From the NCBI GenBank assembly GCA_963707875.1, contig CAVPRU010000001.1, positions 145,591 through 209,590 of the forward strand: a stretch of 64,000 nucleotides of DNA, written 5' to 3'. How positions within the stretch are numbered: position 1 is the stretch's first letter; every line of letters starts with the position of its first letter. The notes under the pieces are model-generated. The model was not told the origin of the DNA. It worked only from the letters and a program-made list of their open reading frames with translations, and searched no databases. Shown piece by piece: positions 1 to 64,000 of the stretch. This DNA is from an uncultured Gemmatimonadales bacterium (GTDB taxonomy: Bacteria; Gemmatimonadota; Gemmatimonadetes; Gemmatimonadales; GWC2-71-9). The position numbers were made by a program, and so were the translations under genes.

Positions 1-863
1 GCAAGGCGCCGGACGGGGCCCGTCGCCCCGTCGCAGGCGGCGAGCAGATCAGCCACCGAACCGAATCGATCCGCCGGGTTCTTCGCCAGGGCGGTCCGGA
101 TCGCCAAGGCCACCGGCAACGGCACGTCCGGCCTGATGCCGCGAAGGTCAGGCGCCTCCTGGGTGGCGAGTTGTGACAGCACCGCAAAGACACTCCCGCC
201 CTGGAACGGGGGGCGCCCGGCAAGCATCTCGTAGAGCACGCAGCCGAGACTGTAGACATCGCTGCGATGATCGATCCCCCGCTCACCGGCCGCCTGCTCC
301 GGGCTCATGTACGCCGGGGTACCGATGGCCAACCCGGTCGCCGTCAGTTGCTCCCCGCCGGCAAACGCGGCCGCATAGGCGATCCCGAAATCCATCACCA
401 CCGCCACGCCGCCGGAGAGCATGATGTTCTCGGGCTTGAGGTCTCGGTGCACCACCCCCTGGGCGTGGGCATGGGTCAGGGCCTGGGAAACCTCCCGCGC
501 GATCTGCAGGGCCTCCTCGACCGGCAGTTGACTGTCGCGGGTCAGCCGATGCCGCAGCGACTCCCCAGCCACGAACGGCATGGTGTAGAACAGCAGTCCC
601 TCCACCTCTCCTGACCCATACACCGGCAGGATGTGGGGGTGACTCAGGTTGGCCGCGATCCGGATCTCCCGGGTAAAACGCTCACCCCCGAGCATGGCGC
701 CGATCTCGGGCCGAAGCACCTTCATGGCCACCCGGCGGTCGTGCTGCAGATCGATCGCCTCGAACACGGTCGCCATCCCGCCCAGTCCAATCTGCCGGGT
801 CACGGTGTAGCGACCGGTGAGACCGGCCGTCAAGCGATCGATGAGCTGAGTTGCTTCGGCCAT
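1..863 (-). CDS. Ser/Thr protein kinase, N-terminal catalytic domain (3' part runs off the window)
   Basis: Absent from the ORF track because no stop lies in the window. My reverse-strand translation from ATG 863-861 reads MAEATQLIDRLTAGLTGRYTVTRQIGLGGMATVFEA..VAMKVL..HRDLKPENIM..DFGIA..GTPAYMSPEQ (Hanks kinase subdomains). The ATG overlaps the TGA of the upstream gene (TGATG). Confidence 0.85.
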   Translation of the reverse strand, partial: MAEATQLIDRLTAGLTGRYTVTRQIGLGGMATVFEAIDLQHDRRVAMKVLRPEIGAMLGGERFTREIRIAANLSHPHILPVYGSGEVEGLLFYTMPFVAGESLRHRLTRDSQLPVEEALQIAREVSQALTHAHAQGVVHRDLKPENIMLSGGVAVVMDFGIAYAAAFAGGEQLTATGLAIGTPAYMSPEQAAGERGIDHRSDVYSLGCVLYEMLAGRPPFQGGSVFAVLSQLATQEAPDLRGIRPDVPLPVALAIRTALAKNPADRFGSVADLLAACDGATGPVRRL

Positions 864-2596
864 CAGCCAGAGTCGATGGTGGGATGTTCCCGCAGCCGCG
901 CCAGCAGGGCCTCACCGTCCGGCACCCCCAACCCGGTACAGGGGTCCCAGCCCGGGCCGGCCTGATAGGAGACCACCTTACCGGCGGTGATGTCGTTGTT
1001 CCCGGTGACCACGTCCCGGCAACCGGAGGCCGGGCCCTGATCGTAGAGCCAGTGGTTCAGGCCGGCCAGTGGATGTCCGAGGGCCGCCTGGATCCGGACC
1101 AGCAGGGAAGCCCAGATCGGCGTGGCCGCGCTGGTGCCTCCGCCGGCCAGGTCCTGCCCACCAACCACGATCTGGACCCCGGACTCGAACGCCGCGTTGG
1201 CCGCGACATCCGGCAGCCAGCGCCCGGAAAAGGCGGGGGGGATGGAAGGGGCCAGCCAGGTTCCCTGTGCACTCGGGGGGCGCAAGGAGCTCTGAAACGC
1301 CGGTCGCGGGAAGAAACCGCTCATCCCGCCGCCGGACGCGACCGGCACCCCGAGCATCTTTCCATTCCACGCCAGGTCGGTCACGGCCGATCCGGGCTTC
1401 ACGATGGTGCTGCCGCCGCAGGCGATGACCGCCGGACTGGAGGCGGGAAAGTGGGCGTTGGCCGGTGGCGCCACCCCGGGGTGCCAGTCCCCCGCTGACC
1501 CCCAGTCGCCGGTGGAGCAGACGATGGTCACCCCCTTGCGAGCCACGGCGGTCAGCGCGTTGTGAATCAACCGAAGGTCTTCGGCCCCGAAGGCGTGCTC
1601 ACACTCACTCCAGCTCACCGAGAGCACCGCAGGCAGAGGGGCCACCGGCGAGCCGCCGGGATACCCCTCTCCGATCACTTCGTAGAGCGCCCGCCGCCAG
1701 CCATCGGTCCCCGGCGGCGCAAAATAGACCGCGATCGAGGCCCCTCCGCCCAGCGCCGCCGCCAGCTCGATATCCATGGTGACTTCCATCGAGCCGAGAA
1801 AGTCGATGGCGTTCTTGCCCGCCGCGGTGGCGAAATCGACTAGCGAGCCGGCCTCCCGCCAGGCCACCGCGATCCGGTTCATCTCATCAGACGGAAGCGG
1901 CGCATTGCCACCATGGGTACCACCCCCCCCGGGGACTTCGATGTCATGGATCGGCGGCAGGGAAAGGCCAAGGCGCTGGGCAAACGCGGTCAGGTCCTCC
2001 CGGTGATACCCCCCGCCGAACTGGAGCAGTCCGATCGTCAGCGCCGAAGCGTCCTGTGCCGGAAACCTGTAATGCTCGGCCACCTGCCCGGGAGTGAACC
2101 TGGGTGCGATGCCGGCGAGGCCAGCCCTTGGGGTATGGAGCGGAACGCTGTCGAGACCCAGGACTCCGTCCACCGCCGAGGCAAGCTCCGGGGGGATGCG
2201 AACCGGCCCATCGTGGGCGTGGTAGTGCCCCGCCTCGGACGCAAAGCGGTGGAGTTCGACCCCGAAGGCACGTTCCAGGGCCACCGTCGACCCCTCCAGG
2301 ACCACGTCGTGCCGCACTCGTGAGCGGGCCACGACCCGAAGCCCGTGGCGGGTGGCGAATCGCTCCACCTGGACGAAGGCTTCCTCACCGGGGGAATACC
2401 GCTGGTCCAACTCGGCCGGATGGGGGGCGGCAAACATCCCCGGGTGCCAGCCCGGAGCGCGGACCACGGGCTCGTGGGCCTCCGGGTTCAATGGCCGGAG
2501 AACCACGGTCACCTGCAACACCTGCGCGGGGGGCACCGGGCCGACCCGTTTCGCGTCGCGCCGGTGGACGACCTCACTCGCGGGGATGGAGTGCAT
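863..2596 (-). CDS. S53 (sedolisin/kumamolisin-like) serine peptidase with N-terminal pro-kumamolisin activation domain
   Basis: 577-aa ORF. The N-terminal region (QVTVVLRPLNPE..RYSPGEEAFVQVERFATRHGLRV..LEGSTVALERAFGVELHRF) looks like a pro-kumamolisin activation domain. The C-terminal GGGTSAATPIWASLL matches the GGTSxxxP catalytic-Ser motif of S53. No obvious signal peptide. Confidence 0.75.
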   Translation of the reverse strand: MHSIPASEVVHRRDAKRVGPVPPAQVLQVTVVLRPLNPEAHEPVVRAPGWHPGMFAAPHPAELDQRYSPGEEAFVQVERFATRHGLRVVARSRVRHDVVLEGSTVALERAFGVELHRFASEAGHYHAHDGPVRIPPELASAVDGVLGLDSVPLHTPRAGLAGIAPRFTPGQVAEHYRFPAQDASALTIGLLQFGGGYHREDLTAFAQRLGLSLPPIHDIEVPGGGGTHGGNAPLPSDEMNRIAVAWREAGSLVDFATAAGKNAIDFLGSMEVTMDIELAAALGGGASIAVYFAPPGTDGWRRALYEVIGEGYPGGSPVAPLPAVLSVSWSECEHAFGAEDLRLIHNALTAVARKGVTIVCSTGDWGSAGDWHPGVAPPANAHFPASSPAVIACGGSTIVKPGSAVTDLAWNGKMLGVPVASGGGMSGFFPRPAFQSSLRPPSAQGTWLAPSIPPAFSGRWLPDVAANAAFESGVQIVVGGQDLAGGGTSAATPIWASLLVRIQAALGHPLAGLNHWLYDQGPASGCRDVVTGNNDITAGKVVSYQAGPGWDPCTGLGVPDGEALLARLREHPTIDSG

Positions 2597-2599
2597 CGG

Positions 2600-5563
2600 C
2601 TACCGGCCGCCTCGGTCGGCCACGTCCCCTTCCCCCTTGGCGGATCCCGCGTCGAGATCGTTCCAGTTCAGGATGGCATTGAATCCGAGGAAGAAGGTCC
2701 CCTGGGTCTGCCACCGCCAGTAGGGCCGGATCGCGAACATCACCACGTGTCCCCGACCGAGGGAGACGTCGACCAGCTGGGCCCGGTTGGCAAGTGCCTC
2801 CCCTCCGTCCAGCACCCCGGACAGCAGCGTCTGGTTGGCCTGGGCCGGGAACCGCAGCACCACCCTGGGTCTGGGTCCGGTCGCGGCGGCGCCCCCACCG
2901 GGACCGCCCGGCGTGGGCCGCTCGGGCGCCTCGCCAGCCGCCGCCGGCGTGCCGACCCCGCGAGCAGCGGGAGCTGTCTCCGGTTCATACGGGGACACCC
3001 GGACTCTGGTGGCCATCGGATTGGTCGTCTGCCACGGCCCGCTCGCCCCACCGAAGAAGCCGCCAAAGCCGGCGCCGCTGGACACGTTGAGCACCGGGTC
3101 CTGGCTGAAGTAGACCGGGACCTGTTCCTCATAGCCATACACCAGCGGGCTCTTCCGGTCGGCGACCACCCCCCGCATGATCGACCCGCGCGCGGTCAGG
3201 TCCGCCGGGCGTTCCACCGTGACTCCGGACGTGAGACCGAATTCCGGGAAGATCGTGGAGGTGGAGCCCTCGGTGATCAGGGTACCGCCCTCCTCGACGA
3301 ACCGGGCGAGCGCCATCAGCCCCTCGATCCCCATGCCGCCCCGGATGTCATCGCTGACGTCGAGCGCGCCGAGGTTGGGCGACGCCTCGGTCTTCTGATA
3401 GGGCAGCGGGACGGTGTCGGCCTTGGGGATCCCGTTCACCTGCGAGGCGGCGCTCCCACCGACGTGGGGAAAGATGATGACATCGTATCGCGCTCTCAGG
3501 TTGCCTTCCCGAAGCTTCTGGTCGGCGAAATACGTGTACGGGACCTCGTAGGTATCGAGCGCCGCCCTGACCCACCCTTCATCCTGAGTCCGCTGCCAGG
3601 AGTGCACATAACCGATCCGGGGCAGGTCCAGCTCGTGGGTCTTGACCGACGGCAGGGACCCGGTCGCGATCGCGCTGAGACCGAGGGAGCGCAGCGACGG
3701 CTCAAGCACGGCACGGTCCCCGTCGGGAATGAGGAAGGCCCCCGCCGGGAACTGACGTCCACCGATCTCGAAACTCTCCTCGGCGGCGAGCATTCGGACG
3801 CCGGGGTGCCGGAACCGGAACTTCATCAGGTTGTTGTCGCTGGTGTGCTCGATCACCAACACCTTGCCCGGGCCGGCAATCCCGCCAGCGGCCAGGATGG
3901 AGTTCGAGGTCGGCGTCATGTTCTGGGCGAGAAAATCCTTGGCCGTGATCGGCTTGACGGTGACATTCCGCATCAACGGGAAGGTCCAGCCGATGTCATC
4001 GTACGGCCGCGGATTGGAGAGCGAGAACGTCTGCACCGAGAAGTACATGTCGGCCAGGGTCCGGAACGGCTGGTCCGCCCGGATCAGCCAGTCACCCTTC
4101 CGCACCTGCAGATCACCCGCCGGGAAGTCGGCGTCCGCGGTGTGGATTTCCAGGCCCTGGCGCAGCAGTTCGTTTACGGCATCGGCCGCATCCGCCTTGC
4201 GACGCTGGCCGGCCGGGATGAGCCAGCCGTAGGTCGGGCCCGCGGCCCCCTTGGCGACCGATCGCTTGTTCTTGAGCCAGTAGTTCTCCAGGTAGTGCTC
4301 CCGATTCCTGGCCACATGAGACAGGGAGAACAGAATGCCGGACTGCTGGATGTTGACGTTGTTGCGGGGGCCCCACCTGATCACTGGCAGCGGAGGATTG
4401 GGCCGAAACCACTCGCGACTCGTCGTCCCGCTATTGACCCGGAGATTGTCGTTGTTGTCGGGGCCGTAGCTCTGCACTTCGTAGAAGCGCCCCACCGCGT
4501 TGTGGGAATGAGCGATGAAGAACAGGTAGTTCGGGGTCCAGCCGTCGTAGAATCCATAGGTCCATACCCCGGGAACTCCCCGCTTGGTGAGCTCCAGTAC
4601 ATCGTTCTGCGCCAGGGTCCACCACTCGCCGATCGTGATGGGGTCGAGCGCCTCGTTGTAGGGCCCGGTACCGGTCGAGCTGTAGAGATAGGACGCCGCC
4701 TCATGGAGGTCGTGCATGATGGTGGGCCGCCACTCCAGGACCGCCCGGGTCGTGGACCGGGTCAGCGACAGGAACTGCCCCATGCCGTCCCGGTTGTTGT
4801 CATGGGCGACATACTTCCCCCAATACATCAGGGGGAGCCGCTGCAGATCGCTCCCCCGCTTCTTGTTGAGGTAGTAGGTGTCGACCTGCTTCTCCCGGCC
4901 ATCCACCTCGAGGACCGGGGTGATGAAGGTGATGACGTTGTCCCGGATCTGCTGGATGAACGGCGTCTCCTCGACGATCAGCCGGTAGGCGGTCTCCTGC
5001 AGCGTCTCCGGACCACCGGTCTCGGGCGAGTGCAGTCCGCTGGTGAACCAGTAGATCGGCTTGGCGCTGCCGATCAACTCTCGAGCTCGGGTCTCGCTGG
5101 TCGTCCTCGGGTCCGTCAGCTCGTGGAGCATCCCCTGGTAGCGCTTCAGGTTCCGGATCGTCTCGGCATCAGCGATCGCCAGCACCACCATCTCGCGTCC
5201 CTCTTCCGAGGTACCCATCACCCACATGGTGGCCCGATCAGAAGCGGCGTCGAGGGCCGCGAAGTAACGCTGAATGTCCTTGGCGTAGGTGAGTTCGCCC
5301 GGCTGCCCGACGATCCGACCGTGGAACTTGAGCGGCGTGGGGACCGTGGCCGAGGCCGGAAGATGATCCACCAGTTCGGTGGTGATCCTGGGATCCCGGA
5401 GGTTCTCCTTGATGAGGCGGGTGTACTCCTCATCGACCGGCTGGCTGGCGGCTTGCCCCACCGCGCTCGGCACCACGGCCAGGGCCCAGGCCAGGAGGAA
5501 GACCGGAGGCACCAGCCGACTGAGGAGCCGGGGAGCCGGAACGCGATGAGAGGGACGGAACAT
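2600..5563 (-). CDS. Secreted M14-family zinc carboxypeptidase-like protein (large, 987 aa)
   Basis: N-terminal signal peptide (LLSRLVPPVFLLAWALAVVPSAVGQA). HSPETGGPE (HxxE zinc-ligand context) and NNRDG motifs resemble M14. GGAGG Shine-Dalgarno upstream of the ATG. Only 3 nt separate its stop from the S53 gene start. Confidence 0.6.
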   Translation of the reverse strand: MFRPSHRVPAPRLLSRLVPPVFLLAWALAVVPSAVGQAASQPVDEEYTRLIKENLRDPRITTELVDHLPASATVPTPLKFHGRIVGQPGELTYAKDIQRYFAALDAASDRATMWVMGTSEEGREMVVLAIADAETIRNLKRYQGMLHELTDPRTTSETRARELIGSAKPIYWFTSGLHSPETGGPETLQETAYRLIVEETPFIQQIRDNVITFITPVLEVDGREKQVDTYYLNKKRGSDLQRLPLMYWGKYVAHDNNRDGMGQFLSLTRSTTRAVLEWRPTIMHDLHEAASYLYSSTGTGPYNEALDPITIGEWWTLAQNDVLELTKRGVPGVWTYGFYDGWTPNYLFFIAHSHNAVGRFYEVQSYGPDNNDNLRVNSGTTSREWFRPNPPLPVIRWGPRNNVNIQQSGILFSLSHVARNREHYLENYWLKNKRSVAKGAAGPTYGWLIPAGQRRKADAADAVNELLRQGLEIHTADADFPAGDLQVRKGDWLIRADQPFRTLADMYFSVQTFSLSNPRPYDDIGWTFPLMRNVTVKPITAKDFLAQNMTPTSNSILAAGGIAGPGKVLVIEHTSDNNLMKFRFRHPGVRMLAAEESFEIGGRQFPAGAFLIPDGDRAVLEPSLRSLGLSAIATGSLPSVKTHELDLPRIGYVHSWQRTQDEGWVRAALDTYEVPYTYFADQKLREGNLRARYDVIIFPHVGGSAASQVNGIPKADTVPLPYQKTEASPNLGALDVSDDIRGGMGIEGLMALARFVEEGGTLITEGSTSTIFPEFGLTSGVTVERPADLTARGSIMRGVVADRKSPLVYGYEEQVPVYFSQDPVLNVSSGAGFGGFFGGASGPWQTTNPMATRVRVSPYEPETAPAARGVGTPAAAGEAPERPTPGGPGGGAAATGPRPRVVLRFPAQANQTLLSGVLDGGEALANRAQLVDVSLGRGHVVMFAIRPYWRWQTQGTFFLGFNAILNWNDLDAGSAKGEGDVADRGGR

Positions 5564-5651
5564 GGGGGACCTCCAGAGGGGATCAATCGTGGTACTCGTC
5601 TACAATACGCAGGGTTTTCGCCGATTGTTAGAGGCGGCCGTCCGGCGGGTA

Positions 5652-6953
5652 CTACGGATAGAGGCGGTGGATCTGTCGGGGGAAGGCGATGGCTTCGCGG
5701 ATGTGGGGAATGCCGCAGATCCACGCCACGGTGCGCTCCACCCCGAGGCCGAAGCCGGAGTGCACGAAGGTGCCATACCGCCGCAGGTCGAGGTACCACC
5801 GGTAGGCCTCGGGGTCGAGCCCCTGCCCCACGATCCGCGCCAGCAGCCGATCGTAGTCATCCTCCCGCTGGCTCCCCCCGATGATCTCCCCGTAGCCTTC
5901 CGGGGCGAGGCAGTCGTTGGAGAGCACCGTCCGGGGGTCGGCGGGGTTCTCCTTCATGTAGAACGCCTTGATCTCCTGCGGGTAGTTGTAGACCAGGACC
6001 GGCCGATCGTAACGCGACGCCAGCAGGGTCTCCTCGTCTCCGCCGATGTCGGCCCCCCACTCGATCGGATGCCCTTCGGACTGGAGCCAGGCCACCGCAT
6101 CGGTGTAGGACAGCCGAGGGAATGGGGGCACCACCGACTCGAGTCGTGCCGTATCCCGCTCGAGCTCCTTGAGCTCTTCCTTCCGGCGGTCGAGTGCCCG
6201 GCCGACGATGTAGCTCACGAATTCTTCCTGCAACGCCATGTTGGCGTTCGAGTCGTTCCACGCCACCTCGGGTTCCACCATCCAGAACTCGGTGAGGTGT
6301 CGTCGGGTCTTGGATTTCTCCGCCCGGAAGGTCGGGCCGAAGCAGTAGATCTTGCCCAGGGCGGCCGCGGCCGCCTCGCCGTAGAGCTGGCCGGTCTGCG
6401 CCAGGTAGGCACTCCCTAGGTCGAAATAGTCGGTGGCAAACAAGTTCCCCGCTTCCTCGCCGATCGAGCCGGTCAGGATCGGGGTATCGACCAGCACGAA
6501 ATCGCGTTCGTAGTAGAAGTCCCGGATGGCCTGTACCACTTCGTGCCGGACCCGGGCGATCGCGGTCTGCCGCCGGCTCCGGAGCCAGAGATGTCGGTGC
6601 TCGAACAGAAACGCGGTGCCGTGCTCCTTGGGAGTGATCGGGAACTCGTGGCTCGGGCCGAGGACCTGAAGCTCGGTGAGTCCCATCTCGAACCCGCCGG
6701 GCGCCCGCGGCTCAGCCCGCACTTCGCCGGTCACGGCCACCGAGGTCTCCTGGGTCAGGGACTGGAAAAGCGACCAGGTGGCCTCGGGAACCTGGGTCTT
6801 GACCAGGACACACTGGAGGAGGCCGGTGCCGTCCCGGATCACCGCGAAGGCCACCTTGCCCGAGGAGCGGGTGGTGGAGACCCACCCGCGGATGGTGACA
6901 GACTGCCCGGTGGATTCGCCAGAGGCCAGATCATGGATTCTGAGAACGGTCAT
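5652..6953 (-). CDS. asnS: Asparagine--tRNA ligase
   Basis: The track ORF 5652..7184 is over-extended. Conserved AsnS sequence starts at [26 protein letters not shown] (ATG 6953). Class II motifs are present: [21 protein letters not shown] and [19 protein letters not shown] 17 codons upstream is an alternative start. Confidence 0.9.
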
Positions 6954-7418
6954 GGCGGGATTGTAAGGGGAGCCGAGACCACGCGGAAGCGCGAGAAGCA
7001 CCCGCGGTTCCCCACCCCGGTCGTTCGTCCTGCCGTCGGGCACCGGGACCGGCTCCGCCGGTGGCCCAGTGGAGCAAAGCCTGGTGGAGCCATTCGATAA
7101 TGATCTATTGTGGTGAGCCCACCACACACGGGTCGTGATGTGTGGCTGGTCCGCCTCAAACGTGCGGCCAATACTTTTCCACATTGCCGGACAGCGCAGG
7201 ATAATGTGGCTGGATAATCGTGTTTATAACATTGTACATTGTTGCCTTATAAGTGGTTAATGCAGGCCACGCCCAGCATCACCATGAGCTGGAGTGTGAG
7301 AATCTCCTTGGATAACTTGTGGACTGCTTTCGGTCACCTTCTTGCTGTGTAGCTCGACGCTGTTCGAATCCTTTGCACATCGCTCCGCTGGTCGCCTCGG
7401 CCAGCGGAAGCTCGGAGC

Positions 7419-10355
7419 GTGTCTGTGAACCACTGGTCAGGAAGGGCGCTCGTGGCCGCCAGTCTGTGGCTGGCGGCGTGTACCTCGTCCACCGCCCCCC
7501 GATCCCCCGGGGAGCGGCCGGGGCTGGGTCAATCACCCCATCCAGTGGCCGAAGCCTTCGACCTGAACCCCGGCGATCCGCCGAAGGCGTTCATCACCGA
7601 GTCCGCAGTCGCCGGGGTCTGGTTCCCGGCGGACTTCGTCCCCGCGGGTACCAACGTCATCGTCACCGACCTGACTCCTTTCTTCGGCCCGGGCCAGTCA
7701 CCCCTCCAGACCCCGCTGGACAAGTACCCCAGCTATATCGACATCCAGCTGATCCCGAAGCCAGCCTCTATGAACGGGACACCGATCGTCGTGGTCTGCT
7801 TCCCGGAAGGCCTGGCGGCGGAGCTCGCCGAGCGGCTCCTGCTGGGACACCAGAGTGCCCCGGGCGACCCCGCAGCGTTCAAGGTCTATCCCTCGGTTCC
7901 GGTTCCACCTGAACTGGCCCAGGGGGTCGTTTGCGGCGACGGGTTGAACCTCGCCATGAGTGCCCCCCAGCGCTGGCTGCGACGAGCCGCGAATGTCCTC
8001 CTGCCTGAGAGGCTCTACGCCCATTTCTTCAGCATTGGTGGGGTCGGCGGGTCGCCGGAGGAGTTCAGTCCCTTCGGAGCGGTGGATCCGGTTCTGCGCG
8101 TCGGAGGGGTCGGTGGCTCCCCGGAGGAGTTCGCCCCGTCGGCACTGCCTGTTCAACTGACTGGACCATTCCCCGGACCGCCGGCCGGCTGGACCGTCGG
8201 GCAGATCGGCCAGACGGGGGACGACGATCTTCCTGCCGTCACGGTGGAGACCTTTGGATTCGATGGCGACGTCAATCCGGTACCAGGGGTGTCAGTCCGC
8301 TTTACCCTGGGACCGGCGCTGGCTCGCCTGCCGATGGGCGACGCCCGGTTCTGTTCAACCCCGCTCCAGCCCTTGGGACCCCCCTCGGTCACCGTCGTGA
8401 CCGGCGCCGATGGGCGGGCTGAGCTTCCGTGTATCCACTTCGGCACGGCGATCGGGTTCAGCAACCTGACCACTCAGGCCGATGGCGCTTCTCTCGGGTT
8501 CCTCGACGGGGCCCGCAAGACCCTGGTCACCATCATCGCGGACGGCTCCGATCCGCCAACGTCGATCCTGAACTTCCTGGTCGAGGCCACGGCGGGAGTC
8601 CCGTCAAACTTCACCCTGGAGCAGGCGCCCGCCACCGATGGCATCGCGGGCCAGGTTCTGGAGCAGCAGCCGCGAGTGCAATTGCGCGACGATGCCGGCC
8701 ATGCCATCGAGCTGGCCGGGGTATCGGTGACGGCCGTCCTGACCTCCGGACCGGGGCAGCTCATCGGCACCCTCGCCGCGACCACCGACGCCAGGGGCGT
8801 CGCCTCGTTCACCAACCTGCGGATCGATGGCGCCGCTGGCGTCTACGCCCTGGCCTTCCTCTCCCGGTTCCCGACTCTCCCGGGTGGGACCATCACGATC
8901 GCGCCGGGTCCGCCGAACCGCCTCGTCATGGTGACGGGCCCGGGGACCGCGCAGGCCGGGGTCCCGAGCGCACCGGCATTTGCGGTCCGACTGGTCGACG
9001 CATTCGGGAACTCGACCCCGGTGGCGGGAGTGACCGTATCGGCCTCCCTCGCCTCGGGCCCAGGGGCGCTGGTCGGCGACCTCCAGGCCGCGACCGACCA
9101 GAGCGGGGTCGCGAACTTTCCTGGGCTGATCTTTACCGGGCCGGCGGGGGTGGCCCGGGTCGTCGGTTTCGCCGCCACCGGGCTGACCGGCACCACCGGG
9201 TCTCCGGTGGAGATCGTGGCCGGCGCCGCGACCAGCCTGGTGGTGGAAATCCAGCCCTCCGGTAGCGCACGGGCCGGTGAGCCGTTCGCCATCCAGCCGG
9301 CCGTCGGGCTCCGCGATGCGTTCGGCAATATCGTCACCTCGCTTCAAGTCCAGGTGACCGCGGTGCTGGTGGCCGGGGAAGGCACCTTGGAAGGAACCGT
9401 CACCCGCGCCACCACCAACGGTGTGGCGAGTTTCGCCGACCTCCGAGTCGACGGTGCGATCGGATCGCGCGCCATTCGGTTCGTGGCCGGGGGGCTGGTG
9501 CCTGCAACTTCGAGTCCGATCGTTGTCGGCTCGGGGACGGCAGCACGGCTCAGGCCCTCTGGTCCGGGAATCATTGTGGGACCCAGCGGACTGTTTGAGT
9601 ATGGCTCCGGACTCCCGTCTTTCGTGGCCGTGAAGCCGCCTCCTGCTGTGCAGGTGACCGACCTGTTCGGCAATCCGGTGGGAGCCGGCACCGTCGTGAC
9701 CTGGGCCGGGAACACCATCAATGGCGCGGTGCTGGACATCGGAAGTGGTGGGACAACCGACGGCTCAGGCATCGCTCAGGTCGCCGGGTGGACACCCGGG
9801 GTCGGCGCCAACACCCTGGAGGCCCTGCTCGTTGGCGGGACTGGGGCGCCCGCGGTATTCCTGGCGACCACGGTCGGCGGTGAGGAGATCTTCAGCTGCC
9901 AGGAGGGAGGCAGTCGTCCCAGCGACCTCGCCCCGTTCTCAATCCCCAGCCCACCGGGGGACTTCAGGCAGGTCACGGTCTTCATCTCAATGGAGGTCGA
10001 CCCGACGGCGCCCGGCGCCTCTCCGGTCTCCCTGACCACCCAGTATCCGGTGTCCCTCACGGTCCATCGCAACGACCCCTCCGGTCCTCTGCTGGGCCAG
10101 GTAACCGGAACCTCCACTCTCCCCGGGCGGCGGACCAGAGACACCGGGGTGACCTTCCGGTTCCCGACCCCGATTATCCGGGAGCCGGAGGACAGCAGGC
10201 TCTACTTCACCTTGCAGGTGACCACGCCGCCAGGCCGGAAGCCGCTCCTATGGTACAATCCGAGAGTACGGAGCGACTCGCCCTGCTGGGACGCGACGCT
10301 GCTTCCGCCGACCGGCTCTCCCGTTCGGGGGCTATCGATCTTGATCGCGAAATAA
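7419..10355 (+). CDS. Large lipoprotein with tandem bacterial Ig-like (Big/invasin-type) modules
   Basis: 978-aa ORF with a lipobox (LVAASLWLAA-C). At least three ~104-aa tandem modules span nt 8607-9542, each ending in a G-V-A-(S/N)-F motif followed by a short variable stretch and 'G(A/P)(A/I)G' (GVASFTNLRIDGAAG / GVANFPGLIFTGPAG / GVASFADLRVDGAIG). A fourth is degenerate. A short duplication GGVGGSPEEF x2 lies at nt 8037-8132. In-frame GTG 7425 has better SD spacing than 7419. Confidence 0.7.
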   Translation: MSVNHWSGRALVAASLWLAACTSSTAPRSPGERPGLGQSPHPVAEAFDLNPGDPPKAFITESAVAGVWFPADFVPAGTNVIVTDLTPFFGPGQSPLQTPLDKYPSYIDIQLIPKPASMNGTPIVVVCFPEGLAAELAERLLLGHQSAPGDPAAFKVYPSVPVPPELAQGVVCGDGLNLAMSAPQRWLRRAANVLLPERLYAHFFSIGGVGGSPEEFSPFGAVDPVLRVGGVGGSPEEFAPSALPVQLTGPFPGPPAGWTVGQIGQTGDDDLPAVTVETFGFDGDVNPVPGVSVRFTLGPALARLPMGDARFCSTPLQPLGPPSVTVVTGADGRAELPCIHFGTAIGFSNLTTQADGASLGFLDGARKTLVTIIADGSDPPTSILNFLVEATAGVPSNFTLEQAPATDGIAGQVLEQQPRVQLRDDAGHAIELAGVSVTAVLTSGPGQLIGTLAATTDARGVASFTNLRIDGAAGVYALAFLSRFPTLPGGTITIAPGPPNRLVMVTGPGTAQAGVPSAPAFAVRLVDAFGNSTPVAGVTVSASLASGPGALVGDLQAATDQSGVANFPGLIFTGPAGVARVVGFAATGLTGTTGSPVEIVAGAATSLVVEIQPSGSARAGEPFAIQPAVGLRDAFGNIVTSLQVQVTAVLVAGEGTLEGTVTRATTNGVASFADLRVDGAIGSRAIRFVAGGLVPATSSPIVVGSGTAARLRPSGPGIIVGPSGLFEYGSGLPSFVAVKPPPAVQVTDLFGNPVGAGTVVTWAGNTINGAVLDIGSGGTTDGSGIAQVAGWTPGVGANTLEALLVGGTGAPAVFLATTVGGEEIFSCQEGGSRPSDLAPFSIPSPPGDFRQVTVFISMEVDPTAPGASPVSLTTQYPVSLTVHRNDPSGPLLGQVTGTSTLPGRRTRDTGVTFRFPTPIIREPEDSRLYFTLQVTTPPGRKPLLWYNPRVRSDSPCWDATLLPPTGSPVRGLSILIAK
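8607..9542 (+). repeat. Three tandem ~104-codon Ig-like domain repeats inside the lipoprotein gene
   Basis: Protein-level periodicity read directly from the translation (aa 397-708). The repeats are divergent at the DNA level. Confidence 0.6.
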
Positions 10356-10527
10356 CCCGCCATGGCCGGATCACGCGACGTCCTCAGGACATGAGACGCA
10401 ATCCCTGACACCGGGTGCCGGTGGTCATGACGACGAACTCCGTGGTGCCAGCGCTCCCGCCGACTTGATTCCCGCTTGACCCATCGACGCCACCATTGGT
10501 CAACCCATGAACCGAGGAGGTGGCCGG

Positions 10528-10995
10528 ATGGCGCGCAAGCACTGCTGGTTGGTAGGGATCCTCGTCGCGACGACAGGGGCGTTCGGTTGTAGTGCTGGGC
10601 CGACGGAATCACCACCCGTTGTCGGGTTGGGCCTCTACGGGACAGTAACTGGTCAACTCAACGGCAACCCGCTCAATGGGGCAAGGGTGACCATTGGCTC
10701 AACCCCCTGCACTGGATCCGACCTCCGTGGGTGGAGGTGTGAGGACGAGATCGTGGCTACTGTCACCACGGGGCCGGATGGCCAATACCACGTGAAACCC
10801 TTCCTGCGCGACTGCGGCCTTGTGGGGGCTCGATCCTACTATTGGTTTGAGGTGATTGCCGAAGGCTACCAAAATCTCCACATACCACGCCAGTTGCCGT
10901 CTGGCGGACCGCTCGTGTGTACGACTCCCACGCAAACCATGAACTTTGCGTTGGTTCCCATTCCATCCGGCCCAGGAGTAGGGCTCATCAGGTAG
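10528..10995 (+). CDS. Small lipoprotein with carboxypeptidase-regulatory-like (CarboxypepD_reg) fold
   Basis: The second ATG (10528) is preceded by GAGGAGG. Lipobox TGAFG-C. LYGTVTG..GNPLNGARVTIGS..TTGPDGQYHV is the typical pattern of this beta-sandwich domain. Confidence 0.55.
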   Translation: MARKHCWLVGILVATTGAFGCSAGPTESPPVVGLGLYGTVTGQLNGNPLNGARVTIGSTPCTGSDLRGWRCEDEIVATVTTGPDGQYHVKPFLRDCGLVGARSYYWFEVIAEGYQNLHIPRQLPSGGPLVCTTPTQTMNFALVPIPSGPGVGLIR

Positions 10996-11109
10996 GGGGC
11001 GAATCATCCGAGGGCACCCCGGCTGGCGTTGCCACACCTTCTGCCATCACCTGCCACAACGACCAAGCCCCGTCGGCGCAACCGCCGGCGGGGCTTGGTC
11101 CTGAACCAG

Positions 11110-11183
11110 TGGGCGATGAGGGGCTCGAACCCCCGACCTCGCGCATGTGAGGCGCGCGCTCTAACCAGCTGAGCTAATCGCCC
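11110..11183 (-). tRNA. tRNA-Val (anticodon CAC), 74 nt, no encoded CCA
   Basis: The reverse complement GGGCGATTAGCTCAGCTGGTTAGAGCGCGCGCCTCACATGCGCGAGGTCGGGGGTTCGAGCCCCTCATCGCCCA folds by hand into a cloverleaf (7/4/5/5 stems, anticodon loop CTCACAT). Confidence 0.9.
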
Positions 11184-11195
11184 GGAAGGCGGAGG

Positions 11196-11224
11196 AGTGT
11201 AACAATGCCTGCCTCACGACGCAA
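11196..11224 (-). promoter_or_regulatory. Candidate sigma70-like promoter for tRNA-Val
   Basis: On the minus strand: TTGCGT, 17 nt, TACACT, then 12 nt to the tRNA 5' end. Pattern match only. Confidence 0.3.
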
Positions 11225-11518
11225 CGAGCCCCAGGCGGGCGCCCGGGGCTCATTGCATCGTTCGTCCGGCACTCTGGGGAGGATCAGCCAGACATTTTGG
11301 ACCCATCGTTGCCACACCGCTTGGAGCTTCTCTGTCGCTCCACTTCCGGCGGGTCGGCGGGACCACTCTTCCTTAATGCACCGGCCATGCCGGACCGCGT
11401 CAACCGGTAGCGCCGCTCTCCAAGTCACTATCCAGCCGTGACTTACGACCAGATGTCTCAGGCCCGGACACCCCATGACCCGTGGCGTCGGCGCAACTCC
11501 TGGTGGGTCGAGGCCACC

Positions 11519-13186
11519 CTACCGCCCCACGATCTCGACCTCCCGGACTGTCTGGAGTTCGGGTTCGGCGCCCCGCTTCAGGGTGAGGATGATCGAGTAC
11601 CGGCCCTTCGGCAGGTCCGCCAGGTCCACTTCGATGCTCTGGGCGACAACCCCCTCCCCGCCAGCCCCATTCCAGCTGAGCTTGATCGGCCGAGCCTTGC
11701 CGCCCAGCCCGAAGGTCCGTCCCACCCGCTTCAGCAGCCCGGCACGAGCCTGCTCAACCGCCAGGCTCACCTCGAAGGCCTCCCCCGCTCCCGCGCGATA
11801 GGTTTCCCAATACAGCCCCACCGCCGATCCGACCGGGATGGCAGTCCCCGACTGGGCCAGCTTCATCGCCGCATCGAGCCCCTCGGGGAGGTCCTCTCCG
11901 GGCGCGAACAGCAGGATGTCGGAGACCATGGGCCCGGACTCCTGTCCGTCGCTCAGCGGCTCGAGGACGGTCCGGCCGATCGCGGCCATCCCACTCCCGG
12001 GATCGATGACCTCCAGGCTCGCCAGCAACCGCCGGCCCCAGGTGCCAGAGGCGCGCGCGACACCCCGCGGCCCATTGCTGGTGCCGAACCCCGGAATCGG
12101 ATCGCCCTCCTCCGGCCCGGCGGAGAGCGCCAGGGTCACATCGGTGAATTGCGCCGTCCTGTGGGCCCACGGCGCCCGGAATGAGGCCACGGTCATCGCC
12201 TTGTCCCCCCGGAGAAACCGGGCCCACTGCACCTCGTCGATCCACACGATGCCGGTGGCCCAGATGGGGTGGAACCGGCTCGAGGCCTTGGGGTCCTTCC
12301 ACTTCCACTCCGGGATCCCGGTGGCGTCCTCATGATCCGGCAGGAAGGAATAGGCCGGCTTCGGCTCATGCCCCACGATCGAATACCCCGCCCCCTGGGT
12401 ACCGGGGGGTGGGGAGTTCTGCGACCACGCCGTGGACCAGCCGTACCGGAACACCAGTTCCACCAGGTCATCGCCCATCGGGGAGCCGTCCTGGGTGATC
12501 GCGTTCTCGAAGGTGGCCAGCCAGGTGCGGCGCGCATAGATCTCGGTCCGCAACGGATTCCCCGGAGCGGAAAACTGGGGCCGGCCCAGCCACAGCAGAT
12601 GGGTGTTGGCGCTGTCGCGCTGAGCGCAGGTGAGGTCCTTGTAGGCCCCGTCGTAGTACCCGGTGATCAGCGGCCTCAGGTCGTTCCAGGCACACCGCCG
12701 CTCCTCGGGCATCTGGCGGATCGCGTCCTCGAAGGCCCGCTCCGCGGTCTGGGTGTACCCCGAGATGTGATACACCAGTCCCTTCAGCGCGGAACACCAC
12801 CAGGGGGTCGTCTTGCAGGAATCCACCATGGCCAGCGCCGAATCGGCGCGCCGGTCCTCGATCAGGTAGCGGACAATCTGACCGGTGACCCAGAAGTCGC
12901 CCGGGTATCGGGTGAGCGCCTTGTTCAGCTGATCGAGGAGCGTGCCCCGGGCGAGAAGCAGACCCTGGGTATCAGCCGGTGGCGGCGGCTCATTCTCGTT
13001 GTACCAGTAACAGTACCGCCCGATCTTGACGTCGCAGCTTCCGGCCGCACCGGGTGGGGTCGAGGCAATCATCCAGATCCGGCCCCGTTCGAATTCGGCC
13101 TGGGCCCGGGAGACAGCTTGCTGGGTACCGGCCGAGTCGGCGGAGGTCCCGACCTGGAGGAGCATCACGAGGGTGAGTAAAGTCAT
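11519..13186 (-). CDS. Hypothetical secreted protein (555 aa)
   Basis: Long ORF with coding-like composition, a hydrophobic N-terminus (MTLLTLVMLLQVG) and several Cys/Trp-rich segments. I recognise no family. Confidence 0.65.
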   Translation of the reverse strand: MTLLTLVMLLQVGTSADSAGTQQAVSRAQAEFERGRIWMIASTPPGAAGSCDVKIGRYCYWYNENEPPPPADTQGLLLARGTLLDQLNKALTRYPGDFWVTGQIVRYLIEDRRADSALAMVDSCKTTPWWCSALKGLVYHISGYTQTAERAFEDAIRQMPEERRCAWNDLRPLITGYYDGAYKDLTCAQRDSANTHLLWLGRPQFSAPGNPLRTEIYARRTWLATFENAITQDGSPMGDDLVELVFRYGWSTAWSQNSPPPGTQGAGYSIVGHEPKPAYSFLPDHEDATGIPEWKWKDPKASSRFHPIWATGIVWIDEVQWARFLRGDKAMTVASFRAPWAHRTAQFTDVTLALSAGPEEGDPIPGFGTSNGPRGVARASGTWGRRLLASLEVIDPGSGMAAIGRTVLEPLSDGQESGPMVSDILLFAPGEDLPEGLDAAMKLAQSGTAIPVGSAVGLYWETYRAGAGEAFEVSLAVEQARAGLLKRVGRTFGLGGKARPIKLSWNGAGGEGVVAQSIEVDLADLPKGRYSIILTLKRGAEPELQTVREVEIVGR

Positions 13187-13336
13187 GTCGGAGTATAGAC
13201 GAAGCAGGCTGCGAGAGCCGCACGGTGACTGACCCGGACAGCCGGCTGCGGAAGCGGCTACCGCCCTGAAATCGCAGGGGCCGGGTCAGGACCGGCGCCT
13301 CGCTGTCGCCGCAGCAGGGGAAATCGGGGTTCGAAA

Positions 13337-13411
13337 TGGGCCCTCTGGGACTTGAACCCAGGACCGACGGATTATGAGTCCGCTGCTCTAACCAAGCTGA
13401 GCTAAGGGCCC
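13337..13411 (-). tRNA. tRNA with anticodon CAT (elongator Met or, more likely, lysidine-dependent Ile2), 75 nt, no encoded CCA
   Basis: The reverse complement GGGCCCTTAGCTCAGCTTGGTTAGAGCAGCGGACTCATAATCCGTCGGTCCTGGGTTCAAGTCCCAGAGGGCCCA gives a clean cloverleaf. The anticodon stem lacks the initiator GGG/CCC. The acceptor stem (C4, C5) and T-loop TTCAAGT resemble E. coli ileX. Confidence 0.9.
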
Positions 13412-13459
13412 CCAGTACGGCCACAATATATCAGACCGCTTGGAACTCCACAGCTACCA

Positions 13460-14551
13460 GTGCATTATATCGCCGGTGCGAACCCTCGTCCTCTCCACCG
13501 CCTGGAGCGATCCGGCCTTCCGCCGCAAGCTGCGCGAACTCACCGGGCTCGGCTGGTCCATCGTGACGGCCACCCCCGAGGGGCTGCCGGCGAGGATGGC
13601 GGTATCCGGCTAGCCCCCCTTCCGGTGGGCGGAGCCGATCGGCCGCCCGCCGAGCAGCGCTGGCCCGCGAGGGCGTTTCGCCGATTGCTCACCGATACCC
13701 GGCCGGACCTGGTCTGGATTGAGGCCGAACCCGAGACGTCGATGGCCGAGGTGGCCACCCGGGAGGCGGCCCGGCTCAAGATTCCCTCCGCCGTCCTGGG
13801 GTGGACCAGTCTTCCCAGGGAGCGCGGCTACCTCGCCAACCGTCGGTATCGGGGGACCCTTTCCCGGGTAAACGGTGTGGCCGCCGTCAACCAGCACGCC
13901 CTCAACCTGCTCCGCGCCGGGGCCCCGAACGTCGCCTCGGCCGTCCTCCCCCAGTTGGGCGTCACTCCCCCGGGGATCGCACCCGACCGCCGGCCAAGCG
14001 ATCTGCTGCGGTTGACCTATGTCGGGCGACTGGTGGAAGAGCGCGGCGCCGACCGGCTGTTGCGCGCCTGCGGCCAGCTCATGGGCCAGTGGATCCTCAC
14101 CGTCGTCGGCACCGGGCCGGAGCAGCAGTCACTGGAGGAACTGGCCCAGCGGCTCGGCCTGGCCTCCCGGATTCGCTGGCTCGGGGCCCGGAGCCGAGGC
14201 GACGTGGCGCCACTCTGGGCGGAAACCGACTGCCTCATCGTCCCCTCCCGCGCCACGGCGGACTGGATCGAGGAGTGGTCGGACGCGGTGCTGGACGCCA
14301 TGGCCCATGAGGTCGCGGTGATTGTCACCAATACCGGGGCGCTGCCGGAGCTGGTTGGCGAGGCGGGGATCGTCGTGGCCGACGATGAGGAACTGCATCT
14401 CCGGATGCAGGAACTGGTCAAGGGGGTCGACCGGCGAACGATGCTGGGGCGGGAGGGCCGCCGCCGGATTCTGGACTGGTATGTCGACTCGGCCGTGGCG
14501 CGGCAGACCGATGCCTTCTGGCGAGAGGTTGTCCGGGCCCGGGTACTCTAG
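13460..14551 (+). CDS. Glycosyltransferase family 4 (GT-B, group 1), apparently frameshifted near the 5' end
   Basis: The C-terminal domain is typical of group 1 GTs (LTYVGRLVEERGADRLL..VVGTGPE..LIVPSR..EEWSDAVLDAMAHEVAVIVTNTGALPELV). The first ~45 aa of the track ORF look out of frame. A GT-like N-terminus, VRTLVLSTAWSDPAFRRKLRELTGLGWSIVTATPEG, is encoded from GTG 13476 in another frame and stops at TAG 13611-13613. Confidence 0.75.
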   Translation: MHYIAGANPRPLHRLERSGLPPQAARTHRARLVHRDGHPRGAAGEDGGIRLAPLPVGGADRPPAEQRWPARAFRRLLTDTRPDLVWIEAEPETSMAEVATREAARLKIPSAVLGWTSLPRERGYLANRRYRGTLSRVNGVAAVNQHALNLLRAGAPNVASAVLPQLGVTPPGIAPDRRPSDLLRLTYVGRLVEERGADRLLRACGQLMGQWILTVVGTGPEQQSLEELAQRLGLASRIRWLGARSRGDVAPLWAETDCLIVPSRATADWIEEWSDAVLDAMAHEVAVIVTNTGALPELVGEAGIVVADDEELHLRMQELVKGVDRRTMLGREGRRRILDWYVDSAVARQTDAFWREVVRARVL

Positions 14552-14564
14552 GCGCGCGACCTCG

Positions 14565-15734
14565 TCAGCCGCGTGCGCGGACCTCGCTCAGCGGGATTGT
14601 CTGCAGAGTAGCCTCGCGGATCAGCCGACCAAACGCTGCCACCAACTCCGGATCGAAGTTGTTTCCCGCCTCGGTTTCGATGACCGCCAGGGCCTGCTCG
14701 GACGTCCAGGCCTCTCGATACGGGCGGTGGGTGCAGAGCGCGTCATAGACGTCGCAGACATGCACCAGCCGGCTGGCGAAGTGGGCCTCCCGGGCAAAAC
14801 AGAGGTTGGGATATCCGCCGCCGTCCAGCCGGCGGTGGTGCTCGTAGGCCACCACCGCCGCGAAATCGAGATGCCGCTCGCCATCCAGGATGATCCGGGC
14901 CCCCTCCGCAGGGTGCTTCTGCATGACCTGGAGTTCGGACTCGGTGAAGGCGCCCGGCTTCACCAGGAGCTCGTGCGGAATCCTGATCTTGCCGAGGTCG
15001 TGGAGCAGGCCGGCCACCCCGACGGCCCGGACGTCGCGGTCTCCGAGCCCGACCTGTTCGGCGAGGCCCATGGCGAGAACCGCCACGTTGCTCGCGTGCG
15101 TCGTGGTGTATTCGTCGAATTCGCGCAACTGCAGGAGGGGCAGGACCATCTTCCCCTGCGCATGCATGGCAAGCGCAAGGGAGCGCACCACCGTCTCGGT
15201 CTCGACCAGCGGCAACTCCCCCGACTCGGCAACCCGGTGGTGGACATACTCAATGCATGCCACCTCGTCGCTGAGTGAATAGCTGATGGTGGCGAGCGCC
15301 AGCGACTCCGCGACGCTTACGCCCTCGGTGAGGCCGCGCACGGCAAGGGCCCCGAACCGGATGGCGCTCGGTGCCATCTGTCTTGCCGCGGCGGTCCCTC
15401 CGGTCGTTCCGGCGACCTGATCGGAGAGATCGTTCAGGAGACGCTCGACGGCACCGGGCTCCACCACCCCCGCGACCTCGATCCGCTGGATGCCGGCCTC
15501 TTCCAGCCGCCGGGCCCATTCCCAATGCCCCAGCTCCCGGAGCACCCGCTGCTGGTAGATGACCTCGCCCGCCAGGAAGGAAAAATGGGGAGCCGGGTCG
15601 TCCGTCAGCAGGTCGGACAGGGCCTCATCGGCCCCGTCCACCGCCCGCTGCCGCGACGGGTGTCCGACGCCATAGAGCATCATCGTCGAGAGGGCCTGGC
15701 CCATCGCCACCAGGAACGGTCCGGGGCCACTCAC
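14565..15734 (-). CDS. HD-GYP domain phosphodiesterase (c-di-GMP-type)
   Basis: HDLGKIRIP..HPAEGARI..YEHHRRLDGGGYPN (HD and GYP motifs). The likely start is GTG 15734, overlapping the upstream TGA (GTGA). ATG 15704 and the track start 15824 are alternatives. Confidence 0.85.
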   Translation of the reverse strand: MSGPGPFLVAMGQALSTMMLYGVGHPSRQRAVDGADEALSDLLTDDPAPHFSFLAGEVIYQQRVLRELGHWEWARRLEEAGIQRIEVAGVVEPGAVERLLNDLSDQVAGTTGGTAAARQMAPSAIRFGALAVRGLTEGVSVAESLALATISYSLSDEVACIEYVHHRVAESGELPLVETETVVRSLALAMHAQGKMVLPLLQLREFDEYTTTHASNVAVLAMGLAEQVGLGDRDVRAVGVAGLLHDLGKIRIPHELLVKPGAFTESELQVMQKHPAEGARIILDGERHLDFAAVVAYEHHRRLDGGGYPNLCFAREAHFASRLVHVCDVYDALCTHRPYREAWTSEQALAVIETEAGNNFDPELVAAFGRLIREATLQTIPLSEVRARG

Positions 15735-17857
15735 CGCGCCGCTCCAGCAGCGGTCCGGATGTCCGGATCCGAATGGTGCCGCGCCAGGGTCAGCACCGGG
15801 ACCACTGCCGGGTGCTCGGGCCATCTCGAGCGGAGGACTCCCAGAATGGCGAGGAGTTCGCCCGACCTGGGTCTCAGCGTGACTCGACGCAACCAGCGGG
15901 TGCGGGTTTGGGCTCGACGGACGAGCCAGTCACGCGCCAGCACGCTGGAGGTGGTCCCGATGGCGCGCACCCCGAGCGTGCGAAGATCATCATCAAGTTC
16001 ATCTTCCGCGAGATGGTTGAGGATCAGGGGGACCATGGGGGCCGGGCATCCCTCGGCGGCGGTGGCCAGGCCGGCCTGCAGAATCCCGGTGTCCGAGTCA
16101 CCCAGGGAGAGCTGGATCCCCTGATCCCGGAACTCCGGATGACGGAGCATCAGCCGGATCGCCTCCCGACGGAGCCGGAGTTCCTCCACCTTGGCATACG
16201 GGAGGGGTGAGAAGTCCGGAGGCCAGCCCTCGGTCAGCGACCCGAGCACCAGGAGGATGTTCCGCTGGAGATACCAGGGGGCCGCAGCCAGGGCGGCGAC
16301 CAAGGGGGGCGCCGCCTCTGGGCCAAGGGCCGTCAGCTGGTCGATCAATCGGCGGCGGATGGCGAGGTCATTCGCCGTCCCGAGGGCGTCCACCAGCGGC
16401 CCGACGGCGCCGAGTCCCAGCTGGGCGATGAGCCGCTCGATGACGCTGCGTTCCTCCTCCCGCCACCCGCGCCCCAGCAGGAGCCGCACTCGGGCAGGTG
16501 AGGCCAGGTGCTGCCAGAGGGCCGCGGAGGCGGCCGGGGCCGCGTCCTGGTGGTCGAGCAGGTTCAGCAGCTCCGGGAGGCTTCCCCCCACCGACGCAGC
16601 GATCCGATCCACCGCCGCCAGCACTCCGCTCCCCGAGTAATCGAGCTCGAGCGCCATCTGTACCATCCGGAAGGCCTCGGCCTCGTCCGCCTCACCCAGT
16701 TCCTCCTCGGCCGTGGAGGGGCGGGAGCGGCGGGACAGCAGCTCCAGCACCTGACGATGCGACCCGGGGTTCGGGTCGTCGAGCGTCCAGTCACTGACCA
16801 GCTGGCGCACCGCATCGCGCAGGGCCGTATCGGCGTCCGGGGCAATGGTCGTGTCGGACTCGGCGTGGGCGGCCAGCTTCGAGAGCACCCGGAGCAGCGC
16901 ATGGGAGATCGTCCGGGTACTCGCGTCGGCGGCCGCCTGGAGCAGGTCGAGAATGGCGTGGACAGGGAGGTGCTGGGAGGCGTCGAGGACCAGCTGCTTC
17001 CGCTGCGCGAGGTCGGCGCCAACCTCCAGCAGGGCGCGGAGGGTCTCCGGCTGGAGCTTCTCGAGGAGTTCGGCGAGACGGTCCCGGAGGATCACGGCCT
17101 CCTCGCCTTCCATCTCGGTGAGCTGATGGCTCAGGCGGGTCAGGTAGGCAACGATTGCCTGATCGTAGCTGGCCTCCCCGCGACGGGTTTCGATGGCGCT
17201 AACGAGACGATCGGGGTCCTCCAGGCCGGTGCCGTCCGTTCCGGACAGCCCTCCGGCACCGACCCCAGTGCTCTCCTCGCCTCCATGCAGCACCGCGGCG
17301 GCCAGGCCCAGCCAGAGCTCCAGGGCGACCACGGTGGCGGGATCATCGCTGTCGGCGAGAACGAGCCGGTCAAGGGCCAGGGGCTGGAGCCGGCAATGGG
17401 GCCACTGTCCCAGGGTTTCCGGAGGTTCGGCTCCCAGGGGCTTCCCGCGTCGCCATCCGTCGCTGCCCAGGGCCTCGAGCACGGCGCCGAGTTCGGGCAG
17501 TTCCGCCCCGCGATGGAAGGTGACGGTACCGATCTGGTGGCGATGGAGCCGTTGGGCCAGTTCGCGGAGAATGGCATTGCTCCCGTCGGTTGCGATCCCC
17601 TCCACAACCAGCTGTCGGCGGGCCACCGCGATCTTGAGCGTCTCCCGTTCCGCGAAGACCGGAAGGAGGCGCTGATGGAGCAGTCGTACGGCGGCGCCCA
17701 GGGCGGGGTGGCCAGCCGGATAGGTGTTGGTCTTGGAAAGGGCGATGGAAAACTGAACGAGGAAGACCGCGAGATCCCGGGGAATGGCCTTCCGGTCCTC
17801 CCGACGGGAGGTCGTCACTGGGGAAGGACCAGCCCCTGCCGGCGGCCCTGAAACCAT
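15731..17857 (-). CDS. HEAT-repeat protein with an N-terminal domain paralogous to that of the downstream HD-GYP protein
   Basis: 708-aa ORF. The C-terminal third has HEAT/armadillo-like repeats (AIRRRLIDQLTALGPEAAPPLVAAL..DPDIRTAAG). The N-terminus FLVQFSIALSKTNTYPAGHPALGAAV aligns with FLVAMGQALSTMMLYGVGHPSRQRAV of the HD-GYP protein. Confidence 0.7.
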   Translation of the reverse strand: MVSGPPAGAGPSPVTTSRREDRKAIPRDLAVFLVQFSIALSKTNTYPAGHPALGAAVRLLHQRLLPVFAERETLKIAVARRQLVVEGIATDGSNAILRELAQRLHRHQIGTVTFHRGAELPELGAVLEALGSDGWRRGKPLGAEPPETLGQWPHCRLQPLALDRLVLADSDDPATVVALELWLGLAAAVLHGGEESTGVGAGGLSGTDGTGLEDPDRLVSAIETRRGEASYDQAIVAYLTRLSHQLTEMEGEEAVILRDRLAELLEKLQPETLRALLEVGADLAQRKQLVLDASQHLPVHAILDLLQAAADASTRTISHALLRVLSKLAAHAESDTTIAPDADTALRDAVRQLVSDWTLDDPNPGSHRQVLELLSRRSRPSTAEEELGEADEAEAFRMVQMALELDYSGSGVLAAVDRIAASVGGSLPELLNLLDHQDAAPAASAALWQHLASPARVRLLLGRGWREEERSVIERLIAQLGLGAVGPLVDALGTANDLAIRRRLIDQLTALGPEAAPPLVAALAAAPWYLQRNILLVLGSLTEGWPPDFSPLPYAKVEELRLRREAIRLMLRHPEFRDQGIQLSLGDSDTGILQAGLATAAEGCPAPMVPLILNHLAEDELDDDLRTLGVRAIGTTSSVLARDWLVRRAQTRTRWLRRVTLRPRSGELLAILGVLRSRWPEHPAVVPVLTLARHHSDPDIRTAAGAAR

Positions 17858-18010
17858 CCGGAAACCTCGTCCGGTGGACGAAACCTGTGACCTGAAACGG
17901 CGGGACCCTCCAATCTATGGTAGCAACGGCGATTTGGGATAGAGGGGCACCCGGGATGAGGCCCGGAGAGTCGGTTGCCCGGAGTTGGATCCTCGGCCTG
18001 TGGGGGCGGC

Positions 18011-19057
18011 CTAGTAGTCGAGCGGCAGGGACACCGTTCGCCCATCCCGGGCCGACAGGTAGAGCCCGATCAGCAACTCCAGCGACCGCAGCCCCTCGCG
18101 ACCATCGGTGTCCGCCTGAGCCTTCCCCTGCAGCGTCTGGATCACGTTGTCATAGTAAAGCGGGTGTCCGGCCCCGTAGACCGAGGACGGCTGATAGTCT
18201 GCCTTGGCCACCAGTTCGTCATCGGGATCGCTGTCGGCAAACTGCCAGTGTTCGATCTGGTTGACTGCCACCCCACCCAACCGCACCGTCCCGCGTTCGC
18301 CCACCACGGTGATCCCGCCCTCGTAGTTCTTGGGATGGGTCAGCATGGTAACGCTCATCGTCCCCAGGGCCCCCGAGCGCCACCGGATGATCGCCACCCC
18401 GGTGTCCTCCACCTCGATCCGGCGCGCCAGAGTGGCGGTAAAGGCATGGACACTCTCGACCGGGCCGATCAGCCACTCCATCAGGTCGACGTAGTGACTG
18501 GCCTGGTTCATGAACGCCCCCCCGTCGAACTCCCAGGTGCCCCGCCAGTCGGCGCTGTCGTAGTAGGACTGGGGCCTGGTCCACAGCACCGACATCTGCA
18601 CCAGATAGATCCGGCCAAACCGACCCTTGTCGATCGCCCGCTTGAGCAGCTGGACCGTAGGGTTCCTCCGATTCTGCTTGACCACGAACAGCCGGACCCC
18701 GGCCCGGTCACAGGCCTCCACCATCGCCAGGCCGTCATGCCATCTGGTCGCCATCGGCTTCTCGGTCACGACGTGACGACCGGCCGCGGCCGCGGCAATT
18801 GCCTCCCGCGCATGCAGTCCACTGGGCGTAGCCAGCACCACACAGTCCACTTCGGCGCCGGCCAGCATGGCATCGATCGATGGGAAGCCTCGGGCCCCGG
18901 TGCGGGTTACCGCGCGCTCGAGCGCCGAGGAGTCCACATCGGCGACGGCCACCAGCTCCGCCTCCGACGCGTGGGCCTCGATGGCTTCGATATGTTTGTC
19001 CGCGATCCGTCCACACCCCACCAGTCCGAAGCGGATCTTTCGTCCGGCCACCGTCAT
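18011..19057 (-). CDS. Gfo/Idh/MocA family NAD(P)-dependent oxidoreductase
   Basis: N-terminal Rossmann signature IRFGLVGCGRIADKHIEAI. Length and layout are typical of the family. Its ATG overlaps the hflX stop (ATGA). Confidence 0.85.
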   Translation of the reverse strand: MTVAGRKIRFGLVGCGRIADKHIEAIEAHASEAELVAVADVDSSALERAVTRTGARGFPSIDAMLAGAEVDCVVLATPSGLHAREAIAAAAAGRHVVTEKPMATRWHDGLAMVEACDRAGVRLFVVKQNRRNPTVQLLKRAIDKGRFGRIYLVQMSVLWTRPQSYYDSADWRGTWEFDGGAFMNQASHYVDLMEWLIGPVESVHAFTATLARRIEVEDTGVAIIRWRSGALGTMSVTMLTHPKNYEGGITVVGERGTVRLGGVAVNQIEHWQFADSDPDDELVAKADYQPSSVYGAGHPLYYDNVIQTLQGKAQADTDGREGLRSLELLIGLYLSARDGRTVSLPLDY

Positions 19058-20319
19058 TCACTCCTCGCTTGGCGACGGGGAGCGGCGCCGTTGCCCCCGG
19101 TGAGCTGGGCGACCTGCCAGGGCTCGGCCCGGATCGTCAGCGCCACTTCCTCCCCCAGGTCTTCCCGGGAGACCACTTCTCCTGTCCGATAGGCCGCTGC
19201 CAGCCTGGCGCCGTCGGTGGCCGGGATCAGAATCCGGACCGCCGGCCGTAGCGCCGCCGCATGCCGGCGGAGCACCTCACGCAGGGCCCGCAGCCCGTCG
19301 GTCCGCATCGTCGTGGTCATGATCGAGTCGGGATAGAGCCCGGCCACCCGGTTGGCCACCGCCACCTCGTCCTCCACCAGATCGACCTTGTTGAAGAGCA
19401 TCAGGCCGGGGTGGTCGCCCATCCCCAGCTCGTTCAACACCCCGTGCACCACCTCGACATGCTCCTCCCAGTCAGGATGACTGACGTCCACCACGTGCAG
19501 CAGCAGGTCGGCCTCCCGACCCTCTTCCAATGTCGCCCGGAAACTCGCCACCAGGTGGTGGGGCAGCTTCCGGATGAACCCCACCGTGTCACTGATCCTG
19601 GCCCGCAGGCCCTCCCCCAGATCGATCTCCCGGGTCAGGGTATCAAGGGTGGCAAAGAGCCGGTCCTCGACCACAATGTCGTGTTCCCCGGTCAGCGCCC
19701 GCAGAATGCTCGACTTGCCAGCGTTGGTATACCCCACGATCGCCGCGGTCAGCATCGGCTGGCGCCCAGCCCGGACCGTCCGGCGGTGTTGCTCCACCGA
19801 CGTCAGCTTGTCCTTCAGGTGCTGGATCTTCTTCCGGATCATCCGGCGGTCGGTTTCCAGCTGGGTTTCGCCCGGGCCGCGCAGACCGATACCGCCCCGG
19901 ATCCGGGAAAGGTGGGTCCACATCCGGGTGAGACGCGGGAGCAGGTACTCCAACTGCGCCAACTCGACCTGCAGCTTGGCCTCATGGGACTTGGCCCGGG
20001 TCGAGAAGATATCGAGAATCAGCTCGGCCCTGTCCATCACCCGGGACTTCAGCTCCCGCTCCAGGTTGGCGCCCTGGACCGGGGTAAGTTCCTCGTCAAA
20101 CACCACCAGCGTGGCGCCCAGCTCCAGGATCAGCAGCCGCAGCTCCTCGACCTTCCCCTCCCCGATCAGGGTGGCTGCGCTGCGGGTCACGACCTGTTGC
20201 GACAGCCGCCCGACCACCTCGCCACCGGCGGTGTCCACCAGCTCGGCCAGCTCATCGAGATGCTCGTTGAGGCTCGCGACGTCCCGGGACCCCTTGCGGG
20301 GTGCGGCGACCAGGATCAC
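19054..20319 (-). CDS. hflX: GTPase HflX
   Basis: LQVELAQLEYLLPRL..GGIGLRGPGETQLETDRR..VGYTNAGKSSILRALTG..DTVGFI..NKVD (HflX N-domain plus G1-G4 motifs). GTG start. Confidence 0.9.
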   Translation of the reverse strand: MILVAAPRKGSRDVASLNEHLDELAELVDTAGGEVVGRLSQQVVTRSAATLIGEGKVEELRLLILELGATLVVFDEELTPVQGANLERELKSRVMDRAELILDIFSTRAKSHEAKLQVELAQLEYLLPRLTRMWTHLSRIRGGIGLRGPGETQLETDRRMIRKKIQHLKDKLTSVEQHRRTVRAGRQPMLTAAIVGYTNAGKSSILRALTGEHDIVVEDRLFATLDTLTREIDLGEGLRARISDTVGFIRKLPHHLVASFRATLEEGREADLLLHVVDVSHPDWEEHVEVVHGVLNELGMGDHPGLMLFNKVDLVEDEVAVANRVAGLYPDSIMTTTMRTDGLRALREVLRRHAAALRPAVRILIPATDGARLAAAYRTGEVVSREDLGEEVALTIRAEPWQVAQLTGGNGAAPRRQARSE

Positions 20320-20401
20320 CCGCTCGGCGGGGTCACGGACGTTGATCAGATCAGGAATGCGGTGCGCTCCGTTCGAGTGGGGCTGTCTGGAAAATAGTGC
20401 C

Positions 20402-21691
20402 TCATCGCTGCCGACGCTCCGCCCACCACGCCAGCCGCTCGGCGACCCGCTTCTCGTACCCCCGGTCGCCCGGCCGGTAGAACTCCAGCCCGGCGACCCG
20501 TTCCGGCAGATAGCGCTGGTCGACGAATCCGGTCGGATCGTCGTGGGGGTACTGATATTCGGCGCCGTACCCCATGTCCTTCATCATTCGGGTCGGGGCG
20601 TTCCGGAGATGAATCGGCACCGGTTCGGCCAGCGTCTCCCGGGCCGCGGCAAGGGCGGCCTGCAGCGCCAGCACGGTGGAGTTGGACTTGGGCGCGGTGG
20701 CGAGATAGATGGTCATCTCGGCCAGCGGCAGGTAGCCCTCGGGTGGGCCCAGCATGTGGAAGGCGTCTCGGGCCGCGACCGCCAGCCGCAGGGCGTCCGG
20801 ATCGGCGAGGCCGATATCCTCGGCGGCCATCGCGATCGCCCGCCGGAAGATGGTCATCGGGTCCTCTCCACCCTCCAGCATCCGCGCCATCCAGTACAGC
20901 GCGGCCTGCGGGTCGCTCCCGCGCAGGGACTTGTGATACGCGGAGAGGATGTTGAAATGCTCCTCGCCCGTCTTGTCATGCACTGGCATCCGGCGGGCGA
21001 GGGCCTGGGCGACCAGCTCCCGATCGATGGTGCCCCGCGGCCCCACGCTCTGGGCACAGGCCTCGAGGACGGTGAGGGAGCGTCGGGCATCGCCGGCCCC
21101 CTGCTCGGCCAGGAGGTCAAGCGCCCCCGGCTCCAGCACCAGGTTGAGCGCACCCAACCCCCGATCGCGGTCGGACAGGGCGGTCGCGATGAGGCGTCGC
21201 AAGTCATCAGGGCCCAGGGCCTCGAGCACGAACACCCGGGTCCGGCTGAGCAACGCCCCGTTGAGTTCGAAGCTCGGGTTCTCCGTGGTGGCGCCGATCA
21301 GAGTGACGGTCCCCCGTTCGACGTGGGGGAGAAAGGCGTCCTGCTGGCCCCGGTTGAATCGGTGAATCTCGTCACAGAAGAGGATGGTCCCGCGACCCAA
21401 TGCCCGTCGCCCCTCGGCGTCCCGGATGATCTCCCGCACCCGCTGGACACCCTCGGTGGCAGCGCTGAAGGACACGAACTCGCGGTCGGTGTAGCGGGCG
21501 ATCAGATAGGCCAACGAGGTCTTGCCGCTTCCCGGTGGCCCCCAGAAGATCACCGAGCCGATGGTGCCCCGGCGAATCGCCTCGCCGAGGGCCTTCCCTT
21601 CCCCGAGCAGATGGGCCTGCCCGACGTACTCCTCCAGAGTGCTCGGCCGCATCCGGGCAGCCAGCGGGGCCGGTACCTCGAACAGGCTCAC
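20402..21691 (-). CDS. rarA: Replication-associated recombination protein A (AAA+ ATPase)
   Basis: The track ORF 20402..22351 is over-extended across the ZIP gene. Conserved RarA starts at VSLFEVPAPLAARMRPSTLEEYVGQ (GTG 21691, GTGA overlap with the ZIP stop). Walker A is GPPGSGKTS and Walker B is ILFCDEIHRFN. Confidence 0.9.
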   Translation of the reverse strand: MSLFEVPAPLAARMRPSTLEEYVGQAHLLGEGKALGEAIRRGTIGSVIFWGPPGSGKTSLAYLIARYTDREFVSFSAATEGVQRVREIIRDAEGRRALGRGTILFCDEIHRFNRGQQDAFLPHVERGTVTLIGATTENPSFELNGALLSRTRVFVLEALGPDDLRRLIATALSDRDRGLGALNLVLEPGALDLLAEQGAGDARRSLTVLEACAQSVGPRGTIDRELVAQALARRMPVHDKTGEEHFNILSAYHKSLRGSDPQAALYWMARMLEGGEDPMTIFRRAIAMAAEDIGLADPDALRLAVAARDAFHMLGPPEGYLPLAEMTIYLATAPKSNSTVLALQAALAAARETLAEPVPIHLRNAPTRMMKDMGYGAEYQYPHDDPTGFVDQRYLPERVAGLEFYRPGDRGYEKRVAERLAWWAERRQR

Positions 21692-22410
21692 CCCCGGTGG
21701 TCCGCCAGCAGGTTGAGCAGCAGGACCGCGAGGGCACCACCAAAGAAGGCCGCCGGAACCACCCAGCCCCGTCGCCCCTGAATCTCCGGCACCAGGTTTG
21801 ACGCGGCCACATAGAGGGTGACGCCGGCCGCGATCGCCAGTCCATGCTGCCTGAGGGGCGCCGCCAGGCCGGTCACCAGAACCCCCAGCACAGTGGCGGC
21901 TCCGAGCACCCCGGCCGCCCGAAGCGCGGCACCAGCGGATCGCCCACTCGCCAGGTAGACGCTGCCGATGGCCACCCCTTCCGGGAGCTTGTGCAGCAGC
22001 ACCGCCAGGAAGAGCATCGTGCCCAGGGCCTGTGACTCGATAAACCCGCTGGCGATGGCCACGCCGTCGAAAAACGAGTGGAGCGAGAGCCCGAGCAGCG
22101 CGCTGGTGGCCGCCACCGCGCTCACGTCGTGGGTCTCCTCCCCGAAGTGGAAGTGGGGCGTCAGGACATGCTGAGCGAGATGGACCAGCAGGTAGCCACC
22201 CAGAACCAGCAGCGGGGCCCACGACGCTCCGGTGGCCAACACCGGCGGCATCACTCCGACCAGCACCACCGCGAGCATGAAGCCTGCCCCGAAGGCCAGG
22301 CTGGCATCGATGGCGGTAAGGCCCGTCCTCCGTTGACGCACGACGGCCCACGCCCCGGTCAGATTGCCGAGCGCGGCAACGACGGCCAGCCAGAGTGGCA
22401 TCAACGCCAT
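21688..22410 (-). CDS. ZIP family divalent-metal transporter (ZupT-like)
   Basis: Polytopic membrane protein with HSFFDGVAI and LLHKLPEGVAIG signature helices. Confidence 0.85.
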   Translation of the reverse strand: MALMPLWLAVVAALGNLTGAWAVVRQRRTGLTAIDASLAFGAGFMLAVVLVGVMPPVLATGASWAPLLVLGGYLLVHLAQHVLTPHFHFGEETHDVSAVAATSALLGLSLHSFFDGVAIASGFIESQALGTMLFLAVLLHKLPEGVAIGSVYLASGRSAGAALRAAGVLGAATVLGVLVTGLAAPLRQHGLAIAAGVTLYVAASNLVPEIQGRRGWVVPAAFFGGALAVLLLNLLADHRG

Positions 22411-23582
22411 CCGATCACCAGGGCGCTCAGCGCGTCTTCGGTGTTGAGCTCGGGTCGCTCGATGACGGCGTCCAGCAGCCGATCGAGCATGACGCCGATC
22501 TCCGGTCCGCGCGGCACCCCGAGCTGCTGCAGGGCGTGACCCGACAGCGCCAGCGATTTCCGATTGGTTGGTTCTCCCCGGGACCGGACCCCCGACATGA
22601 CCTCCGCCCAGCCCGGCGCGACACCGGCCCGCCAGGTGGCACGCAGCAGAAGATCATCCGCCGCCGAGCCGACCTCCCGGAGCCACCGACGGACCGCCAC
22701 CGGCTGGTGGTCCGCGGGACCTCTCGGCAACCGATCGAGGGCGGCCCCCCGGGCAATCTCCTCATTGGAGGCCTTGAGCCGCCGGAGGACCGCCGCGGCC
22801 TGCCCGGTGAGCAGACTGGTCAGCACCACGAGGTCCCGGGGGTGCGACCCTGCGGGCACCGGTTCCGCCACGGCCAGTTCGGGAAGCCAGACGTCGGCCG
22901 CGCCGCTGTCGCGCCAGAGCCGCACCAGCACCTCCACCGTTCGGGTGGTACCCAACCCCTTGGTCCACTCATCCCGCACCCGCTCGGCGCTGATCCCCGC
23001 CAATCCCGGGGCGAGCTGCTGTGCGGCGCTCCACGTTTCCGGTTCGATGGCAAAGTCGAATCGGGCGGCAAACCGCAGGGCCCGGAGGATCCGGAGGTAG
23101 TCCTCCCGAAACCGGTCGGCTGCCACCCCCACGGCCCGCACCACCCGCCGAGCAATGTCGCCCCGCCCATCGAACGGGTCGCACCACTCGCGACGGACCG
23201 GATGGTAGGCGATCGCGTTGATCGTGAAGTCCCGGCGAGCCAGATCCTCCTCCAGCGACACGCCAAAGCGGACCACCGCATGCCGGCCATCGGTTTCCAC
23301 GTCAGCCCGGAAGGTGGTCACCTCGTGCAGCCGTCCCTGGCGATCGAGCACCCCCACTGTGCCGTGGTCGACTCCCACCCCGACGGTGTGCTTGAACAGT
23401 CGGAGCACCTCCGGTGGTTCCGCCGCCGTGGCCAGGTCCACGTCGCTCAGGGGATCCCTCAGAATCCGGTCCCGGATCGCTCCCCCGACGGCCCAGGTTT
23501 CGAACCCGGCCGCTTCGAGCGTGGTGACGATCTCCAGCACCTCTGGCTCGAGCGTCAAGGCCGGAAACCCGGAATCAGCCAC
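22401..23582 (-). CDS. cca: CCA-adding enzyme / tRNA nucleotidyltransferase family protein
   Basis: GGAIRDRIL..DVDLAT..RADVETDGRH..EEDLARRDFTINAIAY (class II nucleotidyltransferase head domain). This fits both tRNA genes in the window lacking an encoded CCA. Confidence 0.8.
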   Translation of the reverse strand: MADSGFPALTLEPEVLEIVTTLEAAGFETWAVGGAIRDRILRDPLSDVDLATAAEPPEVLRLFKHTVGVGVDHGTVGVLDRQGRLHEVTTFRADVETDGRHAVVRFGVSLEEDLARRDFTINAIAYHPVRREWCDPFDGRGDIARRVVRAVGVAADRFREDYLRILRALRFAARFDFAIEPETWSAAQQLAPGLAGISAERVRDEWTKGLGTTRTVEVLVRLWRDSGAADVWLPELAVAEPVPAGSHPRDLVVLTSLLTGQAAAVLRRLKASNEEIARGAALDRLPRGPADHQPVAVRRWLREVGSAADDLLLRATWRAGVAPGWAEVMSGVRSRGEPTNRKSLALSGHALQQLGVPRGPEIGVMLDRLLDAVIERPELNTEDALSALVIGWR

Positions 23583-24327
23583 AGAGCACGCTGCCCCCGT
23601 TCACGTTGAGAATCTCCCCGGTGATGTGCCTCGCCAGGTCGCTGCAGAGGAAGAGGATTGGACCCGCCAGATCTTCGGCCGGTGGAATCCGCTGGAGCGG
23701 AATCGTGGCCGTAATCCGGTCCCGGGCATCTCCCTCCAGCGCCGACCAGCTCATCTCGGTGTCGACCCAGCCGGGCGCCACGCTGTTGACGGTGATGCCC
23801 GGGGCACACTCGATCGCCAGCGACTTGGTCACCGAGATCAAGGCGCCCTTGGTCGCCGCGTAGTCGGCGTGAAAGGCCTCGCCCCGCTGGCCGGCGGTGC
23901 TGGTCACGATCACCACCTGGCCTCCCGTGCGGATATGCGGAATGGCCGCGCGCAGGGTGTAGAAAACCCCGTCGAGGTTGGCGGCAAGGGTGTGGCGCCA
24001 CCGGGCATCGTCCATTCCGGCCAGGGCGGTCTCCTCGGTCGGCCAGATGCCGTGGTTGGCCACGAAACTGTCCAACCCGCCGAGTTGGCCGACCAGGCCC
24101 CCAATCACCGTGGCAGCCACTGCGGGATTGCCGAGATCCCCGCCCGCTGCGAATCCCCGACGGCCCTGCGCCGTGATCTCTTTGACGACCGCCTCCGCAT
24201 CGGCCCCACGGCGGTGATAGGTGATCGCCACATCGGCGCCGGCTCGGGCAAAGAGCAGCGCGGCCGCCCGGCCGATGCCGCGCGACCCACCGGTGATGAG
24301 GACCTTCCGACCCCTCAGATCGATCAT
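23575..24327 (-). CDS. Short-chain dehydrogenase/reductase (FabG-like)
   Basis: The true start is MIDLRGRKVLITGGSRGIGRA (ATG 24327, ATGA overlap with the upstream stop). The catalytic YxxxK is in HADYAATKGAL. The track start 24570 is an over-extension. Confidence 0.85.
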   Translation of the reverse strand: MIDLRGRKVLITGGSRGIGRAAALLFARAGADVAITYHRRGADAEAVVKEITAQGRRGFAAGGDLGNPAVAATVIGGLVGQLGGLDSFVANHGIWPTEETALAGMDDARWRHTLAANLDGVFYTLRAAIPHIRTGGQVVIVTSTAGQRGEAFHADYAATKGALISVTKSLAIECAPGITVNSVAPGWVDTEMSWSALEGDARDRITATIPLQRIPPAEDLAGPILFLCSDLARHITGEILNVNGGSVLCG

Positions 24328-24890
24328 GCCTGCTCCTCCATTAGGCCGGCGATGATGTGCTCCGCGGCCAGGTGAATCTCCTGAATCCGACTCGTCTCGT
24401 CGGACGGAACGATGAAACTCAGGTCGGCCAGCCCGGCAAGCTGCCCTCCCCCCTTGCCCAGAAACGCCACCACCCCGGTCCCGGCAGCATGGGCCGCCCG
24501 CGCGGCGGCCAGCAGGTTCTCGCTCTCGCCACTGGTACTGTGCAGGATCAGCAGATCCTGGGGCCCGCACAGCGCCTCAACCTGCCGGGCGAACACCTGG
24601 TCGAACCCGAGGTCATTGCCGGCCGCGGTCAGCACGCTCGAATCGGTGGTCAGTGCCAGCGCGGCCAAGGCCCGGCGTCCGGGGCGGAGGTACCGCACCA
24701 GGTATTCGGCTGCCACGTGCTGGGCATCCGCGGCGCTGCCACCGTTGCCGGCAAAGTACAGGGTGCCGCCTCGCGCGAGGGTGTCCTGGTAGCGGTGGGC
24801 GATCGCCAGCAGTTGGTCAGCCTGTCCCGCCGAGTCCCGTGCGACCGTCGCCAACTGTTCGAGCCCATGGTGTATGGCTTGGCGATCCAT
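24324..24890 (-). CDS. SIS-domain sugar-phosphate isomerase (GmhA/phosphoheptose isomerase-like)
   Basis: Conserved sequence starts at MDRQAIHH (ATG 24890): LYFAGNGGSAADAQHVAAE..LLILHSTSGESENL..EIHLAAEHII. The track start 25208 is an over-extension. Confidence 0.75.
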   Translation of the reverse strand: MDRQAIHHGLEQLATVARDSAGQADQLLAIAHRYQDTLARGGTLYFAGNGGSAADAQHVAAEYLVRYLRPGRRALAALALTTDSSVLTAAGNDLGFDQVFARQVEALCGPQDLLILHSTSGESENLLAAARAAHAAGTGVVAFLGKGGGQLAGLADLSFIVPSDETSRIQEIHLAAEHIIAGLMEEQA

Positions 24891-25651
24891 CACTCCTCCG
24901 GGTTCAGGAGTTGGCGCAGCCTGACCAGCAACGGCTGTTTGATGGCGAAGGGCGGCACCGGGGTCAGCTCGCCGCCGGCGAGAATGGCGGTCGGGTTGCC
25001 ACGGGCGAGCAGATCCGCCTGCTCGTGTCCGCCGAGCTCGGAGAGGGCCAGGAAGGCATCCGGCAACAGCCGGGAGTCTCCATGGTTGTCGCCCGCCAGG
25101 ATGTCCCCCAACCCGGCGGCCAGGAGTGCCCGCGCCCGATCGCCCCGGGTCCTCGGTTGGAACAGGGTGCGAGCATCCAGCTGCATCCGGGCCCCGGCCG
25201 CCTTCCACCGCGCGACAACCTCCGGGGTACAGCAGGTATATCGCTCAGGGTGCGCCAACAGCGGAACCAGGCCGCACTGGGTCACCTGCGACAAGGCGTT
25301 CAGCGCGGCGGGCGGCGCGATCGAGTTGGGGAATTCCACCAGCAGGTACCGCGACTTCCCGAGCCGGAGTTCGGCATGATCTGCGGCCTCCACCGGAAAA
25401 GGCCGGTCGAGCATCAACTCCACCCCGCGAAGGAGCTTGATCCCCTCGGGAATGGCCGGCTTGAGTCGCTCCCAGGCCTCGTCGTGCGCCGGCGGAATGC
25501 CCCGCCCGATCCGGCTGGCCAGGAAGTGCGGAGTCAGGCAGAGTTGGGTGACTCCACGCTGAGCCATTTTCCGGAGCACGTTGACCGACTGCTCCACCGT
25601 GCGAGAGCCGTCATCGACCCCCGGAAGGAGATGTGAGTGGAGGTCAATCAC
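24890..25651 (-). CDS. PHP-family protein-tyrosine phosphatase (CpsB/YwqE-like)
   Basis: MIDLHSHLLPGVDDGSRT..LTPHF..LLAHPERY..AGDNHG (metal-binding His/Asp pattern of CpsB-type phosphatases). Confidence 0.7.
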   Translation of the reverse strand: MIDLHSHLLPGVDDGSRTVEQSVNVLRKMAQRGVTQLCLTPHFLASRIGRGIPPAHDEAWERLKPAIPEGIKLLRGVELMLDRPFPVEAADHAELRLGKSRYLLVEFPNSIAPPAALNALSQVTQCGLVPLLAHPERYTCCTPEVVARWKAAGARMQLDARTLFQPRTRGDRARALLAAGLGDILAGDNHGDSRLLPDAFLALSELGGHEQADLLARGNPTAILAGGELTPVPPFAIKQPLLVRLRQLLNPEE

Positions 25652-25946
25652 GAAGCGATGAGTCCAGGCGGATGGTCCGGGCCCGGGCCGCCAAGGCGAC
25701 TGGCTCGGTCTCGGACTGGCGCAGGAGGGCCAGGGTGATCAGGGCATCGGCGGTCAGCAGATCAATCGCCACCGAGCGACCGGCCTCGGCGCCGCTCGCC
25801 GCCGCCAGGGCCGAGCGGGCGGCCCCGACCAGCGTGGCCACGGCGTCCGGGCCCTCGGCGAACTTGCGGTAGTACTGGACCCGACGACAGAGGGCTTCCG
25901 GCGCCCCCTCGGTCCGAGCGGCGAGCCACTCGTCGAGCGCCGTCAT
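25644..25946 (-). CDS. Hypothetical small protein (100 aa)
   Basis: The ORF is tightly coupled on both sides: an ATGA overlap with the alaS stop and an 8-nt overlap with the phosphatase start. No recognisable domain. Confidence 0.5.
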   Translation of the reverse strand: MTALDEWLAARTEGAPEALCRRVQYYRKFAEGPDAVATLVGAARSALAAASGAEAGRSVAIDLLTADALITLALLRQSETEPVALAARARTIRLDSSLRD

Positions 25947-28573
25947 TCCCCGAGCCAGTCCTTCACCAGGGCCGGGACGGCAGCCCGAGCCTCGGGCAGC
26001 CGAGCCGGATCACCCGCACCCGCCGAGGCGAAATGGGGCCGGCCACCGCCCTTGCCGCCGCTCAGCGAGGCGATCCGATTGACCAGGTCTCCGGCCTTGA
26101 GTCCGCGCTGCACCAGGTCGTCAGTCAGGGCGACGTGTACCGCTCCGCGGCCGGTCGACCCGAACAGCACCAGAACCCGTCCGGGGCCGACCGAGCGAAA
26201 CCGGTCGGCGATGCCCCCCAGCTCATCCCGATCCTCGCTGGAGGTGTCGGCCACGGTGACGGTGACCCCGTTGACCTCCAGGAGCGACTCCGACGAGACC
26301 CCAGCGGCCCCGCTGGCCATCGCTTCGGCCAACCGGGCTTCCAGCCGATCGCGCTCCGCCAGCAACTGCTCCAGCCGCCGCGCCACGTGCTCGGGTTGCG
26401 CCTTGAGGCTGGTCGCCACCTCATGGAGCCGATCCCCGAGCGATTCCACGTCCGCATAGGCACGCCGTCCCGTCACGGCTTCGATCCGCCGCACCCCGGC
26501 CGCCACGCCACCCTGCGACACGAAACGGAAGAGGCCCAGCGCACCGGTCGAGGCGACGTGGGTCCCGCCGCACAGTTCGATCGAGGCCCCCATGACCACC
26601 ACCCGGACCTTGTCACCGTACTTCTCGGTGAAGAACGCCATGGCGCCGAGTTCCAGAGCATCGGGATAGGCCATAACCCGGGTATCGACCACGTGATTGG
26701 CCCAGACCTGCTCGTTGACCTCCCGTTCGACCCGCTCGAGCTGATCCGGATCGATGGGCCCGTGATGGCTGAAGTCAAACCGGAGCCGGTCCGGATCCAC
26801 CAGGGATCCCTGCTGGCGGACGTGCTCGCCCAGGTGACGGCGAAGTGCCGCGTGTACCAGGTGGGTGGCCGAGTGGTTCCGCTCGATGTCGCGGCGGCGG
26901 GCCAGGTCGACAACGGCCTGCACCTCGCCGGGGGCGAATGTCCCGTCGAGGCTCCCGCTCACCACGGTGCCACGTTTTCCGGGAGCGACCTGATCGACCG
27001 TGAGGGTCCAGTCGTCGCTCACCACCCGACCGGTATCGCTCACCTGACCGCCCGACTCCAGGTAGAAGGGGTTCCGTTGGAGCAGCAGATCGACCCGGTT
27101 GCCCTCCTGGCGGTAGGCCAGCACGGCGGACTCGACGTCGGTCGCCTCGTAGCCGACGAACTTCTGGCGGCCGCGGTGCGCCGAGAGCCACTTTCCGCCC
27201 CGGCGCCCGACCGCCGGCCTGCCGGAGCTGGCAGCCCGCCGGGATTCCTTGCGTGCTTCGCGAGACCGCTCCCGCTGGCCGTCGAGCGCCTGTTCAAAGC
27301 CGTCCACGTCGACCGAGACGCCCCGCTCACTGGTAATCAGCTGGGTGAGGTCGATCGGAAAGCCGTAGGTGTCATAGAGCTTGAACGCTTCATCACCAGA
27401 AATCCGCTGGATCCCCGCGGCGAAGAGTTCGTCGAGCCGGCGAAGTCCGCCATCGATCGTCTCCAGGAACCGCTCCTCCTCGTTCCGGGTGACGTCGCGG
27501 ATGAACTCGGCCTTCTCCACCAGCGTCGGGTAGGCTCGGCCCATCTCGGCCACCACGATGTCGGTCAGGGGCGCCAGGGTGGGCTCTTTCCGACCCAGCA
27601 CCCAGGCATTCCGAACCCCGCGGCGCAGAATCCGTCGCAGGACGTATCCCCTCCCCTCGTTGGACGGGAACACCCCGTCGGCCAACAGGAAGGCGACCGC
27701 CCGGGCGTGGTCCGCCAGCACCCGGTAGGAGGCCCCGACCCCGTCGGCACTCCCAGGATACGGAGCCCCGACCAGTTCGCCGACCTTCTCGAGCAGGGTC
27801 CGGAACCCGTCGGTGTGGAAGTTGTCGTCCACGTCCTGCATCACCGCTGCGATTCGCTCCAGGCCCGCCCCGGTATCGACCGAGGGTTTGGGCAACGGCG
27901 TCAGGGTGCCGTCCTCCGACCGGTCGAACTGCATGAACACCAGGTTCCAGATCTCCAGAAACCGGCCCTCCTCGGCCAGTCGTTCGAACTCGGGCGCGGG
28001 AAGATCCTTCGACCGAGCTCCCTGCTCCCACTCAAGATCCACATAGATCTCCGAGCACGGTCCGCAGGGACCCGTGTCGCCCATCTGCCAGAAGTTGTCC
28101 CTGTCCCCGAGCCCGTAGATCCGGCTGTCGGGGAGATGGGCGATTTCGCGCCATAGCCGGCGGGCTTCGTCGTCAGTATGGTGGATTGTCACCCGGAGCC
28201 GGTCGGCCGGGATTCCGAGGAACTCTGGGCTGGTGACGAATTCCCACGCGAAGCGGATCGCGTCCCGCTTGAAGTAGTCGCCGAAAGAAAAGTTCCCCAG
28301 CATCTCGAAGAAGGTGTGGTGCCGCTTGGTGTGGCCCACCACCTCCAGATCGTTGTGTTTGCCTCCCGCCCGGACGCACTTCTGGACCGTCACCGCCCGT
28401 TGGTAGTCCCGGTGTTCCTGACCGAGAAAGCTGCGCTTGAACTGCACCATTCCGGCGTTGGTGAACAGCAGGGTCGGGTCGTCGGCCGGCACCAAGGAGG
28501 CCGACGGCACTTCATGGTGCCCGCGGTCGGCGAAGAACTGGATGAATCGACTGCGTATCTCGGAGGAGAGCAT
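25943..28573 (-). CDS. alaS: Alanine--tRNA ligase
   Basis: 876 aa. MLSSEIRSRFIQFFADRGHHEVPSASLVP..FTNAGMVQFK..GKHNDLE..FFEMLGNFSFGDYFK, plus the editing-domain HxxxH/CGGTHV motifs. Confidence 0.95.
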   Translation of the reverse strand: MLSSEIRSRFIQFFADRGHHEVPSASLVPADDPTLLFTNAGMVQFKRSFLGQEHRDYQRAVTVQKCVRAGGKHNDLEVVGHTKRHHTFFEMLGNFSFGDYFKRDAIRFAWEFVTSPEFLGIPADRLRVTIHHTDDEARRLWREIAHLPDSRIYGLGDRDNFWQMGDTGPCGPCSEIYVDLEWEQGARSKDLPAPEFERLAEEGRFLEIWNLVFMQFDRSEDGTLTPLPKPSVDTGAGLERIAAVMQDVDDNFHTDGFRTLLEKVGELVGAPYPGSADGVGASYRVLADHARAVAFLLADGVFPSNEGRGYVLRRILRRGVRNAWVLGRKEPTLAPLTDIVVAEMGRAYPTLVEKAEFIRDVTRNEEERFLETIDGGLRRLDELFAAGIQRISGDEAFKLYDTYGFPIDLTQLITSERGVSVDVDGFEQALDGQRERSREARKESRRAASSGRPAVGRRGGKWLSAHRGRQKFVGYEATDVESAVLAYRQEGNRVDLLLQRNPFYLESGGQVSDTGRVVSDDWTLTVDQVAPGKRGTVVSGSLDGTFAPGEVQAVVDLARRRDIERNHSATHLVHAALRRHLGEHVRQQGSLVDPDRLRFDFSHHGPIDPDQLERVEREVNEQVWANHVVDTRVMAYPDALELGAMAFFTEKYGDKVRVVVMGASIELCGGTHVASTGALGLFRFVSQGGVAAGVRRIEAVTGRRAYADVESLGDRLHEVATSLKAQPEHVARRLEQLLAERDRLEARLAEAMASGAAGVSSESLLEVNGVTVTVADTSSEDRDELGGIADRFRSVGPGRVLVLFGSTGRGAVHVALTDDLVQRGLKAGDLVNRIASLSGGKGGGRPHFASAGAGDPARLPEARAAVPALVKDWLGE

Positions 28574-28643
28574 GGCTGGAAATATAACGCCTGACGTGAG
28601 TTACGGCCCCTCTGCCATGGCGTGGCGGCGGCAAACCCGGGCG

Positions 28644-29261
28644 TCAGGTCCCGACCACTTCGCGGACCATCTCCCGAACCGTCGTGCCCCGGTAGCCGCG
28701 CCGTGCCAGAAAGGCGGTGACCCGGCGAATTCGGTCCGGCCGGGGAAGGTGCTGCAACTGGCCTGCCCGCTTCCGGGCCAGGCTGACGATCCGCTCGTCC
28801 ACCGCCTCGTCCGACACCACCTCCGCCAGCAATCGATCGGTCACCGCGGTGGGGATGCCGGCCTGGGCCAGTTCCAGGCGGAGCCGGGCGGGGCCCCGCC
28901 CCCGGGCAAATCGGGTCTCGATGAAGTGCCGCGCGTGTTGCTCGTCATCCATGAGACCCGCGGCAGTGGCCCGGGCGATCGCCTGCTCGGCGGCCTCCGG
29001 GGGATGGCCCTTCTGGACCAGCCGCCGACAGAGATCCCGACTGGCGAACGACCGTCGTTCCAGGCAGCGGAGCGCGGTGCGATAGGCGGCCACCGCGTCG
29101 GCCTCCCGGCCAAGGACCCCCCGATGCTCCTCGGTCAGCGCGGTGCCGGCCACCAGGCCCAGCCGGTCAATGAGTTCGGCGGGCACGGTCAGGTACGGCT
29201 CCTCATCCACAAACACCCGAGCCACCCCCGGTCGCCGGTCATCAAGGGCGATCCGGGTCAC
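28644..29261 (-). CDS. recX: Recombination regulator RecX
   Basis: Conserved part: ITRIALDDRRPGVARVFVDEE..AAYRTALRCLERRSFASRDLCRRLVQKGH..ARRGY. Candidate starts are GTG 29261 or ATG 29288/29291, the latter two overlapping the recA end. The track start 29699 is an over-extension through recA. Confidence 0.8.
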   Translation of the reverse strand: MTRIALDDRRPGVARVFVDEEPYLTVPAELIDRLGLVAGTALTEEHRGVLGREADAVAAYRTALRCLERRSFASRDLCRRLVQKGHPPEAAEQAIARATAAGLMDDEQHARHFIETRFARGRGPARLRLELAQAGIPTAVTDRLLAEVVSDEAVDERIVSLARKRAGQLQHLPRPDRIRRVTAFLARRGYRGTTVREMVREVVGT

Positions 29262-29277
29262 CAGGGACCCTGCCGAG

Positions 29278-30357
29278 CTACTCCTCATCATCGCTGACGT
29301 CAGGCTCCTCGGCCCCGGCGCCGTTCGACTCGACCCCGCCCTTGATCCCGAGGAACTCCTTGACCCGGACCTCGACCTCGGCAGCGACCTCGGGGTTGTC
29401 CTTGAGGAAGAGCTTGGCGTTCTCACGTCCCTGGCCAATCCGCTGCTCGCCGTAGCTGTACCAGGCCCCGGACTTCTGGATGATGTTGGCCTCCGAGGCG
29501 ATGTCCACCAGGAGTGAAGTGTGGCTGATGCCCTCGTCGAACATGACGTCGAACTCTGCCTGCTTGAAGGGCGGCGCCACCTTGTTCTTGACCACTTTGA
29601 CCCGGACCCGACTGCCGACGATGTTCTCCCGGTCCTTGACTGGGCCGATCCGCCGGATGTCGAGCCGGAGTGACGCGTAGAACTTGAGCGCCTTGCCACC
29701 GGTGGTGGTCTCGGGGTTCCCGAACATGACCCCGATCTTTTCCCGCAGCTGATTGATGAACACCACCGACGCCTTGGACCGGTTGATCGAGCCGGCCAGC
29801 TTCCGGAGCGCCTGACTCATGAGCCGGGCCTGGAGCCCAACATGGCTGTCGCCCATGTCGCCCTCGATTTCGGCCTTGGGCACCAGAGCGGCCACCGAGT
29901 CGATCACGATCAGGTCGACCGCGCCGGAACGGACTAGAATCTCGACGATCTCCAGCGCCTGCTCGCCGGTATCGGGCTGGGAGACCAGCAGGTTGTCCAC
30001 GTCCACCCCGAGCTTCCGGGCGTAATCCACATCGAGGGCGTGCTCCGCATCTACATAAGCGGCGACCCCCCCGGCCCGCTGCACGTTGGCGGCGAGGTGC
30101 AGCGTCAGGGTGGTCTTGCCGGAGGACTCAGGACCGTAGATCTCGGTAATTCGGCCCCGGGGCACCCCCCCCACCCCGGTGGCCGCGTCCAGATTGATGG
30201 CCCCGGTCGGAATCGCGGAAATCTTTTCCCGCGGCGAATCAGATCCCATCCGCATGATGGAACCGCGACCGAGCTGCTTTTCGATCTGGGCGATGGCGAG
30301 GCCCAAGGCCTTCTTCCGCTCGCCGTCCGCCTTGGTTTCGCTGGTGGCAGTTGCCAT
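29278..30357 (-). CDS. recA: Recombinase RecA
   Basis: [76 protein letters not shown] 30357 is preceded by AGAGGA. Confidence 0.95.
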
Positions 30358-30449
30358 TTCCGTCCTCTGGTCTAAAAGTGATTGTTTTTGCAACACATCG
30401 GTACCGCCAGTACACGATAACCCGAAGATTGGCCGAACACAAGTGCCAC

Positions 30450-30854
30450 TTAGACACTTTCACGCCATGCGTCCTCCAAGTGACTCAATCGAGGGCAACC
30501 GGGGGCCAGCTCCACCGAGACCAGGTCGAACCGGTATTGGTCCCCCGGCCGCCCATGCTCCCGGCTCCACCACCGGGCCCCCAGGGCCAGGGCCCGGCGC
30601 TTCTTCCAGCCGATCGCCTCCCCCGGGGTGCCGTGGCGGCTCCCTCGCCTGGTCTTGACCTCCACAAAGGCCACCAGGCGGCCGCGCCGGATGACCAAGT
30701 CCAGATCATGGCGGCCAAAGCGGTACCGGTGGGCCTCGATCGTCCACCCTCGGGCAGCCAACCAAGTCAGGGCGACAAGTTCGCCTTGGACCCCGGTCTG
30801 CTGGCGGGGGTCGCGAAACTCCTCGAACGGAACCCGGGGACGTCTCGGCGCCAT
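30450..30854 (-). CDS. yraN: YraN family (UPF0102) endonuclease-like protein
   Basis: [53 protein letters not shown]. Start taken at ATG 30854. Confidence 0.8.
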
Positions 30855-30991
30855 GGCCCAGGCTAGCGCTTCCCTGTCCCGCCCGGGTACCAAAGCCACG
30901 CCCGTCAGGGCGAAACCCCAGACCACCGCGACTCGGGTTGACTCTGCTTCCCGTCAACCACTTCATTCGGCTTCCATCACCCCAGGCCTCC

Positions 30992-32284
30992 ATGACGCTC
31001 CCGGTTGCCAGCGACAACCTGACCCCCGAAGCCCGGGCCCTCCGTCCTTCCGCCACCTTGGCCATCAATGAGCTGAGCGCCGACCTCGTCCGGCAGGGTC
31101 GGACCGTCTATCGGCTGGGACTGGGTCAGTCCCCCTTCCCGGTGCCACCGACCGTGGTCGAGTCACTGCGGCGACACGCGCCCGAGAAGGACTACCTGCC
31201 GGTCCGTGGCCTCCCTGCCCTCCGCCAGGCGGTGACCGGGCACGTGGAGCGCTACACCGGGCTCCACTTCGACCCGGCGTTGGTCCAGGTAGGACCCGGA
31301 TCCAAGGAGCTGATCTTCCTCACTCAGTTGATTCTCAACGTGGAACTCATCCTGCCCAGCCCCTCCTGGGTTTCCTATGAGCCCCAGGGGATCCTGGCCG
31401 GCCGGAAGATCGTCTGGCTCGATACCACCCGGACGGACCGGTGGAACCTCCGGCCCGAGGTGTTGGAGAACTGGTGTGCCGCCAGCGTCCCGCGCCGGCG
31501 CCTGCTGATCCTCAACTACCCCAATAACCCCAGCGGGGCGACCCTGGACGAGGCCACCATTCGTCAGCTGGCGGAAGTGGCCCGAAGGTACGGGGTGCTG
31601 ATCATCTCCGATGAGATCTATGGCCTGGTGGATCACCTGGGGGGCCATGCCAGCATCGCCCGGCACTACCCCGAGGGCACCATCGTCAGTACCGGGCTCA
31701 GCAAGTGGTGTGGCGCGGGCGGGTGGAGACTCGGGGCCATGTTGTTCCCCCGGGAGCTCAGCTGGCTGGCCGATGCGCTCGCCGCGACGGCCAGCGAGAC
31801 CTTCACCACGGTAAGCGCCCCGATCCAGTACGCCGGGGTCACCGCCTTCCAGGGTGGGCCAGAGATCGATGACTACTTGCACCACTCGCGCCGGATCCTG
31901 CGAGCGGTGGGCCGATGGTGCGCCGCTACCCTGCGGGCCGGCGGACTCGCCGCGGACGATCCCGAGGGAGGGTTCTACCTCCTCCCCGACGCCGAGGCCT
32001 TTGCGCCGGCGCTGGCCAGGCGCGGCATCAGGGACAGTGCCGGCATGGTCAACCGAATTCTGGCCGACACCGGGGTGGCTCTGCTCCCGGGATCGGTCTT
32101 TGGCCGTCCTCCCGAGGAGCTGACCTTCCGACTGTCCTACGTGGACTTCGACGGCGCCGCCGCCCTCGCGGCCAGTGCCGCCAGCGCTGAGAACGCGCTC
32201 GGAGAGTCGTTCCTCCTCCAACATGCCCCGCGCGTCGTGACCGCGATGCACGCCCTGACCTCCTGGTTCCCCGAGGCCACCTGA
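30992..32284 (+). CDS. Pyridoxal-phosphate-dependent aminotransferase (class I/II)
   Basis: NYPNNPSGATL..SDEIYGLV..STGLSKWCGAGGWRLG (PLP-Lys context). Start taken at ATG 30992 rather than the track's TTG 30938. Confidence 0.85.
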   Translation: MTLPVASDNLTPEARALRPSATLAINELSADLVRQGRTVYRLGLGQSPFPVPPTVVESLRRHAPEKDYLPVRGLPALRQAVTGHVERYTGLHFDPALVQVGPGSKELIFLTQLILNVELILPSPSWVSYEPQGILAGRKIVWLDTTRTDRWNLRPEVLENWCAASVPRRRLLILNYPNNPSGATLDEATIRQLAEVARRYGVLIISDEIYGLVDHLGGHASIARHYPEGTIVSTGLSKWCGAGGWRLGAMLFPRELSWLADALAATASETFTTVSAPIQYAGVTAFQGGPEIDDYLHHSRRILRAVGRWCAATLRAGGLAADDPEGGFYLLPDAEAFAPALARRGIRDSAGMVNRILADTGVALLPGSVFGRPPEELTFRLSYVDFDGAAALAASAASAENALGESFLLQHAPRVVTAMHALTSWFPEAT

Positions 32285-32286
32285 TC

Positions 32287-33951
32287 ATGCGACGGACCGT
32301 GCTCCTGCTCCTTCTGGCAACCGCCGCCTGTCGCGACCCGCATGAGGGGGTGGTCGCTTCGGCCTCGCCGGAAGCCACTCAGGCCGGGGTGGAGATCCTC
32401 AACGCAGGCGGCAACGCGATCGACGCCGCCATCGCCGTCGGTTTTGCCCTCGCGGTAACCGAACCGGCGATGTCCGGGCTGGGCGCCGGCATTCAGATGA
32501 TCATTCAGGCTCCGGGTCGCGAGCCGTACGTCATCAATGGGACCTCCCTGGCCCCCGCGGCGACACCCACCGCCATCGGCAATCCCGATTCGGTCCTGCA
32601 GGGCCACCGCGCCACCACCATCCCTATGACGGTGGCGACCCTCGACCACGCGCTCCGGACCCATGGCAGTGGGAACATCTCCTGGGCCCGGGCCATGGCC
32701 CCAGCGATCCGGCAGGCTCGGGACGGCTTCGTGGTCGGGGAGTTCCGAGCCAGGGTCTTCGCCCGGCACCAGGCGGATCTGGCAGCCAGCCCAACGGCTC
32801 GTGCCCTGTTCCTGAAGCCCGATGGGACGGCCCCGACAGTGGGCGATACCGTGCGCCAACCGGTACTGGCTCGCACCCTCGCCCGGATCGCCCAGGACGG
32901 CGCCGAGACCTTCTACCGGGGGTCCATGGCTCTGGAAATTGCGGGCGACATGGCCGCCAACGGCGGGTGGATCACCCTGGAGGATCTGGAGGCGGTCCGG
33001 GGTCCCCGGGAACTGGCGGCGATCCAATCGAGCTATCGCGGGTTTGACATCGCCTCGCTGGGCTCCCCCGCGGCGGGGTGGGTGGTGCTCCAAGCCCTCA
33101 ACGTCCTGGAGCAGAGTCCGGCCGACGAGCTGGCCCCCGGGGCCAGCGTTCGACCGGACCGACTGGTCGAGGCACTTCTGATTGCCCACACCTCGCGGCG
33201 GGACAACCCGATCATTGAGCTGCCCAACCTCCGGATCGAGGCGGGGCGCCGCATCGCCAAGTCGGAGGCGCGACGTCTCCTCGAGGCCCTGCGGAGCCGG
33301 TTCGGTGGTGGGCCGGCTCGCCCGGCAGAACCGAGCGACTCTGCCGGTGGGGGGGAGACGACTCACTACACGGTGGTGGACGGGGCCGGGATGATCGTGT
33401 CGGTGACGACCAGCATCAACGGCTATTTCGGAGCGCAGGTGGCCACCCCGACGCTGGGGTTTCTCTACAACGACTACATGCGGGAATTCGAACTTGCTCG
33501 GCCTGATCACCCATTCGCCATCGGGCCGGGACGCATGCCCTACAGTTCAATGAGCGCGAGCATTGTTTCCAGAGCCGGGGTTCCGGTGCTGGGGCTTGGC
33601 AGTCCGGGAAGCGCCCGGATCATTTCGGCCGTTACCCAGGTGATCCAACTCTGGGTGGACGGCGAAGGGAAGATCCAGGAGGCGGTGGCGATGCCACGCT
33701 ACCACGTCCAGCCGCCCGGAAGCCTCTACATCGAGGACCCGGCCGCGGTGACCGCGGCGTTCGCCCTGGAGTCCAAATTCGGGCTTCGGCTCCGGCAACC
33801 GCCCAGCGATCTCGTGACGAATGGACGAAACGCCTACTTTGGCGGAGTGCATGCGGTCGCCCTGGAAGATGGCCGATGGGTGGGGGCGGCTGACCCGCGC
33901 CGGGACGGGACCGTCGGCCGCGCTTCCGGTCGATTTACCATTACCCGCTGA
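32287..33951 (+). CDS. ggt: Gamma-glutamyltransferase (lipoprotein signal)
   Basis: Lipobox LLATAA-C. GGNAIDAAIAVGFALAV, and the autoprocessing site GETTHYTVVDGAGMIVSVTTSIN with the catalytic Thr. Confidence 0.9.
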   Translation: MRRTVLLLLLATAACRDPHEGVVASASPEATQAGVEILNAGGNAIDAAIAVGFALAVTEPAMSGLGAGIQMIIQAPGREPYVINGTSLAPAATPTAIGNPDSVLQGHRATTIPMTVATLDHALRTHGSGNISWARAMAPAIRQARDGFVVGEFRARVFARHQADLAASPTARALFLKPDGTAPTVGDTVRQPVLARTLARIAQDGAETFYRGSMALEIAGDMAANGGWITLEDLEAVRGPRELAAIQSSYRGFDIASLGSPAAGWVVLQALNVLEQSPADELAPGASVRPDRLVEALLIAHTSRRDNPIIELPNLRIEAGRRIAKSEARRLLEALRSRFGGGPARPAEPSDSAGGGETTHYTVVDGAGMIVSVTTSINGYFGAQVATPTLGFLYNDYMREFELARPDHPFAIGPGRMPYSSMSASIVSRAGVPVLGLGSPGSARIISAVTQVIQLWVDGEGKIQEAVAMPRYHVQPPGSLYIEDPAAVTAAFALESKFGLRLRQPPSDLVTNGRNAYFGGVHAVALEDGRWVGAADPRRDGTVGRASGRFTITR

Positions 33952-33972
33952 TCAGGCGCCCCCGGACCCGGC

Positions 33973-34440
33973 TCACTCGGGCAGGACGGGGTAGTACCGG
34001 TAGGTCGGGCCCACTCGGCCACCTAGCAGTTCCGTCAGGACCAGGACGCCATTTACCAGCGGTCCCGACAGCTCCTGCGGGACAATCGCGATGCAGACCG
34101 CGCCAATGGGGCAGAGATCGATCGACATGATCCCGTCGCGCAGAACGAAGCCGTAATCCGTAACGCTGACGTCCTCGGAACCACCGGGCGTCCGGATCCG
34201 TGAGCGGATGGTGACCTGCCCTCTCAGTTCCGCTCTGTCCCACCCGTCGAACGAGCGACCGAACCAGAGGGTGCGTTCCTGCAGGACGAATCCTTCCGGG
34301 AGCCCGATTCCGGTCGGGAGCGGCTGTCCGTCGACCGAGCCGAGGGAATAGCTGGTGACCAGGTCCGATGGGCCGGTCGTATCGCCGCAGGCCAGGAGGG
34401 CGGGCAGCAGGATCAGGGAGGTCCAGGAAACGTGTCGCAT
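33973..34440 (-). CDS. Hypothetical lipoprotein (155 aa)
   Basis: Start taken at MRHVSWTSLILLPALLA-CG (lipobox, ATG 34440). The track start 34545 adds a non-hydrophobic extension. Confidence 0.6.
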   Translation of the reverse strand: MRHVSWTSLILLPALLACGDTTGPSDLVTSYSLGSVDGQPLPTGIGLPEGFVLQERTLWFGRSFDGWDRAELRGQVTIRSRIRTPGGSEDVSVTDYGFVLRDGIMSIDLCPIGAVCIAIVPQELSGPLVNGVLVLTELLGGRVGPTYRYYPVLPE

Positions 34441-34576
34441 GGTACTCTTAACTCGCATCAGTCGTGCCCGACCGGTCTGCGTGGTAACCGCTTGCGCCGC
34501 ATGAAGTCCGGGAGCGTCCGGGCCGGGGGTGAGTCGGTTTGACACGCCCTGGGTGTCCCTGGTTGGAGACTCTGGG

Positions 34577-37099
34577 CTACCGGTCGAACCAGTACGACAG
34601 TTTCACCAGGAACGTGTTGTTCGGGTGCAGATCGAACAACCCACGGATATCGTCGCGCCACGAGCCGGTGCCCTCCCTTGGGGTAAACCCGGTTCGTGCC
34701 TGCTGCCACACCACGAACAGCGCCGATCCGGGGCGATACTCCCAGCGGAGGACCACGTTCGAGCGGAAATCCTGGACGTTGAACCCCTGGGGTTCCACAG
34801 CGGTGTAGGGCTTGAACCGGTCCTGGTAATTCGCTGACCGTGGTGCACTCAGCTCCCGCAAATCGGTGTAGGTCCCCTTGGTAATGAAGGGCTGGGCGTA
34901 GAGTTGGAGGGTCAGATCCCGGGTCGCGGTCAGATCGAGCCGCACCGATCCCGAGAGGGTCTTCTGCTCGAGGTGGGCAAAGGTGTAGTGGAGCTGATCG
35001 CTGGCATCGAGCAGGTTGCCATACCACTGTCGGTCATCCCGGTTGTGGCCGGACGTCATGCCGAGAGCGAGTTTGGCCTGCGAGGAGAGCCGCAAGCCGA
35101 CCTCGGGCGAAAGGTAGATCGCGCGGGACCGGCCGCCATCGCCGCGCTCGTAGTTGATCCACAGTCCCGGCGTCACGACCCTTCGATCATCGCCCTGGAT
35201 CCCTCCCCAGGCGGAAACCGACTGATCGGTGCGCAGCGCCGGCCCACCTCGGGCACACCGATCGCAATACACTTCCCCCAACCCGCCCCAGGTGCCGCCG
35301 GCATGGACCCACCAGCTCATCGGCAGCTCGGCGTGAATATTGGTGTTGACCATTCGACCCAACGGAAGGCTGCCCGCGGTCCACCGGTTTTCCTGGTTGA
35401 AGTTCCAGAAGGCGCGCCGGTAGAGGGCGGTCGGCTTGGTGAAGTTGAGGCTGGCCCAGGTGGCCTGAACCTGGATATCGGCCCGGTTGAGGAACCCCAG
35501 GTCGTTGATCTCGAATCCCGGCGAAGTTCGCTGGTAGGAGGTCTCGAACCGAAACATCCCCCCGCCGACCTTCCCGAAGGCCACCTGTTCGAAGTCCCCG
35601 CCCAGCGACGTCCGGCCGGGGTCGAAGGTGAGTGGGCCGTCCGGCCGCTGGTAGAGATGGACATTTCCTGTCTGGGTCCCGGCAATCGCCTCCGCCGACC
35701 CCGTCACCTGACTCGCCACCGCCCGGACCTCCACCTGGTAGCGCCGGTCGAAGAATCGGTGGCGCAGGTCCACCCCACCCACCACCGCGTTGCCCCGGAG
35801 GTAACCGTCGGTCCATTCATCGTTGGACCGGTAGGTCCAGGTTCCGATGGCACCGAGCACCGTTTCGCCCCCTCGCAGATCCCGGGTGACCCGGGCCACG
35901 GCATAGTTCGCCGCGGGCTCGATGGTCCGGCCATCGGCGCCGAGTTCCCGCTGGGTCACCGCGTTCAGCAACCCGACGGCGAGTCCGCCCGGGGTCCGGC
36001 CGGTGAGCTTGGCCGCCCCGAGAATCGTGGTCGTGGTCGGTGAGGCGTCATCGCCGTAGAGCCCATTGAGCTGGGGAGATCGGCCGACCCGCCGGGAATA
36101 GAACAGATTCTCCCGGCCGCAGTCGTTGACCGCGTAACAGTTGACCTCAAACCGGAACAGTCCCACTCCTTCGAGGAAGAACGGGCGCTGTTCCCGGAAG
36201 AAGGTCTCGAACGCGGTCAGATTGAGCACCGCCGGATCGGCCTCGATCTGGCCGAAGTCCGGGTTGATGGTGCCGTCAAGGGTCAGGTTGGAGGTGACCC
36301 CGTACTTGAAATTGGCGCCGCCGGTCAGCTCTTGCTGGTGGCTGAAGCCGCTCCCCGCGGGGACAGTCACGTTGCGGGTGACCAGATAGGGCGCCAGTTC
36401 CAGGCGCCGGGGCGAGGTCAGCCCGGTGATCCCTCCCAGTTCGCCGAGCTGGGACATCAAGCCTGCCTGGGTGTTGTGGTAGACCGGCCAACTCACCCGC
36501 TCCTTGTACCGGTCGATGTCCCGCCAGATGCCGAATCCGAAGGTATGTTCGGCGGCGGTCCCGAATCGCAGCTGGGAGAGGGGAACCCGGAATTCGGCGG
36601 TCCACCCCAGGGAGTCCACCGTGGTCGCCACGTCCCAGACCCCGTCCCACGCCCCATCCTCCTGGGCATCGTTGTAGACCACGTAGTCCCGCTTCACCCC
36701 GGCCGGATTGACCGCCAACTCATACCCCGATCGCTTATCGAAGTAAGCGTCGATGATGAGCTTGATCTGATCGGTGGGGGCCCTGACGTCGCGCCGAGCC
36801 AGGTTGGTCTTGATCTGGCCGGGCGCGTCGTCATACATCCGGACAAAGACGTACAGGTTCCCGTTGTCATACGCCACCCGAGCCTCGGTGGCAAACCGCG
36901 GCTTCTTTCCCGCGTTCGGCTCGAACTCGGTGAAATCGGTGATCGGGGTGACCGTCTGCCACACCGGATCATCTCCCAGCCCGTCGATCGCGGGGGGCTG
37001 TATCGCCCGGATGGCGATGGCTCGGAGGGATGCTCTCGCTTCGGGAGTGACCGGCCGCGCATCACCTTGAAAAGCCAGGGCAGCGATCAGGAGCAGCAT
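34577..37099 (-). CDS. Outer-membrane-type protein with an N-terminal CBM9-like domain (DUF5916-like family)
   Basis: 840 aa. The N-terminus IDGLGDDPVWQTVTPITDFTEFEPNAGKKPRFATEARVAYDNGNLYVFVRMYD resembles carbohydrate-binding family 9-like domains. The C-terminus is aromatic-rich and beta-strand-like, ending in ..YWFDR. Confidence 0.65.
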   Translation of the reverse strand: MLLLIAALAFQGDARPVTPEARASLRAIAIRAIQPPAIDGLGDDPVWQTVTPITDFTEFEPNAGKKPRFATEARVAYDNGNLYVFVRMYDDAPGQIKTNLARRDVRAPTDQIKLIIDAYFDKRSGYELAVNPAGVKRDYVVYNDAQEDGAWDGVWDVATTVDSLGWTAEFRVPLSQLRFGTAAEHTFGFGIWRDIDRYKERVSWPVYHNTQAGLMSQLGELGGITGLTSPRRLELAPYLVTRNVTVPAGSGFSHQQELTGGANFKYGVTSNLTLDGTINPDFGQIEADPAVLNLTAFETFFREQRPFFLEGVGLFRFEVNCYAVNDCGRENLFYSRRVGRSPQLNGLYGDDASPTTTTILGAAKLTGRTPGGLAVGLLNAVTQRELGADGRTIEPAANYAVARVTRDLRGGETVLGAIGTWTYRSNDEWTDGYLRGNAVVGGVDLRHRFFDRRYQVEVRAVASQVTGSAEAIAGTQTGNVHLYQRPDGPLTFDPGRTSLGGDFEQVAFGKVGGGMFRFETSYQRTSPGFEINDLGFLNRADIQVQATWASLNFTKPTALYRRAFWNFNQENRWTAGSLPLGRMVNTNIHAELPMSWWVHAGGTWGGLGEVYCDRCARGGPALRTDQSVSAWGGIQGDDRRVVTPGLWINYERGDGGRSRAIYLSPEVGLRLSSQAKLALGMTSGHNRDDRQWYGNLLDASDQLHYTFAHLEQKTLSGSVRLDLTATRDLTLQLYAQPFITKGTYTDLRELSAPRSANYQDRFKPYTAVEPQGFNVQDFRSNVVLRWEYRPGSALFVVWQQARTGFTPREGTGSWRDDIRGLFDLHPNNTFLVKLSYWFDR

Positions 37100-37220
37100 A
37101 TTGCCTCGCGGTGGGGATCAGTACATCTGACGCGAGGGGTTCGGAAAACGTTGCAAACCGCTGACGTTTCAGAGTTGAAACAAGGCGGGTCACAGGCCGC
37201 TGGGGAGGCGGCAGAAGAGG

Positions 37221-39449
37221 TCAGTCGCCGCAGTACTCGTCGAGCTGGTCGAATCCGATCAGCACATCGCGCGGCTTGCTGCCGTCGGCCGGACTGAGAA
37301 TGCCGGCCTCCTCCAGCTGATCGATGATCCGGGCAGCCTTGCCGTATCCGATGCTCAGTTTCCGCTGCAACAGCGAGGTGGAGCCACCCTGGTTCTGGAG
37401 ACAGACCTCCGCCGCCCGCCGGAACTCCGGATCCCGCTTCTGCGGACCCTCTCCCTGAGCGGGGCCGCCCTCGTCGGCCGCCTCCTCGGCGCGGACCAGC
37501 TCGATGATATCAGGCTGGCTGGCCGCGGGCTGCTCCACCCCGGCCCGCTGGCCCTCATACCATGCCATCAACCGTTCGGTCTCCTCGGTCGCGATGTAGG
37601 CCCCCTGCAGCCGCATCGGTTCACTCTTGCCGGGCGGCAGGAAGAGCATGTCCCCATTGCCCAGCAACGCTTCGGCGCCATTCCCGTCCAGGATGGTCCG
37701 GCTGTCCACCTTGGACGCGACCCGGAAGGCGATCCGGCTCGGGAAGTTGGCCTTGATCAGGCCGGTAATCACATTGACCGACGGGCGCTGGGTGGCCAGC
37801 ACCAGGTGGATGCCGATTGCCCGGGCCTTCTGGGCCAACAGCGCCAACGGGGTCTCGACTTCTCCCTGCACCGTCATCATCAGATCGGCCAGCTCGTCGA
37901 CCACCACCACCAGGTACGGCAGCACGCCCTCGGTATAGCTCTCCTGCCGAGGCGGTGGCGGGGGGGTATCGGGTGGCTCGTTGTTGATCGTGGTCAGGGT
38001 GATCGGTGGCGGGGCCGGCAGCAGGAGGTCCTGGCCGTCCCGGACCTTGCGATTGAAGTCGGCGATGTTCCGGGCGCCATTGGCGTGCAGCAGTTCATAG
38101 CGCCGCCCCATTTCCCGCACCGCGTACTTGAGGACATAGGTGGCGTCCTTGCTGGCGGTCACCACCTTGTGGCGCATGTGGGGGAGCGAGTTGTACATCG
38201 ACAGCTCCACCATCTTCGGATCGATCATCAGGAACTTCAGATCCTGAGGGCCGTAGCGGTATACCAATCCGGTGATGATGGTGTTGATCGCCACCGACTT
38301 GCCGGATCCGGTGGCGCCGGCAATGAGCAGGTGCGGTGTCTTGGTCAGATCGGCGATGACCGGTCGGCCCTCGAGGTCGCGACCGAGCAGCACCGGCAGG
38401 ACGGCCCGCGATCGATCCCACTCGGAGGACTCGAGCAGTTCCCGGATCGAGACCATCCGGGCGGTCGGATTGGGCACCTCCACCCCGACCGCGCCCTTGC
38501 CCGGAATCGCCGCGACTCGGACACTCGGGGTCCGCATCTTGATGGCCAGGTCGTCGCTCAGCGCGATCATCCTGCCGACCTTGACGCCCGACGCGGGCAC
38601 CACCTCGAACTGGGTCACCACCGGCCCGCTGGTCCGACCTGCGATCGTCCCCTCCACCTTGAAGGTGCGCAGCGCATCGATGAGCAGTTCCCCGAGTCGA
38701 TCCAGCGCGGCCTGATCGGCCGCCTCGTCCTGGGCCGGGGGCAACGCCAGGAGATCGAGTGGGGGCAGCTCGGCATCCTCCGCCTCCGACCGCGGCCTGG
38801 GGGCGGGGGCGGCGGCCACCGGGTTGGTCCTCTTGGAGGGCTGGGACCGGTGGGACAGCGGGACGGCGGTTCCCTCCTCGTCCTCGTCCCCCTCCGCCTC
38901 GGACTCAGCTGGAGGCGGGGCCCGCACCGGGCCGCGGGCGGTCTTGGACGCCGCCGCCTGTTCCTTCTCCAGCCGTCGGAGCGGGTGCCACGCGACGGTA
39001 CCGAGGGTGAGCCCGCTCAGGGCCAGGAAGCCGACCAGGGCGGCACCGATCTGGTCCACGACCCCGATCGCAGCCCACGCGAGGAAGCCGGGAGCTACGC
39101 CGGCCATCCGGGCGCTCCAGCTTGGAATGCCAGCCGCGGAGTCGAAGGCATCCGGAGTGATGCGGCTGAACACGCCGATGAAGTAGGGCACCAGCAGACA
39201 GAGGCCGGTCACCAGTATGGCCACCCGCTTCATGTCGAGAATCGGAAGCCGGTTGAAGCCGGCCGCGGCAATCCCGAAGCCGAGCAGCGGGAGGCCCAGG
39301 GCACCGGCGCCGAGGGTGGTGGAGAGGAACCCGCCCAGCAGTCGACCGACCGGGCCCGTCGGCGGGTCGGGCACCAGGGAGATCCCGATGAACAGACCAA
39401 AGATCAGTGCGGCGATCGCACCGAATCGGCGTCGGCTGTCTGCCGTCAT
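37221..39449 (-). CDS. ftsK: DNA translocase FtsK
   Basis: N-terminal TM helices, a Pro/acidic linker, a motor domain with LIAGATGSGKSVAIN and VVVVDELADLMM, and a C-terminal gamma domain (LQRKLSIGYGKAARIIDQLEEAGI). Confidence 0.9.
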   Translation of the reverse strand: MTADSRRRFGAIAALIFGLFIGISLVPDPPTGPVGRLLGGFLSTTLGAGALGLPLLGFGIAAAGFNRLPILDMKRVAILVTGLCLLVPYFIGVFSRITPDAFDSAAGIPSWSARMAGVAPGFLAWAAIGVVDQIGAALVGFLALSGLTLGTVAWHPLRRLEKEQAAASKTARGPVRAPPPAESEAEGDEDEEGTAVPLSHRSQPSKRTNPVAAAPAPRPRSEAEDAELPPLDLLALPPAQDEAADQAALDRLGELLIDALRTFKVEGTIAGRTSGPVVTQFEVVPASGVKVGRMIALSDDLAIKMRTPSVRVAAIPGKGAVGVEVPNPTARMVSIRELLESSEWDRSRAVLPVLLGRDLEGRPVIADLTKTPHLLIAGATGSGKSVAINTIITGLVYRYGPQDLKFLMIDPKMVELSMYNSLPHMRHKVVTASKDATYVLKYAVREMGRRYELLHANGARNIADFNRKVRDGQDLLLPAPPPITLTTINNEPPDTPPPPPRQESYTEGVLPYLVVVVDELADLMMTVQGEVETPLALLAQKARAIGIHLVLATQRPSVNVITGLIKANFPSRIAFRVASKVDSRTILDGNGAEALLGNGDMLFLPPGKSEPMRLQGAYIATEETERLMAWYEGQRAGVEQPAASQPDIIELVRAEEAADEGGPAQGEGPQKRDPEFRRAAEVCLQNQGGSTSLLQRKLSIGYGKAARIIDQLEEAGILSPADGSKPRDVLIGFDQLDEYCGD

Positions 39450-39469
39450 CCGGTGGGCGCGGGGATCAC

Positions 39470-40831
39470 CTACTCCTCCACTGGCGGTTTGAGCAGATGG
39501 GACTCCCGCTCGAGGAACTTGGTGTCGACGTTGCCGGCCGCGAAATCAGGGTGTCGAATCACCCGGGCCAGAAAAGGAATCGTGGTCGTGACGCCTTCGA
39601 GGATGAAACTGTCGAGGGCCTGTCCCATCCGGGCCAGCGCCTCCTCCCGGTCCCGCCCGTGGACGATGACCTTGGCCAGGAGCGAGTCATAGTGCGGCGG
39701 CACGGTGTAGCCGGCATAGATGTGGGTGTCCACTCGCACCCCTGGTCCGCCGGGAGGATGGTAGGCGGTGATGAGCCCCGGGGAGGGCTGGAAGTTCCGA
39801 TAGGGATCTTCGGCATTGACCCGGCACTCGATCGAGTGGCCCCGCAACCCGCTGGCCTCCCGGATGCTGAGCTTCTCCCCGGCGGCGATCCGGATCTGCT
39901 CCTTGACCAGGTCAAAGCCCGTTACCATCTCGGTGACCGGATGCTCCACCTGAATCCGGGTGTTCATCTCCATGAAGTAGAAGCTGCCATCGGTATCGAG
40001 CAGGAACTCGACGGTGCCGGCCCCGACATAGTGGATCGCCGAGGCGAGTTGGACGGCGGCCTCACCCATCCGGGCCCGGAGCGCCTCGTCGAGCGCCGGG
40101 CTGGGACTTTCCTCGATCAGCTTCTGGTGCCGTCGCTGGACCGAGCAGTCCCGCTCCCCGAGGTGGATCACCCGGCCGTGGGCATCGCCCAGGATCTGAA
40201 TCTCGACGTGACGAGGATGTTCCAGGAACTTCTCGACGTAGACATCGCCGTTGCCGAAGGCGGAGAGCGCCTCATTCTGGGCCAGGTTGAAGAGCTGGAT
40301 GAAGTGGTCCGGCTCCCGGGCGATCCGCATCCCCTTCCCGCCTCCACCGGCGGTGGCCTTGATGATGACCGGGAAGCCGATCTCCCGTGCCACCACCAGC
40401 GCCTCCTCGGCATCGGCCAGGATCCCCTCGGACCCCGGCACCGTGGGGACCCCGGCTTCCTTGGCCAGACGGCGGGCGCTGGCCTTGTCCCCCATGGACC
40501 GGATCTGATCGCCGGTGGGTCCGATGAAGGTGATGTTGCTGGCCCCGCAGGTGTCGGCGAACTCGGCGTTCTCCGCCAGAAACCCGTAGCCCGGATGAAT
40601 CGCGTCGGCCCCGGTGATCTCGGCGGCGGCGATGATCGCCGGAATCCGGAGGTAGGAAAGCCGGCTCGGGGGGGCGCCGATACAGACATCGTCATCGGCA
40701 AAGCGGACGTGGAGTGACTCCCGATCGGCCTCGGAGTAGACCGCCACGGTCTTGATCCCGAGTTCGCGACACGCCCGGATGACCCGCAGGGCGATCTCCC
40801 CACGGTTGGCAATGAGCACTTTCCTGAACAT
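39470..40831 (-). CDS. accC: Acetyl-CoA carboxylase, biotin carboxylase subunit
   Basis: The conserved start [26 protein letters not shown] is at ATG 40831 (TGATG overlap with the pilT stop). Also [10 protein letters not shown] and [13 protein letters not shown]. The track start 40984 is an over-extension. Confidence 0.95.
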
Positions 40832-42000
40832 CAGGCGCCCCGGTCCCCCGCGGCGCCCGGCCTCTGGCTCGTGAGGCGGTGGTCGGAGGTCGCGGTGATC
40901 CCGGAAGCTCGGAGGGCGAACTCGCCTGGACTGGAGCTGAAGAACACCGCGCTCTCGTAGCTGATCTCCCCCGCCTGGTACCATGTCATCAGGGATTGAT
41001 CGAAGGTCTGCATCCGGTAGGAGATCGACCCGTCGGCGATCAGGTCCGGAATATTGAGCGCCTTGGCCGCGTCCCGGATGTTGTCCGCCACGGCCGCGGT
41101 ATTGATCAGCACTTCGGCCGCCGGTACCCGACCCTTGCCGTCCGCCCTGGGGACCAGTCGGAGCGAGACCACCGCCGCCAGCGCGGTGGAGAGCATCGAG
41201 CGAATCTCCAGATGCTGGTGAGGTGGGTAGAACGACAGAATCCGGTTGATCGTCTGGCTGGCGTCGGTGGTATGCAGCGTCGAGAAGACCAGGTGGCCGG
41301 TGTCGGCGGCCTTGAGCGCCGTGTCGAGCGTTTCCTGGTCCCGGATCTCACCGATCAGGATCACGTCCGGGTCCTGCCGCAGGATGTGCCGCAGGGCCGA
41401 GCCGAAGGAAATCGTGTCGCTTCCGATCTCGCGCTGGGAGATGTTCGACAGGGCATCGCGGTGGAGGAACTCGATCGGATCCTCGACCGTGATCATGTTG
41501 ACCCGGCGGTGACGGTTGATGTGGTTGATCATCGCCGCCAGCGCGGTGGACTTGCCCGAGCCGGTGACCCCGGTCACGAGGACCAGCCCACGGGGCTTGA
41601 GGGAGATCTCCTCCAGCACCTCGGGAAGATGCAGCTCGTGGATCGCCTTGACCTCGTAGGGAATCGAGCGGAGCGCAAAGGCGAGGGTGCCCCGCTGCTG
41701 ATAGATGTTGGTCCGGAACCGGCCCACCCCCGGGACCCCGATGGCGAAGTCCGCCTCCTTGCGCTCGGCAAACTCCTTGATCTGGCGCGGGGTCATGATC
41801 TGCTCGGCCAGGGTCTTGAGGTCCTCGGGCCGCAGCGCCTGGGTATGGAGCGACGCCAGCTCGCCGTTGAGTCGGATGGAGGGCGGGCGGCCCACTTTCA
41901 GGTGCAGGTCCGACGCGCCCCGCTGCACCATCTGAGAAATCGCCTGCTTGAAATTGAAGACCGGTGCCGCCGCGAAACCTTCGACGTCGTGATCAACCAT
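40831..42000 (-). CDS. pilT: PilT-type type IV pilus retraction (twitching) ATPase
   Basis: [19 protein letters not shown], Walker [10 protein letters not shown], Walker [13 protein letters not shown], His box [11 protein letters not shown]. Start taken at ATG 42000, an 8-nt overlap with the accB stop. Confidence 0.85.
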
Positions 42001-42517
42001 TCGGATCCACCCGGAAGAGAACCTGGCCGTATTCGACCGGTTGCGCATCATCGACACAGATCTCCCGTACCACCCCGCTCAACTCGGCCTCGATCTCGTT
42101 CATGATCTTCATGGCCTCCACGATGCAGACCGTCTGCCCCGGCGTGATCCGCTGGCCGACCCGGACATAGGCCTCAGCGCCGGGTTCGGGACAGGAATAG
42201 TAGGTCCCCACCATCGGCGACTTGATCTCCTTCAGGGGTGATACGGGGCTGACCGGGGCGGCGCTCTCCCCGACCGGCACCGCCAGCGGGGTTGATGGCA
42301 TGATGGCCTGTGCCATCATCGGCGTGACCCCGAGGCCATGGGCGGTGCGGGTGATCACCACCCCGGTCCCGAACATGCCCTTGACCTCGATCGACCCAAC
42401 CTCGGGTGAGGCGCGCAGCAGCTCGACCAGGCGCTTCACGTCCTTGAGGTCGACCCCCTTGGTGCCGGGGGTCTTGGCGAGCAAATCGGCAATCTGCTGA
42501 ATCTCGTCAGGTGTCAT
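41993..42517 (-). CDS. accB: Acetyl-CoA carboxylase biotin carboxyl carrier protein
   Basis: C-terminal biotinyl domain with VCIVEAMKIMNEIEAE (AMKM-type biotinylation site). Confidence 0.9.
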   Translation of the reverse strand: MTPDEIQQIADLLAKTPGTKGVDLKDVKRLVELLRASPEVGSIEVKGMFGTGVVITRTAHGLGVTPMMAQAIMPSTPLAVPVGESAAPVSPVSPLKEIKSPMVGTYYSCPEPGAEAYVRVGQRITPGQTVCIVEAMKIMNEIEAELSGVVREICVDDAQPVEYGQVLFRVDPNG

Positions 42518-42567
42518 GGTATGTAGTGAGAGGGTAGTCTGTCCCGGACCAGCCGCGGGGGAGCGAC

Positions 42568-43656
42568 CTACCGGACAACAAGAAGCTCATGGGACGGTGC
42601 CGAAAGATACTCGGCTCCCCCCGCCCGCACGACGACGTCATCCTCGATTCGAATGCCTCCCCAACCCTCAAGATAGACGCCCGGCTCCACAGTGACCACC
42701 GCCCCGGGGTAGACCGCGTTGTGGACAGAACGTGCAAGTCGTGGCGCTTCATGGAGTTCAAGCCCGATTCCGTGGCCAGTCGAATGCAGGATTCCGGCCC
42801 TGAACCCAGCCCCCTCGAGGGCCGCCCGAGTGGCCTCGTCCACCTCAGGACCGGTGCGACCCGCCGCCAGCGCATCGAACGCCGCCCGCTGGGCCCCGAG
42901 CACCGCCGCATGGACCTCCCGCTGGCGATCGGTCGGTTCGGCCCCGACCACCACCGTCCGGGTCAGGTCGGAGCAGTAGCCCTCCAGCCTGGCGCCGAAG
43001 TCAAGCAACAGAAGGTCCCCGGCCCCGACCACCCGATTGGAGGTTTCCGCGTGGGGCAGAGCCGACCGGGGCCCCGAGCCGACGATCGTCGGAAACGGGT
43101 GCCATTCCCCGCCCCGCCCTCGGAGCTCGGCCTCGAGCCGGGCGGCGATCTGGCGTTCGCTCTGCCCGACCCGGATGGTCTCCAGTACCACCGCCAGGGC
43201 CTCCTGGGCCAGCGCCACAGCCCGTCGGATCGACTCGATCTCTCCGGCGTCCTTGACGGCCCGGAGGTCTTCCACGGTGCCCACCACCGGCTCCAGCCGC
43301 CCGGGCCAGACCCCCTGCAGCCGCTCGGCGCTCGCGACCGTCAGCCGGTCCGATTCAAAACCGAGGCTCCGGACTGTCCGGCCGGTCAGGACCAGCCGAA
43401 GCCGGTCCCAGAGGTTCACCGGTTCGATTTCCACCGAGGCAGCGCCATGGGCCTCGGCGGGAGCCTGCGTGGAGTACCGACTGTCGGTGATCAGCACCGA
43501 GCGTTCCGAGTCGACCAGGAGCATCCCGGCCGAGCCGCTGAAGCCCGTCAGATACCGAATATTGGGAAGATGGGAAACGAGGAGAGCGTCGACCCCCCGC
43601 TCGCCCAACCGGCGTCGAAGGGCTGCGAGACGATCAGGCCGTCGATCTGGCCGCAT
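42568..43656 (-). CDS. M24 family Xaa-Pro aminopeptidase
   Basis: N-terminal creatinase-like domain plus a pita-bread fold: [51 protein letters not shown]. Confidence 0.85.
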
Positions 43657-44110
43657 TCCAACGGTGGTGCAGAGCGGTGAGGGCGAGAACGTAGCTCCGG
43701 GCTCCGAACCCCGCGATGACCCCGACAGCCAGGTCAGCGAGCAGGGAGTGATGGCGCTCCGGTTCCCGGGCGAAGACGTTCGACAGGTGCACCTCGACGA
43801 AAGGCAGCTTGACCGCGAGCAGCGCGTCGCGCAGCGCCAGGCTGGTGTGGGTGTAGCCAGCCGCGTTGAGGATCAGGGCGTCCGCCTGGCCCTGCAGCTG
43901 CTGGATGGCATCCACGAGAGGACCCTCGTGATTGCTCTGGGACCAGGACACGACGGCCCCGAGTCGCTCCGCCTCTTCCCGCACCATGGCCTCGATCTCC
44001 GCCAGGGTGTGATGTCCATAGATCTCCGGCTCACGCTGGCCGAGCAGATTGAGATTCGGGCCGTTGAGCACGGCCACCCGAAAACTCAACGCTTCAGGCC
44101 CCGGAGCCAC
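43634..44110 (-). CDS. aroQ: Type II 3-dehydroquinate dehydratase
   Basis: [52 protein letters not shown]. Confidence 0.9.
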
Positions 44111-46176
44111 TCGTTGAACTGCTCCAGGTGTTCCGACTCCGTCGAGACCGCTGCGGTCGGCGCATCGTCCCCGCCGGAGGCGGCCCCGAAGAACTCATCG
44201 TAGGAAGGCTCCTCCGACGACGACTCGGAGGCCGGAGTGGCCGGGGTGGCGTGCGGCCGTTCCTCAGCGGCAATGGCGGGCTGAGCCGCGGCAGCGTCCT
44301 CACCGAACACATCGGCGAGCGACAACGGCCCCCCGGCATCCCGGGTTGGCTCACCGGCCGGCCCGCGTTCGATGGCCGGAGGGAGAATGGACGAGTCGGT
44401 CGCGGGCGGCGGCGCCTCCAGCACTTCCCGAAGGAACGTGGGCACCGTCACCCCGCCGGTATCCGCCGCTGCACAGCGTCGGGCGGGGGTGCTGGGCTGA
44501 GCGGCTTCGGGCATCACGATGGGTTTCGGTTTGGCCTGCGCCACTTCCAGCTCGAGCCGGCCGATGACCCCCTCGAGGTGACGGTACTCGGGGTCGACCA
44601 CCAGTTGCCGATAGACCGCCAGGGCGAGATCCCGGTGCCCTTGGCGGAGGAACAACTCCGCCATCGACTCGGTGACGATGAACTCGGCCTCGGCAACCAT
44701 CTCCTCGGGTTCCTCGGCCTCAGGCGAGGCTTCGTCCTCGGGCAATTCAGACTCTTGGTCCAGTGCCGACGGCGCGAACGACTCGACCGAAGCCACCGTG
44801 GCTTCGATCGGCTCCCCGGCGGTCGCGGCCTCCGGCTCGACAAAGGGCGAAGCCCACGCGGTCACCAGGGCGCTCTCCTCACGGTCAGCATCAGCATCAG
44901 CATCGGGATCAGTATCAGCGGCGGCACCGGCTTCGAGTTCAGCCTCAGGTTCGGCTTCCGCTTCGTCCTCGGCTGCTTCCTCTGCTTCGTCCTCGATCAG
45001 CGCAAGGTCCTCGATCGCTACCTCCGCCACCGCCGACGCCTCAACCGGGATCGGGAGTGGGTCCACTTCGACTGGCTCCGGCGATTCCGTCGGTTCCTCG
45101 GTGATTTCGGCCTCAGCATCGACGCCAGCCTCGGCCTCGATCAGGTCGGCCTCGACCACCTCGGCTTCGACCAGTTCGGCTACGACCAGGTCGGCTACGA
45201 CCTCATCGGGCTCCGGGGCCCGTGGCGTCCAGCCCACCGGCCCGTCATCGGCCGGAGTTGCATCGGTCGCCCCGGCGCTGACCTCCTCGCGGTCGGCATC
45301 ATCGTCCTCGGCCTTGCGATCGGCATCATCGTCGTCCGCTTCCCGGCCGGCAGCGATGCTCGGGGCCGGGGCCGATGTTGGTGTCGGGTCCTCGCTCCGC
45401 TGGCCACGCCAGGCGGCCCAAGAGGACCACCTTGAGGTGGCCGGCTCTTCCACGGGAGCCTCCTCCACGGGTTCCGGGAAACCGGGGGCATCGGCTTCGG
45501 TGGATTCCGACGTGGCAGCCTCGAGATATTCCCGGAATGGCCCGTCGGAGTCGTTGGTGACCAGGCCGTCGACCGGCTCGGCGCTCGACGCGGAGGGATC
45601 CTCCACCGCCGAAGGCGACTTGAGGCCGCCGGGCATCCACTCGGCCCACTGCGAGGGCTGGGTGGCTGGGGCTGGCTCCTCGACAACCGGCTCCTCGGTC
45701 TCGAGTTCCTTCATCGCCGGGGGCAACGGCTCGGCTGCGAACTGTGCCTGGGCCGGGGCGTTGGTGGGGTCGGGAGCAGCCCGGAGTCGCGCCAGGGCGT
45801 CACGGGCGTCGGAATCTCCCCGGTCCACCTCGAGGAGAACCTCCAGCCGTTCGATCGCCAGATCGGGCCGACCAGTCCGCTCATAAACTTCAGCCACACC
45901 TCGGAGGGCAATCGGGTTGACCGGATCGCGGGCCAGGGCCTGTTGGAACGCCGCTTCTGCCTCAGCAAGCGATTCGCTGTCCAGGCCGCAGCGGCCCTTC
46001 ACGATGAGAGCAGGGATGTACTCGGGGTGCTGACCCAGACCCTGTTCGAGGATCTCCAGAGCGCGCCCGGGATCGCCCGCTTTCCGGTAGGCTTCGGCAA
46101 GCGGTGCGAACATCAGCCCGGTGGGGTTTTCCGTCCACCGTCGCTCGAGTTTTTCGATGTCTCCGGAGATCGCCAT
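44086..46176 (-). CDS. TPR-repeat protein with a long acidic low-complexity linker (696 aa)
   Basis: N-terminal TPR-like repeats ([40 protein letters not shown]). The central ~300 aa are strongly D/E/A/P-rich ([46 protein letters not shown]). The C-terminus ends ..[14 protein letters not shown]. Confidence 0.7.
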
Positions 46177-46335
46177 GTCGTCTCACACGTAAGTCGTTGT
46201 GGCGCTTGGACTAAGAGTACTCCCGCGCCTCGGTGGTGTCAAATTGGCTCGCCCGACTCCAGCTTGAGCTTCAGCGGTGTTCTGCGTAGACTTATGCCTC
46301 TTTTTTCTCGCACCCAGGCAGGGGTCGTTCAGCCC

Positions 46336-48168
46336 ATGATGCAGGCCTTCCGAAACAGCGCTACTCCGCTCATCACCATTGTGGCCGTCGCGTTCTTTGC
46401 GTGGCTCGTGTTTGATCTCAGCGGGCTGACCGGCGGTACCGGTTTCCTGACCACCACGTCCGTCGGCAAGATCAACGGGCAATCGGTGGAATCCAGAGCG
46501 TTCCAGGAGGCGGTGTCTCGGGCGACCGAACAGCGCCAGCGCGAGTCCACCCAGTCCCTTGGTATTGCTGAGGTTTCGCAAATTCGGGACCAAGTATGGG
46601 AACAGTTCATCCAGGAGCGAATTCTGGAGGAGGAATATCGCCGAATCGGTATCTCCGTATCCCCACAGGAGATAGCTGAGGCCATCCGATACGCCCCTCC
46701 ACCCGAATTCCAGCAACAGGCCGAATTTCAGACGGACGGGACCTTCGACCAGACGAAATATGAGCGATGGCTCGCATCCTCCGGGGGTCAGGCCCTTATC
46801 CCGCTGCTGGATGCCCAGTACCGGGGCCAGATCCTGCAGAGCAAGCTCGCCCGCCACTTGGTCGCCGACGTCTACCCCTCCGACCCCGAACTGTGGGAGC
46901 GGTACCGGGACCTGAACGAAATGGCCACTGTGGGCGTGGTCAAGGTGGGTCAGGAGGTTGTGACCGATGCGTCGATCACCGTGACCCCCACTGAGGTTGG
47001 AGAGTACTACGGGGCGCATCCAGACGAATTCAAAACCGGCCGGACGGCATGGCTCAGCTACCTGGTGCTCGATCGTCGGCCGATCGCCTCAGATACCATG
47101 GCAGCTCAGGATCGGGCCCTGGCGATCCGGGCGGAGATCGTGGGAGGGGTCGCGTTCGAGGAGGTCGCCCGGCGCGAGTCGGCCGACACCATCTCCGGCA
47201 GCCAGGGGGGAGATCTCGGAGAGTGGAGCCGAGGATCGTTCGACCCGACGTTCGAAACCGCGGCCTGGGCACTGCCGCTCAACACCGTGTCTCAGCCGGT
47301 CGCGACCCCGTTCGGCTACCACCTGATCGAGATCACCAAGCGCTCGGCGGACAAGGTCACCGGGCGACACATCCTGATTCCGATTGAAGTTACCGGCGCC
47401 CATCGGGAGGAGCTCGATACCCGGGCCGACAGCCTGGAGGCCTTGGCGGCGGACGTGCTCGACCCGGCTGCCCTCGACACGGCCGCGCGAGCCATGGGCC
47501 TTCAGATCATCCGGACCGGCGCGGTGGTCGAGGGTGGGGAGCAGACGACCATCCCTGACGCGATGATCTGGGCATTCACGGCCGAGGTTGGCGAGAACAG
47601 CCCGGTGATCGAGACCCCGGGAGCCTTCTTCGTGTTCCGGGTGGACAGCACCCGGGCGGCGGGTGTCCCCCCGATGGCCGCCATCCGACCCGAAATCGAG
47701 AATCGAATCCGCCGGCAGCGGAAGGCCGCCGAGGCCCGAAAGCTGGGGCAGGAACTGGCCACCCGGAGCCGGGCCGACGGCCTGGCCAATGCAGCCGCGT
47801 CGCTGGGGCTCAGCTACAGCGTGAGCGGACCGTTCAACCGGGTGAATGCCGGGACACTGGGCGGACAGGCGGCGGGGGCCGCGTTCGCGCTTGCCCCCGG
47901 CGAGGTGTCGGGCCCGGTCGAATGGCAGGGCGGCTTCTGGGTGCTGCAGGGTGTGAGCCGGACGGCGGCAGACAGCACGCAATTCGTGGCCAGCCTCCCC
48001 GCGTTCCGGGAGCAGGCGCTCGGGAGCGCCAGCCAACTCCTGATCCGGCAGTACTTCACCGCGCTTCGGGCCAAGGCCAAGGTGGTGGACAATCGGAGGG
48101 TGATCTATCAAACCGCGGCTCAGGCGGAGGCAGCGGCCGGAGCGATCCCGGGGCAGAACCCCCGATAG
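46336..48168 (+). CDS. Membrane-anchored periplasmic chaperone / peptidyl-prolyl isomerase (PpiD/SurA-like)
   Basis: Start taken at MMQAFRNSATPLITIVAVAFFAWLVF (N-terminal anchor, ATG 46336). Parvulin motif FGYHLIEITKR. The track start 45943 would overlap the divergent TPR gene. Confidence 0.8.
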   Translation: MMQAFRNSATPLITIVAVAFFAWLVFDLSGLTGGTGFLTTTSVGKINGQSVESRAFQEAVSRATEQRQRESTQSLGIAEVSQIRDQVWEQFIQERILEEEYRRIGISVSPQEIAEAIRYAPPPEFQQQAEFQTDGTFDQTKYERWLASSGGQALIPLLDAQYRGQILQSKLARHLVADVYPSDPELWERYRDLNEMATVGVVKVGQEVVTDASITVTPTEVGEYYGAHPDEFKTGRTAWLSYLVLDRRPIASDTMAAQDRALAIRAEIVGGVAFEEVARRESADTISGSQGGDLGEWSRGSFDPTFETAAWALPLNTVSQPVATPFGYHLIEITKRSADKVTGRHILIPIEVTGAHREELDTRADSLEALAADVLDPAALDTAARAMGLQIIRTGAVVEGGEQTTIPDAMIWAFTAEVGENSPVIETPGAFFVFRVDSTRAAGVPPMAAIRPEIENRIRRQRKAAEARKLGQELATRSRADGLANAAASLGLSYSVSGPFNRVNAGTLGGQAAGAAFALAPGEVSGPVEWQGGFWVLQGVSRTAADSTQFVASLPAFREQALGSASQLLIRQYFTALRAKAKVVDNRRVIYQTAAQAEAAAGAIPGQNPR

Positions 48169-48185
48169 CTGGTCCGGGGGCCAAG

Positions 48186-48223
48186 ACGCACAAGGGCGAC
48201 CTGCGAGGGTCGCCCTTGTGCGT
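48186..48223. terminator. Perfect 16-bp GC-rich hairpin between convergent genes (candidate bidirectional terminator)
   Basis: ACGCACAAGGGCGACC-tgcgag-GGTCGCCCTTGTGCGT, lying between the PPIase stop (48168) and the tatA stop (48240). No clear U-tract on either side. Confidence 0.55.
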
Positions 48224-48239
48224 GGGTGGCGTTGCGCGG

Positions 48240-48497
48240 CTATTGGGAAAGCCGTTTGGGCTCGCCGCTGCTGCTGGTGCCGCTGCTGTTCTGGTCGGGA
48301 CTGTCAATTCGGCGAGCGGCCGGACCATCGTCCGGAGGCAGATTGCTGACCGAATTATTGACCTCCGAGAGGCTCCGCTTGAACTCGCGAATTCCCTTGC
48401 CCATCGAAGCCCCGATCTCCGGCAGCCGCTTGGCGCCGAACAGCAGGAGGACCACGGCCAGGATGGCCAGGATTTCGCCGAAACCGAGATTGGGCAT
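48240..48497 (-). CDS. tatA: Twin-arginine translocase subunit TatA/E
   Basis: MPNLGFGEILAILAVVLLLFGAKRLPEIGASMGKGIREFK (canonical TatA N-terminus). Confidence 0.9.
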   Translation of the reverse strand: MPNLGFGEILAILAVVLLLFGAKRLPEIGASMGKGIREFKRSLSEVNNSVSNLPPDDGPAARRIDSPDQNSSGTSSSGEPKRLSQ

Positions 48498-48521
48498 TAG
48501 GCGCTCCGCGTGCCTTGGGGA

Positions 48522-48794
48522 TCAGAACAGGGACCGGGCCACCAGGTAAGCCAGCACCACGCCGACCACGCTGAGCAGCGAGACGTCCAGCCCTACCGGG
48601 CCCAAGGTGAAGTTTACCACCAGGAGATCGATCTGGGCAGGGCCGAACGACGGCTGGACCGCAAAGGTGAAGAAATCCTTGGTCGGGCTCTCCGGGAGGA
48701 ACCGCCGGAGGAGGGCGGTCATGAAACCACCCAGCAGGAACCCCATCGTCAGAACTCCGAGGTGGTAAAGGGGCCGTCGTGGACCACCGCGCAT
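48522..48794 (-). CDS. Small membrane protein (DUF4321-like)
   Basis: 90 aa (or a shorter product from internal Met 17) with hydrophobic N- and C-terminal helices, ..LDVSLLSVVGVVLAYLVARSLF. The family assignment is from memory of the DUF4321 pattern, not a search. Confidence 0.5.
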   Translation of the reverse strand: MRGGPRRPLYHLGVLTMGFLLGGFMTALLRRFLPESPTKDFFTFAVQPSFGPAQIDLLVVNFTLGPVGLDVSLLSVVGVVLAYLVARSLF

Positions 48795-49783
48795 CAGCGC
48801 CTCCGGTCGAGCACGTAGGTGAGGCTGGCCCGGAGCGTCTCCCGGGCTGGGGATGCCGGGAGCAGGGCAAGCTCCTCCTCGGCGCGTTCGGCATAGTGCT
48901 GGGCCCGTTCCCGCGCCACCACCAGCCCGCCGGCCTCGGTCACGCCGGCCACCACCGCCGAGATCTGGTCATCGCTCGGGGACGGGGTGGCCATGAGGTC
49001 ATCCACCGAGGCCCGCTGGGCCGCGGTCATCTGCGGCAGGGCGGCGATCAGCGGCAGAGTGACCTTGTGCTCCCGAAGATCCAGTCCTGACGGCTTGCCG
49101 GTCACGCTCTCCGGCTGGGTGAAGTCCAGCAGATCATCGACGATCTGGAACGCCATCCCCAGCGCGTCACCGAACCGGGCCATCGCCTGTCGGATCTCAG
49201 GGGCCGCCGTCAGCGCCCCGCATTCGGCCGCCCCGGACAGCAGCGAGCCGGTCTTCGACCGGATGAGCAGGGTGTACTCCTCGTCGGTGTAGCGGAGACG
49301 GTCATGGGCCAGCAGCTGACGCATCTCCCCGACGGTCATCTCGTTGGTGACCCGGGCAAGTACCCTCAGGGGTTCCAGGTCGGCCAGGTGGACCAGTTCG
49401 ATCACGGCCCGGGAGTAGAGGTAGTCTCCCATGATCACCGAGACCTGGTGACTGAACAGGGAGTTGATGGTCGGCATCCCCCGGCGAAGCACCGAGTGGT
49501 CCACGGAGTCATCGTGCACCAGGGTGGCCAGGTGAATCAGTTCGACGACGGCGGCCAGATCCACCGATCGGGGATCCAGCGTGCCAACGGCCTCGTCCAC
49601 CAGCAGCAGGATGGTCGGCCGGAACATCTTGCCCTGCATCTGGAGCAGGTGGGCGTTGACCGTGTCGATCAGATCGAAGTCGGCGGCCACCAGCGAGCCG
49701 ATCCGCGCCCGGACAGACTCGAGCCGGGATTCGAGGCCCGACTGAAGGGTCGTCAGGGTGACGGTGCCGGTCTCGGAGGTCAT
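48794..49783 (-). CDS. Polyprenyl diphosphate synthase (IspB-like, long-chain trans-prenyltransferase)
   Basis: First DDxxD in LVHDDSVD..RRG and second in FQIVDDLLD. About 329 aa, typical of octa-/heptaprenyl synthases. Confidence 0.9.
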   Translation of the reverse strand: MTSETGTVTLTTLQSGLESRLESVRARIGSLVAADFDLIDTVNAHLLQMQGKMFRPTILLLVDEAVGTLDPRSVDLAAVVELIHLATLVHDDSVDHSVLRRGMPTINSLFSHQVSVIMGDYLYSRAVIELVHLADLEPLRVLARVTNEMTVGEMRQLLAHDRLRYTDEEYTLLIRSKTGSLLSGAAECGALTAAPEIRQAMARFGDALGMAFQIVDDLLDFTQPESVTGKPSGLDLREHKVTLPLIAALPQMTAAQRASVDDLMATPSPSDDQISAVVAGVTEAGGLVVARERAQHYAERAEEELALLPASPARETLRASLTYVLDRRR

Positions 49784-51723
49784 CCGGCGTTTCCCTGGGC
49801 CAGGCGGTGCAGGCGATCACTCACGTCAAGGAAGGTAATGTCCATCGCCATGGCGCGTTCATACCACCGCATCGCTTCCGCCTGCCGGCCCTGTTCCTCC
49901 ACCGCCCGTCCCATCCAGTAGAGCAGGCCGATCTTCTCGCCCCCGACATCGGGAAGCGAGTCGACGGCCCGGGACATGACGGCCTCCGCGATCCCGAAGC
50001 GTCCCTTTTCGTAGAACGCCATGCCCAGCGCCTCGGCGCTCTTGAGCATGCCCCCGGGGGCGTGGAGCGCCTGCTGGAACTGGGCGATCGCCTCGTCCAA
50101 CAGGCCCATTTCCTTGAAGGCGATCCCCAGGTCGTAGTGAGTCTGGAAGTCATTGGCGTCGACGTTGGCCGCCAACCCTTCCTTGAACTGAGCGAGCGTT
50201 TCCAGGAAATCCTGATCCTCGTCGCCGACCGGCTCCCCCTGTTCCACCCGCATCCTGGTATCGCGATCCGGCTCCGGGTCAAGGATCAAAGCGCCCAAAT
50301 CGATGAAGCCGCCTTCCGGGATCGTCTCGCCCGCGGCGGCGGTCGCCTCGATGGCCGGGTTGAGTGCGGCAATCGCGGCCACCGCGATGGCGTTGGCCGG
50401 CTCATGATCCAGTACGCGCTCATACACCATCGACGCATTGGTGGTTGCCCCGATCTGAACCAGGGCGTCGCCCAGGGCGAGGTACGCTGCCACCAGGATG
50501 TCCTTCTCACCCGTGCGATAGGCCAGTTCCACCCGCTTCTGCAGCCACGCCACCTTGCGCGGCTCGTGGCGCGCCAGTTCCACCACGATTTCCAGGGCGT
50601 CGGTCCAGCGGCCCTCCCGCTCGCAGCCGGCCAGTTGCAGTTCCAAGGCGGTTTCCCGGCTCCCGGCCCCGGCCTCGTGACGGGAGGGCGGCGACCGGTG
50701 CGGAGCTTCGGTCTCCACGTCGAGCCCGTCGAACAAAGCGTCACCTGGCAGACTGAGCCCGGCGGTCTGCCCGACTGGGGGCTCATCCAGTTCGAGAAGG
50801 TGGTGGGTCGGTTCCAGGCCGGGCACCTCGAGCAGTTCCGGCTCGGGATACTCGATCAGCAGGTCCACCTCGGGGACGTCGGATCCCGCATCATCGAACT
50901 GGGTAGGTTCGTAGCCGCCGATCGGCGTCGTGATGCCGGGCGCGAACACCTCGTCGACCGAGGTAGGCTCCACCATGTCCAGGAGCTCGTGGGCGCCGGA
51001 TTCCGGCCCCTCTCCGATCCCGGTTCCGACCAGCCCGGGAAGGGGCTCCGCCTCAGGCGGGCGGTTCCGAGCGAAGGGAGGCGGCTCGAAGCCCGTGTCC
51101 AGAAAGACCAGGCCGCCGGCCCCCCGCCATGGCCCGCCGGGCCCGGTCGAGGACCGCTGGGGTGACGGGCTGGGGTGGGTCGCATCGGGAGCCTCATCAG
51201 CCAGCCCGTCAAACGTCTCGGCGGTCGGCTCTTCGACGTCCTTCAGCAGCTCATTGATCGCGGTCGTCAACTCCTGGCTGGCCGAGAACCGCAGAGCGAA
51301 CCCTCTCAGTGCCTTGGCCGCCTCCGCCAACTGCCCGACTCCCTGCATCCGTTCGAAGTACTCGGTAGCATTCCGCCTGGCCTCGGCCACGACGTTCTTC
51401 CGGGCGTGCAGCTCGGCCAGCCGGAGATACACCTGGATCCGCCGGGCGTCCACCCGCAGCATCTTCCCGCACAGCGCGATGGCGTTGTTGAAGAAGCCCT
51501 GATCGCCGTAGTAGTCGGCCGCCCGCTCATAGGCCTTGAGCGCGGCACCCTGGTCCCCCGCCTTGAGCTCGAGATCGCCTACCCGATTAAAGAGGGAGGG
51601 ATCGACCGGCTCACCGGCATCGGCCAGTTCTTCGGCAGCCCGGATGTAGGTCTCAATAGCCTTGCGCCACTCCTCACGGAGTTCGTATCGGCGGGCGGTC
51701 TCTTTGAGCTTATCGAGATTCAT
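49780..51723 (-). CDS. TPR-repeat protein with a Pro/acidic central linker (647 aa)
   Basis: TPR-like repeats at both the N-terminus and the C-terminus (ALKAYERAADYYGDQGFFNNAIALCGKML..; AIAQFQQALH..AEAMRWYERAMAMD). The central segment is low complexity. ATGA overlap with the prenyl synthase start. Confidence 0.7.
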   Translation of the reverse strand: MNLDKLKETARRYELREEWRKAIETYIRAAEELADAGEPVDPSLFNRVGDLELKAGDQGAALKAYERAADYYGDQGFFNNAIALCGKMLRVDARRIQVYLRLAELHARKNVVAEARRNATEYFERMQGVGQLAEAAKALRGFALRFSASQELTTAINELLKDVEEPTAETFDGLADEAPDATHPSPSPQRSSTGPGGPWRGAGGLVFLDTGFEPPPFARNRPPEAEPLPGLVGTGIGEGPESGAHELLDMVEPTSVDEVFAPGITTPIGGYEPTQFDDAGSDVPEVDLLIEYPEPELLEVPGLEPTHHLLELDEPPVGQTAGLSLPGDALFDGLDVETEAPHRSPPSRHEAGAGSRETALELQLAGCEREGRWTDALEIVVELARHEPRKVAWLQKRVELAYRTGEKDILVAAYLALGDALVQIGATTNASMVYERVLDHEPANAIAVAAIAALNPAIEATAAAGETIPEGGFIDLGALILDPEPDRDTRMRVEQGEPVGDEDQDFLETLAQFKEGLAANVDANDFQTHYDLGIAFKEMGLLDEAIAQFQQALHAPGGMLKSAEALGMAFYEKGRFGIAEAVMSRAVDSLPDVGGEKIGLLYWMGRAVEEQGRQAEAMRWYERAMAMDITFLDVSDRLHRLAQGNAG

Positions 51724-51810
51724 CCGGCTCGGTGGTCAGGGGAGGAATCGGCCGAATACCTTGTGACACAACAAGATAGGGCTCCGGGATACCGCTATCA
51801 AGGCAACCCG

Positions 51811-53331
51811 TCAGGGCGGGGGGTCCAGGGTCCCGTCGGCGATCGCCCGGGTCAACCGTTCCAGATCGTGGGTGGGGGGCCGATCGGCTCCCAGCGGAGC
51901 GACCGGATCGTCCATGGTGCGGATCCGGCGGTGAAGCTCGGCCACTCCGCGGCCCGGCCGGAGGGGAGCCAGGAATTCGAGCCCCTGGGCGGCACAATAG
52001 AACTCGGCGGCCACCACCCGCTGGGCGTTCTGGAGAATCCGTTGAGCCTTGTAGGCCGCCGCCATCCCCATCGGGACAAAGTCCTCCTGGTTGGCGTCGG
52101 TGGGGATCGAGCCAATCGACCCGGGCATCGCCAGCGCCCGGGACTCGGCCACCAGCGACGCAGCGGTGATCTGAACCATCATGAAACCGGACGAAAGCCC
52201 TGGATCGGCCGTGAGGAAGGCCGGGAGCCCCTGTGACAGGTCGGGATTGACCAGCCGCTCGACTCGACGTTCGGCCAGCGCCTGAAGGGTGGTGAGTGCG
52301 ATGGCCAGGAAGTCCAGCGCCTGAGCCACAGGCTGGCCATGGAAGTTGCCCCCGGAGAGGACCTCATCACCAAAGACCAGGGGGTTGTCGGTCGAGGCAT
52401 TGAGTTCAATCGCCGCCACCGCCTTGGCGAACCCGATGGCGTCGGCCCCGGAGCCAAGGACCTGCGGGGTGCATCGCAAGCTGTAGGCGTCCTGCACCCG
52501 ATCATCGCCCTCCCGATGGGATTCCCGGATCTCGCTGTCGGCCAGGAGTTCGAGCATCATGGCCGCGGTCCGGACCTGCCCGGCATGGGGCCTGGCCGCA
52601 TGAATCCGGGAGTCCAGCGGGGTCGGGGTGCCCCGAAGAGCCTCCAGGCTCATTGCCGCGGCACCGACCGCCGAACGCCAGAGCACCTCGGCATCGTGCA
52701 CCAGGAGGGCAAGCAGGGCGGTCTGGGCCTGGGTTCCGTTGATGAAGGACAGGCCCTCCTTGGCGGCGAAGCGGAACGGAGTGAGACTGGCAGCGGCCAG
52801 GACCGGGCCGGCCGGGGTGGCGCGGCCGGAGGCATCGAGCACGGCGCCCTCGCCGGCCAGGGCCAGGGCCAGATGGGCCAGTGGCGCCAGGTCCCCGCTC
52901 GCGCCCACGCTTCCCTGGCTCGGCACCACGGGTACGATCCCGGCGTTGATCAGGTCGGCCAGGGCGGAGATCAGGGCCGGACGGACGCCACTGGTCGGTC
53001 GCATGAGGACGTTGGCCCGAAGGATCATCATGCCCCGCACGACCTCGCGCGGGAGCAGGTCGCCGACACCGGCCGCATGGCTCCGAATCAGATTGAGCTG
53101 GAGCTGTTCCAGATCGGTCGGGCTGATTCGGACATTCGCCAGCTTCCCGAACCCGGTATTGATGCCGTAGATCGTCTCGCCCCGCGCCAGGGCCGCCTCC
53201 ACGGCCTGGCGGCTCGCCGCGACCGCCATCAGGGCTTCAGGGTCCAGCGTCACGTTCCCGGTGCCGCGGGCGGCCCGGACCAGATCGGCGATTTCGAGCG
53301 AACGGCCATCCAGACGGAGAACGGGGGTCAC
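51811..53331 (-). CDS. hutH: Histidine ammonia-lyase (aromatic amino acid lyase family)
   Basis: GSVGASGDLAPLAHLAL (Ala-Ser-Gly MIO-forming triad). Length 506 aa. Confidence 0.85.
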   Translation of the reverse strand: MTPVLRLDGRSLEIADLVRAARGTGNVTLDPEALMAVAASRQAVEAALARGETIYGINTGFGKLANVRISPTDLEQLQLNLIRSHAAGVGDLLPREVVRGMMILRANVLMRPTSGVRPALISALADLINAGIVPVVPSQGSVGASGDLAPLAHLALALAGEGAVLDASGRATPAGPVLAAASLTPFRFAAKEGLSFINGTQAQTALLALLVHDAEVLWRSAVGAAAMSLEALRGTPTPLDSRIHAARPHAGQVRTAAMMLELLADSEIRESHREGDDRVQDAYSLRCTPQVLGSGADAIGFAKAVAAIELNASTDNPLVFGDEVLSGGNFHGQPVAQALDFLAIALTTLQALAERRVERLVNPDLSQGLPAFLTADPGLSSGFMMVQITAASLVAESRALAMPGSIGSIPTDANQEDFVPMGMAAAYKAQRILQNAQRVVAAEFYCAAQGLEFLAPLRPGRGVAELHRRIRTMDDPVAPLGADRPPTHDLERLTRAIADGTLDPPP

Positions 53332-53344
53332 GCGGGCATCCTGG

Positions 53345-56056
53345 CTAGGGGGCGGTGGTTCGCTGACTGTAGTCTACCTTGAGGTCCGGAAGGTCGACCA
53401 GGTGGACCGAAACGTAGAAGGCGAAGTTCCCGTTGGGGTTCCGCACGAAGTTGAACCCGGCTCGCCAGTCGTGCAGGTCCCGGGTCAGGTTGAGAGTGTT
53501 CGACTCGAACTTGCCGGTGGTGACATTGTATTGGGTGATCCAGTTGATCCCCCAGTACCGGGTCGGGGAGAACTGGGTCACCAGATTCAGGCTGCTGCTG
53601 CTGACGACCGGGAGCGTGTCCACCACCGGTCGGGTGCGGTTCAGGGTGTAGTTGATCCTCATGGTGAACGCCCGGCGGGCGCCGCTCAACTGGTTGGACA
53701 TCGCCAGGGTCCGCTGCTGCATCAGCTGCCGGGGGTCGGTCAGGGGTCCGGATGGGAGCGGCTGACCGGGCACCGGCCCGGTCGATGGATCGGCCGGCCG
53801 GTCGCCCAGCCCGAGCAGAGCCCCGATGCCCCTGATCGTGCTGCCGTCGATCATGAAGCCGGCGTTGACGGACTGGAGGAAGAGGTCGAACTTGGTCCCC
53901 TGGACCCCGACCGGCCCATTCCAGAGCCCGTGACTCATGGAGAAGTCGAACCCCGGCAGCAGGTCGCTGGCCAGGGTGTTCGAGATCGAGGCGTCCATCC
54001 AGCCAGTCAGACTGTCCTTCTTGGCCCGCACGAAGTCATAGCCGATCCCGCTGGTGTTGAGGCTCAGCAGCCGGATTTTCTGCTGCTGGGTGTTCCCCAG
54101 GGTGTCGCCCGGAGCCGGCTTCTTCTTGGCCTCGAAGTTCTGCGACAGGGAAATCCTGAGCACGTTGGTGGCCGGGCTCGCCACCTTCCCGGTCCCGGTG
54201 GTCCGGAAGGCATTGGCGTACTCCTCGGGGACTTCCGTCTCGGGAGACCAGTCCCAGGTAATCAGCGGCGCGATGGTGTGACGGATCCGTTCGAACCCCC
54301 CGAAGCCGGGCCAGAATCCGAAGAAGGTCGGGGAGGCACCGAGTCCGCCGGAGATCCGCTTCCCCTGGGTCACCCACTGGCCATTGGTCTGTTCGTTCCG
54401 GATGGCGAGCGGTCCGGAGGTGCGATTGGCCGCACTTACCCTCGGACCCAGCTTCCAGGTGCGCGGGAAGAGGATCGGCAAGTTGAAACTGAAGTTCCAA
54501 TCCAGTTCCGTGGAGTAGCGCCCCGCCACGTCGCGGGTTACCGAAATCGAATCGGTCGGGTCCGGGGTCTCAGGATTGGGGATCCGGATCACCACGGTGC
54601 TCGGATCATTGGCCTGGCGGTCATTGACGATCAGACTCTGCTGCAGGTTGAACGTCCCGATCCGCAGCGGAGTCTGCATGGTGAACGCGGTCACCCGGTT
54701 GGTCGGCGTCTGTTCGGCCGAGTCGACCGTCCCCCCGGGCCGCGGAAAGACGAGGAAACGGCGGGCCGAGGTGCTCCGGTCGTTCCGGAAGGTCAGGGTC
54801 GGCGACCAGGTCCCCCACGAACCGACATCGATCGGCTTGGGCGAAATGGTCAGTGAGGGGAGCGTTTGGGACACCTGGTCGTCTCCCAGCGTCTGCATCC
54901 GGGTTCCGCCCAGGGTGGCGCTCCCCCAGCGGAACCGTTTGGTCAGATTGAGACTGCTCGAGAGCTGGCGGGTGTTGAGAAAGGGATCCAGGGCGTTGTT
55001 GGCGACAACCCGGGTATTGGAATTCAGGTTGACGTTGGCGGACAGCGTGGTGGTCAGCCCGAACAACTGGTTGTGGCGCCATCGGAGGCCGGTGGCCGTC
55101 TCACCCCCTGATTGGAGTTGTCGGCTGTACTCCAGGCCCCCGTCGACGAAGCGATCGAGCAGTTTGTACTGGGTGGTCGCCTGCCACTCGAAGTAGTTCC
55201 CGGCGTACCAGTTGAAGCGGATTTGGGCGTCCAGATAGTCGTTGATCGCCCAGTAGTACCCGAAGTCGGTCACCTGGCGCCGGTACCCGGTACTGTTCCG
55301 GACGATGTCGTTGAACCCGAACTGCGGCACCAGGATCCCCGATTTGCGTCCCGGCTTGGTCTCCTGGAAGATGAACGGGAGCCACGCGATCGGGACATCG
55401 CGGATATAGAGCACCGCGGGGCGGCCGACCATCAGCGAGGAGGACATCCACTTCACTTCCTTGGCCTGGAAATGATAGTGGGCCACCGGCAGGTCACAGC
55501 TGGTGATTTCGCCACTCGCGCCAAAGATCCGATTGCCGGTGGAATCCACCGCCAGATCTCCCCGCAGCACCCAGTCACCACCCAACTGCTGGACCGTGGT
55601 CAGGGCATCGGTGATGACCCCACGCTCCACACAGGTGTCGTACTTGATGGTTCCGCCAACCACGACCGATCCCTGGTCGAACAGTCTCGGGTCGCCCTCG
55701 GCCCTCAGCACGCATTCGGACTCCACATAGGAGATGGCTCCGGCCTCCATGATGGTGCCCTGCCGGTCGGTCATCGCGTTGCCCGACAGCCGCAGTCGCC
55801 GATCGATCCCGGTGATGGTGGCCGTGTCCGCCAGATACCGAGTGGCCATGAAGCCCTCCAGGTCCAGCAGCGCCGCCACGACCGAGTCGGGTGGCGGGAA
55901 GGACTTGCTGGGCCCGGAGGGAATCCCCATCCGGCGGGCACTGGCCGAATCGAGCTTCTTGACCGGGCGAAGGGTGTCGGCCAGTTGAGGTGGCTGGAAG
56001 GGCTGCTGGGCGTCGGATCGGGCCGAAGCGCCGGCGAGCACGGCCAGGAGGATCAT
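53345..56056 (-). CDS. lptD: LptD/OstA-like outer-membrane LPS-assembly protein (LptD_2-type), in frame with and not separated by a stop from tatC
   Basis: Internal ATG 56056 opens MILLAVLAGASA-RSDAQQ (signal-peptide-like, AxA site). Then an OstA-like N-domain (LRLSGNAMTDRQGTIMEAGAISY..LRAEGDPRLF) and SGILVPQFGFN..DFGYYWAINDYLDAQIRFNWY, characteristic of Bacteroidota-type LptD. Confidence 0.7.
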   Translation of the reverse strand: MILLAVLAGASARSDAQQPFQPPQLADTLRPVKKLDSASARRMGIPSGPSKSFPPPDSVVAALLDLEGFMATRYLADTATITGIDRRLRLSGNAMTDRQGTIMEAGAISYVESECVLRAEGDPRLFDQGSVVVGGTIKYDTCVERGVITDALTTVQQLGGDWVLRGDLAVDSTGNRIFGASGEITSCDLPVAHYHFQAKEVKWMSSSLMVGRPAVLYIRDVPIAWLPFIFQETKPGRKSGILVPQFGFNDIVRNSTGYRRQVTDFGYYWAINDYLDAQIRFNWYAGNYFEWQATTQYKLLDRFVDGGLEYSRQLQSGGETATGLRWRHNQLFGLTTTLSANVNLNSNTRVVANNALDPFLNTRQLSSSLNLTKRFRWGSATLGGTRMQTLGDDQVSQTLPSLTISPKPIDVGSWGTWSPTLTFRNDRSTSARRFLVFPRPGGTVDSAEQTPTNRVTAFTMQTPLRIGTFNLQQSLIVNDRQANDPSTVVIRIPNPETPDPTDSISVTRDVAGRYSTELDWNFSFNLPILFPRTWKLGPRVSAANRTSGPLAIRNEQTNGQWVTQGKRISGGLGASPTFFGFWPGFGGFERIRHTIAPLITWDWSPETEVPEEYANAFRTTGTGKVASPATNVLRISLSQNFEAKKKPAPGDTLGNTQQQKIRLLSLNTSGIGYDFVRAKKDSLTGWMDASISNTLASDLLPGFDFSMSHGLWNGPVGVQGTKFDLFLQSVNAGFMIDGSTIRGIGALLGLGDRPADPSTGPVPGQPLPSGPLTDPRQLMQQRTLAMSNQLSGARRAFTMRINYTLNRTRPVVDTLPVVSSSSLNLVTQFSPTRYWGINWITQYNVTTGKFESNTLNLTRDLHDWRAGFNFVRNPNGNFAFYVSVHLVDLPDLKVDYSQRTTAP

Positions 56057-56809
56057 CCCGGCCCTGGCGGCTTGCCGGGTACGACGTCGGTGGATCAGCA
56101 GCGACCCCGCCAGGCCCACCTCATAGAGCAGGACCAGCGGCACCGTCATCATCATCATCGAGATGAGGTCGGCGCCCGGCGAGAGCAGCGCACCGGCCAC
56201 GCACGACAGCACGATCGCCACTCGGCGGAACTTCCCGAGCGCGGCCGGAGTCACCAGCCCCAGGGAGGTGAGGATCAGAATCAGCAGCGGCAGTTCGGCC
56301 GAAATCCCCATCGCAAGCACGATCTGCAGCACGAAACTGAAATACTTGTCGTAGGTGATCACCAGTTCCAGGGCTTCGACCTGGAAGCTCAGCATCACCG
56401 CCAGCGCCTTGGGCACCACGAAGACCCAGGCCCCGGCCGCGCCGGCCAGAAAGAGCACCAGTCCGACAAACAGCGCCGGCAGCAGGGTCCGCTTTTCCTT
56501 CTGGTAGAGGGCCGGGGAGAGGAAACACCAGAGCTGCCAGATCACCACCGGCGAGGCCAGCACCAGTCCGACCACGAAGGCCAGCTTGAAGACGATCATC
56601 ACCGGATCGGTGGGGCTGAGCACCGCGAGCTTGCCAGTGGGGAGGTAGGGCTCGATCGGGATCTTGAGCAGGGCGACCAGCTGGAACCGCTGCACCAGCC
56701 AGAAGCCGATCCCGAACCCGACGATCAGGGCGCCGAGGGCCTTGAGAATCCGATGCCGAAGCTCCTCGAGGTGATCGAGGAATGGCATTTCACCGGTTGG
56801 GGTCCGCAT
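56057..56809 (-). CDS. tatC: Twin-arginine translocase subunit TatC (no stop codon; reading frame continues into the lptD-like gene)
   Basis: MPFLDHLEELRHRILKAL.. followed by six predicted TM helices, with a basic tail HRRRTRQAARAG. The track shows one 1154-aa ORF, 53345..56809. Confidence 0.8.
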
Positions 56810-56827
56810 GGCCGCCGAGGGCGGGGA

Positions 56828-57615
56828 TCAGGGCTGCAGCGTGGCCAGCCGCTGGCGGGCGAGATCCGCTTCTTCGGTGCGGGGGTACCGATCAATCACC
56901 CGCTGGTAGGCCGCCCGGGCTGCTGCCCGGTCGCCACTCTGCTCGCTTAGCAGACCGATCTTGTAGAGCGAGGTCGGCGCACGGGGGGAACTGGCGAACC
57001 GGGCCACCACCTGCTCGTAGTAGGCCCGGGCCGAATCGGGGTTCTCCCGTCCGAAGCTCTCGCCCACCCAGTACAGGCCGGCCGCGACCTGGGAATCGGT
57101 CGGATAGGTCCGGAGGTACTCCTGGAACCCGGCCCGGGCGGTGGTCCGGCTACCCCGGTTCAACTCGCGGAGGGAGGCCTGGAAGAGCTGATCGGGGGTG
57201 GGCGTCTGGGGCACCACTGCCCCGGTATCCGGCAGCAGCAGCGGGGTCGGGCCGCTGTCGACCGCCGTAAACTGCTCGGTCCGGTCGTCCAGCTGACGGC
57301 GCAGCTCGTTCAACCGCCGCTGGCTCTGACCGGTGAGCTCCTGGATCTGGACCAGCGACTGCTGAACCGCCACCAGTTCCCCCCCAGGTCACTCCGCATC
57401 TGCCGGATGGCGTCCCGGGTCGATGACAGCGAGTCCAGGGTGCGCTGCTGGAGGGCGATGACCCGGCCCAACTCAGCGGCCCGGGCGGAGTCCTGCCGGA
57501 CCAGGACGGTCCGGACGACCAGCAGTTCCGTCTCCACCCGGCGGACGGCCCCCTTGGTGGCACACCCGGCCACCAGTATGAGCAGGAGGCCGGTCGCGGT
57601 GGTGCGAGCGATCAC
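56828..57615 (-). CDS. cpoB: Tol-Pal system protein CpoB/YbgF, interrupted by a frameshift at a C7 (mRNA G7) tract
   Basis: N-terminal part (GTG 57615): lipobox LLILVAG-C plus a coiled coil ending ..IRQMRSDLGG. C-terminal part (frame of ORF 56828..57373): ELVAVQQSLVQIQELTGQ.. plus the TPR domain YWVGESF..ARAYYEQVV..SLYKIGLL..AAYQRVIDRYP. The two frames meet at 57378-57384. Confidence 0.75.
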
Positions 57616-58171
57616 CGGCAGCGGCTGAGGTGCGAGGCAAGGGTTTCCCGACCGGCAATCACCGTCAACTCGGCGCGCCGGTTCTGCCCCCAGGACGACT
57701 CGTCATGCCCCAGGGCAATCGGCGCCGTCTCACCCAGGGTCGCGGTCTCGATCCGGTTCCGGTCGATCCCCTTCCCCACCAGGTAGTCCTTGGCCGACTC
57801 GGAGCGCTTGGACCCGAGGACCAGGTTGTATTCGGCGGTGTGCCGCTCATCCGCGTGACCGGTGAGCCGGACCCGGACGACCGGGTGCGACTGCAGGACG
57901 ACGGCCTTGCGGTCGAGGGTGGCGGCGTCCATCGGACGGATGTCGAACTTGTCGGTGTCGAAGTGCACCAGCGCCCCGAGCTCGGTGACCATGTTCTCGA
58001 TGATCGAGGCGCATGACGGCTCATTGACCACGGGCGGGGGAGGCGGTGGGGTCGGGGTGGCGACCACCGGCTGCTCGACCGGGGTGGGCACGACTTCAGG
58101 CTCAGGCTTCTTGCTGCAGCCCACCAGAATGAGCCCCAGGAGGAGAACGGGAACCGCAATCAGTTTGGTCA
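57612..58171 (-). CDS. pal: Peptidoglycan-associated lipoprotein Pal (OmpA family)
   Basis: Start GTG 58171 is preceded by GGAGAG. Lipobox LILVG-C. The OmpA-like C-domain carries FDTDKFDIRP..RLTGHADERHTAEYNLVLGSKRSESAKDYL..NRRAEL. The track start 58364 is an over-extension into tolB. Confidence 0.85.
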
Positions 58172-58197
58172 CTGAACACTCTCCGGAATGGTATGAC

Positions 58198-59487
58198 TCA
58201 AGGGGTGCCCCCCAGGCGGGGCGACCATGCCGCCAACTGTGCATAACCCGGCGATGGAATCCGACGTACCCGACTGGTCTCAAGATCCAGAACATGCAAC
58301 TGACGGCCTCCGGCTCGACTCGACGAGAACACCAGATGCCGGCTGTCAGGCGCCCAGGACGCATCTTCGTTGCGGCCTTCAGAGGTCACCTGTTGCACGC
58401 GATCCGTCGTCAGGTCGAACACCAGCACCTGGAAGCCGCCGGCCATGGCCCGATGGAACGCCAGCTTGAGGCCGTCGGGCGACCACTCAGGGGCAAAGGA
58501 CCCGCCGGTAACCCCGTAGTCGAACGGCACCAGCAGCTCCTGATTGGTCCCGTCCGAAGACATCACGTAGATCTGGGGACTTCCCGCTCGACTCGACACG
58601 AAGGCAATGCGCAGCCCGTCGGGAGAATACGTAGGCGAGAGGTTTTCTGCAAACCGTCCCACCGTCAATCGCTCGACACAGCAGAGGTCGGCCAGGTTCG
58701 CCTGATGGAGGGCGTAGACCGCCCGGTCCATTCCTCTGGAAAAGACAATGTTCCGACCGTCCGGCGAGATGGCGGGCGTGATGTTGGTGGTGGTCTGGGT
58801 CGTCGGGATGAGGATTCGGTTACTGGAGAAGAGGGTCTGCAGGACCACCGACGCCTTGCCGTCGTACAACTCGGTGAAGGCGAACCGCCGACCGTCGGGA
58901 TGCCAGGTCGGAGAGTAGGCGGTCCGGCCCGCGGCGGTCACTGGGCGGGCACCATACCCGTCGGCATCCACCGTCCAGATTCTATTGTCGAAAACGTAGA
59001 GCAGCCGGGTCGCCGCAATCCCGGGAGAGCCCGTCGCCCAGCGGACCACCTCATCGCTCAGCCGGTGGATCGCCATCCGGGCCTCACCCACTCCCGCCAA
59101 GCCCAGGACGGCGGTCCCCTCCATCCGGACCAGGCCCGAGGCCACATCATAGAGCCGGGCCGCCACCAGCCCGCCCCCGATCAGCTGGAGTTCCAGCGCG
59201 AGGGTCGCACTCATGGCGCGGTATGGCGCCAGGTTGAGGGGGCCCGGCTGGGCCAGCAGCATCACCGAGGGCAGCAGGATCATCTCGAACCGGTCGCTCT
59301 GGTCGAGGTCCCGCTCGATAATCGACCGGACCGAGTCAAGCCCCACGGCCGGCAGCACCACCAGGCCGGGGCGGACCTTGGGGTTGTCGTACAGCAGCCG
59401 GAGGTCGACCCGGGTGGTGTCCTGGGCACGCGCGGTCGTCACGGCGACCACCACCCCGAGGATCCCGATCAGCCCGCCCCGGTTCAT
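58198..59487 (-). CDS. tolB: Tol-Pal system beta-propeller protein TolB
   Basis: Signal peptide, then repeated SPDG/WSPDG blades (YSPTWHPDGRRFAF, ISPDGRNIVFS, YSPDGLRIAFVS, WSPDGLKLAF, WAPDSRHLVFSS). Confidence 0.9.
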   Translation of the reverse strand: MNRGGLIGILGVVVAVTTARAQDTTRVDLRLLYDNPKVRPGLVVLPAVGLDSVRSIIERDLDQSDRFEMILLPSVMLLAQPGPLNLAPYRAMSATLALELQLIGGGLVAARLYDVASGLVRMEGTAVLGLAGVGEARMAIHRLSDEVVRWATGSPGIAATRLLYVFDNRIWTVDADGYGARPVTAAGRTAYSPTWHPDGRRFAFTELYDGKASVVLQTLFSSNRILIPTTQTTTNITPAISPDGRNIVFSRGMDRAVYALHQANLADLCCVERLTVGRFAENLSPTYSPDGLRIAFVSSRAGSPQIYVMSSDGTNQELLVPFDYGVTGGSFAPEWSPDGLKLAFHRAMAGGFQVLVFDLTTDRVQQVTSEGRNEDASWAPDSRHLVFSSSRAGGRQLHVLDLETSRVRRIPSPGYAQLAAWSPRLGGTP

Positions 59488-60168
59488 GGCGTGGTCCGGG
59501 GCACGAACCAGAAGGCGATGGCGAGGGCCTCACCCCGGAACCCCTCGGGGAGCGGACCGAACGCGCCCGCGTTGCCCGCCGCCTCCACGGCGCCCTGGGC
59601 ACCGAGATCAAACGAGTAGTTCCGGGAGCGGTTCACGATCCGGATGCCCTGCACCGTGCCATCTCTGAGTATCACGAATTCCACCTGGGTTCTCAGGTTC
59701 TGCATCCCGATCGGACGCTGCCACCGCTTGTAGATCTCGTTGACCACCTTGCGGAGATACTCGGGAAAGGGAAACTCCACCCCCGGGGTGCTGACATTGG
59801 CCACGTCGCTCCCGGTGGACGGGGTCTCCCCGGGCATCGGGGTCACCGGGTTGGCGGTCTGAACCGGGGCCTCGGTCTTCCGCTGGGGCGTCGTCTTGGT
59901 CGGCGGCGGGGTGGGCTTGGCGGTCGGCTTGGGCGGATCCACCGGCGCGGTGCGCTCCACCGGACGGGGTGGCGCCTCGGGGGCGACCCTCGGCGCCGCG
60001 GTGGGAGCCGGAGCTGCGACCAGGTTCACCGGCGTACACGGTCGCCTGCTGGAGGGAGGGCCGGGTGGCGACCAGCAGGCCGCCGACGAGGAGCAGATGA
60101 ATCCCCATCGTCCAGACGAGGCCGACGGAAGCATCCTGCCGGTCGGGGTACCCCAATCCAGCGGTCAC
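59484..60168 (-). CDS. TolA/TonB-like energy transducer, apparently frameshifted after the membrane anchor
   Basis: Frame of ORF 59608..60168: N-terminal anchor VGLVWTMGIHLLLVGGLLVA (TonB-like S/H helix), GTGA-coupled to tolR. Frame of ORF 59484..60134: Pro-rich spacer (VNLVAAPAPTAAPRVAPEAPPRPVERTAPVDPPKPTAKPTPPP) plus a TonB_C-like domain (FPEYLRKVVNEIYKRW..VEFVILRDGTVQGIRI). The frames switch near 60020-60045. Confidence 0.7.
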
Positions 60169-60587
60169 GGGCGATCGTCCTCGGCCACCAGGCCGACGTC
60201 AGAGATGCCGGATTCGCGAATGACCGCGAGGACCCGCACCACGGCCTCGTAGGGAGCCCGCCCATCACCCCGCAGGTAGACCCCGTTGGGCTGCCGCCGG
60301 GCGATGATGGTCGAGAAACCCGCCTTGAACTCGTCGAAACTCATCCCGTCCTTGTCGACGAAGACCCGGCCGGCCCGATCCACCGTGATGATCAACCCCT
60401 CCTTGGTGGAGAGGGGCTTGGCAACGGCGCGCGGCAACTGGACGTCCACTCCACCCTGGAGCAATGGTGCGGTGATCATGAAGATGATCAACAAAACGAA
60501 GGCGATATCCATCAGAGAAGTCACGTTGATATCTGCCGAGATCGGCAACGATCCCCGGCCACCACGACGCCCACGTCCGCCGAGCAT
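60165..60587 (-). CDS. tolR: TolR/ExbD family biopolymer transport protein
   Basis: INVTSLMDIAFVLLIIFMITAP..VQLP.. and ..VYLRGDGRAPYEAVVRVLAVIRESG. Confidence 0.85.
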   Translation of the reverse strand: MLGGRGRRGGRGSLPISADINVTSLMDIAFVLLIIFMITAPLLQGGVDVQLPRAVAKPLSTKEGLIITVDRAGRVFVDKDGMSFDEFKAGFSTIIARRQPNGVYLRGDGRAPYEAVVRVLAVIRESGISDVGLVAEDDRP

Positions 60588-61301
60588 CTAGAGCAACCGC
60601 TCCCGGGCCATCCAGCCGACCAGGGCCGCACCGAACCCCTCCAGGCTGCCCTCGAAGCGGGCCACCCGGGTGGCGAAATAGTTGTAGGCCAGAACCGACG
60701 GAATCGCGACCGCGAGCCCGGCGACCGTGGTGATCAGCGCCTCGGCCACTCCGGGGGCTACCGCTGCAATGTTGCCGGAGCCCTTCGCCGCGATCCCGAA
60801 AAAGGCCTGCATCACCCCCAGCACGGTGCCCATCAGGCCCATGAGCGGGCTGACTGCGCCGATGGTCGCCAACCAGGGGACGTAGTGGGACACCTCGTCC
60901 CGCTCCGACGCAACCTCCTTGTCCAGCACCATCTTCAGAGCCTCGAGCTGGGATTCCGAGAGGCTGTGCGTTTCGGCCTGCCCCTCCCCGATCGCCCCAG
61001 GGCGCAGTTCACTGTAAAAGGTGATTCCCTCCCGAAACAGCCGGCTGAAAGGAGAAGGCGGAAGCTTCATGACCCCGCGGTACGCCTCCCGGAGGCCCGG
61101 GTGCCCTCCCACTTCAGCGAAGAACCGGCGCCCCTGCCCTGTGATCCGTCGGAATTGCCACCACTTCAGCCCGATCACGAACCACGAGGCGAGGGACATC
61201 AGGCCGATGGCGATCAGGACGACCTTGGTCTCCGCGGAGGCATGGACGACCAGGTCGAAAGTAGAGGTGTATTGGGCCGTCTCGGCCTGCAGCATCGTCA
61301 C
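60588..61301 (-). CDS. tolQ: TolQ/ExbB/MotA family proton-channel protein
   Basis: Three TM helices. LATIGAVSPLMGLMGTVLGVM..AEALITTVAGLAVAIPSVLAYNYF. Confidence 0.85.
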   Translation of the reverse strand: MTMLQAETAQYTSTFDLVVHASAETKVVLIAIGLMSLASWFVIGLKWWQFRRITGQGRRFFAEVGGHPGLREAYRGVMKLPPSPFSRLFREGITFYSELRPGAIGEGQAETHSLSESQLEALKMVLDKEVASERDEVSHYVPWLATIGAVSPLMGLMGTVLGVMQAFFGIAAKGSGNIAAVAPGVAEALITTVAGLAVAIPSVLAYNYFATRVARFEGSLEGFGAALVGWMARERLL

Positions 61302-61394
61302 TCCAGTGGTGAGGGATCCTCCAGCCGGCTGAACCCGCGCCGACGACCCCTAAACATAGGGCAATCATCGAGTTCGGCCTATGCCCAGGCTCCC

Positions 61395-61441
61395 AAAAAG
61401 CCAACCGCCGACTGGGATGGAGACGCCCAGTCGGCGGTTTG
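61395..61441 (-). terminator. Rho-independent terminator downstream of the LysM gene
   Basis: On the minus strand: AAACCGCCGACTGG-gcgtctccatc-CCAGTCGGCGGTTGG followed by CTTTTTGGG. The stem is 13-15 bp with a U-tract, and it lies 23 nt after the stop at 61464. Confidence 0.7.
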
Positions 61442-61463
61442 CTTCACGTCGAAATCTGACAGC

Positions 61464-62612
61464 CTAGCGATCGGAGCCGTTCGGGAGCCGGGCCACATGC
61501 CGGACCGGCGTTCCCGGGGCAATGTCCGGCGAGACGACGGTCAGGAGAAGGACCGTCGCGCTCCGCTCCCCCACCCGCACAACCTGCCCAGTCGCCATCA
61601 GCTCGTCGACCAGATCGGCTGACCGGGTTCGGGCCTGGGGCCGGCGCCGGACTTCCATCACGTCCCCCGCCCGGAGCCCATCGTTCCGGCCAAGGTTGAT
61701 GAAGATCACATTCTGCGGGTGCTTGAGTTCCTTGAGGTCTCGACCGCCGATGACCTCTCCTACCACCCCGTTTTCCAAGGCAACCGCCCGCTGATCAGGC
61801 CCCTTGCTGAACCGCTCGGCGGGGAGCACGAATTGACCATTGCGCATCGGGCCGAACACGGACACAACTCGGGCCAGGTACTGCTCCTGACTCATCCCGG
61901 TAACGACAACCAGCCCGGTCGGGACCACCGCCACGCCGTAGCCGACGTACTCCGGCCCTCGGATCCCGACCAGGAGACTGTCCCCGACCGCATAGCTGCC
62001 ATCGGCTGGCGGCCGGACCCCTACCACGGTGTTGAGAGTGACCGAGGCGCGCTCGCTGAGGTTCCGGATCTGCTGGGGGGTGACCGCCCCGACCAGCTGG
62101 CCGAACGGCAGCGTGGCGCCCTCAGTCAGGAAACCGGACGAGTAGAATTCGCCGGGCCGGAGCGACCGGTAGGACATATCCACATAGCTGGTGAGCGCCT
62201 CGGACGCCTGCAGCGCCCGCCGCTGGGCGAACTCGGGCATCGGATATTCGGCATTCGGCGCCTGGCGCTCCTGGGGCTGAGCGACCGGTGCCTGAGCGGG
62301 CTCAGCGGCTGGAGCCGGCGTTTCCTCGGTCGGCACCGCGCTGACTCCCTCGGTGGCGACCAGCCGGAGCACTTCCCCGGGGTAGATCCAGTGCGGATCC
62401 TCCACTACGGAGGTGTTCAGCCGGAAGATCTGAGGCCAGAGGAAGGCATCGCCGAGGTACTGGCGCGCCAGGGCCCACAGGGTGTCGCCGCTCCGCACCG
62501 TATGGGTCTCGGTGCGGGTGGTCTGCTGGGCCTGAGCCGGCGCGACCGCGAAGGCCAGGCTCAGCAGACCAAGCAGCGAAAGTCTAGAACGGAAGGTCGT
62601 CGTCCTCGCCAT
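61464..62612 (-). CDS. Secreted LysM-domain peptidoglycan-binding protein
   Basis: Signal peptide [28 protein letters not shown] (ATG 62612, overlapping the ssb 3' end by 29 nt). LysM motif [39 protein letters not shown]. Confidence 0.8.
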
Positions 62613-63054
62613 CAAGGGCCTCCGGGAAATCACCGAAGGACTCGTCCTTCCCCGGCGGGGCGCTGGCCGCCACCTTGGAGCCGGAATAGGAATCGTCGCC
62701 TTCGGAAGAACGGCTGGAGAGCATGATCAGTTCGCGCGCCGAGATCTCCGTGGTGTAGCGGGTCTGTCCTTCCCGGTCCTGCCACGTCCGGTACTCGATG
62801 CTCCCCTCGACATACACCTTGTCGCCCTTCTTGCAGTACCGCTCGACCACGTCGGCCAGGGTGCTGCCTCGGTTGTTCCAGAGGACGACCCGGTGCCACT
62901 CGGTCTTTTCCTGCTTTTCGCCGGCCTGATTCTTCCAGGCCCGGCTGGTGGCAAGCGATATGGTGGCGACCCGTGACCCGTTCGAAGTACTGCGGACTTC
63001 GGGATCAGCCCCCAAATTGCCAATAAGGATGACTTTGTTCAGGCTGCGGCTCAC
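62584..63054 (-). CDS. ssb: Single-stranded DNA-binding protein
   Basis: [28 protein letters not shown] (OB fold) and the acidic tail GEDDDLPF. Confidence 0.95.
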
Positions 63055-63158
63055 GGTGACCTCCGGGGTGAAAAACCAGGTTCATGATGGCGAACCCCGG
63101 CAGAGTATAGGAACCGTAAGTTGTTTTGTCAACCAAAGATACGCGTTCCGGCACGGTT

Positions 63159-63617
63159 CTACGCGCCGCCGGAAAGCATCAGCCGGTACACCAGGGCATC
63201 CTCGATTGGAAGCCGATAATAAGCACGGCGCATGCCAGCCACCCGGAACCCGCTGGACTGGTACAGGGTCCGGGCCGGCCAATTCGAGATCCGGACCTCC
63301 AGCCAGACCTCGGTGACCCCTGCCGAACCCAGCCGGGCCAGCAATTCCCTCAGCAGCTCCCGGGCGATCCCCCGGCGATGCAGACGCGGCAGTACCCCGA
63401 AGGTCAGGATCTCGGCCGCCCCCGCGACCAAACGGGCCACCGCGTAGCCCGAAAGGACCGATCCCGTCTCGGCAGCCAGGGCGATCGTGCTCGGGGCGCC
63501 GAGCACCTCACGCATCCCCTGCTCCGACCAGGGATCGCTGAAACAGGCCCGCTCGAGGTCGAGCAGGGCGGCGGTATCAGCCGATCCGGCCCGGCGAATC
63601 CGGCAGGGTGCGTCCAT
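63159..63617 (-). CDS. rimI: Ribosomal-protein-alanine N-acetyltransferase (GNAT)
   Basis: Start taken at MDAPCRIRRAG (ATG 63617). GNAT motif A is VLPRLHRRGIARELL. The usual tsaB-rimI adjacency is present. Confidence 0.85.
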   Translation of the reverse strand: MDAPCRIRRAGSADTAALLDLERACFSDPWSEQGMREVLGAPSTIALAAETGSVLSGYAVARLVAGAAEILTFGVLPRLHRRGIARELLRELLARLGSAGVTEVWLEVRISNWPARTLYQSSGFRVAGMRRAYYRLPIEDALVYRLMLSGGA

Positions 63618-64000
63618 GGATCCGTTCCCATTTGGCCTGGGCTTCTGCGGGGCGGCCGTACTCCGGCTCCCAGGCAACCGGGGCCGTGATCTCGTGACAG
63701 CCACCTTCACGGTTCATCAGATCGAGCAACGTCACCGCCGACGGAAGACCGGGAGTCACCAACAGGAGGCCGCGGGCCTGCAAGGCGGCCCCGATCGCTT
63801 CCGGGGCTTCCCCGATGGCCTGATCCACCGGAGCCAGGGCCAGCACACCCTGAAGATCCATCGCGCGTGGGGACACCAGTGTGGTGATCCGATCGGACTG
63901 GAACCGCCAGATCCCGGCGTACACCTCCCCACGCAGAGCATGGCTCACCGCCAGCACCGATCGATCCTGGGCTCCCTTCAGCCCTGCCGCCCGCACCAGC
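63577..64000 (-). CDS. tsaB: tRNA t6A biosynthesis protein TsaB (YeaZ), C-terminal part; the 5' end is outside the window
   Basis: The reading frame is open to the window edge. ..RGEVYAGIW..AIGEAPEAIG..PSAVTLLDL..WEPEYGRPAEAQ is the TsaB C-terminal pattern (P-x-Y-x-R-x-x-x-A-E). Confidence 0.8.
   Translation of the reverse strand, partial: LVRAAGLKGAQDRSVLAVSHALRGEVYAGIWRFQSDRITTLVSPRAMDLQGVLALAPVDQAIGEAPEAIGAALQARGLLLVTPGLPSAVTLLDLMNREGGCHEITAPVAWEPEYGRPAEAQAKWERIHGRTLPDSPGRIG

What the first reader, a model, noticed from the sequence alone, without database searches (positions are those of the whole stretch)
53345..56809. TatC and an LptD-like outer-membrane protein are encoded as one uninterrupted 1154-codon ORF
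What the sequence shows:
- Residues 1-~240 are a complete TatC (MPFLDHLEELRHRI.., six hydrophobic helices).
- The frame then continues, with no stop, through a basic tail (HRRRTRQAARAG).
- Next comes a signal-peptide-like segment (M-ILLAVLAGASA|RSDAQQ, an AxA site).
- After that is a ~900-aa LptD/OstA-type protein (GILVPQFGFN..GYYWAINDYLD).

Established knowledge: TatC ends in the cytoplasm, so a following hydrophobic segment would insert in-to-out and place the LptD moiety in the periplasm. Signal peptidase could then cleave it off. A covalent TatC-LptD precursor is therefore topologically feasible, and as far as I know it has not been described.

Three explanations are open:
1. A real fusion or precursor.
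2. Independent internal initiation at ATG 56056.
3. An assembly indel.

The junction reads GGG-ATG-ATC, so a TGA sits in the +1 frame directly on the ATG (ATGA). That is the same stop/start overlap used by neighbouring genes. A single-nucleotide error between about 56060 and 56095 would convert the locus into two ordinary coupled genes. Three other genes in this window do need 1-nt frame corrections, so option 3 has to be excluded first.
Basis: partly seen in the sequence, partly recalled or inferred. Interest (0 to 1): 0.7.

Follow-up and report, generated by a model that had tools for sequence, protein, structure and literature searches.

The report
Conserved TatC–LptD fusion gene in Gemmatimonadales
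An inner-membrane protein-export subunit (TatC) and the outer-membrane lipopolysaccharide inserter (LptD) are encoded as one gene here and in at least 66 related uncultured species, and the retained signal peptide at the joint most likely lets signal peptidase cut the product into the two usual proteins.

Summary
Window 53345..56809 (-) is one 1154-codon ORF carrying a complete TatC (aa 1-240) and an LptD-type protein (aa 268-1154).

It is not an assembly indel:
- At least 120 protein clusters (51-94% identical, 1150-1180 aa) from independent JGI, ENA, NCBI and Logan assemblies have the same two-domain ORF.
- 66 of 74 informative Gemmatimonadota species genomes have it too.
- A 92.7%-identical contig has the same 3465 nt, no indels, and 69% of its substitutions at third codon positions.

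All 8 unfused relatives have tatC directly upstream of lptD with overlapping stop and start codons (ATGA, GTGA). That is the likely ancestral state. Fusion arose more than once.

The junction is an intact Sec signal peptide. It has TatC's post-TM6 RRR cluster, an uncharged run of 13-21 residues and an A-x-A|Q site (-1 Ala in 115/121, +1 Gln in 121/121). Stand-alone homologues carry the same features at their N-terminus.

The Met at 56056 is not conserved, and no conserved internal start with a Shine-Dalgarno motif exists.

The most likely product is a polyprotein cut by signal peptidase I at A267|Q268. Cleavage is inferred, not shown. I found no published description.

The parts
53345..56809 (-). 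Single ORF of 1154 codons plus stop, encoding the TatC-LptD fusion
   Evidence: Full-length homologues with both Pfam domains appear.
56090..56809 (-). TatC core (aa 1-240, six transmembrane helices)
   Evidence: PF00902 E 1e-56; TIGR00945 190 bits against cut-off 132.7. Profile against PDB TatC chains gives E 3e-64. The AF2 model matches Aquifex TatC 4b4a with TM-score 0.75 normalised to the target.
56063..56089 (-). Basic cluster RRRTRQAAR (aa 241-249). It is both TatC's cytoplasmic post-TM6 tail and the n-region of the internal signal peptide.
   Evidence: R241-R243 are nearly invariant. The same HRRR follows TM6 in unfused TatC of relatives.
56021..56062 (-). h-region AGMILLAVLAGASA (aa 250-263). 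It contains the non-conserved Met252 (ATG 56054..56056).
   Evidence: Uncharged run in fused proteins has median 18 residues (13-21), against 17 (12-23) in the N-terminal signal peptides of stand-alone homologues. Mean hydropathy is the same, 1.98 against 2.01. Met is not conserved.
56006..56020 (-). c-region RSDA (aa 264-267) plus Q268, the first residue of mature LptD. Predicted signal peptidase I site is A267|Q268.
   Evidence: Across 121 fused proteins: -3 is Ala in 98, -1 is Ala in 115 (Gly 5, Ser 1), +1 is Gln in 121, +3 is Pro in 94. Stand-alone homologues end their signal peptides with the same AxA|Q.
55850..56005 (-). Pro/Arg/Gln-rich variable linker and the conserved motif LDSASARRMGIPSGPSKSFPPPDSV at the start of mature LptD (aa 269-320)
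   Evidence: Length is variable among homologues. Invariant residues are D287, A291, G295, P297, P300 and D308. AF2 pLDDT is below 50 for aa 245-308.
55430..55849 (-). Beta-rich N-terminal periplasmic domain of the LptD part (aa 321-460), probably a beta-jellyroll
   Evidence: Beta strands in the AF2 model, with low to moderate confidence. Foldseek alignments to full-length LptD span about 890-970 columns. The profile matches LptD 8h1r residues 158-331 at E 4.5e-4. PF03968 LptD_N is hit in the distant fused homologue P0194.
53390..55429 (-). Large outer-membrane beta-barrel of the LptD part (aa 461-1140)
   Evidence: PF19838 LptD_2. AF2 pLDDT is mostly 80-94. The top 15 PDB fold matches are all LptD (E 1e-16 to 6e-13). 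The next barrel class, TonB-dependent transporters, appears at about 1e-5.
56828..57615 (-). Upstream gene cpoB/ybgF (TPR protein), the last gene of the tolQRAB-pal-cpoB cluster. It ends 18 nt before the tatC start. In this window it is split by a 1-nt homopolymer frameshift.
   Evidence: The same gene order is seen in L001 and L082.
48243..48491 (-). tatA, the Tat partner gene, about 5 kb downstream and not adjacent to tatC
   Evidence: tblastn with the TatA of L001 gives 58% identity. The same arrangement is seen in L001.

Best explanation
This is a real, evolutionarily maintained gene fusion. It most likely arose when the overlapping stop and start codons between adjacent tatC and lptD genes were lost.

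A ribosome starting at the tatC ATG has no stop codon until the end of lptD, so one 1154-aa chain is made.

Inferred mechanism:
1. TatC's six helices insert into the inner membrane, with the C-terminus in the cytoplasm. This topology is established for TatC.
2. The next segment is an intact Sec-type signal peptide: the RRR cluster, about 14-18 uncharged residues, then A-x-A. It inserts N-in/C-out.
3. The roughly 890-aa LptD moiety is threaded into the periplasm.
4. Signal peptidase I cuts at A267|Q268.

The products would be an ordinary mature LptD starting with Gln, which goes on to the outer membrane, and a TatC that keeps the signal peptide as a short seventh C-terminal membrane segment.

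The two proteins are thus made in a fixed 1:1 ratio. LptD export is tied to co-translational insertion of TatC.
For: Shown:
- One ORF with a complete TatC and an LptD-fold protein.
- The same fused ORF occurs in at least 120 independent 90%-identity clusters and in 66 of 74 informative species genomes.
- A 92.7%-identical contig has identical length, and 174 of its 253 substitutions are at third codon positions.
- All 8 unfused relatives have tatC immediately upstream of lptD, with overlaps such as ATGA, GTGA, TAGTG, TGATG, or 8-11 nt.
- Independent fused lineages P0194, P0200 and P0343 have the same junction anatomy.
- The junction matches the N-terminal signal peptides of stand-alone homologues in length, hydropathy and the A-x-A|Q site, with +1 Gln in 121/121.
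- Other exported proteins in the window also end their signal peptides in AxA|Q, for example TolB (ARA|Q).

Inferred: insertion topology, cleavage, and the fate of the two products.
Against: - No experimental or proteomic evidence for cleavage was available.
- The AF2 model gives no confident structure for aa 245-308.
- I could not test whether genomes with the fusion carry a second tatC or lptD. I held only +/-4-10 kb of the related loci, and the window has one copy of each.
- The -3 position is Leu in 12 of 121 fused proteins, which is less favourable for signal peptidase I.
- Some internal initiation at GTG/TTG codons in individual species cannot be excluded from sequence alone.
Confidence: 0.7

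Rival explanations
1. Assembly or sequencing indel: tatC and lptD are really two coupled genes (ATGA overlap), and a 1-nt error in this window fused them.
For: The window does carry a homopolymer frameshift in neighbouring cpoB. A TGA lies in the +1 frame on ATG 56056. Unfused relatives use exactly such overlaps.
Against: The fused frame occurs in at least 120 independent clusters down to 51% identity and in 66 of 74 species genomes, from megahit, SPAdes and long-read assemblies. An independent 92.7%-identical contig has the same length with no indel. The junction contains no long homopolymer.
Confidence: 0.01
2. Internal translation initiation. LptD is mainly made separately from a start codon inside the ORF (ATG 56056 here), and the in-frame continuity with tatC is incidental.
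For: ATG 56056 exists and is followed by a hydrophobic segment. GTG and TTG codons are common in the junction of homologues.
Against: - A Met in the junction is present in only 23 of 121 homologues, at scattered positions.
- Only 9 of 34 fused loci have any in-frame start with a Shine-Dalgarno-like core. These are at no conserved position, and several are by-products of the YEV codons.
- Starting at Met252 would give a signal peptide with no basic n-region, whereas most stand-alone homologues have one.
- Ribosomes coming from the tatC start would still read through and make the fusion.
Confidence: 0.1
3. Uncleaved bifunctional protein. The hydrophobic segment serves as a permanent seventh helix, and the LptD moiety stays tethered to TatC. 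This would physically link the Tat translocon to the outer-membrane LPS inserter across the periplasm.
For: The fusion is stable over long evolutionary time, and tatC-lptD adjacency is conserved even where the genes are unfused. A flexible Pro-rich linker of about 40-60 residues follows the hydrophobic segment.
Against: - The A-x-A|Q site is as strictly kept as in stand-alone precursors.
- The hydrophobic run has not lengthened towards a typical membrane anchor: 18 against 17 residues.
- By a rough, noisy regex measure the linker is not longer than in stand-alone homologues (p = 0.16).
- The linker is also present in stand-alone proteins.
Confidence: 0.12
4. Decaying or non-functional locus (pseudogene fusion).
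For: None beyond the unusual architecture.
Against: Both domains score well above family cut-offs. Hundreds of invariant residues span both halves. Substitutions are biased to the third codon position.
Confidence: 0.01

Closest known systems
Adjacent, translationally overlapping tatC and lptD genes of other Gemmatimonadota (e.g. loci L079, L074, L080 labelled Gemmatimonadaceae; also L051, L059)
   Same: The same two proteins in the same order, in the same tol-pal neighbourhood. LptD starts with a signal peptide ending in AxA|Q.
   Different: There tatC ends with a stop that overlaps the lptD start (ATGA, GTGA, TAGTG, TGATG). TatC keeps an acidic C-terminal tail, and LptD has its own Met/Val start and n-region. 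Here the stop, most of the tail and the start codon are gone.
FbcH of Bradyrhizobium japonicum: a cytochrome b-c1 precursor made as one polypeptide and split at an internal signal peptide (recalled from my own knowledge: Thony-Meyer et al., 1989-1991; not retrievable in the paper library)
   Same: A polytopic inner-membrane protein is followed in the same ORF by an exported protein. An internal signal-peptide-like segment lies at the joint, and cleavage yields two separate functional proteins.
   Different: The FbcH products are subunits of one complex, and its processing was shown experimentally. Here the two parts belong to different machines (Tat export and LPS insertion), the second product must reach the outer membrane, and cleavage is only inferred.
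Viral membrane polyproteins processed by host signal peptidase (e.g. the HCV core-E1 junction, PMC5402940)
   Same: An internal signal sequence after a preceding protein directs translocation of the next one. It is cut on the lumenal or periplasmic side and stays attached to the upstream product.
   Different: Those are eukaryotic ER systems and viral genomes. This is a cellular bacterial gene.
LptD of Proteobacteria (LptDE structures 4q35, 4rhb, 5iv9, 8h1r)
   Same: Best fold match for aa ~320-1140: an N-terminal beta domain plus a very large beta-barrel. There is weak profile similarity.
   Different: Only 10-14% identical. It falls in Pfam LptD_2 (PF19838), not the classical LptD models. 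The conserved cysteines differ. No LptE partner was identified here, and the function is untested.

Membership tests
TatC (PF00902 / TIGR00945) | Sequence match above the curated cut-off over the full domain | tested here: met
   PF00902 scores 192 bits against 25.1. TIGR00945 scores 190 bits against 132.7, covering aa 11-229 of a 215-position model.
TatC (PF00902 / TIGR00945) | Six-helix TatC fold | tested here: met
   The AF2 model matches 4b4a and 4hts with TM-score 0.75 normalised to the target, rmsd about 4 A, 37% identity.
TatC (PF00902 / TIGR00945) | Works with TatA/B in twin-arginine export | not testable with these tools
   tatA is present at 48243..48491. Activity was not tested.
LptD_2 (Pfam PF19838) | Sequence match above the gathering score | tested here: met
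   138 bits against 22.5. All listed homologues carry the domain.
Classical LptD (NCBIfam equivalogs NF002997 / NF003358) | Score above the equivalog cut-off | tested here: not met
   17.6 and 19.4 bits against cut-offs of 683 and 944. It should be filed as LptD-like (LptD_2), not as the proteobacterial equivalog.
LptD (structural class) | N-terminal periplasmic beta-jellyroll plus a very large C-terminal beta-barrel | tested here: met
   The top 15 PDB fold hits are all LptD, at E 1e-16 to 6e-13. The longest alignments span 860-1020 columns, and full-length LptD chains are among them. The barrel is modelled at high pLDDT and the jellyroll part at low pLDDT. The strand count was not verified.
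LptD (function) | Inserts LPS into the outer leaflet together with LptE | not testable with these tools
   No LptE was identified and no functional data exist.
Sec / signal peptidase I substrate (internal signal peptide) | n-h-c organisation: basic n-region, uncharged h-region of about 10-20 residues, small residues at -3 and -1 | tested here: met
   RRR cluster; uncharged run with median 18 residues; -3 is Ala in 98/121; -1 is Ala/Gly/Ser in 121/121. Stand-alone homologues' signal peptides are close in length and hydropathy and share the A-x-A|Q site.
Sec / signal peptidase I substrate (internal signal peptide) | Actual cleavage by signal peptidase I | not testable with these tools
   Needs proteomics or expression experiments.
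FbcH-type bacterial membrane polyprotein | One ORF encoding a polytopic membrane protein followed by an exported protein, with an internal signal sequence | tested here: met
FbcH-type bacterial membrane polyprotein | Post-translational splitting into two stable proteins | not testable with these tools
   Inferred only.

The most novel reading that the evidence does not exclude
The fusion may be more than a silent merger. It would force an outer-membrane beta-barrel protein to be targeted co-translationally through TatC's first helices, and made in strict 1:1 ratio and at the same membrane site as TatC. Alternatively, it could stay partly uncleaved as a trans-envelope tether. Either would reveal a functional link between the Tat translocon and LPS insertion. 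The link is hinted at by tatC-lptD adjacency with overlapping codons in every unfused relative examined and by at least three independent fusions.
Probability: 0.15. Interest if true: 0.8.

Novelty: new variant of a known kind. Interest (0 to 1): 0.5.

Why it matters
- It would be a natural bacterial case in which an outer-membrane beta-barrel protein is synthesised as the tail of a polytopic inner-membrane protein. OMPs are normally exported post-translationally. Here export must follow co-translational insertion of TatC, which gives a natural test of how flexible OMP targeting is.
- It would leave TatC with a seventh, signal-peptide-derived helix next to TM5/TM6. This is the region where, from my own knowledge of Tat structures, TatA and TatB bind.
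- It has a practical consequence for annotation. Public annotation names these proteins only 'TatC', so LptD will be scored as missing in many Gemmatimonadales genomes in surveys of outer-membrane and LPS machinery.
- It shows how overlapping stop and start codons plus a downstream signal peptide make gene fusion nearly cost-free and recurrent.

Tried and rejected
- A 9-sequence alignment was too divergent for the search for related loci. A 5-sequence alignment worked.
- One Pfam call exceeded the residue limit and was repeated with fewer proteins.
- Literature searches for TatC+LptD+fusion, Gemmatimonad+LptD and TatC+Gemmatimonad found no description of the fusion. The 2013 TatC survey lists one tatC and one tatA for Gemmatimonadetes and does not mention a fusion.
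- Searches for the fbcH precedent found nothing citable in the library, so that comparison rests on my own knowledge.
- The idea that the RRR cluster makes the junction a Tat signal was rejected. The same RRR follows TM6 in unfused TatC, and stand-alone LptD signal peptides have no consistent twin-arginine motif.
- The idea that the ATGA at 56056 is a relic of the ancestral overlap was rejected. The 81%-identical homologue and most others lack the Met.
- Cluster look-up gave no organism names for the distant fused lineages.
- A second homologue search, using an unfused LptD, found no cultured species among the top 120 clusters.
- The linker-length comparison used a loose regex and is only indicative.
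- Whether fused genomes carry extra tatC or lptD copies could not be tested.
Full report
**Observation.** The window contains one ORF on the minus strand, 53345..56809, of 1154 codons.
- Pfam places TatC (PF00902, E 1e-56) at aa 12-224 and LptD_2 (PF19838, E 5e-40) from aa 461.
- NCBIfam TIGR00945 (tatC equivalog) scores 190 bits against a cut-off of 132.7.
- Between the two domains the frame runs without a stop through H240-RRRTRQAAR-AG-M252-ILLAVLAGASARSDA-Q268-Q.

**Is it an assembly artefact? No.**
- A search of about 5.8 billion proteins returned at least 120 clusters of 1150-1180 aa. They are 51-94% identical over 99-100% of the query, and all carry both Pfam domains. They come from JGI, ENA, NCBI and Logan assemblies, and where named are Gemmatimonadales.
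- A scan of one genome per GTDB species with the LptD part returned 80 loci, all Gemmatimonadota.
- Re-analysing these loci together with L001 (81 in all), 66 have TatC and LptD in one open frame. Eight have them in different frames. Seven are cut by a contig end.
- The fused loci include megahit, SPAdes and long-read assemblies with contigs of up to 3.5 Mb.
- The closest relative with DNA (L082, Logan) is 92.7% identical over the gene. It has exactly 3465 nt and no indel, and 174 of its 253 substitutions are at third codon positions.
- The window does have a real frame problem 570 nt upstream, a G7 run against G8 in cpoB.

**Origin.**
- All eight unfused loci have tatC immediately upstream of lptD, with the stop overlapping the start. 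The overlaps are ATGA (L079), GTGA (L074, L080), TAGTG (L051), TGATG (L059) and 8-11-nt overlaps (L046, L061). L072 has a 3-nt gap.
- In a neighbour-joining tree of the LptD parts, the unfused Gemmatimonadaceae-labelled lineages are basal. A large clade is fused, with a few unfused members nested inside it.
- Distant homologues P0194 and P0200 (33-36% identical) are also TatC+LptD_2 fusions and branch outside that clade, among stand-alone proteins.
- Within the otherwise unfused Gemmatimonadaceae group, 1 of 120 clusters (P0343) is fused. It still carries the whole acidic TatC tail and the LptD n-region.
- Fusion has therefore happened at least three times.
- Among the top 150 representatives at 50% clustering, 12 carry TatC (7 of them full length) and 74 full-length proteins are stand-alone.

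**Anatomy of the junction.**
- In 121 fused proteins the residue before the invariant Gln (Q268 here) is Ala in 115, Gly in 5 and Ser in 1.
- Position -3 is Ala in 98. Position +1 is Gln in 121 of 121. Position +3 is Pro in 94.
- Stand-alone homologues have ordinary N-terminal signal peptides that end in the same AxA|Q.
- The uncharged run is 13-21 residues (median 18) in fused proteins and 12-23 (median 17) in stand-alone signal peptides. Mean hydropathy is equal, 1.98 against 2.01.
- The distance from the first Arg of the basic cluster to the -1 Ala is 24-32 residues (median 27). Stand-alone signal peptides have a median length of 26.
- The basic cluster is TatC's own post-TM6 HRRR, which is also present in unfused TatC.
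- The junction is therefore an intact Sec-type signal peptide whose n-region is supplied by TatC's tail.
- Other exported proteins in the window also end their signal peptides in AxA|Q, for example TolB.

**Internal initiation.**
- Met252 is shared only with the closest relatives. A Met occurs anywhere in the junction in 23 of 121 proteins, at scattered positions.
- In 34 fused loci examined at DNA level, only 9 have an in-frame ATG/GTG/TTG with a Shine-Dalgarno-like core. None is at a conserved position, and several are by-products of the Tyr-Glu-Val codons.
- In contrast, GAGG or GGAG lies 8-9 nt before the start in L079, L074 and L080.
- Initiation at Met252 would give a signal peptide without a basic n-region.
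- Whatever happens internally, ribosomes that start at tatC have no stop before the end of lptD.

**What the C-terminal part is.**
- An AlphaFold2 model built on 66 sequences has mean pLDDT 69.5. The barrel is mostly 80-94, and aa 245-308 are below 50.
- Foldseek against the PDB gives LptD as the top 15 hits (E 1e-16 to 6e-13, with alignments of up to about 1000 columns). TatC follows (4b4a, TM-score 0.75 normalised to the target).
- The next barrel class, TonB-dependent transporters, appears only at about 1e-5.
- The sequence profile matches LptD 8h1r at E 4.5e-4.
- It fails the proteobacterial LptD equivalog cut-offs. I therefore file it as LptD-like (the LptD_2 family), with function untested.

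**Context.** The gene order is tolQ-tolR-tolA-tolB-pal-cpoB-tatC::lptD-hutH-TPR-polyprenyl synthase-DUF4321-tatA, with surA on the opposite strand. The same order is seen in L001 (a 740-kb contig) and L082. The window has one tatC and one lptD.

**Mechanism (inferred).**
1. TatC's six helices insert with the C-terminus in the cytoplasm. This topology is established for TatC.
2. The following signal peptide inserts N-in/C-out.
3. The LptD moiety is translocated.
4. Signal peptidase I cuts at A267|Q268.
5. This releases a normal mature LptD and leaves the signal peptide attached to TatC as a seventh short membrane segment.

The closest precedent I know is the FbcH cytochrome b-c1 polyprotein of Bradyrhizobium (from my own knowledge; not retrievable in the library). 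Viral polyproteins cut by host signal peptidase are a further analogue (PMC5402940, listed).

The alternative that the protein stays uncleaved as a trans-envelope tether is not excluded. It is disfavoured because the cleavage motif is strictly kept and the hydrophobic segment has not lengthened. A rough linker-length comparison also showed no significant difference.

**Novelty.**
- Full-text searches found no description of a TatC-LptD fusion.
- Public annotation calls the fused proteins only 'twin-arginine translocase subunit TatC', while stand-alone homologues are called 'putative LPS assembly protein LptD'.
- I rate it a new variant of a known kind: a signal-peptidase-processed membrane polyprotein arising from overlapping genes.
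- It is real and widespread in an uncultured clade, but probably yields the two usual proteins.

Noticed in passing
window 57373-57390 (-), G-run at about 57378-57384; cpoB ORFs 57310..57615 and 56828..57373: cpoB/ybgF is split into two overlapping ORFs by a 1-nt difference in a G homopolymer. The window has G7, while the 91%-identical relative L082 has G8 and an intact 262-aa gene. This is probably a homopolymer sequencing error, or else a real pseudogene.
   Followed up: partly
window 59487 (-) TolB start; 62612 (-) ORF start; Q268 of the fusion (56006..56008): Signal peptides in this organism end in AxA|Q: TolB has ARA|QD and the ORF at 62612 has AQA|QQ. The +1 Gln is invariant in 121/121 fused LptD proteins and present in most stand-alone homologues. 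This resembles the 'Q-rule' (N-terminal pyroglutamate) described for Bacteroidetes (PMC5837995), whose abstract says it does not hold for the whole FCB group. It may be worth testing in Gemmatimonadota.
   Followed up: partly
window about 55886-55960 (-), aa 284-308 of the fusion: A strongly conserved motif LD(S/T)A(S/T)ARR(L/M)G(L/I)P(S/T)xP(S/T)(R/K)xFxxPDSV sits at the start of mature LptD, before the beta domain. Invariant residues are D287, A291, G295, P297, P300 and D308. The 'RRLGLP' half is missing in the Gemmatimonadaceae-type homologues. Its function is unknown; it could be a docking motif.
   Followed up: no
window 48243..48491 (-): tatA lies about 5 kb downstream of tatC::lptD, next to a DUF4321 gene and opposite surA. 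It is not beside tatC. The same arrangement occurs in L001.
   Followed up: partly
P0343 (1248 aa, ENA); P0194 and P0200: These are independent TatC-LptD fusions outside the main fused clade. P0343 keeps the complete acidic TatC tail and the LptD n-region (…ARATPVAPAIRRLFGILLALIAVTGTAAA|QLP), which looks like a recent loss of the stop codon.
   Followed up: partly
L008 (5223-5949) and L013 (5135-5853): In two long-read MAG loci the tatC part is itself broken by a frameshift in mid-gene, while the TatC-LptD junction stays in frame. These are probably long-read indel errors.
   Followed up: no
L061 (about 5900-6100), L046, L072: Unfused tatC/lptD pairs are nested within the otherwise fused clade. 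In L061 the lptD ATG lies 11 nt inside the tatC end. These are either secondary fissions or single-MAG errors, and this was not resolved.
   Followed up: no
Public annotations of homologues: Fused proteins are named only 'twin-arginine translocase subunit TatC' by NCBI and JGI pipelines. LptD would therefore appear absent from these genomes in gene-presence surveys.
   Followed up: no
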